A stretch of DNA of 64,000 nucleotides from assembly GCA_003614675.1 (NCBI GenBank), contig ML002213.1, forward strand, positions 1 to 64,000, written 5' to 3'. A program made the position numbers and the translations under genes. Under the pieces are notes generated by a model. The model did no database searches, was not told the origin of the DNA, and was given only the letters and a program-made list of their open reading frames with translations. Of the stretch, positions 1-64,000 are shown in pieces (within the stretch, counting starts at the first letter, position 1; every line of letters starts with the position of its first letter). The stretch comes from Dimargaris cristalligena (lineage: Eukaryota).

Positions 1-183
1 GGGGGGGGGAAGGGTGGGTTGTACAAGGGGTGATTAGTGGAGCACGGAGGCCATATTGGAAGAGATTTTGCCTCCCCAACAGATAAATACGTTAGTTAAT
101 GAATTACAGAACAGAGCGCTCTATCAATTAATTTTTCGATTTTAACAGTGTCCGATATTATAAATCACAATCAGGCACCTACA

Positions 184-191
<8 letters not shown>

Positions 192-227
<36 letters not shown>
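192..227. repeat. (TA)n microsatellite
   Basis: Perfect TA dinucleotide run. Confidence 0.95.
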
Positions 228-231
<4 letters not shown>

Positions 232-382
232 CGGTAAAGAGAGAAAATCATTTGAAACCCCAGGTCGAAAATCACTCGGCGTATCCTATACATCCCCAAT
301 CCATTCCTTTTAGGCTAGGGTTGGTATAAATAAATGAGGAAAATACTCCAACAGAAAAATATCCGCCAACTAAATTACTTAC

Positions 383-661
383 CTTCAATGACTCATACGG
401 ATGACTATTAATTAGACTAGACAACTGCCTGCATGTTTTAACTAACGAGGACCGCGAATGGCGGTAGGCTTGATCCACAACCAAAGTCAGCAACTCGTTG
501 GGTAACTGAAGCAAGTCCACTGGCTTCTTCAAGCGTTGGGCAGCCGTTTGGGAATCCTGACCCGGTGGGTTGGGTGCCGGGGTGACTCGCTGTACCTGGA
601 TACTCAGGGCAAATAGCCACAGAGCAGTCCAACCCAGGAGACTATAGCGTAGTGTGATCAT
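383..661 (-). CDS. Exon 1 of a putative secreted F-box protein (gene probably continues past the left window edge)
   Basis: ATG at 661 gives MITLRYSLLGWTALWLFALSIQVQRVTP (signal-peptide-like), then LLQLPNELLTLVVDQAYRHSRSSLVKTCRQLSSLIN (F-box-like LPxELL...VxTCR). The 279-nt exon ends at a phase-0 GTAAGT donor (382-377). Branch-like ACTAAC/ACTAAT and a pyrimidine tract lie near positions 1-100, so the next exon is probably outside the window. Confidence 0.6.
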
Positions 662-1817
662 TAGGGAACTGTCGAATAGGGGTTCAATGACTGGGTTGAA
701 TGTAGACTGGGTTCCTTCTACAAGGTGTGAGATAGTAGGCATAAAGCTATATATATATATATAAATAAGAACTAACAGCACAATAGTTATTTTTTTTAAA
801 AAAAAGAGAAGGGGGATCAATGTGGCATTTATAAGGAAACCAGCTAACTAACTAACATGCTAATTGCCGGAAAATATGTATGGCGAGGGACCCGGGGGGT
901 TCCCCATTTTTGTATATAAATTAAAAGTATACATATATATACTAAAGACTGGCATTTCCCTACCGCGCGTTTAGCCTGATCCCCCACCCCCAATGTCCCT
1001 CAAAATCAAATTGAAGAGAGCATACAATACTTAGTCAAGGCCTTTGTATAGTACTCAATAAACCATTCTGCAGCCCAACCACAAGACATGACAGTGGTAC
1101 GCAAAGGCAACACACGGAGGGTTGAGTAACTATCTAGGATACTCATCAGTCTGTACTCCCCCCTCCTATTCACTCCTTTTTATTTCCCCGTGGACCCAAT
1201 AGCTCCAGCCCTGTCGCGCCCCCCTTATCCTATTATACCAACGTGGCCTATTCTTCCTAACGCCGAAGATGTTGAATATCAGACGGTTTAGGATAAGTAC
1301 AGTGGCCAACGCGCCTTCGTTTCCTCCTTCCTCGCGTTCACCGGCCTAGCTTGTCTAATGGGCGTTATAGATCAGACGGGAAGAGGATATCGGCCGTATA
1401 TTTACCACGTACTCTAAAGGAGGCAACCCACCCAGAAATAGACGAGTGAGTCGCTCGGATGGACGCCTAGAATGTAATGTGGGCAGACGCACCTGTACAG
1501 GCCGGATTTGTTACACAGGTAGGTATGACCATGGTAGATTTGGTGCAATGATCATTATTATTATTTAGACCGGCCTCACTCGCTCGTTCTCTCTATTTGT
1601 CCTCTCTCCAACTGGCGCTCCCCTCCCCCTCTTCCTATGTTTGGCTATCCATACAGGGTCACGGCATTCAAGCAAATCTGTCTGTCTTGCTCAGGCGCAT
1701 GAAACGTTATGTCCAGAACTAACATTGTTGGGCGTGGTGAAAGGGAATGTAGAAAAGGCCTAGAGTAACGACGCGAACTCGGTGGCCTATGGGGCTTGAG
1801 TACATTCAGACAAATAA

Positions 1818-1962
1818 ATATGGGGAGAAGTTCATCCAAGCTGCATAACGAAAAATCCATTGAATGGGGCCAATATTACTAGTTAAAAATAAATTTCCCA
1901 TATATTCTCCCATACACGTATAATGTAAACCCTTATATAGTTGGGCTGAATTTCACCCATAT
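1818..1962 (+). mobile_element. MITE-like interspersed repeat, copy 1 (~145 bp, imperfect ~30-bp TIRs)
   Basis: Starts ATATGGGGAGAAGTTCATCCAAGCTGCATAA and ends TTATATAGTTGGGCTGAATTTCACCCATAT (imperfect reverse complement). Aligns end to end with 9037-9180 and the reverse complement of 15276-15418. Confidence 0.8.
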
Positions 1963-2188
1963 GGTGGGTTGCCAATTGGAAGAGTTATTGAATGCCAATC
2001 CCTCTGTGGTTTTTATTTATTGCATTACTCTTGCATTTCCCAATTATTTACTAACTCCTGTTTTATTACATTTTAAAACCCTCCATATAGTACGACACTT
2101 TAAGAGTTGTATATATATATAAGACAGCCCCTTGAACCCGATATACCCTTTGAATCCCCTTTTCTATATATATATCACATCATTAACC

Positions 2189-3214
2189 ATGGGTAATGAC
2201 GGTGGCACCATTCCCCGGCGTTTCGAGATCGTCAAACAAACCGCCAAAGCCACCAAACTCGACGAAAAGACCCTCCGCAAAGCCCTCTTCGCCCATTGCG
2301 CCCTGTCCAAACGTCCCCTCGAGGCCCCCCTAGTCGCCTGCGGCCTAGGTAACCTTTACAACAAGGACGCTATTCTCGAATTCCTACTCCAACCGACCAA
2401 GTACGGCGAAGGCCCGTTTATTTGTCCCCACATTACCTCCCTGAAGGATGTCGCGGACCTCAAGGGAGTGACGTTTAATCCCCATTACCGTGCCCATGCC
2501 CGGACGGTGACGACATCGGTCACCAATACCCAACACCACGACCGCGCCCAACCCAGTCCCCTGCTATGCCCCCTAACGCTAAAGGAATGCAACGGCAGCA
2601 ATCGGTTTGAATTCAACTGGGGCTGCGGGTGTCTTTATGCCCAGAAGGCTCGCCTGGAAATGGGCCAGGAGGCCCCCGGACGGTGCGTGGTGTGCGGCCA
2701 GCCTGCCCCGGAAAACGATATAGTACCGGTGTACCCCAATCGTGACGACGCGGAAGCGGAATGGAACCATTTGGTGAACCGAACTAAGGAACGGGCGGTG
2801 GAACGGCTGGATGCCAAGAAACGGGCCCGTAAGGCGGCCAAGGCGAAGAAAGAGGGTCGGATTTCGCCTACGTCAGTCATGGAAGTCTCGGCTGACGCGG
2901 ATGCGGTAGTGGAGGCGACCGGCAATGATAATGAGAAAAAGCGAAAGTTTGCTACTGCTCCCGTATCAGAATCGCCCCAGGATAGTTCGTCAAATCAAAC
3001 AACTTCGTCCGACACTGCCGAGTCCTCCGACGGTAAAATTTTATCCGCTGATAAACGGGATTTATCAAAGACAACAACCGATTCGAAGAGTGATCACCCG
3101 AAACGGGCCAAACTGATCGACGCTGATCAAGGCCTTGGCTCGCAAAAGATCGCCCCGGCCCGTAGGCCAGCCACCCATTCGAGCCGTGGCATTGCCACAA
3201 AAGCGGTCTATTAA
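2189..3214 (+). CDS. RTF2: Replication termination factor 2 (Rtf2 RING-like protein), 341 aa, intronless
   Basis: Diagnostic N-terminus MGNDGGTIPRR, then CALSKRPL..VACGLGNLYNKDAILEFLL, HITSLKDV, CPLT..NG..RF...WGCGC, CVVCG and a Lys-rich C-terminal half. Confidence 0.93.
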   Translation: MGNDGGTIPRRFEIVKQTAKATKLDEKTLRKALFAHCALSKRPLEAPLVACGLGNLYNKDAILEFLLQPTKYGEGPFICPHITSLKDVADLKGVTFNPHYRAHARTVTTSVTNTQHHDRAQPSPLLCPLTLKECNGSNRFEFNWGCGCLYAQKARLEMGQEAPGRCVVCGQPAPENDIVPVYPNRDDAEAEWNHLVNRTKERAVERLDAKKRARKAAKAKKEGRISPTSVMEVSADADAVVEATGNDNEKKRKFATAPVSESPQDSSSNQTTSSDTAESSDGKILSADKRDLSKTTTDSKSDHPKRAKLIDADQGLGSQKIAPARRPATHSSRGIATKAVY

Positions 3215-3824
3215 ATAAGTCGGTTCGCACTCGGAAGTATATCTGTTACCTAATCCGATCTTCTCTATACTGTAACCTTACCAATTGACCTCCACTTAGT
3301 ACGTCGTGTAAACCTGATGTTAATTACTATACAATTGGCCCTGTGGCTTTATTTTCCTGTATTATTTCCTTGGTGAGCTGACTATATAGCTGTCTAACTC
3401 TATAATTGATTAACGCCCATCGTTGGGCGTATTCGGTCAAAAATAAAGAACAATCGTGTGCAATATGTCTAAGGCTGGGGGGGTTTTAAGTATGGATGCT
3501 GATGCCGGTTGAGGTGGTCGTGGATTACTATTATTCTAGTGAATGAAAGGGATGATCTAGATACTCGGATTACGATGATCCAGTTGGATGCCCCGATGGT
3601 GACGAAGGAATGGTTCACTGTAAGACGCCCCCCTCCCCATTATTATACTTCTCCATTCCCCAAAATGCTAAGTGTGCGTGGGTCGTAGTGCCCAATAAAT
3701 TAACCGAGTCGCTCTAATAGCTAAATTGGATTGGGTAATCAGGATTCCCCTACCTCCTTACTCCGGAATAGGGTTCTTTGGCAGAGTGAACTACTGAATA
3801 AAGACTTCTGCCTAGAATGATACT

Positions 3825-4812
3825 CTAGGGCGAACGCGATTCGTCAGCGTCGAACCGGGCGAGAGACCTAGTTGGCGGGGGTAATATAGGAGGGTACCGT
3901 GAAATGGCCAAACCATATATTAGTAAACAGTAAAGTTCCGTATTATAGGAGAAGAGCTCGCAGGTAGTCTAACCAGAACAGCAACTCAACTGTCGGAATG
4001 TTGAAGTGGGCGAGAAATATCATCATGACCTGTAACTTACTTTAACAACTCCATCTGAACTTCGGAAGTACTCTGGTGTTGGAATGGGATTAAAATGACG
4101 AAGATTAAAAGAGAATAGTGTAAGGCATAAGAACCGGTTAAGGGAGGTGGGCAACGAGTAGGCTCCATAAATGCGCATTATCTAACACAGTGCATTTGGA
4201 TGTATAAAGAGATATAGATGGAGTAGCATATGGCTATTTTCTAGGTAAGTACGCGAGTCTTCTCTATTAGGCATTTACCTTGCCCTGGCTGAGAGCCAAC
4301 ATGGACCGGGACGAATAGGTCATCATGGCTCGATAATCGGCCTCCAGCATTTCCAGTTGATCAAAGTCGATATCGGTGGGTAAACTCCGCACAAACTCCG
4401 TTCCCCAGGGCCGGAAGGGGGTTGAACCGCTCCCATTAGGGCCCAGGGTCTCCGCTGCTGTGGTAGTAGCTGGGCCAGCTGCCAGGGGGGTCTGGGAAGC
4501 AGACTGCCAGGGGAAGGTTGAGGCCTGAATGTAAGTGGCCGATGTAGATGGGGCAATGCTCGGAGGGTCGGAACCCGGGAGCAGGTAGCTGTGGGAGGGG
4601 AAAGTGGTCGTCGAGTCGGCGGCGGTAGTTTCTGGGCGGGGTGGGTGGGGATCGGTGCTGGTGTCGGAGAGGGGTAGAGCTGAGGCTGGGGCTGGGGCTG
4701 GGGCTGGCGACCCTTGCGAGGAAGAAGAGGCGGACCGAATGGGGGATAGGCGGTCGGGATCCGCAGTTGGAGGGTTTTCAAAGTTCGTGGCGAATAATAC
4801 AGGAATATAAAA
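3825..4812 (-). CDS. Hypothetical spliced protein, 3' exons supported and 5' end unresolved
   Basis: Stop-free frame 4812-4279 (...GTEFVRSLPTDIDFDQLEMLEADYRAMMTYSSRSMLALSQGK) ends at a GTAAAT donor. Exon 4072-4041 (CAG|STSEVQMELL-K|GTAAGT) and exon 3867-3825 (TAG|SLARFDADESRSP*, branch TACTAAT near 3920) follow with consistent phases. There is no in-frame ATG near the 5' end. Confidence 0.5.
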
Positions 4813-5798
4813 TTAGACGGCGGCAATGTCTGGGGATTGAATGTGGACTTGTGAGCTGTTTCTCTGGAGTTGGTCGATGATACAGAGGGGGGAGTCTTCA
4901 TGGTACTTTTCGTATAGGTTAGGAGTGAAGGGTTCAGTAGACGAAGCCTTGGAAACACTACAGCTGGACTGAGTCAACAGTGAATCTCCACCCTGGCTTC
5001 TGCCATCAACAACTGCTTACATCAGCTGTGAAGGCTCTGTATTATTGATGGCCAAGGCCAGGGTGTCTCTCTCTTTTTGTTGATTCAGTCGTTACCGTAG
5101 GGCTCACAGAAGCCTACCCTGGCTAATCCCTCGTCTTAAAGTTGGACAAGGTTAATTTTACCAGTCAACCGATCGACCCCATCCCAACCCAGCCCATCAT
5201 GGCAGGGCAGGGCGCTCTTTACTTTATTGAGAGGAACGATTTGTTGAGGGAACCCCGTCGTGGGGTCGCAAACGATGTTGTGGGGCCTACATTGCTGTAG
5301 TGCATGGCAGCCCTTGTGGAGCGTCGAAGAACAGTGCCGTTGCCCACGATCGAAGCCCCCTTCTATCCCTGACCATCTGTGGAGTGTCTCTTCCCACGCC
5401 GTGCCCAGGGGAAGTGCAGGCGCTCCGCCAATTCCAATGGGTACCCTTTCTTCGTACATGCCCATGTGTCCGCTGGCCTACCTTCGTTAAATCCGGTTGA
5501 TATTCCAGCGGAATCTGGCGGGTGCCCTTCCTTCTATTGCCTAGGATGCACAAACTCACCATACCATACGTGTACCCGATTTGAGGAGATATTAATAGGT
5601 GAGAATTGCCCCAGGGGTGTGCAGTAATAGGAGAAGAAACGACGAGTTGGAAATGGAAATGGATTAATAGGGGGGGTGTATTTACTATTGGATATGGAGC
5701 CCACACCAAACGTCGTCGATCCTGTTTTATTTTGGACCAGTGACGGCCCCACGTAAGCCAATCAGGCCTCCAACCGGCAGCCGCCTGGATTGCCTCCT

Positions 5799-5802
<4 letters not shown>

Positions 5803-5831
<29 letters not shown>
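5803..5831. repeat. (CT)n microsatellite
   Basis: Perfect CT run. Confidence 0.95.
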
Positions 5832-5833
<2 letters not shown>

Positions 5834-6668
5834 CCTTCCCTACATACACAAACACCCCCACATCCACAAAAATTTGCCTGACACACGCATACACACCCGC
5901 CCCCCCACACACACATTCACAGAGAGAAACACAGGGAGAAGATGCCCATCGAAGGTCGCCAACCCCCGGAAATGGGATGAGGGGAGGCCTCCCTGCTCTT
6001 GCTCCCTGACGGCCTACCTGAGACGCCGACGGGATGGACCAGAACAATACCATTACAAAAGGTCGATTGTAGAAAAAGAGAAAACCGAAAGGAGAAAGAA
6101 AGGCAAAGAGAATAACAGTGCATACATACACCGTGAAGGGGATTATAGGCTGCCATGACTCCGATTGACCTTGTATGCGCTGTCCAGGGAGAGGGGATCG
6201 CCAGAGGATTACATTCACGGTTTCCCATCCGACATTACCCACTAGGCCCTGTCAGTCTTATATAACCAGCTGGTCTCGCTCCTCTAACTCACTCTGGCTT
6301 CTTTCTCCTCCATCATCTTTGCCTTGCCATTGCCAATGCTAACTAATGCCCCTTTAGCCCTATCTATTCACGAGTCTTACCATCATTATCATTATTACCA
6401 TTATCATCTCCATCTCAGACAGGATCCTTTGTTTCCAAACATACCGATTCCCATTAATGCCCCTCTAAGTTCCCGTATTTTTTTATCCCTTCCGCCGCTA
6501 CTGCTTGCCTAATCCTGCAGTGCCGTACTTGCCCCCTTCTTCCGTACCTTGATTCAACGTTTAGTTGACCTCGTTCGTGGGTCACCCACCAAGTCTTCCA
6601 CGCATTTGTTTGGTTTCTCACTCATACATATCCATACATTCCATTAATTTCGGCCACGGACATTAACA

Positions 6669-7709
6669 ATGCATCAGTTGGCCTCAATCCTGCCCACTGC
6701 ACCACAGTTCCTATCCTTGGCCTTACTACTGGGAGCCACCTTGCTTCCACCCCTGGCCCAAGCGGAGGAGACCTCCAAGGATAACAGTAGTAGTACTAGT
6801 CCCCCCAGTGCCGGTGTTATCGTCGGCATCGTTATTTTATTAATTGTTCTTTCCCTATTCGTGGCCACTGGGATCCTGTACTGGCGCCGTCGGACCGCTT
6901 CACGCCGCCGTATTAATGACATTTCCCAGCCGACCACCACCTTCCACCGTAACGGCCCCCTCGAGGATGGAGTACGGGGCAGTGGTAGTGCCAACAGCAG
7001 CGCCATCATGGATGTGACCGGCTTCCCGCGCCAAACGGTCGAGAAATCCGCCCAGATTCTGGTACCCATTAATACGGACCGGAGGTCGAGTACTCTCTCC
7101 AAAGCCTTCACCTGGTCCCTAGCCAGCCCCAAGGAAAAGCGGGGGAGTGGCTTTAGTTCGATGCGCGACCCGAGAGCGTCCGCCCATAGTGTAGCCGCCG
7201 CTCCCTACCTCCGGGGCGGCACGGGAATGGACACCTTTTTAATGGCCAGCGAAAGTCAAATGGAGACTGGTAGTGACCACTTGACCTCATCGAACACAAA
7301 CATCAATTTCCTCGACAACAGTAGCCAGTACTCATTGGATAAGATCAAGGTCCCCTCACCCATCGTGTTACCCGATGACGTCGGGACTTCCATCTACTCC
7401 CAGCCTTCGCCCCTACCTCTACTACCTTCGCAGCCTAGCACACCGGTCACCCCCACTACGCCGAACACTACCCCAGCCACCTCCACCTCCAACCCTAGCG
7501 CCAATGTCCCTACCACTGTCCCTTCCGCCATTGCGGTCCCTGCTCCTGTAGTGAAAGCCAAAGTGGCGTCTAGCTCGATTAATCCAATGGCCGCCCCGAA
7601 AAGACCGGACTCTTGGCTCAATGAACTTTCCTTCGGTTCCTTCCGACCCCAGACTTTCGTTATTGACCAGCCCGATCCCCTGGCGAACCGCCGGCAGTAC
7701 CTGAGATAA
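6669..7709 (+). CDS. Single-pass type I membrane protein, 346 aa (signal peptide, very short Ser-rich ectodomain, TM, long S/T/P-rich cytoplasmic tail)
   Basis: Hydrophobic leader ending LAQA, then EETSKDNSSSTSPPS, TM AGVIVGIVILLIVLSLFVATGILYW and stop-transfer RRRTASRRR. The architecture resembles fungal Mid2/Skg6-type membrane proteins, but I cannot assign a family. Confidence 0.85.
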   Translation: MHQLASILPTAPQFLSLALLLGATLLPPLAQAEETSKDNSSSTSPPSAGVIVGIVILLIVLSLFVATGILYWRRRTASRRRINDISQPTTTFHRNGPLEDGVRGSGSANSSAIMDVTGFPRQTVEKSAQILVPINTDRRSSTLSKAFTWSLASPKEKRGSGFSSMRDPRASAHSVAAAPYLRGGTGMDTFLMASESQMETGSDHLTSSNTNINFLDNSSQYSLDKIKVPSPIVLPDDVGTSIYSQPSPLPLLPSQPSTPVTPTTPNTTPATSTSNPSANVPTTVPSAIAVPAPVVKAKVASSSINPMAAPKRPDSWLNELSFGSFRPQTFVIDQPDPLANRRQYLR

Positions 7710-9036
7710 ACGTGGAAAGACAACCCTTCTCCCACCCATTCTCTCCAACAGCCGTCCTCAAATGGCTCCGTTGAAGGCTACCGGTTTTCATACCCAACGT
7801 CATGACAACACTTGGCTGTCCAAGCCATTACAGAGCCCCTTACTAGGCATAGTTCAGCTACTCTGCCCATTTTTTTATGATATCAACTACCACTACACCA
7901 CTTCCCTTGCACGCAATATATGTATTCACTGACTTGATCGTTTCTCTCTCTCTTCCTAAACTGGAGTATAAACCCTTTGCAAGCCTTTTGTGCGTATACA
8001 CCCCTTCACTTCATCTGCTACCACTTAAAACCCCCCGCTTTCCGCGGGCTATGACACTATCATCGCAATGGCTTTATGACACCCTAGTTTTCCGCCTCCA
8101 TCGGGCCAAATCTTCAACAGCTGCTTCACTCACCCGATTTGTAATTATACAATATAATAATAAATGCTTCCCCCTTCTACAGTTTCATTCCCTGGTTAAT
8201 AACTTTAAGGCTTGGCCATGCCGGGTATTGCCGCCTGTTATGATACGTAGCGCCATGTACATACGGCGGCGGTACCTGGTTAGAAGTAGGTGAATCGGCC
8301 CAAGTTACTACACTGCTATTATTGTTAATCCGCAACTACTCATGATGATCTTTTCTAGTTTCTTTTCCTTTGATTTTTTTTTTCATTTTGATGATTTATG
8401 CTGGCACTCTGGTCATCATGAGCTCATGGTGAGGAGGGGGTTCAAACAATCCCCTTCCCCCCCCAACACTTTACCCTTTTATAAACCCTCCATATATATA
8501 CACACACACACACACGAGAGACATCTTTTCGTTTTGGTCAATCCCGAAGCAGGACACATAAACCGCCCCTCTAAGCTTTCCTTAACGGGTAATACCATCC
8601 GGGGAGTGTCGGGGAGGGAGGAAGTGTGTACATCCCCATTTAAATGTGATTGCACCTAAAATTTTTGAAGCCGGATAAGAAAATAGAACCGGACCGGATG
8701 GAATGTAATGAAAATGGAATAGGATAAGCCCGATCCCCCGTCGGGCTCGCGCACTCCCCCTTGCCAACAATCATGTATGTCTACTTACCCCTCCCCCTCT
8801 CCTATACCTTCCTTCAACATTACCCTATTGCGATGGCGAGAGGCTTAGGCCATACTAAAAACGCTCCTCATGTATAGTATTCGGATAGCAGCCGCCTCTA
8901 ACAACAACAGGAGTAATCATACTAATAGTAATCGTATCAATAACAATAATGGCCAATTAAGGCTACTTACATACATGAAGAGCCCGGTACAATAGCCTAC
9001 TCAATCCCCTCCTTCCTTTATTTTCTTTCTTTCTCA

Positions 9037-9180
9037 ATATAGGAGAAGTTCATTCAGGCTGTATAATGAAAAATCCATTGGATAAGGCCAATATTACTGG
9101 TTAAAAGTTATTCTCACATATATTCGCCCATACACGTATTGTGTAAAACCTTATACAGCTGGTTTGAATTTCATCCATAT
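9037..9180 (+). mobile_element. MITE-like interspersed repeat, copy 2
   Basis: ATATAGGAGAAGTTCATTCAGGCTGTATAATGAAAAATCCATTG...GGCCAATATTACTGGTTAAAA...CCCATACACGTAT...CCTTATACAGCTGGTTTGAATTTCATCCATAT, colinear with copy 1. Confidence 0.8.
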
Positions 9181-10121
9181 AAATATCAATATCAATGATC
9201 CCTACTGCTACCCAGCTGATCTTCCAACCGTTTATCGGGTTGAACTCTCCCCACTCCACTCTTAACAGTGAAGGGTTTCTTCCTTGTAGTTTACCAAGGC
9301 CCTACACACACTTCCTCTCAGTCCACTACCTGTCGTTCCGGGTAAATCTTCGTCAATGGTGACACCCCTCCTCCCTTCTTCTTTCCTCCGGGTCGGGATA
9401 TTGGGTGGTATGGAGAGTAAACAGCCAGCCACACCAACAAATAACTCCCTTGATTCGCCATCTAGGTATTACACAGAGGCTAGTACAGTGCCCTTCAGTC
9501 ATCAGTGCAATATGAAGGGGATAGGCTTGAATCTATACTGTACTGGATAGAGGGCCCATTGCGTGAATCTTAACTAACTACTGTAAAAATCAAACGCATC
9601 ACGTTCATGGATTGTATGCTGCTCAGGACTGAGGGATGATTTAGATGAATGGAATTTGCTTTGCTTATTGGGATAAGATTATGCGATGTAAAGTCGATGA
9701 GGTACATTGTCATGAGTAGGGTAAGACTCGGTCTAAACCCTTTTGGGTAGCTCTAAGGCGTGTTAAGAAAATAGTACAAAATGGGGCCATATAATATATA
9801 TATATAAACGAACATATAGTGCTTTGGTTATCAAATAGTCCTGAATAATAATGGTATGGGATATTCGAAGGGTAAATGAATGTTTTGTGAGGGTTGGAAG
9901 AGTGCCGCTTCTATCAATTCTTATAATTTCACAAAATAGAGATGGGGAAGTAGGATGTGAAAAAAATAATAAAAAGAGGCGATCTCAAAATACTAGAGAC
10001 TAAGGCCAATTGGTCCAACCATAGAGGAGGGACCTCATCAGGTCTATTTTATAATCGAGAAAATGCACTGGTAAAAATTGTTTCTCGTATAGGTGAGAGT
10101 ACGCCCTCCAAAAATTAATAA

Positions 10122-11477
10122 TTAGCAGATGTCGAACATATCCACCGCTCCAGTGACATTGCGGTTGCCCATAATACGCCCACCAGCGAAAATGACCATA
10201 CAGTCACCCACCGTGGCCACTGATGCACCGGTGCGGGGGATATGGAAGCCCATGTAGTTACTCTCACTGGTCACCCACTTTTGGGTATGAGTGTTGTACA
10301 CATCAATCGTCTTGGTCACAAGCCCGGACTGGTCGTTGATCAATCCGCCGCCGAATAAGACGAACTTGTTGCTAGCAAGGGAAGCGGTAGCGATTTGGGA
10401 ACGGGCTTCGGACAGCTGGAGTTTACCCCCTTGGTCCTTAGCGAGCCAGTGGGCGGAGGACTTGGTGGATTTAGCGAGGCCAACATCAAGCACTTCGACG
10501 TTGGCGGAAAAAGTGGAGCCCGACGGGCTGCTGCCTGGGCTAGAGGGCGCCGTACGACCGCCGGCATAGAAGAAGTAGCGACCGGCCAGAAGACCAACTG
10601 CTTCAAGCACCGCGGTCGACAGGTTGGGACCATTGATGAACAGGCTGTCAGATGATTTATCAGTTAGGCCTTCGTTGGATTTGAGGGACGTGGTAGTGAT
10701 GAGTCGGGTACGCTGGTCGACCTTCTGAACGGGTCGCACTTCGTTGGGGTTTTCGAAGTAATTGCCCCCTACGAGGACGCCCTTAACACTGGACTGCGAA
10801 GCCGGATCAGCGGCGGAATCCGGCGAGGATAGCATAGAGCCAGTGGCCGGACCAAATGAGAAATACGGTATAGCCGAGGACGAGCTTCCTGCCTTCATAA
10901 CCGAAGAGGTCCATTGCAACTTAGCATCCACCATGTCCACCGTAGTCGACGCAACCATGGGGCTGTTACCAGTAGCCGCACTGGCGTCCGCCGAGCCACT
11001 GACAAAGACCACTCGGTCGCCTAGACTCAGGGCCTGGATATTGGCACGCGGCAACGATAAACGCGCGGGTGGATTGAGCCACTGACCCGTCTGGGTATCG
11101 TAAATATCCACCACGTCACTGTAGGCGCTGGTGCCACTCACCATACCTCCGGCGAACAGAACGTACCGGTTAGCCAGGGTGGCACCGACCATGGACCGCC
11201 GGGCTTGGGATACATTCGAAGCGGACCATGTGTTGGTTTGGTGGTCGTAAACATCGACTAGAGTGGTGGGCTCGCCGACGTTATCTTCGCCACCGGCAAA
11301 AATGGCGTACCGGGAGGTACTGGCCACCGCCATGGCGGAACGCGAGTCTTTCAACCAGACGTTCTGGTAGTTCCAGGTGGGAACATCGCTGGAGCTGTCC
11401 AAGGGAGCGGGGTGGACCAGGGGGGCGGTGGTCAGCAGGATGGGAAGGATGAGGGTGGACCAATAGCTGTATTTCAT
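10122..11477 (-). CDS. Secreted Kelch-repeat beta-propeller protein, 451 aa, intronless
   Basis: Signal peptide MKYSYWSTLILPILLTTAPLVHP, then about six Kelch-type blades with (F/Y)AGG...VDVYD...W motifs (FAGGED..VDVYD..W, FAGGMV..VDIYD..W, YAGGRT..VEVLD, FGGGL..IDVYN..W, FAGGRI..VDMFD). Confidence 0.9.
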   Translation of the reverse strand: MKYSYWSTLILPILLTTAPLVHPAPLDSSSDVPTWNYQNVWLKDSRSAMAVASTSRYAIFAGGEDNVGEPTTLVDVYDHQTNTWSASNVSQARRSMVGATLANRYVLFAGGMVSGTSAYSDVVDIYDTQTGQWLNPPARLSLPRANIQALSLGDRVVFVSGSADASAATGNSPMVASTTVDMVDAKLQWTSSVMKAGSSSSAIPYFSFGPATGSMLSSPDSAADPASQSSVKGVLVGGNYFENPNEVRPVQKVDQRTRLITTTSLKSNEGLTDKSSDSLFINGPNLSTAVLEAVGLLAGRYFFYAGGRTAPSSPGSSPSGSTFSANVEVLDVGLAKSTKSSAHWLAKDQGGKLQLSEARSQIATASLASNKFVLFGGGLINDQSGLVTKTIDVYNTHTQKWVTSESNYMGFHIPRTGASVATVGDCMVIFAGGRIMGNRNVTGAVDMFDIC

Positions 11478-14400
11478 GATGGATTACGTCGTAGTTGTGG
11501 TGAAGAGGGGAAAAGGAGAAGGGAGATGTGGGGTATACGGTCTATGCCAGGTGTTCACACAGCAGGGGTAGAGAGGTTCAATGTGGGGAAGAAAGTGTGC
11601 TGCAGCAGCGGGGGGTCAAACAAGTAAGACGTGGTCCTGGGTGTAAATACTCAGGCCACAGTATATTAGAGAATAGTGAAATAAAGTACGCTGGAGTGAG
11701 GGACGAGGAGGATTATATATATATGCAAATGCCCAATCTCTGAATAAGCGTAAACAGCCGCGTGGAAAGGACAGCCCAATCAGTCGGGGTCAGGGAGACA
11801 GGGTCGACAGATGATTCACAAGATGGCCCGTTGGGTAGTGTCGATGACGAGTGTGAATCAGTCAAGCGGGAGATTCCGATGGACGAAGGAGACTGGGAGG
11901 GTGGCGGTAAAAAGATTGGAATAAGATTGGTAAGGGAGAGTACAGTAGTTACAACCAGGAAATAAGGGGGAGAGAAAGGTGGCAGGTAGTACCAATTGAA
12001 TGAAGGTGGGATAGGGTTTTTTGGCATTGCCGCGGCGAGCGGGGGGCTTTATATAGTGCTAGCCAGAAGAAAATAGAGGTGGCGATGAAGGGAAGGAATT
12101 CATATCCCAGGGTAAAAATAGACCGGTGGCTCCCCAGTGGTGGGAAATGACGCTGCATACAGCTTCTGGACATTCCTCCTTGAACCCAGTGATTCGTTGG
12201 AGTATATGCGCATAGACGGCATCTATGACGGGGGGATTTGGTACTGAGGGAGTCCCTCTGGCTTGGGTCTGCATATGTCTGAACGGGTAATAGGGGGTCG
12301 TCATCCTCCCCTGTGGGGGGCTCCTTCCTTCCTTTCTTCCTTACGAAGTAATGCCAACCCCACATTGCTAAATGAAACCAATACATGTTCCCTTCCCGTC
12401 TCACTTGCTTAATCTAGGATAGCCTGTTATCACCTCCCTTCCGCTCAGTTTGTCTCAATTAATAAGCCCTCTAGGTCAGTATCCCACTCGGCATGACCAG
12501 GCTCCATCACCAAGCCACGAAGAGCACAGAGGAGGTTGAGAGTGAGAGTGAAGATCCTCTTGCGTACAAAGCAGTGCGGTTAAATTGGAAGTTGTATATC
12601 CTACCAATAAACGATGCATACCCCCCTCTCCCTACTAACCTCACTAGGCCTATAACAAAAAATAGATGATTGAATAATTAACCAATACCCTATTACCCAA
12701 TGGCGAGTCACCGGCGATGATCAGGGTGGAAGGTCATGGGAGATCACCGAGGCGCGGTTAAATGCACTGCGGCAAGGAGAGAGAGGAGGGGGGCAGCGCC
12801 TACTACCCGACACTTTAATGGGTAGTAGTTACTGTCCATCCCTAGCGTGTAACCCGCCACCGGGACTTACAAGAGAAGGCGATTTTCAATGAAGGCCAAT
12901 ATCAATCTTATTGGGATTCTGTTACTCGACCTCACTTACTTCCACCCAAGATCAACCTCGACCGACCGACTGAAAGAAATACGATTCGCCAATCCGGTAG
13001 CAAGAGGTCGACGGGCGATGGCTCTAACCCCTTAGGAGGCCGAGAGCACCCCAAAGTGTCCCCTTCTGTTTTTAGTTTTAGCTTACAAAGCACAGGCAGG
13101 GAATATTCATAGATCCATAGGACTTACTGGGGCTATTGCTATTGATCCGCATGGAGTGGCGGCGCACTGGTCACATCCATCGAATCCTCCAACTGGGTTG
13201 GCAAATCCTCCCAGATTGTGGGAGTCGCGTAAAAATAGCCCGCTGGTATGGTGAACTTCCCCCCTCCCTTCCTTCCCACTCTCTCACATTTTAGTCAATA
13301 TATTTGGCGAGCAATCAAACTCGCTCATGAAACAGACCCACCCATTCACTCTCCCGCAGGTTTATTTCCCCGTATATATGGTAGGCACCCCTCCCATCAG
13401 CTGACCCACCGATATATAATCCAGGCGAATATTGCCAAGTTTTCGACACAGAAGCCGTGGTCCGTTTGGTGGGTCTCCACTTATAATCTATTTTAGGACC
13501 ATTTATAAATACGGCGATTTTCGGCCAGGGTCAATAGACGAAAGTGGCCCACAACCCTGTGAGAATTCCCACCTTTCGAGGGTTTGTTTGGGTGGCAATC
13601 GGTATCCACTGCATAGGTGAGGTGTCGGCCATGCTGGGGCAGGCATTTAACTAATTGACCTCCAGCGATATAGTAGAGATTGGGCTCCACGCGCTATATA
13701 TTTGTGTATGGATTGATCACAGCTTATCAAGGGTTTGCTTATTTTTACATAGGCCGGCCAATCATAGCACCAGAAGATGGAGTAGTATAGTGTAGTGAGC
13801 CAGTTACTACAGCTTTAACTGTGACCATAGCTGCCTTTGGCAGCATTGCCATGGGGCGATGAAGTTGGCTAAATTGGGTGAAGCATCTCTGAGTAGCCAC
13901 TTGGCGAGCGTCTCCATCAGTGTGAATATTAACGGTCCGAGTACTGGTTTACGCTACTCTGCGGGCCTTTCGTAACCTACTATAAGCCAGTCCGCATCGT
14001 TTATTGTACTTTCCCGCTGGGTCTGTATTACTATATCACTGATTGTATTGGGAATACGACTCAAAATATTGGATTTTGAAATAAGGCTGTTTTCCATCCC
14101 CACCAGGGATTATTTTCAGCCCTAAATCGCTAGGCGGCCCTCCCCAAAAGGTCAACCATTCAAAATACCGGTAATGTATTCCACATTTTATCTGAACATG
14201 GCCTGTCCTATTATTTTTCACTCATCCCTTCTTCTCTACTTTGGTAAATCCCGATTTTCCAGAACCCAACAGAATAGCAAAAAGCCAATTATAACTGATA
14301 TATATTGGTGTATATACAGGCCCAAGGGAGCGGAAGAGGGGGGCGCTCGACGAAATCACCCGAATAGATTTTACGACCGATTCTCCAGGGTTTCTCCAGG

Positions 14401-15275
14401 CCATATTGGAAATCTAGCTGGAAGATTATTTTGCCGACCTGGCTAGTCCGTGATTTATCTATTGGTGGCTGAATATATTCGTCAATTTAGGGGCGGATTG
14501 GGTGCCTATGTTATTTATTCTTTTAGCATTTCCCACCGCCTCCCGCCATTCGGTCGGCTCACTCGTCTATGCGTGCACTCAACAGATAGCCACTTTGCCA
14601 AAGTCATTGATTCTCACATTTATAATGGATAAATCAGTAACCACACGGAAATAGAGCTATGCTAAACAGACCAGGGCATGGCCTTTTCCTTCCCTAATCT
14701 ATAAATTCAGGCTTTAGTAGAAGTATGCATGGGGGTTCCCTGCAGCAACTTCCCTGACCAACCGAAACTGTGGCAGTCTTGGCCATGCACGATAGATGGC
14801 CCCCAATTTATTTCCTCCCATCGAATGGGGGATATCTACGGATGACTATTTTATTATGGGGTTTTTAATAGTCGGTGTAATAGGGCCGTGAATTTCACGT
14901 TAACCCGGTAATAGGAAACGGGTGGGACCTCAGCCATTCGGAAGTACTCTCGTAGATTAGCGTAAACGATAGCGGATGTTCTCATTATTCATAGTCAAGC
15001 TAAAAATACTATTTTCGTGGGATTTTGAGTTCACTCAAATGTCCGGCATGCTCGCATGGATGGCACAATAGGGCAATCGAGATACCAAATAGTCGCTGTA
15101 AGATTAATCTAGCCTTTTTTGTCAAAGTGTAAGACTCCAAACTACCACCGGGGCTTGCAATTAATGGATAAGATGCATACATTAGTCTAGTGTGGGTGTA
15201 AACAATCACAATGGTTGGGCCAGGGTGATAACAAACTATGGTGGAATAAAGGGCATATGCTATAATAAAAATACC

Positions 15276-15418
15276 ATATGGGTGAAACTCGGCCCAGCTA
15301 TATAAGGTTTGCATTATACGTGTATGGGAAAATATATGGGAAATGTATTTTTAACTAGTAATAGTGGCCGAATCTAATGGATTTTTCGTAATACAGCTTG
15401 GATGAGCTTCTCCCATAT
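15276..15418 (-). mobile_element. MITE-like interspersed repeat, copy 3 (inverted)
   Basis: Reverse complement reads ATATGGGAGAAGCTCATCCAAGCTGTATTACGAAAAATCCATTAG...GGCCACTATTACTAGTTAAAAATAC...CCCATACACGTATAATG...CCTTATATAGCTGGGCCGAGTTTCACCCATAT, the closest match to copy 1. Confidence 0.82.
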
Positions 15419-18400
15419 AATGCAAAACCATAGCCATCCCTTTATCTAAACAGCTAGCGTGGCCGCAGTTACTCCCCAATTTTACCGGATACATCAATGC
15501 GTCCTACTGGTGCATTTCCCTGGCTACTTGTAGTCTCCCGCCTCGGCCGACGTGAATTCTGCGCTCCTTAGCACTTCCAAAGTCGAATATGAACCATCCC
15601 AGTAAGACTGTCTTGGGACATTTACTATCGCACCTTGTCCTTTAAGCAGTTGGTTTATTTCGGGCCATCTCGCCGGCATCTAGTTTTCTACTACCCTCGT
15701 TATTATGCACCATTGCGTAGCGCGGATGCCCTAGTAAATAGTTGGTCCAAAGATTCACTGACCCATGTGGAGTCATTATGCTAATATTGCGTCAATAATC
15801 GAATGTACCCACGCCATCAGCGACCTAAACCCTGGCCGTTCTAATGCACCTCCGGTGCTCACTAAAATTAGTGCAGCTAATCTGTGGCTTTCTGACTGGC
15901 CCAAGCCAACTAGATGTCGAAAACTCAATGGTTTGCCAAGGAGGACTACATCTGCAAGATAGCCCCTCTTAGATATTGCCCCAACCGCATTCAGATCCGA
16001 ACTACTAAAGTCCTTAACCAGTAATCTACCAAGTTCTCTGGGCCCGGTTGGATTAGGCGCTATTTGCTAGGCGATATGGGCGTTAAACAAAACGGTGCAG
16101 GGTAGCCACTGCATTACAGTGGCTTGAAGCCAGGATTCTGCCGAGGTCGTACGATCCACGACCATTGTGGCATCGGTCGAGTAGGCCCCCTCTCCTCTCA
16201 TGTTCTATCTACTCGTCTCGCCTCCCGGCAATTCCTTTTGAGGTCCCCTTCCACTCACTCAGCCCGATGGCTCGAGCCTAATCAAACCTTAATCGGACAT
16301 CATATATATATTTTTATCTAACTAGATGTACATTTGGCTTATCCGGCCGCCCCCATTGCTGAGTTTTTATCCTCGCCGGGAGCGTACTGCCTGGCCCGGT
16401 GGGGTCTATGCCGTATGATGGGGGTCGATATTACACCTGCCCTTTTCTCTATCGGATGGCTGCGGTCCATGGCATGTTTTTGCTGGGTGGCTCGAGAAGT
16501 CGCTTACATTCTCTCCCCATCTCCTCCTCCTCCTCCATTTCCCTACCCGTGTTATTGTACCACCTTTACTCTCCTTTGTTCACCGACCATTCTATTCTCA
16601 CATGTTGGGTATCCCAACCGAGAGTTAGCCGCTCAGCCCCTATCTCTTCGGTCTCTCGGCCCACTCATGGCGTCAGCGTATGTTACACGTTATATGATCC
16701 ATGCTATGAACCATAGTTCGAATTTCCCTTCCAATATCGTCGTCGACCATTCACTATTTTCATTTGGGTCGTACACCAGCCCCTCTCCTCCCCCCTCTCC
16801 GTTGCGATGGTTTAATCCTTAAGTCGACGTGGTCTCTAAGGGTTGGCTGGGAATGCTTTGGGTAACATCGACTCACACTAGCCATCTTCGATTTTTTCAG
16901 ACACTGGAGAGGGTTTGCCCCGTTCCCCTGTTTTTCTATATCAATTTTTTTTCCTCTTTCGATGATTCCATGCTCCTCAGTTGCCCCGAATTGGGAGAAC
17001 TTGGGTTCTCCTCTTAGTGGCTAGGTCTGGCCTAGATCAAGGCATGATCCATGACGCCAGGTGAGAACGGTTGGTGTAATAGGGCCAATGTAACCTTTGA
17101 CGAAACCCTAACAGCATGGCCGAGAGAAGACCGGCCTGGCCATCATTCATTGGAAAATATATAACCACTATACCATGTAATACGCAGCAATTCATAACAC
17201 TGACTATTGGTGAACCAGATTCCCGTAGCGCCTCGCTGGTCCACTAGAATGTTCTGTGGTGAATACCTTATTCCTCGAGGTAGAGAGGGAGATACCATTT
17301 ACGACCAATATGAGACTGGTAATACTATCCTAAAAATTGGGGAGGGAGGGGCATGGGTCGGTTTTCGCACCAACCAAAATGACCCCCTTTATTTCGGGGG
17401 CGGGGGATACATTTACAAAGACGCACAGCACCCCTATTCCCTCTTTTGGTGCACCTTGTTCTTTTGTCAAATCTATGCCCCCCCCTTCTCTACACCCTCT
17501 TTCATTTCCCATTACCATGCACGCCCATTTAGTGAAGCTCGTGTGGGGTTTCCATTCTTGTATTCGTAAAAACCGGCTCGAATGATGAGGGTTTAGAAAA
17601 ACACCCAGCTCCCCCAGAGGTACACCATGTCGGTATCACATCGCATCTCTTTATCGAGCGCAGTTGATGCTCATAGTCAGCCAAAGTATAATTTTAACAC
17701 ATCTGGACCGAGTCAAAATGCATCATCTCTACCCACAGATGGGGTATTCGCACTCGGCACTTCTCCCTATAGCCCTATAGCCCTTTCTCTTGCTTCCCTC
17801 TATTTTCTCCCATTCACCCGAATCAACGGTGTGGGGAAATGTATACTTAGGTGGCACAAGTGTAGCGATAAGTATATGGATAATATAAGGTTCTATGACT
17901 TGCTCTTATGCCGGATGCTCTCACTTAGTCGGCACCCTGCTCTACCCGGAGTCTGCCTCTGTCTTACTACCATTGGGGATCCTAACTGCACAATAGCCAA
18001 CTTGCTATTATCCCATTTTCAATTTTTTCACTTCATTTTCTTCATTTTATTATTACTCCTCTTCCCCCCTTTTCCCACTTGTCCTACCCACCCTCTCATA
18101 TCTACTCATTGCAAAGAGTTAATGTGGTACCTACAAGTGTGTCTACCGACCGGTCTATGGTATCGAAATCCTGCCCAGTCAAAACCACCCACACACCTGT
18201 GGTTTCCCTGGCCTCGGATAGGGCGATCCGTCCCAATATTGGGGCCATTGCTGAGCTTAAATATATTGATTTATTATTATGCACACCAACCTATACCCGA
18301 AAGTGAAACTCCCCCCCTCTCTCTCCCTAGGAACACCGTCAATCATGAAAAGGCAAAAGTCACTTTGCTAGGTATGCTTAGCCGCCCGCCCGTCTATCTG

Positions 18401-19292
18401 TCTGTCCAACATTGGTAAATTAGGATTGTATCAATTACCAAGGGGATTTCCCTGCCCTCATTGTAGGGTAAACCTGAATGGGGATGGGGAAGTTGGTCGG
18501 GTATGATTAAAGGGGAGGGAGAGGGGGATGCGGGCTAAGTCCAAACTGGCCATCGTGATCAACCGCCTCTAAGAGCGGGGCTGACCATTAAAATTCTGGC
18601 TAAAAATAATAACAGTTCAACTCTTGGGGATAAGTTAGGGCCGTCTAGCAAGTGAGTGAGTTCCAAGCTGATCGAAACATCCCTACCGAGATCTCATTGA
18701 TTTACAGTAGATGCGGGGGAAGAATAGGAGAAGGAGGGGGAAGGGGAAGGTCATGAAACTGACCCAGCTGATTGGCACTGTATCGTTTAATGATACGGTT
18801 ACTTGGGTGTATACAGTCCTGATTTTTCTACCATCGGGAAGTTGGGGGTCCTTTGGATAAGTGCCACTATGGCCCCAGCGTAGCCGGCGTTTCTATTACA
18901 CGGGGTTTTAAAGTAGGAGGCAAAACCAGGCGGGCATCGAGAGCGGGGGCGGGCTAAATGACCCTTCAACCAAATAATACCTAAATCCCCATTCACTGCC
19001 CTCGCTTTTAATCATTAGAGTTATTTCTACATTAATCCATGATGAGACTACTGTTGTATATTTAAGGGAATATATGTGATATTTATATGGTATAATTACA
19101 GGGTAAGGAGAACATTTTATAATCGCAGAGATTACACCTTGACGTAGCTCCAGACGTGAGGATTTTAGGATAAGAACGTGAAAAGTTATTAGGCGGGAAT
19201 TGAACAAAAAAGACCAAAAAAACAACAACAACAACAAAAACAATACTAATCTAAAGGATATAATATAGGTAATGTCACGGTAATATTTTTTT

Positions 19293-21428
19293 CTATTCAA
19301 CTTTGTGGAGACGAGACAGCTCACTTTGGGCCTGGGCCAGCTGGTAGTTGGCCGAATCCAACGAGGTGGTCGTTTCATGGAGCTTATTCATGTACGACTG
19401 GAAGGCCATACCCATTTGGTCAATCTTACTTTCCAGATTGCCGATTTTAGCCAACAGGAGGTCATTGGTGGCTGGGGGCTGGTTATGGTGGTGGAATTCA
19501 GGGACCGAGTGAGTGGCTTGGGCGGAAAATACTGGGGTGGGGGGTTCGCTGCGGGAACGATGAGATTCAACGGCGGATGTCAACAGTGAAGATGTCGACT
19601 CGTTGGGTTTACCCGGGAGAACGGCCGTGGAAAGAAACGGGGAGGAGTTATTGTTATTCAGCGTACCGGTGGAGGGGACTGGGGCCAAGGGGTGCGCATA
19701 GTACTGGGGGCATAGAAGGGTCGCAGTGGCCAGTTGGGTCAGACTATCGACTTGGGATTGATGGTGGTGGTGCACAGCGTGAATGGACTTGGCCGGCTGA
19801 ACGGTAGCGGGCAGGGATTGGTGGGACTCGGGTTGGGAAGGTGTGCTCTTCACGGTGTTACCGAAAACCAAATCATCGCTAGCCCCCAGTCCCTCACCGT
19901 CCTCATAGTCTTCGTCGACCTCTTCGTTGTCGTCGTCGTCTTCTTCTTCTTCTTCTTCTTCATCTTCCTCGCCGCCGGTCTGGGTTTCGGTATCGTAATC
20001 CACACTAGCCCGGCGCTTGGTTCCTCGGCTATCCTCGCCTTCCCGGGTACGTTTCCGACCACCACTAGTGGAGGAGGCGGGGGTGGTGGCGGACCGGACG
20101 GAAGGGGCGGGCGAAGGGTTCTGGACGACCTGTTCGAACGTGGACTGGTCCAAATCGGCGAAGAACTCGCGGACTTCCTCAATGGGGGCATTTTCCAAGC
20201 TGTACGAACTCTTGGGATAATTCCCTTTAGTTTCCTTGCGGGCGTTGTTGGTGTACTCCAAAACACTTTTAATTTCCCGGTGAAAAGGGCAAGCGCGTTG
20301 TTCCCGTAGCGGAACTCGGACGTTATAGTCGCTGGTTTCCTTGTACACCCGGGCCATATTCTTCCACTTGTGCTGGCACTGGACCCAGGTCTTGTCGTAG
20401 CTGGCCTTGCGCAACTCTTGCGCAATTTGCTGCCACAGCACCTTGTTGCGCTTCTTAACGACAAACTCCCAGTTGAGTTGGTTGCGCAGAGTCACAAGCA
20501 GTTTAGTTTCTTCGTGACCCCAGACGGTAATGGTTTTGATATCGCTTTCGGAATTAGTAACAGCAACAGCAGCGGAGGTGGAATTGGCAGTAGTCGTAGT
20601 AGTAATAGTGGCAGTCATGGGAGTGGTGGAAGCGGAAGTGGAGAGTCCAGCAGTAGCACCGGTTGAACCGGCCTGGTGGGAAGCCAAAGGGAGAACGGCA
20701 CGGGGGCTGTTGGGGGCTTGGCCCGCGCGGGGTGGGCTAGCGACTCCCGACCGGGGGGAGGCCGACGTCAGATGATACTGGGGGTTGGAAGGGCTGCCCC
20801 CTACTCCCCGGGCTTTGGCGTAGAATAATTCGCGGTGGTAGGCGGCATCACTACCGGCCGGAACCATAGTGGAGTGAGAGGAAGGGAGGGGACCATTGGT
20901 ATAATAAGCTTGGCCGGTCGATCTCGAAGGAGCTCCCGAAGGGTAGGGGCCGACGGGACTACGCGAAGGGATATCGTGGCGGTAATGTAGGTGGGCGGAG
21001 GAAGAGGCAGCAGCAGCAGACGCGGAGTTATGGGGAAGGGCGTACATGGGTGACCGGTGAGTTCTGCTGTAACGATAGGTACCGTTAGGTTGGGCGGGAG
21101 CCGAGCCGTAGTTGGGTCGGTGCAGAAGTTCAGGGGACAGGGAGTGAGGTTCAGCCCGAAGGAGCGTATGGGAAGACGGGCCACGGTGGTGGGGTTGTTG
21201 TTGGTGTTGGTGTTGTTGGTGGTGGGGAACGGAAGGGTAGTAGGCTATGGCGCGGGAAGCTGCGCTCGGGTCGCCCCGCGGGTAGTGAGCAGCGGTGGAG
21301 GTGGTGTGACGCTCGGTCATAATGACTGGAGGGAGGGAGTTGGAGTCTTTGCGGACGATGGTGCGGGTATTGGGGGTATTAGACATAGTGGATTGACCCG
21401 AGGTGGAACGACGCTGCTGAGGGTTCAT
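19293..21428 (-). CDS. Myb/SANT-like (trihelix/GT-1-type) DNA-binding protein, 711 aa
   Basis: WGHEETKLLVTLRNQLNWEFVVKKRNKVLWQQIAQELRKASYDKTWVQCQHKWKNMARVYKE...CPFHREI matches the Myb_DNA-bind_4/trihelix pattern. It also has a basic NLS-like stretch (RKRTR, TKRR), an acidic tract and a C-terminal coiled coil. First ATG is at 21428. Confidence 0.88.
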   Translation of the reverse strand: MNPQQRRSTSGQSTMSNTPNTRTIVRKDSNSLPPVIMTERHTTSTAAHYPRGDPSAASRAIAYYPSVPHHQQHQHQQQPHHRGPSSHTLLRAEPHSLSPELLHRPNYGSAPAQPNGTYRYSRTHRSPMYALPHNSASAAAASSSAHLHYRHDIPSRSPVGPYPSGAPSRSTGQAYYTNGPLPSSHSTMVPAGSDAAYHRELFYAKARGVGGSPSNPQYHLTSASPRSGVASPPRAGQAPNSPRAVLPLASHQAGSTGATAGLSTSASTTPMTATITTTTTANSTSAAVAVTNSESDIKTITVWGHEETKLLVTLRNQLNWEFVVKKRNKVLWQQIAQELRKASYDKTWVQCQHKWKNMARVYKETSDYNVRVPLREQRACPFHREIKSVLEYTNNARKETKGNYPKSSYSLENAPIEEVREFFADLDQSTFEQVVQNPSPAPSVRSATTPASSTSGGRKRTREGEDSRGTKRRASVDYDTETQTGGEEDEEEEEEEDDDDNEEVDEDYEDGEGLGASDDLVFGNTVKSTPSQPESHQSLPATVQPAKSIHAVHHHHQSQVDSLTQLATATLLCPQYYAHPLAPVPSTGTLNNNNSSPFLSTAVLPGKPNESTSSLLTSAVESHRSRSEPPTPVFSAQATHSVPEFHHHNQPPATNDLLLAKIGNLESKIDQMGMAFQSYMNKLHETTTSLDSANYQLAQAQSELSRLHKVE

Positions 21429-24400
21429 ATCAATCAATGCTGGAGTTATAGAGAAATAGTGAGGAGACTGGGGAACCGATTGGCAGTAGATGCGGTGGTG
21501 ATTGCCCTTTAAATAATGATAATGGCTTGTCGTCCTTGGGTTATTGACAGACGAAGAGGGTAATCGGCCAATGGTAAGGGATGTGTACTATAGTGGTGAG
21601 GACCAAGAACAGCTAAATATAAAAGTGAGGCAGAGAGAGAGGCGGATGAAAATGGAGGAGAAGTAGTGTGAGTGGACTGAATATAGCTTAGGTAGGATTA
21701 TGGCTGCAATATGTTAGCGAAGTGTGCAGTGAGGGAAATTAGATAATTGTACAAGTGAGCAGAGGGGCTATTTCGGTTTCTACGAAGAGTGACGCTTCGA
21801 AATCTAGGCGGAATGGTCCAAACTATAGGGTAAATAAGAGCAAGGTAGGAGCGAGCGAATGTATAATACACAATATCTTGAGTGTAGTGAAGTGAAGTGA
21901 TGTAATATTTAAGCACGATAAGGGAATAGAAATAGAAAAGGCCAAATAGGAGAAGGGGGTTAGCGAGTAAAGTAACTAAAGTGGGCAAGGCGGACCTATT
22001 TATATATATATGGGGGCCGAGAGTGGTCTAGAGGAGGGGAGAGGGAGAGGCATATCTGTTAACGCATTATAATACAGTGCCGAATAAAGGGACCAACGAT
22101 TTACCTACAATCCCCCTCTATTAGGGGATGGGCGATGTTAGTTAAGTACACAGACAATGCTTTACGGGTAAGCCAGTGTACACCTAATAACACACCAGGG
22201 CACAGCAGCCAATCTCAAGTAGGGCTGTGGTTAAAAATTATTGGGGAAGGGGGGGGTACCAAAAAAAGGGGGGGGTGTCGGGGATAAAAAAGGGTGTGTC
22301 TGTGTGTGTAGATAGGTTGGAGGGAGAGGTGGTAACCCAACATTGTTCTTGCCCAACAAAGGATGTAACAATGTTGAGTCAAGAGCTTAACGTAGTTCAA
22401 CGTAATGCAATGGGTTGGCCAGTTCCTCCCTCATTAGTCTGGTCGTACCAACCCTATTAGGCCCCCTTTTTTATTAATCTACCCGCATAGTTTAATATAA
22501 CAACTGTATAGGCAATAATCAAGGAATAATACCCAGAATCCATAAAGGGAAAGTGGTAGGTGGATAGAACAGCGGTGGGGATACTAGTCCCGCCTAGGAC
22601 AAGCCGTGAAGCCATATACCCTAGTGTAGTCTATCCCAGGAAATCTAGTTATCTCGTCAAGGCCTCTCTATACAGACGGAGATGGTGGAGACGTAGGGTG
22701 ACCCTCTATTTTGGAGTGGTTGTGGTCATTAGTCCTCCACATACCTCTCACCTAATAACACCCACTGACCCCCTCCCTCCTCATCCAAACCCAACCCTTC
22801 CTTACGGTACGCCCTTTCAACGCTTGCGCTGGATATAGAGAGGGTATTTGAATACCAACCATGTCACTGTAATACGAGAGTCACCCCGATGGGGGGAGGG
22901 GGTCTCCCTCCTCTCTAGCCCTATATGCCCGAACTTGACGATGTTTTCCAACCACCGTACCCCCCCCCCCCGCTAGGTGGTGCGATTGCACCGGACAAAA
23001 CGACGAGCGGGTATCATGGGATAGTGGGTAGAGGCGTTGAAACCGGTGTCAATTCTGTAGCACTCAGTCATACGGAGCTCGCCTCGTCCAGTTTTATCGC
23101 TGCGGCTGTGAAACGAACGATTCAGATGGGAATGGGGATAGGGATGACGATAGCGATTGGGATAGGGAATGCTATTAAGCAGTAGGCTGTTTTGGCGTCG
23201 ATTAGCTGTACTTCCAGGTTCGCCGGAAATGGCCCCATTTTGGAGTCACCTCGCTGTGGCACTGCGCTTGTCGGTATTTGGTCAGGGCGTGGATGCATCC
23301 ATATTAACATCAATGATAGATCCAGCAAGTGGATTCAAGGGGGGGGGTTACGACTGTGAGCTGAGGTGGATTTTTGGGTGTCACAAATGTAGCACCGTTA
23401 AACGGCGAGATTCGACAAGTAGGAGACCCTGCCGATCCATGGACTGGTATTACAAGTAGCATTTTCGATTTTTTACCCCCACTACCCTTGGATTCACATA
23501 TCTCCTCTACCTTCCATGTCCTTTGGCGCGCGCGTCTTCATTTGGATTAGAATGCTAGTTTCCACTCATTCCCCACTACGGTGAGTTTGGTTCATCTCTA
23601 CCCTGGATCCTAAGGAGTAGAAAGTATACCATCTATATGACGTTTCATATCGAGATGTGTTGGGGATTTACGGGATGTACCCTCCCTTCCTTTATACAAT
23701 TACTTCAGCTACTTGGTAAGTCCGCCCGGTAATTGAGGGCTAATGAACGACCCAACTGCTGCTGCACCGACACTCCATTAATGTTTTCTTGGTAAGGCCG
23801 GTCCCAAGGCTATAATTAGCTCACCTTGAATTTTCTTTTTGGAAAACCAACTCTCGCCAATTATTGCTCCGTCCCGGATGTAATCAATCACCTTGATTTT
23901 CGACAATCCTCTTTTACCGTCTATCTTTACCCAAATTTCAAACCACAGCCCCTCACTCTCACTCTCTTTATTCTTCGCTCCCTTCCCCCGTAGTCTATAT
24001 CCTTCCCCCTCTGTCCTCACCCTACCAAATCTCCGCTTCGCTTTCCATCTTTATAGCTCGCTTCCCCTATTGTATATATTTTGAAGCAAATTGGCCTCTT
24101 ATACGCTTTGATTGTTGATGATCCCACCATTGTAGTATGGGTTAGAGAATAATGGGATATCGGTGGCGGGCCCTATTGCCCGCTGTTATGTGAAATAGCC
24201 GGCTGTGATACACTCTTGATGAAGAGGGTGGTGAAGGTGAATCGGTTAATCAAGTAGGTATTTCAAGAATAATCGAAAGGCATAGTATAGTGGACATGGG
24301 CTTCCATCGCCAGATTACGGCAGCAATAGTTAGTGAACGACAAACGGAGGCAGGTGGGGGGGGTGTAGAAATTAGAGAGTTTGGGAAATAAACCCCCTTC

Positions 24401-27400
24401 ATTTTGGCCGTGACTGTTACTGCTATCCGGCAGTAACATTGGATGGATTTACTTTAGTAGCCAGGAGTATGCCCAGCAATCCCTCCCCAGTTGCGAAGTC
24501 TAACTGCCCATATAATTTATGTCGCTGTTGCTCTTTCCCCCCTCTTTCTTGAAATGCCGATGGCCTAGGCCGTGCTAAGCGGATTAAAGTGGCCGGACCC
24601 GTAGAGAGATTGAGCAAACCAATGGGATCCAAGTCCCCAGTCGCCGCCGAACAGTGGAAAACTAACAGTCGGTGGTATATCTGTTGGTTGCAGAGTAGGG
24701 GAGGCCCCTAGTATAACTTCTACCGCCTATGAACGACTCACATCTTCCCACTAATTACTGGAGGAGTCATTAGTAGAATAAAGGTATGGTGCGGGTATTT
24801 GACGACCATATGCGTAACTCGTCAAGCGATTATATATTGGGGGTCCCAGCGCTCGGCGGGTGCTCTTTCATCGTTGACCAATAATTAAAAAAACCAATCC
24901 TGAGGGTGCCTCTCTCTCTCTCCCCTCCTCCCTTTTGACTTACCCATACCGTACGCTTGAAAGTCGTCTCCAACCTGGTAAAGTAATTAAGTGAACACTC
25001 GATAGGCAAGATGTTCGGAAAATAGGAGGGGGGGAATCGAAGACTCCTTGATCCAACTCAGAGGTAATGCCAGTGGGTTAATCCTTGGGTAATGCCAGGG
25101 TGGGGAAGGGGCCAACGGCGGACGGCAGACCTCTCCAACCCTCTAGGGTTTTACTAGGATGTCCCAGTACCCCCCTGTCCCTCTACCTAACCTTAAACTA
25201 CCTGCCTACCTAAATATAATAGAGCGGATCTACATTGGTCATCTCATCTCATTTGGCCCATCATCACTGGTTCCCGGGCGTATTCCATAGCTCTTCTATG
25301 GTTACTATTATAATTATCCGCCTGACCACCGTCTCCCTCCCCTACCCCCACTCCCCACATCTCTCTCATCTATCGACTACAATATCTGATGGTCCAGCCA
25401 AGAAATTATATATATATATATGTGGGGGGAGAGGTGGGCTTTGCTGCAAACCTGCCTCAATTAAACAGGTCGGCTAATTTGTAAGCTTCCCAAGCGATAT
25501 GTATAAAATTGTAATAGGTGGATATTGGGGGGGGGGGGGTGTCAAAAGGGGGGCTACTAAAGGGGGCCTATTAGGTACCAGGAATAAAAGTCGGTAGAAT
25601 GGCTGGGTGTCGGTAAGCCAAACCGACAACACCCACTTGTTTCCCTTTTTACGTTATATGATCGGTGGTCGGGGCTTTGCAGTTACCCAGGAATATGGGG
25701 GACGGCCAACGAGATTACCCCATTGTAGATCCGGGATCTACCCAACCTACTGTGCCCATCCCTGTCCATCATCTTATCCCTCTCCCTCTCCTACACTCTC
25801 CCCCCCCCTTTCGCCCCTCTTTTTCCTGTCCTTTTCCCTCACCCAACCCTGTTTTACTTGCCCTTCATCAAAATACTGCTATTACCCGATTTGCCCGAAT
25901 GATGATGATTCTTGAATAAATATATATGAGTCGTTATGGTATTGATTTTTCCTCCCCTACAAGGAGGCAAAAGCCTTGGCCTACTAACGATACCACCCAA
26001 GCCAAAATAAAATAAAATACGACCTATTTTTATTTTGGGGGGGGGGGATTGGGATCGCCTTTCGGATATCCAAGTTCCTAGTCAATGAAGGTGTATGTCC
26101 TATAGCAGATGCTAGTTGGTATAGAGCAGATGATTGGAAAGAGCAACGAAACGAGTGATAATGTCCCGAGGGCGGGAGAGAGAGAGAGAGGTAAATTGTA
26201 AAGGGGAGGAGGAACCCGGTGCTAATAATGGGGAAAAACCAAGTGATATATGGTTGGCGCAAAAATAGAGGATCCCGTAGTTTCTATCCGCTGGTGTATT
26301 CTGTGGGCCAGTGCCGCTTCACAAGACAAGCTACGTATATTCACCGAAAGATCCAGTAAGGTATAGGACTTCCCCACCACACACACAACCCACAGCCCGT
26401 TTCGCGCATGCGCCAACCCGTTGGCCCAGCAACTGAGGTGAACTGATACTATCTGTCGAATCACATTGAGGGTTTTACTTCAAGTCATGGGGGATCGACT
26501 ACTTAACGTATACATTACTTAGTTGATTACCTGCTCTACTACCCCCCGCCCCCTCCTCACTCCCGCAAACATCAAAATACAGACATACGTATATACACTG
26601 TAGGTTTATTATATTTTAATACATTACCCAGGTGTAACTTTGATTCGCCTCCCCTTCATCCAGCGATTTGCAAATTAAAAAGGGTGGATTTTTGGGAGCA
26701 TCCCTTGCTCTGCCCGGAGCACCCCATTCAGCTGAAAAGATATCCTGATGGACCTGGTACTATTGCCCATAATTAAGATTGGCCCTTATACGATCCCATT
26801 CGCACCTCTCTTTTGTGGGTTTGCGAATGCGCCGCAATGGGGCTGTTTGACGGCGGAGGAGGGGGCGACGCAGTCCCAGGTTATCACATATTCATTCGGG
26901 TGTATGTATTTCGGAGGGTATGGGGCGCAGAGCTATTAGAACGGGAAACCGACCAATTTTTTATGGATGTATTGGTAGTAGAGGGCCTTTATATTTATTC
27001 GACATGTATCGATGTCCATTTGGCATCTCTGTCACTAATGCGCAACGGGTTATATATCAAAATAGGCACACTGGTGGGATACGACTGGCCACTGCATTTC
27101 TAAGTAAGCGACTGTGGTCCCCGCTTCGCATAGTAGTAATATTATTTTTATTAGATCTTTGGAGGGCCTATCCTACGGGGCTTTCCGGCCGCTTTAAGCC
27201 ATTTTTCCATGACAAGTTATATCCCACTATTAAGCCCCCCCTCCTCTTCCCCTGCCTCCACCTAGGAACGGGCGGATTTCTTGCCCTTGTAGAATAATCC
27301 CCGATCCTGGTTGCACAGTAACCGGTATATTATAGTGACCCAATTCGTATGACATGTCCATCAATCCGGTCCCCTCCCCTCTAATTTGGCCTACAGGGGG

Positions 27401-27968
27401 GCGGATCGACTGTATAGAAAAAGGGGGAATTGGAAGGCTCGGATCTTTCGATGGACCCACCTTGTTGGAAACCGGGCAGTGGATGAATACCGGTAATTTC
27501 TAGTGGGCGATTAAAAAACCCATAGTTCATCCCTTTCTTGGTACGGCCTGTATGTTATGGGTAGCGGCGCCTATTAGAGAAAGGTTCGGGATTTTATCCA
27601 TCGGATTGCCCAAAACCATCGCCCAATTCCTCCCCTCTGTTTTTCTTTTGTTGTTGGGTTGGATTGGATGGGATGTCCGATACAATCGGTGAAAAGGATC
27701 TCTGCCCTTGGGGCGATGCCGATTGCCCGTCCGGCTAATAATACAGTAATAAAAAAACTATGGGCATGATTCTACATCCCCAAACTGGTGACTATGACGG
27801 TACGGTAAAGGGATTTCCTGGCTTGAGAGTAAAAATCCAAGGGGTGGGGAAGGCGATGAATGGATAATCTGAATTATAATAGTGTGATATGTATACGGCG
27901 GACATTGGGAACCGGTATTGGTATTGGTATTGGTATGTAATAGTAAGAAAGTAGGATGGGGACTTACA

Positions 27969-28105
27969 ATAAGAGTAATAGTTCAATCTAGCTGTATAAC
28001 ATATATACTACGGTTGAAGCGACTGCTTTTGTGCATGAATAGTAAATTTTACCCATATATATTACACTCCAAATATCATATAACTGAGTTGAATTTCACC
28101 TATAT
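27969..28105 (+). mobile_element. Degenerate MITE-like copy 4
   Basis: AGTTCAATCTAGCTGTATAAC near the left end and TATAACTGAGTTGAATTTCACCTATAT at the right end match the two TIRs at about the expected spacing. The interior is diverged. Confidence 0.5.
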
Positions 28106-29739
28106 TTAAAATGCCAGCATAACGATTTATTACTGCTTCGTTTGAACAATAATTGAAGAAATCCACATACCTCAACTAAGGTATATGACGGAACCGCCCT
28201 CAAATTTCCCTAGCTAGATGATCAGTTGAACCCCCCTAAAAGCGTCCCATTTCAATGGTATTCCGCCTTTGGGATGCTTAGTAACCCCCTTTTTCTCTAA
28301 AAAGCGACAACGCAAGTTCCTGCGCTGGCTAGTGCCTTTCGATGGCCACGGGAGAGTATCCCAGGCCTTCGCTGCTCTAAATGAACGTCAATCTCGTTTA
28401 TCTTCTACTGGGTATTTACAAACGACGACGGTTTAATCGACACCACGAGTGTACCCTGGCAGTGTGCGATGCGCGTCTCATCTAAGATGGAATGCCCATT
28501 GACAGGGCGCATCTCAAAAAAAAAAAGGGATCGCTAATATTAACAGTCATAATTAGCAACTTGCCATATTGGTGACAATCAACCCGGTGGTACAGGATTT
28601 AAAATGACATTGGTATAGGGGACACCATAGGCGGGATGGCCGTTAAACAGTCGGATTGAACCCCGCCCATGCCTGTTTCAGAATAGGGAAGGGATGTACC
28701 ATTCTCTCATGGCTGGAACGTTGCGCCTGCTGCTGCGTAAGCCGCCGTCTCCATACACCGAGGAATAGGTCCATCAATATATTCATTGACTCGCACGTTT
28801 AGAAAGGGTGGAAGTCACGTCGGTTTTTGGGATTCGATATTGCAGCCGAAGTAAATTCCTACTAATCCAATTGGTAAATATATGGAGCAGACTAGTCGGG
28901 CTCGGTGGGTATATAGTTCGAATTGTAATGCCAAAATGATATGTACAACAGGTCATTTTCCGGTAGAACAACCCAACCATTAGCCAAAGCTGGTGTAGTT
29001 GGTAACTAACTCGACTACCGTTCATCGTGCAATGATTGTCTCTTACCACACTATATCAAGAACGGTGACAGAGTAATGGGATCTATATATTGTTTAGCGG
29101 TTTTCTCCAATGGGTCCGCTATAAACGTGGAAACAGTCGGTCAGTTTTCCCCCTCCCCGCTCTTCTCACCGGCGATCCACCAAAGTAAGGCAAACAGGCC
29201 TTTAGCGCATCGGACTCTGGACCTGGTGGAGTTCATTTAAAGACCGACCGCCTTGAATTCTTGGGGGCTAGACTGCCCGGTTAATCCGAATATCTGGATA
29301 TATATCCCGGCGGAGCCAGGTGGCCCTTATGAGATTACCCACGTGTCATTGGTAAATAACCCCATTAAACTTGACTCATCTACGGTATACCTTACCTATC
29401 CGGACGACTTTGTCTAGATAGAGATCCGCTCACCATTCCCCAAAATGGCCAGTAATCAAGGCAAGTCCAATTCCCTAGTCCTTTAAAAAAAGAATACAAT
29501 AGACTATAATACCCACGGCCCTGCCCCTCAATTATCGACATACAGCACATGGGCGGACCCGATTTACCTATACCTATAAAAATATATCGAGGGTTGGTGG
29601 GGACGAGTAAAATCGCTTGCACCCCTGGTTTCGAGTGGAATGGGGACTCTGTTTGGGACAATATGGGCTTGGCTCAACTCCTCCATTTAGTAGAATGTCC
29701 GCTAGTTAGGGGGTACCCTTTTTCCGTCAAACATCAATG

Positions 29740-29883
29740 ATATGGGTGAAGTTCAACCAGGTTGTTTAACGACAATTCCGGTGCATGGCACAAAAACCAT
29801 AATTTAAATAAGGATCTTTCACCTATCTTCCCATACAAAGATCGTTTAAAACCCTATATAGCACGGTTGAATTCTGCACATAT
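29740..29883 (+). mobile_element. Diverged MITE-like copy 5
   Basis: ATATGGGTGAAGTTCAACCAGGTTGTTTAACGACAATTCC...CTTCCCATACA...AAACCCTATATAGCACGGTTGAATTCTGCACATAT, 144 bp and colinear with copy 1. Confidence 0.65.
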
Positions 29884-30340
29884 TTATATTTACCCGGAAG
29901 CTTTTCATTTAAAGTCTTATACAGAGCTGTGTTTACTATTCACCACATAATAACATTAGGATATATATATAAATATAATAATCCATAATAAAGAAGCAAA
30001 AAAAAAGGATATTGGCATCCGAAATTGGTCGGAGTTGTAAGGGTTTTAAATATATATATTATAATTAGAACGTATTGGCTAGAGATTGGGGGGGGGAGAG
30101 AGTGCGGTCTCAGTAAACCAAGATAGGCGAGTAACGAAAAAAAAACATACAATTGAGGGATATCAAGTGGCTATTGTATGAAAAAGGGGGATAGGGAGAA
30201 TAGAAAAGGGTATCTCCCCTTTAATATGAATCCAGTTGGAAGATTCCACATTGCTTTGCCCCCACCCTCGACCCCCTTTTTACGGAAAGGAGGTGTGAGT
30301 ACGGGGGGGGGGTGAATCTCAATACAACAATAGATCCACT

Positions 30341-31600
<1,260 letters not shown>

Positions 31601-32447
31601 GGTGGAGGAGGGCGAGGGAGGGAGCGAGGCTGGAAAGGAATGCGTGAGGAAGGGAGGGGGGGTTAGTCACTGGGTCTTTGCGGTTGTTTAGGTAGGTGGG
31701 AGATGGAGGTCAAAAAACCAAAGGAATTAGAGCAGGTAAGAAAACTGTTATTGAATGGCAGATGGGAGGAAGGAGGTGGTGAATGGGGTGGAGGGGAATT
31801 TAACGGTAAGGGAAGAAAAGGTCTTCTTGGACCACGAGGGTTAAACTGGGGAAATTCACCACAGACTGTGTGAAAGTTATTCGAGTGGAGGTGAATCTCT
31901 CGCTCTCTCACATTCTCCACCTTTACTTTGAGGCCTGAAATTATACATACATAACAGCACGGTCCAGCCAAAGGTCACATTTACCCGCCGGGAGGTTACT
32001 AAAGGGAAGTGCAGCCAATGGGATGGGTCAAATCTATCGGGGAATAGGACCGGCTTTGCTCACGTGGATAGGATGAAAGGGGACAGAGGAAGGGGAGAAG
32101 CAACCCGCTCCGGACAGACGGTTTCGAAGCTAGCTGGGTTGATCGATTTAAGGTTTGAACGACCATATCCCCCAAGTATAGAACCCTTGCTAAACACCTT
32201 AACTAAGATAGTGCAAATAAAATAATTTAATATCGATACAGCTGCATCAACAGATACCCCCACCCAGCTATGCGGGGCCTCATTCATTCGTCTACTAACG
32301 GCTCTCCAGCGTGCAATGATGCATGAGCAGCTTTATACGTCGACTTTTTGTATATATAAATATATATATAAAGAATGAGAAACGAGGGTATATATTTAAC
32401 TATAGGTATATGTATATATAAAATTCGGGTGAAGGAGAGGGTATAGA

Positions 32448-32474
<27 letters not shown>
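32448..32474. repeat. (GA)n microsatellite
   Basis: Perfect AG/GA run. Confidence 0.95.
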
Positions 32475-32478
<4 letters not shown>

Positions 32479-32718
32479 AGAGGGCGGAATAAAAGTCATA
32501 TACAATGACCATGGGTGAACAACACACGGCGGGGCAACAAAACACAGGCCGAATTCAAGGGAGAAGGAGAGGGTGTGTGGTGGTGGTGGTGGTATATATC
32601 ACACCCCTCTCCCCTACTGTCAAGAAAAGAATAATAATGATTCATGAACATATAAATAAAATCGAACTATTCCACATGATTCATAGATACCTTTTTTTTA
32701 TATATATAAAAAAACATT

Positions 32719-35522
32719 CTATAGGCCAGGCCCCATCAAATGACTGAATGATGATGCACTACCACCACCACCGCCCGACGACGACGACCCTAAACCGCCT
32801 GCGCCATTACCGCCCCCGAACAAAGCCGCCGCACTATTAGCCCCCATGCCGGACGAATTAAGCAGGGAATTAGACACACCACCGCTTCCCCCAGCCATGG
32901 ATGTGTTAAGGCCTCCTCCGCCTCCCGTCAAGATGGACATGGCCGCCGCGGCAGAGGCGCTACTGTATGCCAACGCGTTCGAGACGCCCGTACTTTGGAG
33001 GTGGTGATTGGAACCACCACTACCCATACCGCCGGACTGCTGTTGTTGCTGGGATAAATGGAGAGAGTGGCTATTCAGTAGGGAATGGTGGAGACCGGCT
33101 GGGTTACCGCCATGCGCCATAGGATTATTATCATACCCTCCACCACCACCGCCCATACTTTGGTGTTGCAGCTGTTGGAGTTGTGCCAGGAAATTGTGCT
33201 GTGAAGTCAGCCCCGACAGGGAATGGGCGTGTTGATGATGATGTTGTTGTTGCTGTTGAGCAAGCAGTGCTGAATGCGCGTTAGATAACCCGCCCCCACT
33301 CGCCGTCACCGAGTTGAGTAGCGTACGATGAAGGGCCGCGCTATTACTACCATTCAGGGCATCCATACCCATGGGTCCCGCCGAGGATAGACCGCCCCCA
33401 CCTAAGTTGGCCAAATCCTGCTGCTGATGCTGTTGTTGTTGCTGTTGCTGCTGGAGACTATTACCGCTCAAGTGAGGGGGAAGTGGACCGACCAACCCGG
33501 TTCGGTTAGGACCTCCGACTCCTCCCTGGATGCCGTGGCTTAACCCCGCCGCCATGCTCAGGTTAGGATTAGAAGAACCTCCACCCCCGCTCGGCGTGGG
33601 ATTCGGTCCCGAGCCGGCCGCCCCGCCCAAAAAAGCATGCCGATCCTCCAGCACGTCGTACATGAGTACGAATTCTTTATACACTTTCTGCCAGGTGCTG
33701 GGATCGAAAAAGATATACACGCCGTGTTCGCCCCCTCCTCCTTTGGCGGAATTCGAGCCAATCGGCATTGTCCCACCGTTGCCCCCGTTGGCCTCGGGGT
33801 CTTTCGTCAACCATAATTTCAGGTCTTTATGGTACCGCCAGTTCCGCTTGTATAGTTCCAACGCGGCGGTTTCCTGCAGTTCGTCCCGGGGCATGGTGTA
33901 GAAGATGTAAAACAGGGTTTCGTCCAGGAAATGGTCCATCCGTTCCACCGCGGGCCGCCGGGGCCGTACTTGGTAGCAGGCCGGTAGGGTGAATTCGGGT
34001 TTGATGTGCGAGAGATTGGCCTGGCTCTGGTCGATCCAAGGGGTCGTGAACGTCGCGTACAGGAGACCTGGGGAAGAGAGGTTAAGGCCGAATTTCGACA
34101 CGTCGTAGCCGAACGCGAGCGCCGATTTATCCGGGTTCGATGTTTTCAGCGTGTCCAACAGGCCCAGTAGGCCGTACTGGTTTTCGAGGGATGCCCGTCC
34201 GGCCGCGTCGGATGGTGACCCCACCGGGCTAACCACTGCCGCTGCCCGCGGGTGGTCCATGGGGTCACTCGCTCCGACATTCGATACACTAGCCGCAGCG
34301 GCAGCAGCAGCCGCCGCCACTGCCGCCCCCGTACTCCCACCACTGGGAGCCAGCGGGCTGGAAAGACCGTTGTCCGGTGGGCCCCCTTTAAGCTCATTAA
34401 ACGAAATAGTGGGTTTCCGGGGGGTTTCCCCTGGGGGGCGTTGGTAGGGGCCTGCGTTAGTCGTACCATTATTGCCAGGTCCAGGTCCACCGCTCACACC
34501 CGGGGAAGACAATGGCCCACCCGCTAGACCGGTAGGCGACTGGGGGTTTGCGACCAGGGATGATAATGGAACACTCGGGGTAGCCCCTGAAATCGCCATT
34601 GAACTTAAAGACGACGTTAATGAACCGACGCCATTCTGAACGTCATTAGACAGGTGGTGGTGGGTTGAACTACTATTGTCACCACCAACGCCGCTACTAC
34701 TACTACCACTATGACCCGCGGTGCCCAGGCTCGCTAACCGGTTAGCCATGCTGGGTGACGTTCCCGGAAGGGCCGGAAAATCCTCGGGGTTCATACTAGG
34801 CGTGACTTGGGAATGGTGGGCTCCCGCCGCCGCTTGGGCCGCCAGATTACTCGTGACGATGGACTTGAATTGCTCCGACCGGGTCGGTGGTTGGGAGGGC
34901 AGACCCGCCGACAATGGTGGAAAGGCATCGGACCGGGCTACCCCGAGGGAAGGAAATTCAGACAGGTCCAGGGTTTTGGCGTTGGCCGCAGCGGCCGCCG
35001 TGGATGCATGGGCTTGGTTGAACGTGGCCTTGAGGGCACTGGCGTTGGACCCCGGTATTTGGCCCCAGCTGCCTAGAGGTATCGTAATCGAGGCATATAT
35101 ATATATATATATAGATATAAATAAATGGGATTAGGCTAAACTTATCCCTTTTCTGTGAGGTAATGGACCATGGAGGACATGCCTTGGGGTTCAGGAAGGG
35201 AGAGAGTTGGTGAGCCATTTCTTCCTCCTCGCACCCACCCCTTCCGTACACCCATACCTATCCGCAGTTAGGACCCGATGGTAGCGCATCCCAGTGAAGA
35301 GACCCTTTCGTAGTATTAGCAGGAGGGGAGGTACAATCATCCCAGCGACTCGAGCCGAACGATAGACGAGGGGGATGAAGGGCTCGGACCAAGCACGTTA
35401 GTCCCAAGTAGTCGCTTCCCTTCTTCTCCCCTACCCGATGATTGCAGTCTCGTTAGACCTGGACGAGCGCGGGCTGTCTTACCTGTCCTTGAATTGCTGT
35501 TAAACCGAGGGAAGGATGTCAT
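32719..35522 (-). CDS. NOT2: CCR4-NOT complex subunit NOT2 (CNOT2), about 797 aa, 2 exons
   Basis: Exons 35522-35483 (MTSFPRFNSNSRT, GTAAGA, phase 1) and 35072-32719. NOT2 signature QYGLLGLL...LAFGYDVSKFGLNLSS..LYATFTTPW...PEFTLPACY and NOT box DETLFYIFYTMPRDELQETAALELYKRNWRYHKDLKLWL...FFDPSTW. N-terminal DLSEFPSL and EDFPAL motifs. Confidence 0.92.
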
Positions 35523-37228
35523 GGGGACGATGGTGGGGCAAGGGTGAATGGAATGGACGAAAGATGGACTATGATAAGACTCAGGCGGTTAATAAAGTCG
35601 CGTGTCGGAACAAACACCTCAGAGTTAGGGTGAAAAGGATAGCGAAGCAAAGAGGGGGGGAGGGGAAACTAAGGAATCTACCTCAAAATGGCAGCGACGA
35701 AAAGATATACGGAAATATCAGGATAAAAGGAATAGGTGAGGAAACAAAAGGTGGATTGGATGTAGTGAATGCGGTGTCTGTCTGTCAGGCTGGCTAGCTA
35801 GCTAGCTGTATGCGCATAGTAGGAAGAAAGGCACAACGATCAGGTAAGAAGCCGGGGGGGGCATTATGGGAGGAGGCTCTCTATAGAACACGGAACCAAT
35901 ACGGATTGGTGTGGGTGTGGTGGTGGTAAGTCCTTGGGATGAATGCCTGACTGGCTACTAAGTAAGAGGCTACTATTATGTGGGGGTGATATAGTGTGCC
36001 AATAGCGCCTTCCTTCGACAGACTTAATAAGCCAACCGGAGCACAAAGCAGCCAGCTAGAATAGTTAATATAAAAGACCCTTCCTTTCTTTTCTCCAGGA
36101 TTCAGCCGACTGCTCCCAAGTTCATCGCAGTGGGAGGAGGAGGTGTAGGGGAGATCTCCGATACAGAGAGGGAGGAGCGATAAAGCAAAGGATTTCAGTT
36201 CCACCACCGTTTAAACAGAAGTTTGGAGAGCTGTAATGGGAAGGTAGCGGGGGCATATGTAAATTATTGGGGGAAGGGAGCCAGCCCGAAGACTTCACAG
36301 TCTGCATATTTCCTTCTCCCCAATTCATCACAGCCGATTCAAGCCTTCAGCCTCCGTCTAATAGAACCTAGAACATGTCCCCCTCTACTCACCTTTACAT
36401 CCTAGCTTTCCTTAATTCCCTCTGATACATCTCCAAGACGGAAGCTGGGTTACTAGAGGCAGGATTTTAGTTGGCAATAAGGCAGGTAGTTTAATATAAA
36501 ATTGGAATTACAAAGTGCATTTCATCTCAAGTAATACTGCTCCCACATCCCGTTAGCCACCCCAGCGCCACCGCGTTCTCTCCTTCTCCCGCTCTCTCTT
36601 TAAATTATACGTACGACTTAGTTCGATGTAACAATTGAAGAAACCCACTCGACCCAAAGCATCCCTACGAAACAGTGACGCTTGAGCGCAATGCAACATT
36701 ACATCACCCCATTCCCATTCGTAGTGTGCCATTGGGTTGAATAAAATGGACCAAGATTCTCCCACAAGACATGTTTACAAGCGCAGTCACCCAGCCAGGA
36801 GTGGGTGATATTAGTAATAGCCCCCCACTAAAGTGTGGAAATATGTAGAAATACTATGCGGACTAGTGTAAGTAGATGAATGGTTCATTAAAATTCAGAA
36901 GGAAAGCGGGCCGAAACCCACAAGACATACAATACAGACGAGTTTAAGAGAATAAGAAAAAAGAAAGGGCCACTCACAACCAAAATACGTCCCAAAATGA
37001 GTCCTTGGATAAAGTTGGTGAAATGGGTTCAAAAGTAAAGTGGATTGACAGAGGTTGGGCCAGTGCTTGGTATGAACAAAGAGAACCAAACCGCACTGGT
37101 GGAACTATATTAAATAATGGTGATATGTGTATATATATGATTGGGGGCCTAGCGAACAGTGCATCGGAGAACCTCCAGTACAACCAAGAAATTGCAGACG
37201 GAAAGGCCCATGTAATGGCCTAGTGAGC

Positions 37229-40009
37229 TCAAATGCCACCATTATCGCATACCGTGGAACGGATATCCTCTAAAATAGACTGGCACAGACTGGCCGATTC
37301 AGTAAGTAGGGTAATGGCCGGGTTCATCGACTTAGTCCGCGAATAAACCTTTAAGTTCACGTCCTCCACGTCTAGCTGGCAGAGTAAATCAAAGAACAGT
37401 TCACTTGATTTGAGGGGGATCACCGTGTCCTGATAATTATAGGGTAAACGCAAAATTGGTATGTGGATAAAAACAGACAATCGTATTGGAAAATAAAATA
37501 TTGTTAGAGGGTAGACTATTATGGAGATGTGCCAGGTTCTGGCGTGAATAGTTTGGTTTGCTTCCAATAATAGAGAACAAAGCATCCATCCACAATAGCT
37601 ATAAACCCGTAGATGATATTTCTTCACGATATATTTTGAAGGAGTACAATGCGAAGACAAGATCTGCACCACCAAAATCAGCTTACCTTTTCACCATGAA
37701 TTAGCAAAATTCGTTTAGGGAATGTAGACTGTGACAGCGCAGTGTTGGCCTGATGGCACATATTGGCTAAAAGCACTGAGGGTGAAAATAAGTCCGACGA
37801 ACAACTCCCAACGAGTCGGGTGGTAGCCGAAATCTCATCAATCCCCCGCTGTTTTTCGTACCGATGCTGATCATCGATATCATAGACCCCCGCCATCAGA
37901 ATGAGGCCCGCGATCTCAAAGGGCTGGTCGGACTGGGGGGCGTGGATAAGGGGGCTATTTTCACGCGCGAGACTCGTATATTTTTGAACCAGCTGGGCGA
38001 ACTGCTGACGAACACGGGCATTGGAAAGTAGAGCCGAAGAACCCCCCGCTCCACTGGAGGTAGAGGACGGGGAGGTGGGATCGGTCGAAAAAGGGGAGGA
38101 GGCAGTACCACCGCTCCCTCCTGTCGTGGACCACGGGATGCGAGTTCGGAGGCTGTCGGGGATATGGGCCAAAATATCGATCCCCCCGCCCCCATGGCCA
38201 TTGCTACTACTAGCCGGAGGAGTGCATTCGCCGGGTGACCCTGGTTCACTTGGGTTCAGCGCCATAATCCCCAATGGTTGGGGCGTCTTACAGGTTGCGA
38301 GAGTCCAGATGGTTGCGGCCATGGTGCAAATATGGGCACCTGCCCCGTGGCCCATTAGGAAAATATTCGATGGATCGCCACCGTAGCGGGGGGCGTGGCG
38401 GACCAACCAGGTTAGACATTGGAGAGTATCGTCGATGGCATCCGCAATGGTGGCCGATGGGGGCCGGCGCAGTTCCGGGAGAATGACGAGATAGCCCTGT
38501 TTGCGAAGGGTATGGGCCATGGGAACATATACTTTACGCTGAGTTGAGCACCACGTTTTGCCATATATGAAACATATGACCGGCGCGTGCCCCAGGCCAG
38601 GGCCGGCGGAGCGGTCCGATGAGATACTTTGCCCACTGGCACTGCGGTGAAGAACATGCATATCATCCGGCACTAAGTGGATATTGGTGGTTGTTGATTC
38701 GGATGGACTGGCAGCGGTAGAGGTGGAGGGTACGGCATGGGTCCCACGCAGAGGGGTTTCGGGACCTGCTAATTCAGGCATATATACGTCTAGTATCTGC
38801 TGGGGGTGCGCCTGGCCATAACGTACGTTCCGAATCACTACTTCAGGAGGAGTCCGCCGAGCAAAGACCTTTTCGATGATCCAGCGCAAAACAATGGGGA
38901 ATGGACCACTGAATAGGTCGGAGAGGTTCTCCAGCGCGGCGTAGCTCATTTTAAGGACCCGGATGGGATTCCATGGCAGTGCTAGTGGTTGGAAGCCCTT
39001 AGAACTCGTGAGTAATCCTAAATTAAGAAGCGGGGTTTAGAGTTATCACACACGTCAGTCAGACGCTTGTTTAGACCGACTTTTTAAAGAGTAGACGGGT
39101 GTAGAGAATCGCGGGTGTAGGCCCGACGGGTGGGAATGTGTAAAAGGCTGTTTAATTTTGGGCCACCTCCTCACTACTCCAACGGGCCTGGACTCGGTCC
39201 AACGATGAGAGTGGTAAGGAATCCAGTTCTACAGCTCCAAAGACCAAGCTTGTTCTAGTTCCTAACCCAATACGACAACGTGCTAGGGGCTTACCTAATT
39301 TCCAATACATGTACCATGCGAAGAGGTAGGATGCGCCTACAGTACAAACGAGAAAGTGGATTTTGGGGTAAGTATCGATCACAAGTGAAACAAATATCAC
39401 CCATACATAGACACCGGGTTAGTAATGTTCTGGTTCGGGTTGGAAGTGGGTGGGGTAAACAGATAACAAATACCCGCGTGTAAACGTAATATAAATCGGG
39501 GCAGCTGACTGTGGGAGACAAGGTATCTTATACTCTATAATACTTGCAGACAAAGGCAGTCGGATTAACAATAGAAGCCCGCACCCTATTTACCCAATAT
39601 TCATCAGAGACCTGCAAGCAAGGCCCGGTGATTATACCTCTCCGGGTCGGGGAGTACGCTGGCCCCCACTGCACGGGGTAGATGGTTGATTACACATAAC
39701 ACTAAGAATGCACCATCTCTAGAGTAACGAAGCCAAAGTTGCGCCTAGTCTCTGTTAACAATTAGGGAAGTGGGCTGGGAGTACGGCTCGATGATTTACA
39801 AATAAGGGGCAATTACCTAATATAGGGAAACTGAAGGGCAGGAGCAATACGCCGAAAAACAGATAACAGGACCAGCGAATGGCAGTTTTGGCGGTTGACC
39901 ATAGCGTTGCGATAAGGCAACGGGCTTCCGGAATGGGATTGTTAAGGTTCGTTCCCCAAAGCGTACTGGAGAGCGAGCTGACTCGCTCCTGGTCATCGGC
40001 GTAGTCCAT
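37229..40009 (-). CDS. Membrane-anchored alpha/beta-hydrolase-fold protein (isoprenylcysteine methylesterase/BD-FAE-like), probably catalytically inactive, about 588 aa, 4 exons
   Basis: Exons 40009-39817, 39336-39295, 39017-37687, 37429-37229, phases consistent. Motifs RNVRYG..QILDVY.P, PVICFIYG, YGGDPSNIFLMGHGAGAHI, LMAGVYDI, LLIHGEK|DTVIP. Hydrophobic N-terminal segment. Confidence 0.82.
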
Positions 40010-42215
40010 GGTTAATACAAGAGGCCTAGGGTAAGAAGATATCGTTTGGGGGACGAGTCGGCGAAGAGAAGAGCCTAAAGAACTTTGGCAATGGGTTTAC
40101 AAAAACAAACTATACACCAAGGCTGGTCTAGCCCAGTTAGTACAAATGGTAGTGTAAAGGGGGAATAAAAAGAATGTCTTGCGGAGCATACCACAGGGAG
40201 GTGGTGGGTACGTTCTTGGTAGGGGTGGTGGTCTTTCCGAAGAAGCGCAGAATAATGGGTCTCCCACTTCTAAAAAGGGAGATTTAAGGGGCAGGGGAAA
40301 GGGTACTAACCCAAGTGACGGCGGGGAAGTGACCAGTGGTTTACAAAAACTCAGTGAGGCCGGAGAAACCTAGTATTGGGTGTGTCTATCAGTAGAAAAG
40401 CCGGGGGTTGGGGAGTGATACGAGGCAAAAGGAGGAATGAAGTCACTCGGAATGGGCTGGTTGAATGGAGAAAGAGCGGGCGGGAATGGGTGAGGGGGTC
40501 TAGAAAAGCGAGCCAGCAACGGTTGCAGTGGGAGAGAGGTAGTGGCGCCCTCGGCGGTTAAGCACGGGGCGGGCAAAAAAGATATGGCGAATAGTTTCAA
40601 CGCTGACAATGACTGACTGACTGACGGACAGGTTGTGCTGACCAAGAAATAAACGAAGAGGGGAGGGGGGGATATTAGGAATGGGCCCATATAGGTAGGC
40701 CAATAATAAACAAGAGGGTTAGGGAGAGAGTTGTAAACCACTTAAACGTGTGAGGCGGGAAAATAATCAAGGGTTGCCAAATAGGGTACTGGAATATTAA
40801 GGCGGTGGGTAACAGTCATCAGGCACAGCCGAATTTTGGGGAAGGAGGGAGGGAAAAGGATGGTGTGGTTGTGAGAGTTTACAGTGGGTTAAAGACTAAC
40901 GTCGAAGTGAATCGCGGTGGGCTGTTGTTGACTTGGACGAGCATTCGGTGGAGGGAAGGCGGGAATCTGAACCGTCGGCAAATGGGCCAGAAAGTAGACT
41001 AGGTGGTTCTCGATAATGGCGCAAAGGAGGCACCCCGCTTCCAGTCGATTAGCCGAGTGTAAGTTCTGGGCGACTTCAGTAGCGCCGAGACTGGCAGGAC
41101 GGGGGTTAAATTGATAAAAGCACGGTTAGTTATAGACTAGGAGATAAAACAACTATTGCTACTGTTTTAATCAGAACGTATACACTGTCTAGTAGGGTAA
41201 GGGAGAGGGGAATAAGATACACATCGTATAGGGCGGGAAGGGCTGGGTTTATATGTACCGACGGACATGGGAGAAGAGGCGATGCTACCTTAATGCACTT
41301 CTCCAATTGCACGCATTTGGCAGCGAGTGTCTTGTTTTGTATATGCGCATAGAGAGTCACCTCCTCCTTCCTACCTTGCTATACAAGTAGCCCTTACCCA
41401 CCCCCACCTTATCACGGGAACGAGCTGTGGGGAGGGGTTAGAAATCGCTGGTTACACGATACATGACTATGCGTTGGAAAGCACGGTGATGAGCCGTCGG
41501 ACTGACTGCGAAGCCAACTAGATAGAAGTGTTTGGACTAAACAGCTGAATCTTCCTCCTATATTTCAAGGATAATTAATACAATTCCTTCCCTTCCCACC
41601 CCACTGCGTGGCAGGAGTTGGTTTAAGGCCATGATTTAATATTCCTTTGTATTCAGGGAATAGTATTCGTTTATTGGCGTAGGAGGCCGGGTGAATAAGA
41701 GTGGAATGAGGCGAGGGGCGCCGTACATTTCACCATTGTTGCTCTTTTATACAAGCCAAAGTGACTACTGGGCAAGGCATATTGGATATTGGATTTACGT
41801 GGTGTGGGAGGAGGGGCCTATCTGGCGTATAGGGTGGGGCCCATCCAGGGCAACAGGGCCCATTAAATCAATCTGCCTCAAGCCCGACAGTATTGGGCGG
41901 GGCCAAGGCACTCCTTAGCTTGAGTGGGTCATTCGGCGAGTCTCGCTCATCCTGTTTGGGACCAGCTAAACTTGTCGCCCAAAACATATATCGCTCACTC
42001 CTTCAATTGACCAGGCCCACATTGGTTTCTCATCAACAGCATACTATACTGTTATATTCTACTTTTCCAGCCCTCGCCCAGTTTGCACCGCGTTGCATTC
42101 CATTTCTACCCAGCTTCATCTCCAAGTCCCTACTTCGCCCTTCTTTCTCCAGTCCCCCCCTATCACCCCACTTTGCCTCACCCAACCGCCGCTCCAATCA
42201 CACTGCCTCTTTAAC

Positions 42216-44722
42216 ATGGACAAGGGACCCTCCAAGACCGAGACCCAGGACATTTTCAAAAAGCTGCAATCCAAGCGGGAAAACAAGGTAGGCGTCACAC
42301 TCTTGAACCCTCAACCGGCTCGATATTGCCGAACTTTCAGCCAACTCTCACCGCAGCCCTTAGTTGAGTACCTGAGTCTTCCAATCCATCCAATGCAATC
42401 ATCCGGTTTACTAATGCCCCTCTTGTGCTTACTCCCAATACGGTGCATCCGCTCCACCAATAGCTTTGCTTCGATTGCCAGGCCAAAAACCCGACTTGGT
42501 CCAGCGTCACCTATGGCGTGTACATTTGTCTAGACTGCTCATCGGTCCACCGCAATATGGGTGTTCATATTACGTTTGTACGGTAAGTTATCAAGCCGTC
42601 GCCACTCATTGATTAATAACACCTCTGCCAGAGTCCTCTCTATGAATGTTCCATCCTGCCCATTATCTATTCCCCAATGTCGAAGTCTCATTTGTCATTG
42701 GCATTTATATAATTACGTGGCACTCATCATCCTTTCTTGACACCCCCTAATTGTAATATGTTAAATCAATCGCATTTACCAGATCGACCAACCTGGACTC
42801 ATGGTCCTGGGACCAGTTACGTATCATGAAAGTGGGCGGAAACGCCAATATGGCCGAATTCTTCCGGCAGCACGGCGGCCTTTCGAAATTTAAGGACGCG
42901 AAAGCCAAATACACTAGCCGTACAGCCGCCCAATACAAGGAGAAACTAAACCGGTTAGCTCAAGCCGATGCCAAACTGTAAGTTCCTGTGCACTCAGATC
43001 GGTTTACCATGGGATGTGGTAGTGGTTAGACTGAGCCCCCAAAACCACGCCTCCCCTTCAGATGCACATATAATCTGTTGGATGTAAATTGTTGGCATCC
43101 AAAAAAATAACCCATACTTACCCAGCTATAATGATTTTAAAATGTATCCCTATTTAACCGTCCTGTAGCTACCCCAACCAGGTGGTGGTCGGAACTGATG
43201 CCCCACTCATTCAAGCGGAACCCACCGACGATGACTTCTTTTCGTCCTTCCAGGCGACTAAGCCCAGCCCAACCGCCACAGCCCCCCCAGTGGCCCCTCG
43301 TTCAGGGTCGGCATCGGCATCGGGATCCGTGTCAGGCAGCCCTTTGGTGGACCTGGATGATCCCCCCCAGTCTACTCCCATCGCCAGTCCCCGCGTACCG
43401 AGCGCCGTACCTTCCCGGACCACCGCCCGGAGTATGACATCGTCACTCAAGGGCAAATCGGGTTCCGGCATGCAGGCCAAAAAAGGGCTAGGGGGTGCCA
43501 AAAAATTCGGCACCAAACTGAAATCACCCATCAATTTCGACGAGGCCGAAAAAATGGCCGAAGCGTCTAGGGCGGAGGAGGCGCTAGCGCCCATGGTCCC
43601 GGGCTCCTTCGCCAGCCTGGACGACACCTCCCCGGCACCGGGGTCGCCCACGCGTGCGAGCCACCATACTGCGTCCTTTACTCCGGCTTCGGCCTCCTCC
43701 CGCCTGGCGTACCAGGGTGCCTCGGCCCCCGGCACCAAGGGTGGTGCGGCTGGAGATGACCAGAATACGGATATAGACCGACTGGGGATGGGTTTCGGAC
43801 GCATGGGCTTCGGCTCTGTCTCGTCCGCCGGCGGTTCCGGGTCCTCGAACTCCCGTCTAGGCATGGCAGCGGGAGCAGGAGCGGGGTCGATGAAAAACCA
43901 AAATGCTTCCACTAGCCGGTCAACTCGTTCTGCGGCCCCCTCGTCCACCGACGATACCACCTCAGTCGCTCAGGACCGGTTCGGATCGGCCAAGGCCATT
44001 TCCTCGGACCAGTACTTCGGTCGCAATGAACCCGCCGATTCCGCTAACCAAACCCGTCTCGGGCAATTCAGTAACTCGACCAGCATTAGTAGCGCCCAGT
44101 ATTTCGGTCGGGACGAAGATACCGAACGGGCCCTGCGTTCGGATAACGTCGATATGAGCCTGAATTTGGATCTGAACCAACTCGGCAGTGCGGCTAGTGA
44201 TGCCGCCCAGCGGCTGCTAAACCATACCGGAACCGACTTGGATTCCCTGTCGAGTGCTCTGCAGACGGGGTCAAATAAGGTAAATTAAGCGAGCAAGCAA
44301 ATAAACGGGCTTGGGTCGGACATTTCCGACCACAAATTATTTTATTTACCTTTCCCCTTCCTGTGTCTCTAATATATTTATCCATCTCTATTCTCACTCT
44401 CCTTCAATTTGGTCTGTACACTTGAACTCCCCCCCTCCATCACCACACACGGCGAACCTAAACCCTTAGCTCTCCAACTACCTTCGCGATCTTCAGGTAT
44501 GTCTAATATTCGGACCCAATTCTATATCGGTACTTGGGTGTATTATGTTATTTTGCACACCTTAACAGCTTTCTTATCTGTTAACGGGTTTACCGGATCA
44601 CGCTGTGACATTTCGGCATAAGTACCTGTGGCCATTGACTGAGCAGTATTTTTCACCTTATCTATATTATATATGTATATGTGTATCATGTTTTTCACAA
44701 CCCTCAGGACCGGTACGCATAA
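42216..44722 (+). CDS. GLO3: ADP-ribosylation factor GTPase-activating protein, Glo3/ArfGAP2-3 type, about 512 aa, 6 exons
   Basis: Exons 42216-42287, 42464-42582, 42783-42977, 43169-44279, 44470-44496, 44708-44722. Zinc finger [44 protein letters not shown], plus tandem Glo3 motifs [10 protein letters not shown] and [10 protein letters not shown]. Confidence 0.93.
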
Positions 44723-45610
44723 ATTGCGATATAGGAAAGAGACTGGGCCATTTACCTGGCAAAAATTCGGACCACATAGCAGCGAGTCTTCTCCCGTCTA
44801 TTTGTCGACTTTCACAAGCCATACTTCTACTTAGATTCGGAAATATGCCAAGCTCCTGTACCCTTATTTTCTATATCTATTTTCTTTTTCTTTAAGCATT
44901 CCGCAGATTTGCCTTGGGTGGTATTCTATAAAATACCCTCAGGGAACTATCTATTCTTAACCAAATAAGGAAAGGGACAGATTAGATACCAAAGGTGACC
45001 GAATCTCGGCCTTACAATTTAGTCGTCGGCGGTAGGCCCAGATATTTATATTTCCTAACCGTTGGATGGTGGAAGTCTTGGTCTAATCACTTCTTATAGG
45101 CCCCTATGTATATCCGGAATCAAAATGAAATGTTACGGCTCCATACTGTCCATCAAATATCATTTATAAACTATTATTACTTCGCCCCTAGGTATATGTT
45201 GGCTTTGGTGATAAATAATCAATCGCCTAAATGGCATCGTTTGCTTCTGGTTTATTTGGAATCATAGCCACCTTAGTTAATGGCCATACTATTAGATATC
45301 TGACTGACCATGAAACCCATGAGGCTTTGGGTCTTTAAAAAAATATAATTTGATATAGTTTCCTCACCAGGATTAGTACTTTAGTAAATAGAGCAACATG
45401 TTAGTTACGGTTTAAGTCCGTATAGTAAAACCAGCGCTGTGGCACTTAATGTACGCGCAATTAGCTTGACGCATAACAACAGACAAGGGGGGAAGGAGAA
45501 GGATTCAGCTCAAGCTGTTTCTCGCTCGATGCAAATGGGCGAAGAAGTCGGGCATTCGCCCATGTGCCGGGGTTGACTTGGGCCTATGTGATGCGGATGG
45601 TAATCCTTTA

Positions 45611-47748
45611 TCATTTTAATAATTGGAGGCGGTATTCCCAGTATTTTTTCCGCGTGGGGTCGAGTTCGTTGGCCAGGTGAGTACATAGCTGTGCAAAGGG
45701 AGTTCAAGGGAGATTGTGCCATATTGCCAATTCATTTAGTACAAAAGGAATATTTTGACCTGTGGTAAACCAATTAAATATCAAGAGGAAAGTCAACCTG
45801 TCCCTTAAAATAAATTTGTGGTCTAATTGAACATTCCCCGAATTAGCCTGTCAAAATAAATGGAGCGGGGGGGGGGAGTTACCTTAACAACTTCGGGCTT
45901 TACAGATTCCGACTGTTCCTTGACACTGGATTTTAGGCGTTGGTCCAGACAATCAACCAAGAAGCCCCACAAGTGCCGGGATTCGCTGGCCGGGCCGGAT
46001 TCGGCTTGGAGCTGCCGGACTTGGGCCTCGGTCGATTTCCAGGTATTCGCATCGCCGAAGCGGGAAAGTAGGCTAGATTTCATAATTGTGACAGCAGGTA
46101 AACCCACAGAGAGTAGGGTATTCAATAGGATGGAAGGTTCGTAAAGACTCGGTGATGTGTTAGACAACAGCACTTAGATTACCTAGTAATAAGCCTACCT
46201 AGATAGGCCACATTGTTGATTGGCATAGTCTAATATATCTATAACTGGATAAAAAAACTTACCCGCGGCAGTATACCCAAGGACTCTCGTTATTCGGGGC
46301 TAGTCTAATCTTGGCCAAAGAGTAGTCAATTTCCCGCTGGAGAGTAGCGCCACTATCCGGAGTCACGGTATTGCCCCGGGTGACTACAAAATACCGCTGG
46401 TTCCAGGCCGAATTATTGCGCACATCCTGGTCCAGCATGAGTTCAATATAAGTGAGTTCACCCTCCCAAAGCTGGAAACGGGTGAGGATCCATTGGCTAG
46501 ACGGGTTAAAAAAGGGGGGTTTGTCGATTGGTATTATAGGAGTGGTAAAATAAAGGAATGCTAGGGCGTTTAATGTGGGTCTATGGAAGTAGTATGGGTA
46601 GGCCTAGTTTTCCGTTGGGTTGCGCTTTCCTTGGTGTACGAAGGAAGTAGAGCTCAGAAAAGGCAAAGAAAGTATATTTCGGCTACTTACCGATATGACC
46701 AGGCATGGAAGTTTTTGGAATCTTCCTGGAGGATCTTGGCAATGACCGCCATTTCACCCGATGGATCATCTAGCAGCTTAATGATTTCGCGGCGGTGATG
46801 CCTGAATGATAAAATTCCTATACGCAATATAAGTCAAGGGTTCGGTATAATGCTGAGGGGGTGGAGGGGTCTTTTGGAAGGTCAAGTGCTGCCCCGATTC
46901 TATGGTAGGCGTAGAGGAAATACCCCTGTATTAGGTTTATCAATGCCAATCCACAGGACTCGTCTTACCAAAGCTGATAGGTTTTAGGGTTTTCCTCGGC
47001 GAATTCGTCAAGGAAGGTGAGTTCGGTTCGAAGGTCCACATTCAGATGCTTAAGGATGTCAAGTCGATAGGCCCTAATAAATATATATATATAAAACAAG
47101 TTGTATCTTGAGGTGATTAGTAATATTTTGAATATTGAGTATGCCGTTTATAAATACTATTAAATACCAGCCAGGTAAATTATTGTGGGTTAAGCTGAAT
47201 TTGTTGTTTTAGAAGCCAAACAATGATGGATAGTGCTAACTTACCAAGCAGTGTAGTGGCCCGGATTGATCCAGATGATTTCTTCGGTCAGCTGCAGAGC
47301 CCGGGGGCTCAGCTCCTTTTGGCGAGATATGGCCCGGAAGTAGTCCATTACCTCTGAATCTGAAGGGCCATCCCGGTTACATTGTTCAACAGAATAGACA
47401 TACCATATGTAATTATGAAGTTTGTTGACGATAAACCTTGGCTAACTCCTAGTCGGGGTCGACTTCGCTGAGACGCCAAATTAGCGGAAGTTGAATTCGT
47501 TTACACTATTGCTATTCAAAATATAGTGGGTGGAGCAGTCTTTTGAGGAAGTACTCCTAGGCCTGTTGTCCAGATAAATGAGAGTTGGGGTGTTTGCGCC
47601 TTGGCTAGGTGGCAGGGGGGGGGGACTTACATTCTTTGGTATAGGAGATAGGGGCGATGGGGTGAAGGCCATCGTCCTGGGGAATGGGAGTCACGTCCTT
47701 CCATTCGGCACGCTGGGACAGCGGTAGGTCATCGGACTCGAACTGCAT
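45611..47748 (-). CDS. RAM2: Protein farnesyltransferase/geranylgeranyltransferase-I alpha subunit, about 316 aa, 7 exons
   Basis: Exons 47748-47631, 47359-47245, 47073-46969, 46801-46691, 46496-46263, 46072-45883, 45688-45611. [19 protein letters not shown]...VMDYFRAI and PPTA repeats [52 protein letters not shown], ending [11 protein letters not shown]. Confidence 0.93.
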
Positions 47749-48371
47749 TGCGCTGGGAGAGAGGGGAGTGGGGGGTGGTGTTTAATCGGGCTGAAAGGGA
47801 AATAATAAACCTCGACAAGCTATAGTCCAAGTAATTGTAACGTGCACAGAACAATGCGAAAAATATAGCTATGAGTCAAAGTGAAGGAATTATCCGAAAC
47901 AAGCTGTAAGTGAGGGCGAAGAAAGGACCTTTATATTGGGTTAACCTGGAGTTTATACTAAAGAACGTCACTCTATACCAGAGAGTGGGGTAAGGAGCCG
48001 GCCCATTTCCCGCTGGTTCAGTTCCACCGAAGCAGTCCTTTCATTCACTCGCCCGCCACATTGGTCGGCTCCATGTCCTTAATCCCCTTCTACTGGATTC
48101 ACAGGCCTCCCGGGTTGGCATTTAGGAAGGGTTGGACAATTGCTGGATACAGCTGCCTCCATGCCTCTATTATTCGTCCTCAATTTTATGATGCAGACTT
48201 TTGGGCATTTATATATCTAACTAAATCTATTCAAACTCTTCCTACACTTATTTATGGGTACTAATAGGGCTCTCATTACATATTCACAACTAGCAACTCC
48301 GATTACTTGTATTATTGGTACTATTATTGTAATTAAAATGGCAAACCATACTGGGTGGTGGAAGAATTCGA

Positions 48372-48659
48372 CTAGGTGGGTTTGTTCTTATTATCCAGCA
48401 ACATTGATTCGATTTGTTTTATCCGTTCGGGGCTAAGCGATTGCCAGCTCTCTAGCCACTCGATGTTCTTTTGGCCACGCTCGATGAGCCGTTTTATCCG
48501 ATCGGGCGAATCTACCATGCGGTACATGTTGATACCGTCGCGGAAATTATAAAGAGTTTTTTCCCGCAGTATCTCGACGGGGAAGGTGCGAACGGCCCGA
48601 ATGGCACGGCGGTAAAAGGCGAATACGGCCGCGGGGTCTACTATTTGACCGGCGGACAT
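48372..48659 (-). CDS. LYR-motif (Complex1_LYR-like) mitochondrial protein, 95 aa
   Basis: VFAFYRRAIRAVRTFP...LYNFRDGINMYRMVDSPDRIKRLIERG fits the LYR-family three-helix pattern, with FYR in place of LYR. Confidence 0.7.
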   Translation of the reverse strand: MSAGQIVDPAAVFAFYRRAIRAVRTFPVEILREKTLYNFRDGINMYRMVDSPDRIKRLIERGQKNIEWLESWQSLSPERIKQIESMLLDNKNKPT

Positions 48660-49263
48660 GGTTGTTTTGCGAGCTGGAGGCGGTGGGGAATGAGCGAGAC
48701 GAGGGGGAAGAGGGGGCGGCGATACCAACTTGGCTTGCGTGTATTAGACTGCGAATATCACCCAGTATGCAGGTTAAGGTCTGGGCCGAAAGACGTATTC
48801 TAGGTTCAAGTCGATTCTTCAAGGGACTTGGTTGGTATGGTGAATTTATAAATGAAGCAATGGTTTAGTAGAGGGTGGTAACTTATTTTAAAGGAATGAA
48901 TATGGAAATGGAAATAAGGGAATGCTTGAGATCTACTCGCAGTCCTTCAGGTGGTCTCACTTTAGTCCAGCGATGAAGCTCTCTCTGGTACAATAGTAGT
49001 AGTCTGAATCTGTTGCTATTATAGTCTTACTAGACCAGTTGTGTGGACGTGTATGGAAAAGGGTACTACGGCTGTGTCGTGGAATCTCGAAAGAGCAAGA
49101 GAGACGCTTCCTCAGCTGGTTGGGTGTGTCTGTCTGATCAATCCTCGCCGTACTTAGTCCCTAGCACTGGTCTTTTTGCATTCTTACCATTCTCTCCGTT
49201 TGTCGATTCCCCCTCGTTGGATTGCCCCCCTCCTCTAATCGCGTATACTACTACTATTTCACC

Positions 49264-50244
49264 ATGAGCTTCCTACGACGATCCTTCATTTCCTTCAACC
49301 GTTTCCGCATCGACGCTGCCAAAACCCGTGGCCTCGAGGAATTCTACGAAAATGGAATCGCTCTCCCCAAAGACAAGACCGTAACTGGTACGCACCCCCT
49401 TTTCTCTTCATTTTTCACTGGGTTGGTCACAGGCGAGAGAGAGACATGTTCTTCTTAGTCTAGCCCGCTTGTCACCCGGTCCTTATTAAACTGGCTGATA
49501 TGACTACAGTAGCCCATGAATGGCCTAGGCTATCAAATTCGTAATATTAATTCTTTTAACCTCTAAGGAGGTGAGGATAATAATGGCTATACCCCCAGTT
49601 GAACCGCGATATCTCTCATTGCCCGTATTATCCCAATCTCCAGTGTGCCATATTAACACCTTATGCCCCCCTTTCATTTGTAACTATACCACTTTCTTAT
49701 GACCACTACCACCACCGTTCTCAACTCCCCAATCGCCCTCTACGAAAATCTGACTCATATTTAACAACAGGCCGTGCTTGGTTAGCCGCGGAGCTGCGCA
49801 ACAAGAGCTTCGAGGACCTCCAGAAGATATGGATTGTACTGCTCAAGGAACGTAATCTGCTGTCTACTCAGCGGGAAGAAGCCCGTGCCATGAAGCTGCA
49901 AAAGGAACATTTCACCAACACCTCTCGCATGGTGAAGGTAAGTAATATATATATATATATATATACTTTCTCGAGTCGTACCGTGGTCCTGATCATTAAT
50001 TAGCCTGGTATGCTACTATTCCTTGCATTCTTTTATCTATATTTATTTATAGGTTCGCAAATCAATGGCCCGCGTAAAGACGGTGCTGACGGAACGTTAC
50101 CACGCCCAGACAGCGGCCCTGAAAGAGAACGACCTCCCACCACTGAATGGGCAGCTTAGCGAGTCGACCCCCGCTGAGAGTGCCACTCCAGTCGCGGCCT
50201 CGACCTCATCTGCGACCCCCACCCCCGAGAAATCGACTGTGTAG
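49264..50244 (+). CDS. MRPL47: Mitochondrial ribosomal protein uL29m (MRPL47/yeast MRPL4), about 160 aa, 3 exons
   Basis: Exons 49264-49387, 49771-49937, 50053-50244. RGLEEFY...TGRAWLAAELRNKSFEDLQKIWIVLLKERNLL...KVRKSMARVKTVLTER, with an Arg/Ser/Phe-rich presequence. Confidence 0.92.
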
Positions 50245-51001
50245 TAGATAGAGCTATTCCCGTAGTTATACACCTCTCCCTCGGTGTTTACCAGCTAATT
50301 ATACCGTTAAAATCCCAGTAGGATGTGCTTTGCTTCTCTCTTTCACCATTTTCCGCCATTTGACCAACTTGATTATTTGACTATAAAAACGGAATTGGAA
50401 CTATTGCAAATGATTTTATAGGGAGAGGGCCATGCATTTGAATAATAATCTGAGGAGTTAGAAGCAGGTGGACGCGTATACACCAAGCCTTGCTATTTTA
50501 ACATCACGTGCCATTATTTCCCCCTTCAAAAAGGCGGGGAATAATAAGCAGAGGGGGGGGGGAGAGATGGGTTTCCCAAGTATACAACACCCATTAAAAT
50601 CCCCTCGGGCTCATTCGTATGCTTAAAGAGTGGATGATGGATATAGGCAATAATGGTCACCTAGTAGTAACTAGAGCATACTACTACTAATACTAAGGTT
50701 AATAAACAGAGTGCATACTTTAAGCCATAAATGATCTGTGAATCTAGAAAGCCCGCATAACCCCAGCAGCTTAGCAAGGCCCATTGAGATTCCTCGAATA
50801 GATCCTATATTCTGTTCGGTCCGGCGGAATTCCCTGACGCTGCTCAGCAAACTTTGTCCCATTGTCCTCAACTACTACTATCTTATGGACCTACGCTCTC
50901 TATAATCCTTTTAAAAATATCCCTTCAATCCCATTGTAAACCTCTCAACACCCAATTAGTCGATTTTTATTCATTTAAATTGGCATCCTCTATCGTATAA
51001 T

Positions 51002-51687
51002 ATGTTGGCTCTTCGTACTCGCATGACCGGTCTCTGGACCCGATGCGCCGCCGTCCGCCCGCTGGCCCGTTCCTACACGACCGCCACTGAATCTATTTCC
51101 CCCTCTACCGCCGCCAGCGAGTCTGATCTGTCGACTACTGCGAGCCCCGTTACCGTGTCAGTCCCCACAGGTAAGGTGCCAGGTAACCCTACTTCTCCTC
51201 CAGCCCGAAGCCTAGTCCAGCGGTGAATGGTGGGTTCATGTACCCTTCCCCAATACATGTATATCCCCACTATACTTAGGGTATACAATATGCTAGCTGA
51301 TAACGACTATCCGCAAGGTCTCCCCAAATAACTAATTTAGACCCTATGGGTTGATCTATACTGCCACATTGTTTACTGGAACACCCAACCCAATTCCGTT
51401 GTTCTTCACTCTCCCTCTACATAGCCGAGACCCTCCCCAGCCTTCCCTACAGCGTACTGCGCACCACCAACAAGAACCTGCCCGTCTACACCGATATCCG
51501 TAACGGTCGCACGCGCCGCCTCACTCTGGTCCGTCGTATTTTTGGCAACACCGAGGAACTCAAAAACGAACTGATGGACTACTTGAAAAGTAAGGACGTT
51601 TCCATTCGGAAAACGACCGGCCATATTTGGATCAAGGGGGACCGGCGGGTGGATGTGTTGAAGTTCCTGAACGAGAAGGGTTTCTAA
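51002..51687 (+). CDS. IMG2: Mitochondrial ribosomal protein mL49 (MRPL49/Img2), about 143 aa, 2 exons
   Basis: Exons 51002-51170 and 51425-51687 (phase 1). Presequence MLALRTRMTGLWTRCAAVRPLARSY, then LPYSVLRTTNKNLPVYTDIRNGRTRRLTLVRRIFGN...GHIWIKGDRRVDVLKFLNEKGF*. Confidence 0.9.
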
Positions 51688-52635
51688 AAATTCAAAACGA
51701 GGGATAGTAATCGGAGCGGGAGCAAGGACAGGAACGAATGCAAGGGCCACATGATATCCATATCAGTAGCTTTATTCCCCATCCCATCCCTTCCGTTCCC
51801 TTCCATTACACTCCATCTTAGTTTATTAAAGAAATCACCAAATAGACGGGAAAACTGGTATTAGTTGTGGTTGAATCTTGATGCAATTTTTTTTAGGCGA
51901 ATAAGTTATGCCACCTGTTCGCAAAGAACCAGGTATGTTCAAACGTACTCATCCTTAAGTATTTCTTACCTACCGGCCTTTTATTCTGGGGTATTTCTTC
52001 AATTAATATGTTGTAATAAATCACACCAATCCGCAAAAATGAAAGGCTTACCGGGTTGGGTTTCAACCATTCGCATTACTATCCTCCCCTTTAGCTGATA
52101 TTCGGCTTATAATACAAGTTTGTAGAGAGATGGCCTAGGCGGAAGCAGAGGTAAGGTAAATATCGAATTCATTCAATAGGACTAAATAAATTAAAAACAA
52201 AATTAGAGCAGATAAACAGACAGACACATTGATGGATAAACAGAGACAACTATAAGATAAGAGACTGTAGCACTACTAGTCTAGTCTCCTCGAAAAAGAA
52301 ATTCACAACAAAACAAGCAATCTATAAAAACCAGCATACACTTGACGGTCCTATAAATTTCAACGGTAATTGAAATACCCCAGACTCATCGGCCAAAATA
52401 TACTTAAATTCGACCCACGGTGAACATATTAAAATGGTTCGCAGATGTTCACGGTCATTGGTGCTATATACGACTCTTCGCCTAGAGTAACCAGGGTAGT
52501 TCGAAGGAGGGGGGTGAGGGTTGATAGGAAATGATGGAGTGAGGTGAACCACCTATTCCACTTTATTTCGGCTTGATATCACTTGAGCACTCCTCCTCTC
52601 TTCATCCGGTCCCCTTTTTCTATGGTCGGCTAGAG

Positions 52636-55600
52636 TTAGAATAGCCGGTTAAGGAATCCCGACTTCTTGCTACTAGTGCTAGCTGGCATCTTCTGCGACT
52701 GGGAACCCGCCGATGAGTGACCATAGATCCTTACGCTACCCCCAGCACTTCCACTGGGTGGCTGGCCGTAGCTTCCGGCATTATTGTAGGTGCGCTGATC
52801 AGGACCCGAACCCGGTCGCAAGGGGGATGTGGAGGACTGGGCCACTGGTCTACGTTGCGCCTGGTCGGCATAGGCCGAGCCCCCGCTGGTCGAATGCGGA
52901 TAATTACGCTGTGGGGATGAACGGCCCATGGTACCGCCCGCCTCGTGCATGCCCATCCGGCTAAAACTGTTGGCCAGGCCGGATGATTCACTCGCGTACG
53001 CTGACGAGGATCCTGGCGGGGGCATCTGGGTGGTGTTGCGGGATGGATAAGCCTGGAAGTCAGCGGACAGGGGGCTGGGGGAAGAATAGTAATGCTGGCG
53101 TTGGGGCCGTTGACCGCTGGCGCTGGGCTGGCTATCGTATGAGTTGGATGAGGACATGGGTGGGGGTTGGCGCCGGGAACTAGGCGGAACGGGTGATGAC
53201 GCCACCGAACTAGGTCCGTACTTGGAGTTCGGTGAGGGTGTTTGTCGCTCGTAAGAGGCCGGCGACTGAGCGCCACTGCCACTCTTGGCGTAGGAACCAA
53301 CGGCAGGCCGCATGGAATTCATACTGGAAGTGTGGCTGCCTGTTGTACTGTCATAATCTGGATGCGGGGACGAATAATTGGAATTGGGCGATGAGATTGG
53401 TGGCGATGTGGCCGTGGATTTAGAAGGCGATCCACTTCCGAATCGGGAGGAGAAGAACCCCCGTTTGGATGACGCCAACGACGACGGAGTGCCCGCGGAT
53501 GCGGCAGTAGAAGCAACCGTGGATGAAGGGCCCGCCGGACTTCCCCCGGGCACTTCACTGAGACCACTAAGTTCATGCAGAAATGCCCGGGGGGTAAATA
53601 CATGCGTGCTGCCTAGGTAGACATCCCACCCGAAGGACGCGCTCAGTTCGTAGATGGTTCGCACTTCAGAATAGGTAATACCACCCACCACAAAGACGAA
53701 CAGGCGGCCGCCCGATGCCGACGACTGGGAGGGGATGCGGCGCATATCGGCGCTTAGGGAAGCACTGCTGCCACCAGCGCCCATCATTCCGCCGGCACCC
53801 CCACCGGCCGGGTGGGCCCAGGTAGCCTTTACCGTTCGTAGAGATTTACGGGGCACGGCGGACTGCAGGGCCTTCGTATCCTTCGGAGGTTTGACCAGAG
53901 GGTATTCGTTGACATCCAAACGTCCCGAAAGTTGGTCCTCAATGACTTTTTTGAGGTTCGGCACATAGCGAGAGAGAGTGTAGGCGTCATCCACCGTGGG
54001 TTCTTCAGGGCGGGCGCGGAAAGATTGCTTCAGGCGGCCTAGCAGATTATCCTCGCCGACGGGTGCCGGGACAGGTGGGGGAACCTTGTCAAACTGGAAA
54101 CCTAGGGCGGCAAGATTTTCCACCGCCTCTCGGTGCTTGCTGCCCAACCGCGCAATCTGGAGCAATTTTTGACGGTCGGCGCTGCACATTGTCCCGTTTT
54201 TAGCAGTGAAATGTAGCATAAGAAGGCGCAGCTTGTCCATCGAACTGGAGGTGTATGGCCGAAATAAAACGGGGGAAGGGATAGGAGACACCGAGGCGGT
54301 ATGGAGTGAAAGGGAAGGGGCAGATGCGACAATCACGGTTAGATGGAGGGATTGACAAGGGGGGTGCTTAAATATTAGGGATGGTGATCAATACAATCTA
54401 TGGCCCACCCTCACAATAGACAATTAAATCCTTAATTACGCTAAAAATAGCCAGTGTAAAAGAAAATCGCACCGATCTTACCTGATCGAGTCATTGTCGA
54501 GCAGTGGAAACATCTCCATTTCAAGGTTTCGCATAATTTCGCCCTCGGCCGTTTTGCCAGTGGCTAAAATCTGGGATCCACAACGAGAGGAATAGTCAAT
54601 GTATAAAATTCTCGGAATGTCAATTCAATGTTCGGCGATTGATAGCCCGAAAGTCCGCATATTCTAAAAGATTTCCCTACGGTCTAGAACCAGATTGGTA
54701 AATAGAATCGTGGTATCAGGCTCCTCCCCACTTCTTCATCTCGGTTGGGAGTTATCCCTATGTCCTTACTTGTTCAATATTGGCCAAATCGGGCAATTGG
54801 CCTTGACCGAACCTCACGAAGCACTCGTGCATCATGGTGTGGTGGGCGGTAAATTGACCCAATTCTCGTTCGTATTCCTTCATGGAGCCTACCACGGTGC
54901 GGAGGTGACTGACAGACACCTTTTCGCTATGGGGGACAATGAGAAAAAGGCCAAGCCCAAAGGCAATTGGTTTAGCATAAATACCGTGGGATATGGGTTA
55001 GGAGAATCCGTCAAAGTTTCATAAATCCGTATATCCGCGACATTGGCATACACGCTCCCCTTGGCGGCCAGCTCAGAACTGATAAGTGGGTATACTAGAT
55101 GAAATCAATCATCTAACTTACCCTTTCTTGGTCATGGTCTTATTTTGCTTCTCAAGCTCAGCCTGTTTCTTCTCAATGTACTCCTTGACATCCACAATGT
55201 GTTTATGCCGGCAGTCCATCCAGATGGGATCCTTTTCGTCCAGAACAGCTTCCTTCTGCACGACGCCCTGGCCCGTTTCGGCCTCGTAGCTATAGAGGCG
55301 ACCGTCTTTGATGTCCAGCAAATCATTGGCCATCGCTTGGTAGGTGAATTCGTGTAGGAATGGGGTGTACAGGTCTACGGACCGGTCGAGAATTAGAAAC
55401 ACAGTCTGACCGTCGGTGGTTTTCTATGAAGCCAATATAGATTAGGGAATGGTTGTAATAAGGGGCTGATTAATTGCATTTCCAAAAAGTAATATGCGTA
55501 TATTATTACCTAGTATCCGTGATAACTAGCGGAATGATATCACCCCAGGGGCCATACCGGTCCTTACCTCAAAGTCTTGGTGATTCGTGAGGAATTTATC

Positions 55601-56511
55601 CATTTCAATTTGGAAGAGCATGGCCAACTGTCGGGACAGCGTACAGGTGTTGTATTCGTAGTCGGGTTGATGATAGCGGATCAATGGGCTAATTTGCATA
55701 GCGGCGCATAGGGACACCATCTGGCGGGCAATTTGCTCCATTTCCATCGCGGCCCGCTCGGGAACCTGGGGTGAAAACAGGTTGTAAAACGTCTGGGATG
55801 AACTCTCGGTGCGATACACTAAGGGTTCCACCACCCGGAAATTGACGTAGAGCTCATTGAGGGTCTTGAGGAGCTGGGCCGGAATGGAAGTCTGCAATTG
55901 GCGGAAGAGCGTGTCATCCAATTCATAGGTGAACAGAATGTGGCAGGCACTATAGGCTGCGGGGGAAGTAGTAGTAGCGGAGTTCTGGGACCTGCCACGG
56001 CTGGACTGTTGACCCTTGGACGAAAAGACCTGGCAGATACGAGCCACTACCTGAGGAGTAGGGGTCACGAAGTAAATCACCTCGGTCCCAGGCTGTGGGT
56101 TAACGGGCTCATTGATGTGGACTATGCCCGAAATACCCCCTGTACAGATTTCACTATTGCTTAAGCAGGAATTGAGCAAGGTCAGAGTCCGGTCATCGAC
56201 GGCGATAACTTTGGGGCCATAGGAAGTGCTGTCAGCCTTTTTGATAGCGCCGAGAATTTCTGAGGGGATACATTAGGTAGGTTGGGAACGAATAGTCGGT
56301 TGCAGGGTTAGGACGCATAAGTACGAGGCGGGAGAGTAAGGCCAAGGCGGGTAAAGGTTTAGGTGCAGGCCCAGGCGGGGTATGGGGCCGACGTATGTCC
56401 GCCTCCCATCGGCTGTAAACAGACAGTTGGGCTGAGGAGGCGTACCTTCGGCCACTGAATTAGAGGGAACTTACTAGAGCGAAGGATGTCCTTGAGCTGG
56501 TTGTGGTACAT
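52636..56511 (-). CDS. SEC1: Sec1/Munc18 (SM) family exocytic protein, about 961 aa, 6 exons
   Basis: Exons 56511-56475, 56259-55568, 55423-55122, 54926-54770, 54570-54482, 54244-52636. Motifs KVIAVDD, EVIYFVTP, LILDRSVDLYTPFLHEFTYQAMANDLL, WMDCRHKHI, EQILATG, DKLRLLML, YTLSRYVP, LFVFVVGGITYSEVR, LGSTHVFTP, plus a long S/P-rich fungal-type tail. Confidence 0.93.
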
Positions 56512-56942
56512 GGTTCACCGGACCCAGGCGAGGGAGCATATATATATATATATATAGAGGTCTATTTATATATTTCGCAATGTGTAACAGGCACTCAAGA
56601 GCGGAGTAGCTGGAGTGAGTGGGCGGTATATAGCAAATAGTAAATAAATAAATATGTAGTAGAGGGGGAGAAGGAAGTAGTGGTGGTTGGCATACACAGA
56701 AAGCAAGGACAACGATGGAGAAGGCTAGGCAGATGAGACCATTGCAAGCGAAGGAAAGAACAACTTCAAGCTGGAAGAGACGCACGCACCCTGACCAGAA
56801 GAGAGGAAGACCGGCTAACAAAGGCAAGGTTAGGCACAGAACGGAGCAGCCGCCACACGAACCACGGGGAACGAAACTGTGCCCATCCTATATGCCTCAC
56901 TCTAGTTGTGGACTATGCCCTCCATTCAATACCACCCATACA

Positions 56943-56969
<27 letters not shown>
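56943..56969. repeat. (TA)n microsatellite in the SEC1/NAA10 divergent intergenic region
   Basis: Perfect AT run followed by (AC)n. Confidence 0.9.
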
Positions 56970-56974
<5 letters not shown>

Positions 56975-57235
56975 CCATCATTAATAGCTGGTGGTGGTTG
57001 GCTGGTCTTTCCCGTGCTTATGCGCATACACTTTAACAGAGACACTGTATGCCCAAAAAAAGGCTTACTAGGTCCATAAACTCCCCACTATCCCCAAGTG
57101 AAAAGAATTCCATACTATTCGAGACCCTTACCCTCATTCCATCCCACTCTCTTCATGGACTTGTCCTATAGTTTGAATTCCTTCGCCTATTTTCCCTCGA
57201 TCTTCCCTCCACCGTCCTAGTAGTAACGTATAGCC

Positions 57236-58427
57236 ATGAACCTCAGACAAGCAACGGTAAGCATTTTGAATCCCCGGTCCGATTCGGATTCACCCCTAAC
57301 CGCAGGGCTACCGGCTCCCTTGACCCGTGGGCGGCCCGGTGGAATCACCCGTAATATTATTCAACAACACTGACTGACCTAATCCGCATGTCCTCTACTC
57401 CAACCGTTAAACGGGTACACCGGCAATTATATACCCTGCCCATTTCCGGGTTCTCCTCGTATAAAGGCCGACGACCTGCTGGGTATGCAGAACTGCAACC
57501 TACATAACCTGCCCGAAAACTACCAACTGAAATACTGTAAGTTATTTTACACTAGCCACTTTTATGGGCCGAAGATTCCCTCCCTTATTATACGGCCCAT
57601 TGTTTGCTATAACCCGAGTATCGCCTCTTAATGTATCCCTCTTGTATCGGCCTCGACTAATACTCGCCTGCAACTCTCGACTTTCCGATTTTATCCTATC
57701 AAGATCTGTATCATATTGCCACTTGGCCCCAACTGTCTTTTGTTGCTGAAGACGATAATGGTCGGATCGTGGGTTATGTGCTCGCTAAAATGTACGTTTT
57801 TAATAGAATTTCCACCTGCCATATCGACGACTTTGGCTATCTATTGGCATTCTTAAATCACACGTAGTTGCCAGCTTCCATAAATTCACACCGGAGGGCA
57901 CTGTCATCTACATTACGCTATTTTGCAAAAAATCTCATCGCTATTTTTTGGATTCCACTATCTGATTTTCTTTGACTTAGGGACGAGGAACCTGGCCAGG
58001 TGGCGCACGGGCATATCACATCGCTATCGGTTATGCGCAATTACCGGCGACTTGGTCTGGCCGAGAAACTGATGAAGCTATCCCGTAAGTACACTTTATT
58101 TTCTAAATCGTGCCAATTGACTCATGTCTAGATACGGCCATGTCCACCTAACTCCCTTTCTATATATATATTTTGCCATACCAATTCCCATTTGCTAACC
58201 CAATTGCTTTGCATATGCATGAATCAAATTTATCCCACCGAATAATAGAGAGGGCGATGGTCGAAACATTCAACGCCGAATACGCTTCTCTACATGTTCG
58301 CAAGAACAACACCGCGGCCTTCAGTTTGTACAAAGATAACCTCAAGTTTTCTATCCATGAAGTGGAAAAAGGCTATTATGCCGACGGAGAAGATGCCTAC
58401 GACATGCGCTTGACGTTTCGTAAATGA
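57236..58427 (+). CDS. ARD1: N-alpha-acetyltransferase NatA catalytic subunit (Naa10/Ard1), 153 aa, 5 exons
   Basis: Exons 57236-57256, 57467-57536, 57704-57791, 57981-58084, 58249-58427. [31 protein letters not shown]...IVGYVLAKM...[23 protein letters not shown]...SLHVRK.N.AA..LY...[11 protein letters not shown]. Confidence 0.95.
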
Positions 58428-58806
58428 TGAGCTACTTCGACTTCGTCATCAACTTGGTACTATACGACTAGCAGTGCAGCCTCCTTCTAATCCACCTCTT
58501 TCAGCCACCCGCATAACTGGATTTTCGTAATGGATAAGGCATATCCTAAGTAACCAAGCTTTAATAGATTGGCATTAAAAAAAGGACCATCCTGTGAGTC
58601 AATTGTATTATGTATTCACATGAACTGTCGTTACGTTATTTGGTAAAAATGCCAAAGTGCCCTCAAAAATAAAGGCACCGATACCAAAGCAGGGGCGTAC
58701 ATCACCCCTATACTAAAATGAATACTCGTTAATATAACTAAAATATAATGGGTCTAATGGAATAGTAGGACGAGGCGCTAGCCAGGGAGTAGTCAACCAA
58801 TACATG

Positions 58807-60507
58807 CTAAATGTAGTGCTTTCCATTTATATAGTACACCTTAGGCCTGGGGCGTTTGTCAGCAGTAAACTTGGTGACCACACTTAGGGGAATATCGGTG
58901 TTAGCAGGGTTAACTCCAGGAGCAGAAATGTGGGGCAGGTCAGTCACATTTTCCATTGGATCGGAGGCCTTATCAGCAGGCTTAACGGTAGGTTCCCAAT
59001 CAACCGCCTCATTAACGGCGTGGCTCTCGCCCACCATGCGGGCCGACACAGGCAAGAACAAATGGCCATCTGGTGTATTTATAAACATGCGGGGGTTAAG
59101 CAACATTCTCTTGAAACACCGCTGCATCGATGCACCGTAATTGTAATTCTGCAATTGGTAAGGGTCATGAGTAAACGGTTCCCGGTTTACTTTCGCCAAA
59201 ACGTCGCGCTTGAATTGGTCAGCCTCCAGGCTGCACTCAGCGACCCATCCCCCCTGTCCCTCCGGCAATTCTAGAACCCACTTTTGGGTCAGCGTATCTA
59301 CAATCGACTGGGTGTTCTTCGAGTTGAGGTCCATGCCGAACACCAAACTACTTAAAAATACGGCCTGGCCCAGCACCGTAGAACGGAGGTTGCCCAACTG
59401 TGCTTCTTGTTTGGGGTCCGAGAGATGGGCCACAAAGGCTTCTAAACTGGCCAACTTGTTCAGATAGAGGTGGTAGACCATGATGGTAGGAATAACGTGA
59501 CTAAACGTGAATGAGTCGCACACCATGGCCTGTTGCACTTCATTGAGATCTTGAACTGCCGTGGTGCCATCAGCAGCGGTGGTTGGGCCGTGGAAAAAGT
59601 ACTCGGGAATTTCCCGACGAGCGACTTCGGGAAGGGCATTCACCATAGTCCAATATAAATTTCCCCGCACGGTCTCGTTGAGTAAATACTCCACTAACGT
59701 TTCCATCGCCATGGTATCATCCTCACGAACCAACGACATAAGGGGAAACAGCCGCTCACGATCCAGGGGAAAAAAAGTACCCAATTCAATATAGCCAATA
59801 TCCAAGTCCGATTTTGTAGGGTCGTTGGGTTTCACCCGGTGGGTTGCATAGGATGAGCTACGCCAGAAGAGGTGATCATTGTACTCCGAAAATAAGTCGT
59901 CCTCGGTGACGACCAGACTCCCATGCACGTATATAGGAAAGTTCACCGATTGGCGATGCGCCTGGTTATCCTTGAGCAGTGCCAGATACGGCAGAAAAAG
60001 GCTTTCCAACCAGACAATGTGGGAGTTAGCGGAGTTGGCCGGACCCACATCACCCGTCACTGTCAAAGCCGGACTGGAATTGGCGGTGGACGTCATCGGC
60101 GTGGTAGGGTTGGAGAGATTGGTTTCCACCAGGGTATTGAACGAGCCGGCTAAATTGGTCCTAGACTGATAAATATCCAATTTTCCAGGCAAGCGAGAAA
60201 CCCGTATATACAAAAACAATAACACATACGTACCGAAATTAGATCCTATAAAAACATGGCGAAACGGCGTATACCAACATAACTATGCTGGCGACCACGA
60301 ATCTACGAGTAAGCCTAAAAATCAACCACCTATGCCTTCACTTATCTCGATTAAATAAATATATATTGTAGGCCCTTTTAAATTTACCTGACCCAGTCGA
60401 TTGTTTAATAGGCCTTTAATCTTGTCGAAAATCGGGCTACCTGAGGCCTGGGCGGCAAGCAAGCTGCTAATCAGGAGCACGCGACCCCAGTATTTGATTC
60501 CGGGCAT
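58807..60507 (-). CDS. Secreted protein of unrecognised family (paralogue A), about 492 aa, 2 exons
   Basis: Exon 1 60507-60388 (MPGIKYWGRVLLISSLLAAQASG-SPIFDKIK..., GTAAAT donor, phase 0), exon 2 60165-58807 (CAG acceptor, long open frame). Aligns by eye with 62166-63601. Confidence 0.8.
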
Positions 60508-61272
60508 ATTGTATGAATAATAGCGGGCCGTACGTAATATTTCGGTAATGGGGATTTCGGCAACAAATGTTGGTCACCTGATAGACTAGAAAAGTAGAGA
60601 ATGCCCTGTCGCGGGAGGCAAGGAAAAATCAGATACAGACAAAGGAACAGGATTGGGGTGGATTCATTTCCAAACATAGAAAATGGGCGCGGTTTTATAC
60701 CGGTGAAGCGAGGAGGAAAACCCCGAATAAATGTGACAACTGTCAATTTTTTTTAACCAACAAAAAAAAAGGGGGGGCTGTCCGCAAACACGAGAAAAAT
60801 AATAAAAATATTGTAGGGATTTGTAATCAGATATGGTAGTTAAAATCAATAAAAATATACTATAAACTACAGATACAGCGGGGTGGGCGTACGCCAAAAC
60901 TAAGTGGAAAAGGATGGGATAGCGGAAGTCCTATATATATGTGTGCACTTAATGGTACGGCAGTGCTATAGGGGGGTTTGCGGACTAATGGCATCGAGAA
61001 AGGACTAACGAAAAACGCTATTCGCTGTTTTCAGCTCTACCTGTGCCACCATACCCCTACAAAAATGGTCCAATTATAAATAACTATTTGCCTGGATTGG
61101 AGGATGCCAAAAAAGCGACCATGGTCTAGCCATCCATAAGAACCCGCTCAACCGCGCCGAGGGGTACAAAAGACTGTGCACGGTTCATTGTAGAGCTGTT
61201 GTTCGACCATTTAGGCTTATCAATGACGAGTACGAAGGCACGCGTCCGGGTCATAGTATATGTATACAGCGG

Positions 61273-61417
61273 TTTAGGGGGAAATCATTACAGTTGTACA
61301 GCAGAAAAAATAATAATTAACGAGACCGGTTTTAAAGGTTGGCAAAAAATATTATAAACTATTCTCCCATAGGCATTTCACCCGAAATACCATACAAATG
61401 AGATGAATGTCACCCAT
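61273..61417 (+). mobile_element. Highly degenerate MITE-like copy 6
   Basis: TTTAGGGGGAAATCATTACAGTTGTACAGCAGAAAAAAT...TATTCTCCCATA...CCATACAAATGAGATGAATGTCACCCAT shows both end motifs at about 145-bp spacing. Confidence 0.4.
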
Positions 61418-62165
61418 TAACAGATGATAGGGGTGATGGGGTCAGAAAGCAAGTAAAACACATATGAAGTCGCCCATGCATGATAATAAGGGCGACTTAA
61501 ATGTAATATTGGGCTCCTCAACTGACCAAATAAACTCCAGTCTGACATCGCCTACGGCCTTTAGCCGACTCCCACTCCAATACTCCTCAACCCATTTTTG
61601 ATAATCCGAGTGTGCGCATTGCAAAACACGAAATAAGTAATATAGACGGATCAGGCCCCCGGGTTTTAGCCACGCATACCCCAAAGTTCTACAATTGTCA
61701 TTCGTAGCCACAGTAAATTGGGCCACTGGATTGCACCCAAATTCTTTGTGTGTCATTTAAATTTAACAATGGCTTAACTTTTGAAAAGGGTACATCTTGA
61801 CGTTGCCTATCAAGCAAACAGGGTTATTAAGTAAAGACCCCGTTTCCGACGGGTGTTCTCGTTAAAAGTCTAAATATAGTTAAACATTCGCTGGGCCCCA
61901 AGTAAATATAAGACTTTTATTTGTAAGGCTTCTAACAATCACCCATTAGAGCTCCAACAGATTAATATAACCTGGGTTAGAATGTATGGACCAGGCAAGG
62001 TACTGCCAAAAAAAAAATACGGGCTATCCATGGAGCATGATTTATTGAAGCAGGGTGATGAAGACTATACATCTAAACTTACATGGACAAACATCTCCAC
62101 CAGATTTTGTAGGGAGAAACATGTGTCGGGCCATACGAATGTAATGGTTTAAAACAAATAGTGCT

Positions 62166-63601
62166 TTAATAACGCTTCAAAGGAGTCACTATATCCCAGT
62201 TGATACCAACCGGGGTCAGTTGTGCGTGTTCGAAATCACTATCCATGACGGGTATATACAGATTTCCGTCCGAGAAAGTTGCGAATACCTTGGGGTTAAT
62301 TAGATTTTCGCGGAAGCACTTTAGAATAGGTGCCGTATAGCAGATATTGAGCTGCGATAGGCTATTGGGAAGACTCTGCTGGAATTCGGTTGCTCTGTTG
62401 TAACATGCAAGGGCAATATGCTGTTGCCTACCAGCAGGTACTTCATCCCATAGCTGCTTAAAAGCGATCTCTCGTTCTGGGTAATAAATCTGTTCACTAG
62501 ATCTACCGACTACTAGCCCTAGGAAAAAGAGGGCCTGGCTACGAATGGCCACATCCGCCAGATGGTTGAAATTGCCGGGATTCATCGATATCCCCGTTAC
62601 AAATTTCATCAAACCGACGTAATCACGCCGTTGAATGATAAAAGCCAACAAAGTGGGCATGAGGTGTCCGAACAGGAAACCGTCAGTGACCGCCATTTTA
62701 TTTTTCGATTGGCCTACCCAGGAATTTTTAACGAAGTAGTTACGTAGTTCACCTTTACTTAAATCGGAAGGTAGCATCCGCGTTAATTGATTGTAAAACG
62801 AACTATCCCCGATACGATTGAAGATTTGGTGAATGCCGCGAACCAGTTCGCCACCGGGGTCATTCCGGGCCATTTCCAATAGAGGAAACTGCTCCACGAG
62901 CGATTGATTTGACCAATCATCGATGCGAATGTAGGGTAGTGGATTAGGGTTCTCCGTTTTAGACTCCGTGGTGGTGATTGTGTTGGCATAATCCGAGACA
63001 AAATTAGTCCCAATGGATGGCTTGCCCCCGATGCTGCGGTCGGTTTGGGAACCAGTAACTACAACTTGATTGTGCGGTCGTGCCGATGTGGCAGGTGGAG
63101 TCGTATTGAATAGAGAGGTAATACGCTCCTTGAATCTTTTACTGATTGATTGTTTTGAAAACTGGGTCCAATATATATTGCGAAAACCGAAGGAGTCCCC
63201 CACAAGCGGGTCATCAAAGTACTGCATGTGGTCTTCCAATAGGGCCAGAAACGAGGAGAAATGTTTATGGAGTAAGTACTTCTGTTCACTTATAGTACTT
63301 CCCTAGAACATGTAGATAGGGTTGATAAGGCGTGTAAAATAACCAGAATACAGGCATGGGGTATATGCTATAGTGAATATCATTGGAAAGTTATGTGGCC
63401 CACATAAATGACCAGGCCCGTGGCCAGCATGCCAGGTGTGTGTATTCTTTGAGGAAGATATTAACATTTAACTGTGTCTTCAAGACTTACCTTGATAGAA
63501 TTGATATTGTATATCTTGATTTTGCTCTCGAAAAGGGGGACGCCGGCTACCAAAATAGTGGTGCCGACCACTAAACAACCGATGATATTCCATAGCCGCA
63601 T
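62166..63601 (-). CDS. Secreted protein of unrecognised family (paralogue B), about 415 aa, 2 exons
   Basis: Exon 1 63601-63491 (MRLWNIIGCLVVGTTILVAG-VPLFESKIK..., GTAAGT donor, phase 0), exon 2 63302-62166 (TAG acceptor, in frame with the 357-aa ORF). Confidence 0.8.
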
Positions 63602-64000
63602 TTGCGTCGAGTATGGGCACTTTAGGGGACAGTGGATGGGGTCACGGTAATGCATAAAAAAACAATAAAGGGCAATACTGTAAGGTGGGTTATAGTGGGG
63701 TGCTGGCAAAATGCCCGTATTTATAAATTATACTTCATAGGAAGGGGAATCGAGCGAGAGGTGGCCATCGCCCCCCTATACAAAACTGTGAATGGTCAAC
63801 CGACAATATCTAGTAATTATAGAATGTGCATTAGGGATAATGTTGAGCAGTTGGGCTTACAGACTCGGCCCCCTCTAAAAAAACGAAAAACTTGAATTCA
63901 ATTACATATAACGGGTTGATAGTGTAAAGGAAACAGGGGATGGTTAGTGTAAGGTAAGAGTCCTCTGTTTATCCAATTACATGAAGTCCGACGAGTATAA

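What the first reader, a model, noticed from the sequence alone, without database searches (positions are those of the whole stretch)
383..661. Signal peptide fused to an F-box motif: candidate secreted SCF-hijacking effector
Seen: a hydrophobic leader (MITLRYSLLGWTALWLFALSIQVQRVTP) followed about 20 residues later by LLQLPNELLTLVVDQAYRHSRSSLVKTCRQLSSLIN, then a canonical donor. Known: F-box domains bind Skp1 in the cytosol or nucleus, and translocated F-box effectors are used by bacterial pathogens (Agrobacterium VirF, Ralstonia GALA, Legionella AnkB). Inference: an F-box is useless in the secretory pathway of its own cell, so this protein may be delivered into a host cell to redirect host ubiquitination. 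That would be an unusual fungal effector class. The substrate-binding part should lie in exons beyond the window edge.
Basis: partly seen in the sequence, partly recalled or inferred. Interest (0 to 1): 0.72.

Follow-up and report, generated by a model that had tools for sequence, protein, structure and literature searches.

The report
Secreted F-box family in fungal parasite
This is the first exon of a gene from a large, fast-evolving gene family in a fungus that parasitises other fungi; most members join a secretion signal to a module that normally plugs into the cell's protein-destruction machinery, so they may be weapons aimed at the host fungus's own degradation system.

Summary
Confirmed and larger than reported. 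Window 661-383 (minus strand) is exon 1 of a two-exon gene of the mycoparasite Dimargaris cristalligena. Exon 2 lies on another contig (G000:C112); a deposited protein joins both parts. The gene belongs to a family of 40 loci. 31 have an F-box-like first exon and 27 of these 31 have an in-frame hydrophobic leader. A related superfamily has at least 102 loci. Of 57 F-box hits examined genome-wide, 33 of 42 short-exon ones have a leader, against 0 of 15 ordinary ones. This copy's F-box is below Pfam's cut-off, but two paralogs pass it. A model with a fungal Skp1 scores 0.80 against a best control of 0.01 (may reflect solved look-alikes). The ~400-residue helical second domain was found only in Dimargaritales. 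Best reading: secreted SCF-hijacking effectors, analogous to Hessian fly SSGP-71, used by a fungus against fungi. Secretion, delivery into the host, real binding and expression are untested.

The parts
383..661 (-). Exon 1 coding part, 93 aa (leader, linker, F-box-like domain)
   Evidence: aa 1-72 match deposited protein P0047 at 71 of 72
578..661 (-). Hydrophobic leader, aa 1-28, putative signal peptide
   Evidence: best 11-residue hydrophobicity 1.94; 21.3 bits against a profile of 26 paralog leaders, next best window 32-mer 7.6. Cleavage not predicted by any tool here
515..577 (-). Pro/Gln-rich linker, aa 29-49; of variable length in paralogs
   Evidence: alignment A2
398..514 (-). F-box-like domain, aa 50-88
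   Evidence: PF00646 E 0.0056, below cut-off; family profile vs ordinary F-boxes 93.7%; Skp1 model
377..382 (-). Phase-0 splice donor GTAAGT, at the position shared by the family
   Evidence: phase-0 donor at the same place in 26 of 30 family loci examined
441..446 (-). Earlier donor-like GTTAGT apparently used by the deposited model P0047; it would remove aa 73-93, half of the F-box. Probably a wrong call
   Evidence: the removed residues are conserved in paralogs and form low-error Skp1 contacts in the model
1..382 (-). Intron, cut by the contig end; holds an (AT)n run near 179-237, a branch-point-like ACTAAT at 38-33 and a pyrimidine tract at 30-1
   Evidence: sequence; paralog introns end in similar C-rich tracts. 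Branch point is inference. Exon 2 continues at about G000:C112:47-1345, plus strand
740..742 (-). Upstream in-frame ATG, probably not used
748..766 (-). TATA-like (TA)n run 92-96 nt upstream of ATG 661
   Evidence: promoter role is inference
1025..1069 (+). 45 nt identical to the first 45 nt of contig C112, inverted relative to the gene
   Evidence: assembly chimera or small inversion, not resolved

Best explanation
A secreted F-box mimic effector of a fungal parasite of fungi. SHOWN: two-exon gene; exon 1 holds leader, linker and F-box-like domain; exon 2 holds a ~400-aa helical domain; the design is repeated in dozens of diverged paralogs. INFERRED, in order: (1) the leader sends the protein through the parasite's secretory pathway and is cut off, leaving the F-box near the N-terminus; (2) it is released at the haustorium and reaches the host cytosol; (3) the F-box binds host Skp1 and joins host SCF ligase; (4) the variable helical domain picks host proteins for ubiquitination and destruction, different paralogs picking different targets. 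Step 3 has model support only; steps 2 and 4 rest on analogy.
For: Gene closed by P0047. Family of 40 loci on 38 contigs; 31 of 40 with an F-box-like exon 1, 27 of those 31 with an in-frame leader. Genome-wide, 33 of 42 short-exon F-box hits have a leader, 0 of 15 long-frame ones; chance rate 20 of 103 window frames. Two family members pass the PF00646 cut-off, 27.5 and 24.2 bits. Family F-box profile vs the genome's 12 ordinary F-boxes: probability 93.7, E 1.8e-7; 16 of 24 motifs beat all 100 shuffles. Model of this F-box with a Mucoromycota Skp1 (P0096): score 0.80, best of 3 controls 0.01, runs agree in at least 76% of contacts, partner pLDDT at least 78. The mark was reached by 51 of 78 solved complexes and 2 of 108 mismatched pairs; on eukaryotes by 71 of 105 solved and 2 of 126 unrelated pairs. 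A Cys pair in exon 2 is kept or lost together (28 both, 12 neither, 2 one only, of 42 rows with both columns filled; few independent changes on the tree), which fits a disulfide and so passage through the ER. All 20 of 46 profile hits that I looked up are Dimargaritales, which feed through haustoria on other fungi (PMC9866270). Lineage-restricted expansion with broken copies fits effector families (established pattern).
Against: This copy is below both Pfam cut-offs. Only 3 of 10 first exons matched PF12937 even at E 1. The family F-box profile retrieved no F-box protein from solved structures at E 10. 8 of 24 motifs, this one included, did not beat all shuffles. Skp1-F-box complexes are solved many times over, so the model pass may show likeness only; the tool says host-parasite pairs are untested, and the Skp1 was a stand-in. 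6 of 40 family loci have a leader but no F-box, and two related window genes lack it too, so the helical domain can act alone. A disulfide suits an extracellular protein as well. The leader test is a home-made rule, and 3 of the 15 long-frame controls could not pass it by construction (F-box within 22 aa of the first Met). No delivery route from a mycoparasite into host cytosol was examined.
Confidence: 0.55

Rival explanations
1. Secreted but acting outside cells (wall, haustorial interface, medium). The F-box-like helices are a relic or a folding cap and do not meet Skp1.
For: Sub-threshold F-box in most members; 6 of 40 loci without it; probable disulfide; F-box-less relatives in the window.
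Against: The LP.E motif and helix pattern are kept across paralogs whose second domains are only about 20-40% identical, while the neighbouring linker is not conserved; some superfamily members pass Pfam cut-offs; the Skp1 model passes.
Confidence: 0.18
2. Delivered into the host but acting as a Skp1 decoy: it occupies host Skp1 and blocks host SCF ligases rather than bringing new substrates.
For: Same evidence as the best explanation up to Skp1 binding; no substrate-binding repeat family (LRR, WD40, ankyrin) was detected in exon 2.
Against: A decoy needs neither a conserved, well-folded 400-aa domain (pLDDT 83-85) nor about 100 diverged versions of it.
Confidence: 0.15
3. The leader is an uncleaved membrane anchor, or the upstream ATG is used, and the protein is a membrane-tethered F-box adaptor of the parasite's own SCF.
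For: In-frame ATG at 742; the genome has two Skp1-domain loci; no SignalP result.
Against: Family leaders are short, with basic residues first and small residues plus Pro after the hydrophobic stretch, the pattern of cleaved signal peptides (pattern recalled); 25 of 27 lack an upstream ATG; the paired Cys fits a luminal or outside location.
Confidence: 0.08
4. The family is as described but this copy is silent or broken in the unsequenced gap.
For: Several paralogs carry stops or frameshifts; the 5' end of exon 2 falls in an assembly gap and was not seen.
Against: Exon 1 and the 430-codon exon 2 are open in two assemblies, with one conservative change in each part.
Confidence: 0.04

Closest known systems
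Hessian fly SSGP-71 effectors (Zhao et al. 2015, seen only through passages of reviews PMC10317074 and PMC4617103)
   Same: Eukaryotic parasite; large family (426 members); signal peptide plus N-terminal F-box; some members lack the F-box; proposed hijack of host SCF
   Different: Insect on wheat, leucine-rich repeats as target domain, Skp binding shown. Here a fungus on fungi, a non-repeat helical domain with no Pfam match, binding only modelled. No homology test was run against SSGP-71
Ralstonia RipG/GALA type III effectors (passage of PMC4617103); Agrobacterium VirF and Legionella AnkB (recalled)
   Same: F-box delivered by a parasite to recruit host Skp1
   Different: Bacterial, injected by type III or IV systems, no ER signal peptide; LRR or ankyrin target domains
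Microsporidian NemLGF2 family of Nematocida displodere (passages of PMC4928854)
   Same: Species-specific expansion in a fungus-related parasite; signal peptide or N-terminal membrane segment plus a ubiquitin-ligase module; function untested
   Different: RING domain at the C-terminus, not an F-box; intracellular parasite of animals
Rhizophagus clarus effector candidate NLS_30765 (passages of PMC4746824)
   Same: Fungal effector candidate with an F-box-like domain (PF12937)
   Different: One computational candidate in a plant symbiont; no family described in the passages seen
Ordinary fungal F-box proteins (15 long-frame hits in this genome)
   Same: Homologous F-box core
   Different: No leader (0 of 15) and mostly no intron right after the F-box (2 of 15)

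Membership tests
F-box domain (PF00646/PF12937) | Score above Pfam's curated cut-off | tested here: not met
   17.0 vs 20.5 bits and 13.9 vs 24.3 for this copy; met by paralogs C1043 and C143
F-box domain (PF00646/PF12937) | Homology of the family motif to ordinary F-boxes | tested here: met
   profile-profile probability 93.7, E 1.8e-7, 36 columns; 16 of 24 beat all shuffles; against: no F-box chain retrieved from solved structures
F-box domain (PF00646/PF12937) | Binds Skp1 | tested here: inconclusive
   model 0.80 vs best control 0.01, may reflect solved look-alikes; no experiment
Secreted F-box mimic effectors (SSGP-71 type) | N-terminal signal peptide | tested here: inconclusive
   hydrophobic leader homologous across the family, 33 of 42 vs 0 of 15; no SignalP, no secretion assay
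Secreted F-box mimic effectors (SSGP-71 type) | Lineage-specific expansion in a parasite | tested here: met
   40 core loci, at least 102 in the superfamily; 20 of 20 hits looked up are Dimargaritales
SSGP-71 / RipG families proper | C-terminal leucine-rich repeats | tested here: not met
   no LRR family among 10 plus 40 proteins scanned; models are helical with a few short strands
Secreted F-box mimic effectors (SSGP-71 type) | Delivered into host cells and active in host SCF | not testable with these tools
   needs experiments
Secreted F-box mimic effectors (SSGP-71 type) | Expressed during host contact | not testable with these tools
   no expression data could be examined
Known fold for exon-2 domain | Structural match to a solved domain | tested here: inconclusive
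   best Z 7.2 (rmsd 6.3, 93 aligned) and 7.1 (rmsd 4.9, 154 aligned), within the range of common helical arrangements

The most novel reading that the evidence does not exclude
Dimargaris carries an arsenal of about 100 secreted proteins, most with an F-box, built on an undescribed helical domain, and delivers them through its haustorium to reprogram the ubiquitin system of a fungal host. This would be a host-translocated effector class in a fungus-on-fungus parasite, arrived at independently of Hessian fly SSGP-71 and bacterial RipG. The divergent Skp1 proteins of Dimargaritales might keep the parasite's own SCF out of reach (speculative).
Probability: 0.5. Interest if true: 0.88.

Novelty: new variant of a known kind. 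Interest (0 to 1): 0.76.

Why it matters
How biotrophic mycoparasites control a living fungal host is close to unknown at the molecular level; two genome papers covering this fungus discuss proteases, chitinases and peptide synthetases and never use the word F-box in their main text. This family gives named candidates with a sharp first test, Skp1 binding in yeast. If it holds, hijacking host SCF by secreted F-box mimics has arisen again in a fungus attacking fungi, with a new target-binding domain. It also shows that deposited gene models hide the class by cutting off or mis-splicing the first exon.

Tried and rejected
Sequencing runs: no RNA holder listed; this says nothing on expression. 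The contigs of 4 runs laid on 1-1500 gave no piece spanning the (AT)n run at 179-237. A search of exon 1 against longer proteins found nothing at E 10 among 182 candidates, although P0047 exists, so that search was insensitive. Fold searches found no clear match for the exon-2 domain: Foldseek on solved structures none at E 0.001, viral models none, VIA best Z 7.2 and 7.1, sequence profile against solved chains none. The ESM Atlas gave only leads under 0.9, one of them named F-box domain-containing protein. The word-based search with the superfamily alignment returned 5 proteins, all D. cristalligena, from 8000 scored candidates, too insensitive to bound the range. Rejected: a small middle exon at about 314-200 (no likeness to paralogs; the nearest paralog has one phase-0 intron); ATG 742 as start; the early donor at 446; window 1025-1079 as part of a second plus-strand gene (match ends after 45-56 nt). 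Literature: 10 searches. 'secreted F-box' with 'fung' gave 0 papers; 'F-box effector', 'signal peptide', 'fungal', 'Skp1' together gave 0; the library lacks most subscription papers. PMC5954228 mentions only a cytoplasmic F-box/LRR gene. One supplement file of PMC9866270 was searched without a hit; supplements of the other papers were not examined. Five look-ups in this scan's notes showed no such family.

Full report
Observation. Pfam places PF00646 at aa 50-88 with E 0.0056 and 17.0 bits, under the 20.5 cut-off. An in-frame ATG lies 27 codons upstream at 742. The window is G000:C6:1-64000, so position 1 is a contig end.

The rest of the gene. Exon 1 gave 12 matches in the genome, itself included. 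The paralog loci carry a large downstream exon. Contig C112 begins with such an exon but has no first exon for it, and holds the closest paralog next door; the two exon-2 domains are sisters in a tree (100/96). A deposited D. cristalligena protein from another assembly, P0047 (KAJ1988934.1, 498 aa), starts with this exon (71 of 72 identical, F17L) and continues with the C112 exon. A rough length check agrees. In run X5 one contig has 10,807 nt to the left of window position 1. C112 has, at about 10,780-10,925, a copy of the repeat in which three run contigs covering this exon end by their stated lengths (window 1852, aligned to C112:10,815). The gap is then a few tens of bases (inference). The first 45 nt of C112 are an inverted copy of window 1025-1069, a chimera or inversion that I did not resolve. 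The first codons of exon 2 were therefore not seen.

The deposited model is probably mis-spliced. P0047 jumps from aa 72 to exon 2, which fits a donor at 446, and loses aa 73-93. Those residues are conserved in paralogs. A phase-0 donor sits at the position of 382 in 26 of 30 family loci examined.

The family. Two exon-2 searches give 40 loci on 38 contigs, a lower bound. 31 of 40 have an F-box-like first exon, 6 have a leader without one, and for 3 I found no first exon. Of the 31, 27 pass a simple leader rule in frame, 3 have the leader in a shifted frame, and 1 fails on one acidic residue (two duplicate or spurious rows of the 33 printed were dropped). A profile of 26 paralog leaders built without this copy ranks this leader first among 589 ATG-started 32-mers of the window, 21.3 bits against 7.6, and gives ATG 742 -0.7. 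Several loci carry stops or frameshifts.

A genome-wide class. Pfam F-box searches gave 48 and 46 matches, 63 distinct loci; I examined 57 (6 not fetched; one second exon piece merged). The 15 with a long frame after the F-box have no leader (3 could not pass by construction). Of the 42 with a short frame, 33 have a leader, 32 a phase-0 donor just after the F-box, and 27 both; 4 of the 42 are core-family loci. The rule fires in 20 of 103 window frames by chance. The downstream exons of 35 non-core loci mostly form one linked cluster of 28. An alignment of 23 of them matches the core family's exon 2 with probability 96.3, E 1.7e-9, over 257 columns. The union of my searches is at least 102 loci, broken ones included; first exons were not checked for all of them.

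Is it an F-box? For: family profile against the genome's 12 ordinary F-boxes, probability 93.7; two core members over the PF00646 cut-off; 16 of 24 motifs above all 100 shuffles. Against: this copy was matched by 1 of 100 shuffles; only 3 of 10 first exons hit PF12937; the family profile found no F-box among solved chains. A model of window 383-538 with Skp1 of Gamsiella multidivaricata (P0096, a stand-in for the host) scored 0.80 against a best control of 0.01; the runs agree in at least 76% of contacts and partner pLDDT is at least 78. That mark was reached by 51 of 78 solved and 2 of 108 mismatched pairs, and on eukaryotes by 71 of 105 solved and 2 of 126 unrelated pairs. Alignments were not used, host-parasite pairs are untested, and Skp1-F-box complexes are well represented among solved structures (recalled), so the pass shows likeness and not binding. 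Many of the lowest-error contacts involve aa 72-77, the part P0047 omits.

The second domain. Models of paralog P0003 and of this gene's exon 2 (P0007) are confident and mostly helical (pLDDT 84.7 and 83.2). No Pfam family fits convincingly. A profile search of 1.84 billion representatives returned 46 proteins; the 20 looked up are 18 D. cristalligena and 2 Tieghemiomyces parasiticus. Those two deposited models show no obvious leader or F-box, so the full design is shown only for D. cristalligena. Two cysteines are kept or lost together (28 both, 12 neither, 2 one only; 2 gapped rows left out; the 2 exceptions are one gene seen twice; about 4 changes on the tree). This suggests a disulfide (inference).

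Mechanism. Dimargaritales parasitise Mucoromycota and Ascomycota through an appressorium and a biotrophic haustorium (PMC9866270, passages). Skp1 works in cytosol and nucleus (established knowledge), so an F-box kept behind a secretion leader in dozens of diverged genes is best explained by a target in another cell. I put 0.55 on host SCF adaptors, 0.15 on host Skp1 decoys, 0.18 on an extracellular role with a relic F-box, 0.08 on an own-cell anchored adaptor and 0.04 on this copy being dead.

Known relatives and novelty. It works like Hessian fly SSGP-71 (signal peptide plus F-box, 426 members, Skp binding; review passages) and bacterial RipG, but is a member of neither, since it has no leucine-rich repeats. 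Microsporidian NemLGF2 (signal peptide plus RING) and one Rhizophagus candidate are the nearest cases on the fungal side. The main texts of PMC9866270 and PMC6784888 contain 'F-box' 0 times (term search and passages). UniRef labels a few members 'F-box domain-containing protein' automatically. My ten searches found no description of the class, within a library that lacks most subscription papers. Verdict: real feature, new variant of a known kind, interest 0.76.

Noticed in passing
window 58807-60507 and 62166-63601, minus strand: Two neighbouring paralogs (28% identical) with a signal-peptide-like first exon, a phase-0 intron and a large second exon weakly like the superfamily (probability 76, E 2.2e-5), but no F-box.
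   Followed up: partly
window 1818-1962: A ~145-nt high-copy repeat: 1063 candidates, 40 scored, 44 matches, most 90-96% identical, sometimes in pairs. Ends look like a short imperfect inverted repeat by eye; the repeat finder did not report it. Possibly a MITE.
   Followed up: partly
window 1025-1069 and G000:C112:1-45: Identical 45 nt in inverted orientation on the two sides of exon 1, followed by a short microhomology; assembly chimera or small inversion.
   Followed up: partly
G000:C77:29512-29655 and C314:14224-14538: Two Skp1-domain loci. Skp1 of three Dimargaritales is 55-60% identical to Gamsiella Skp1, against 64-79% for 24 other fungal Skp1 sequences. Faster evolution or self-protection; untested.
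   Followed up: no
P0047, P0007, P0004, P0005, P0001: Deposited gene models of the family often lack exon 1 or cut the F-box, which hides the class from annotation-based surveys.
   Followed up: partly
G000 C283, C666, C569, C960, C734, C46, C329, C160, C428, C191:28378: Family loci with stops or frameshifts, as expected of a birth-and-death family.
   Followed up: no
window 2189-3214 (+), 10122-11477 (-), 32719-34794 (-): Other frames that look like an Rtf2-type protein, a secreted kelch-repeat protein and a NOT2-type protein; names are recalled, not tested.
   Followed up: no
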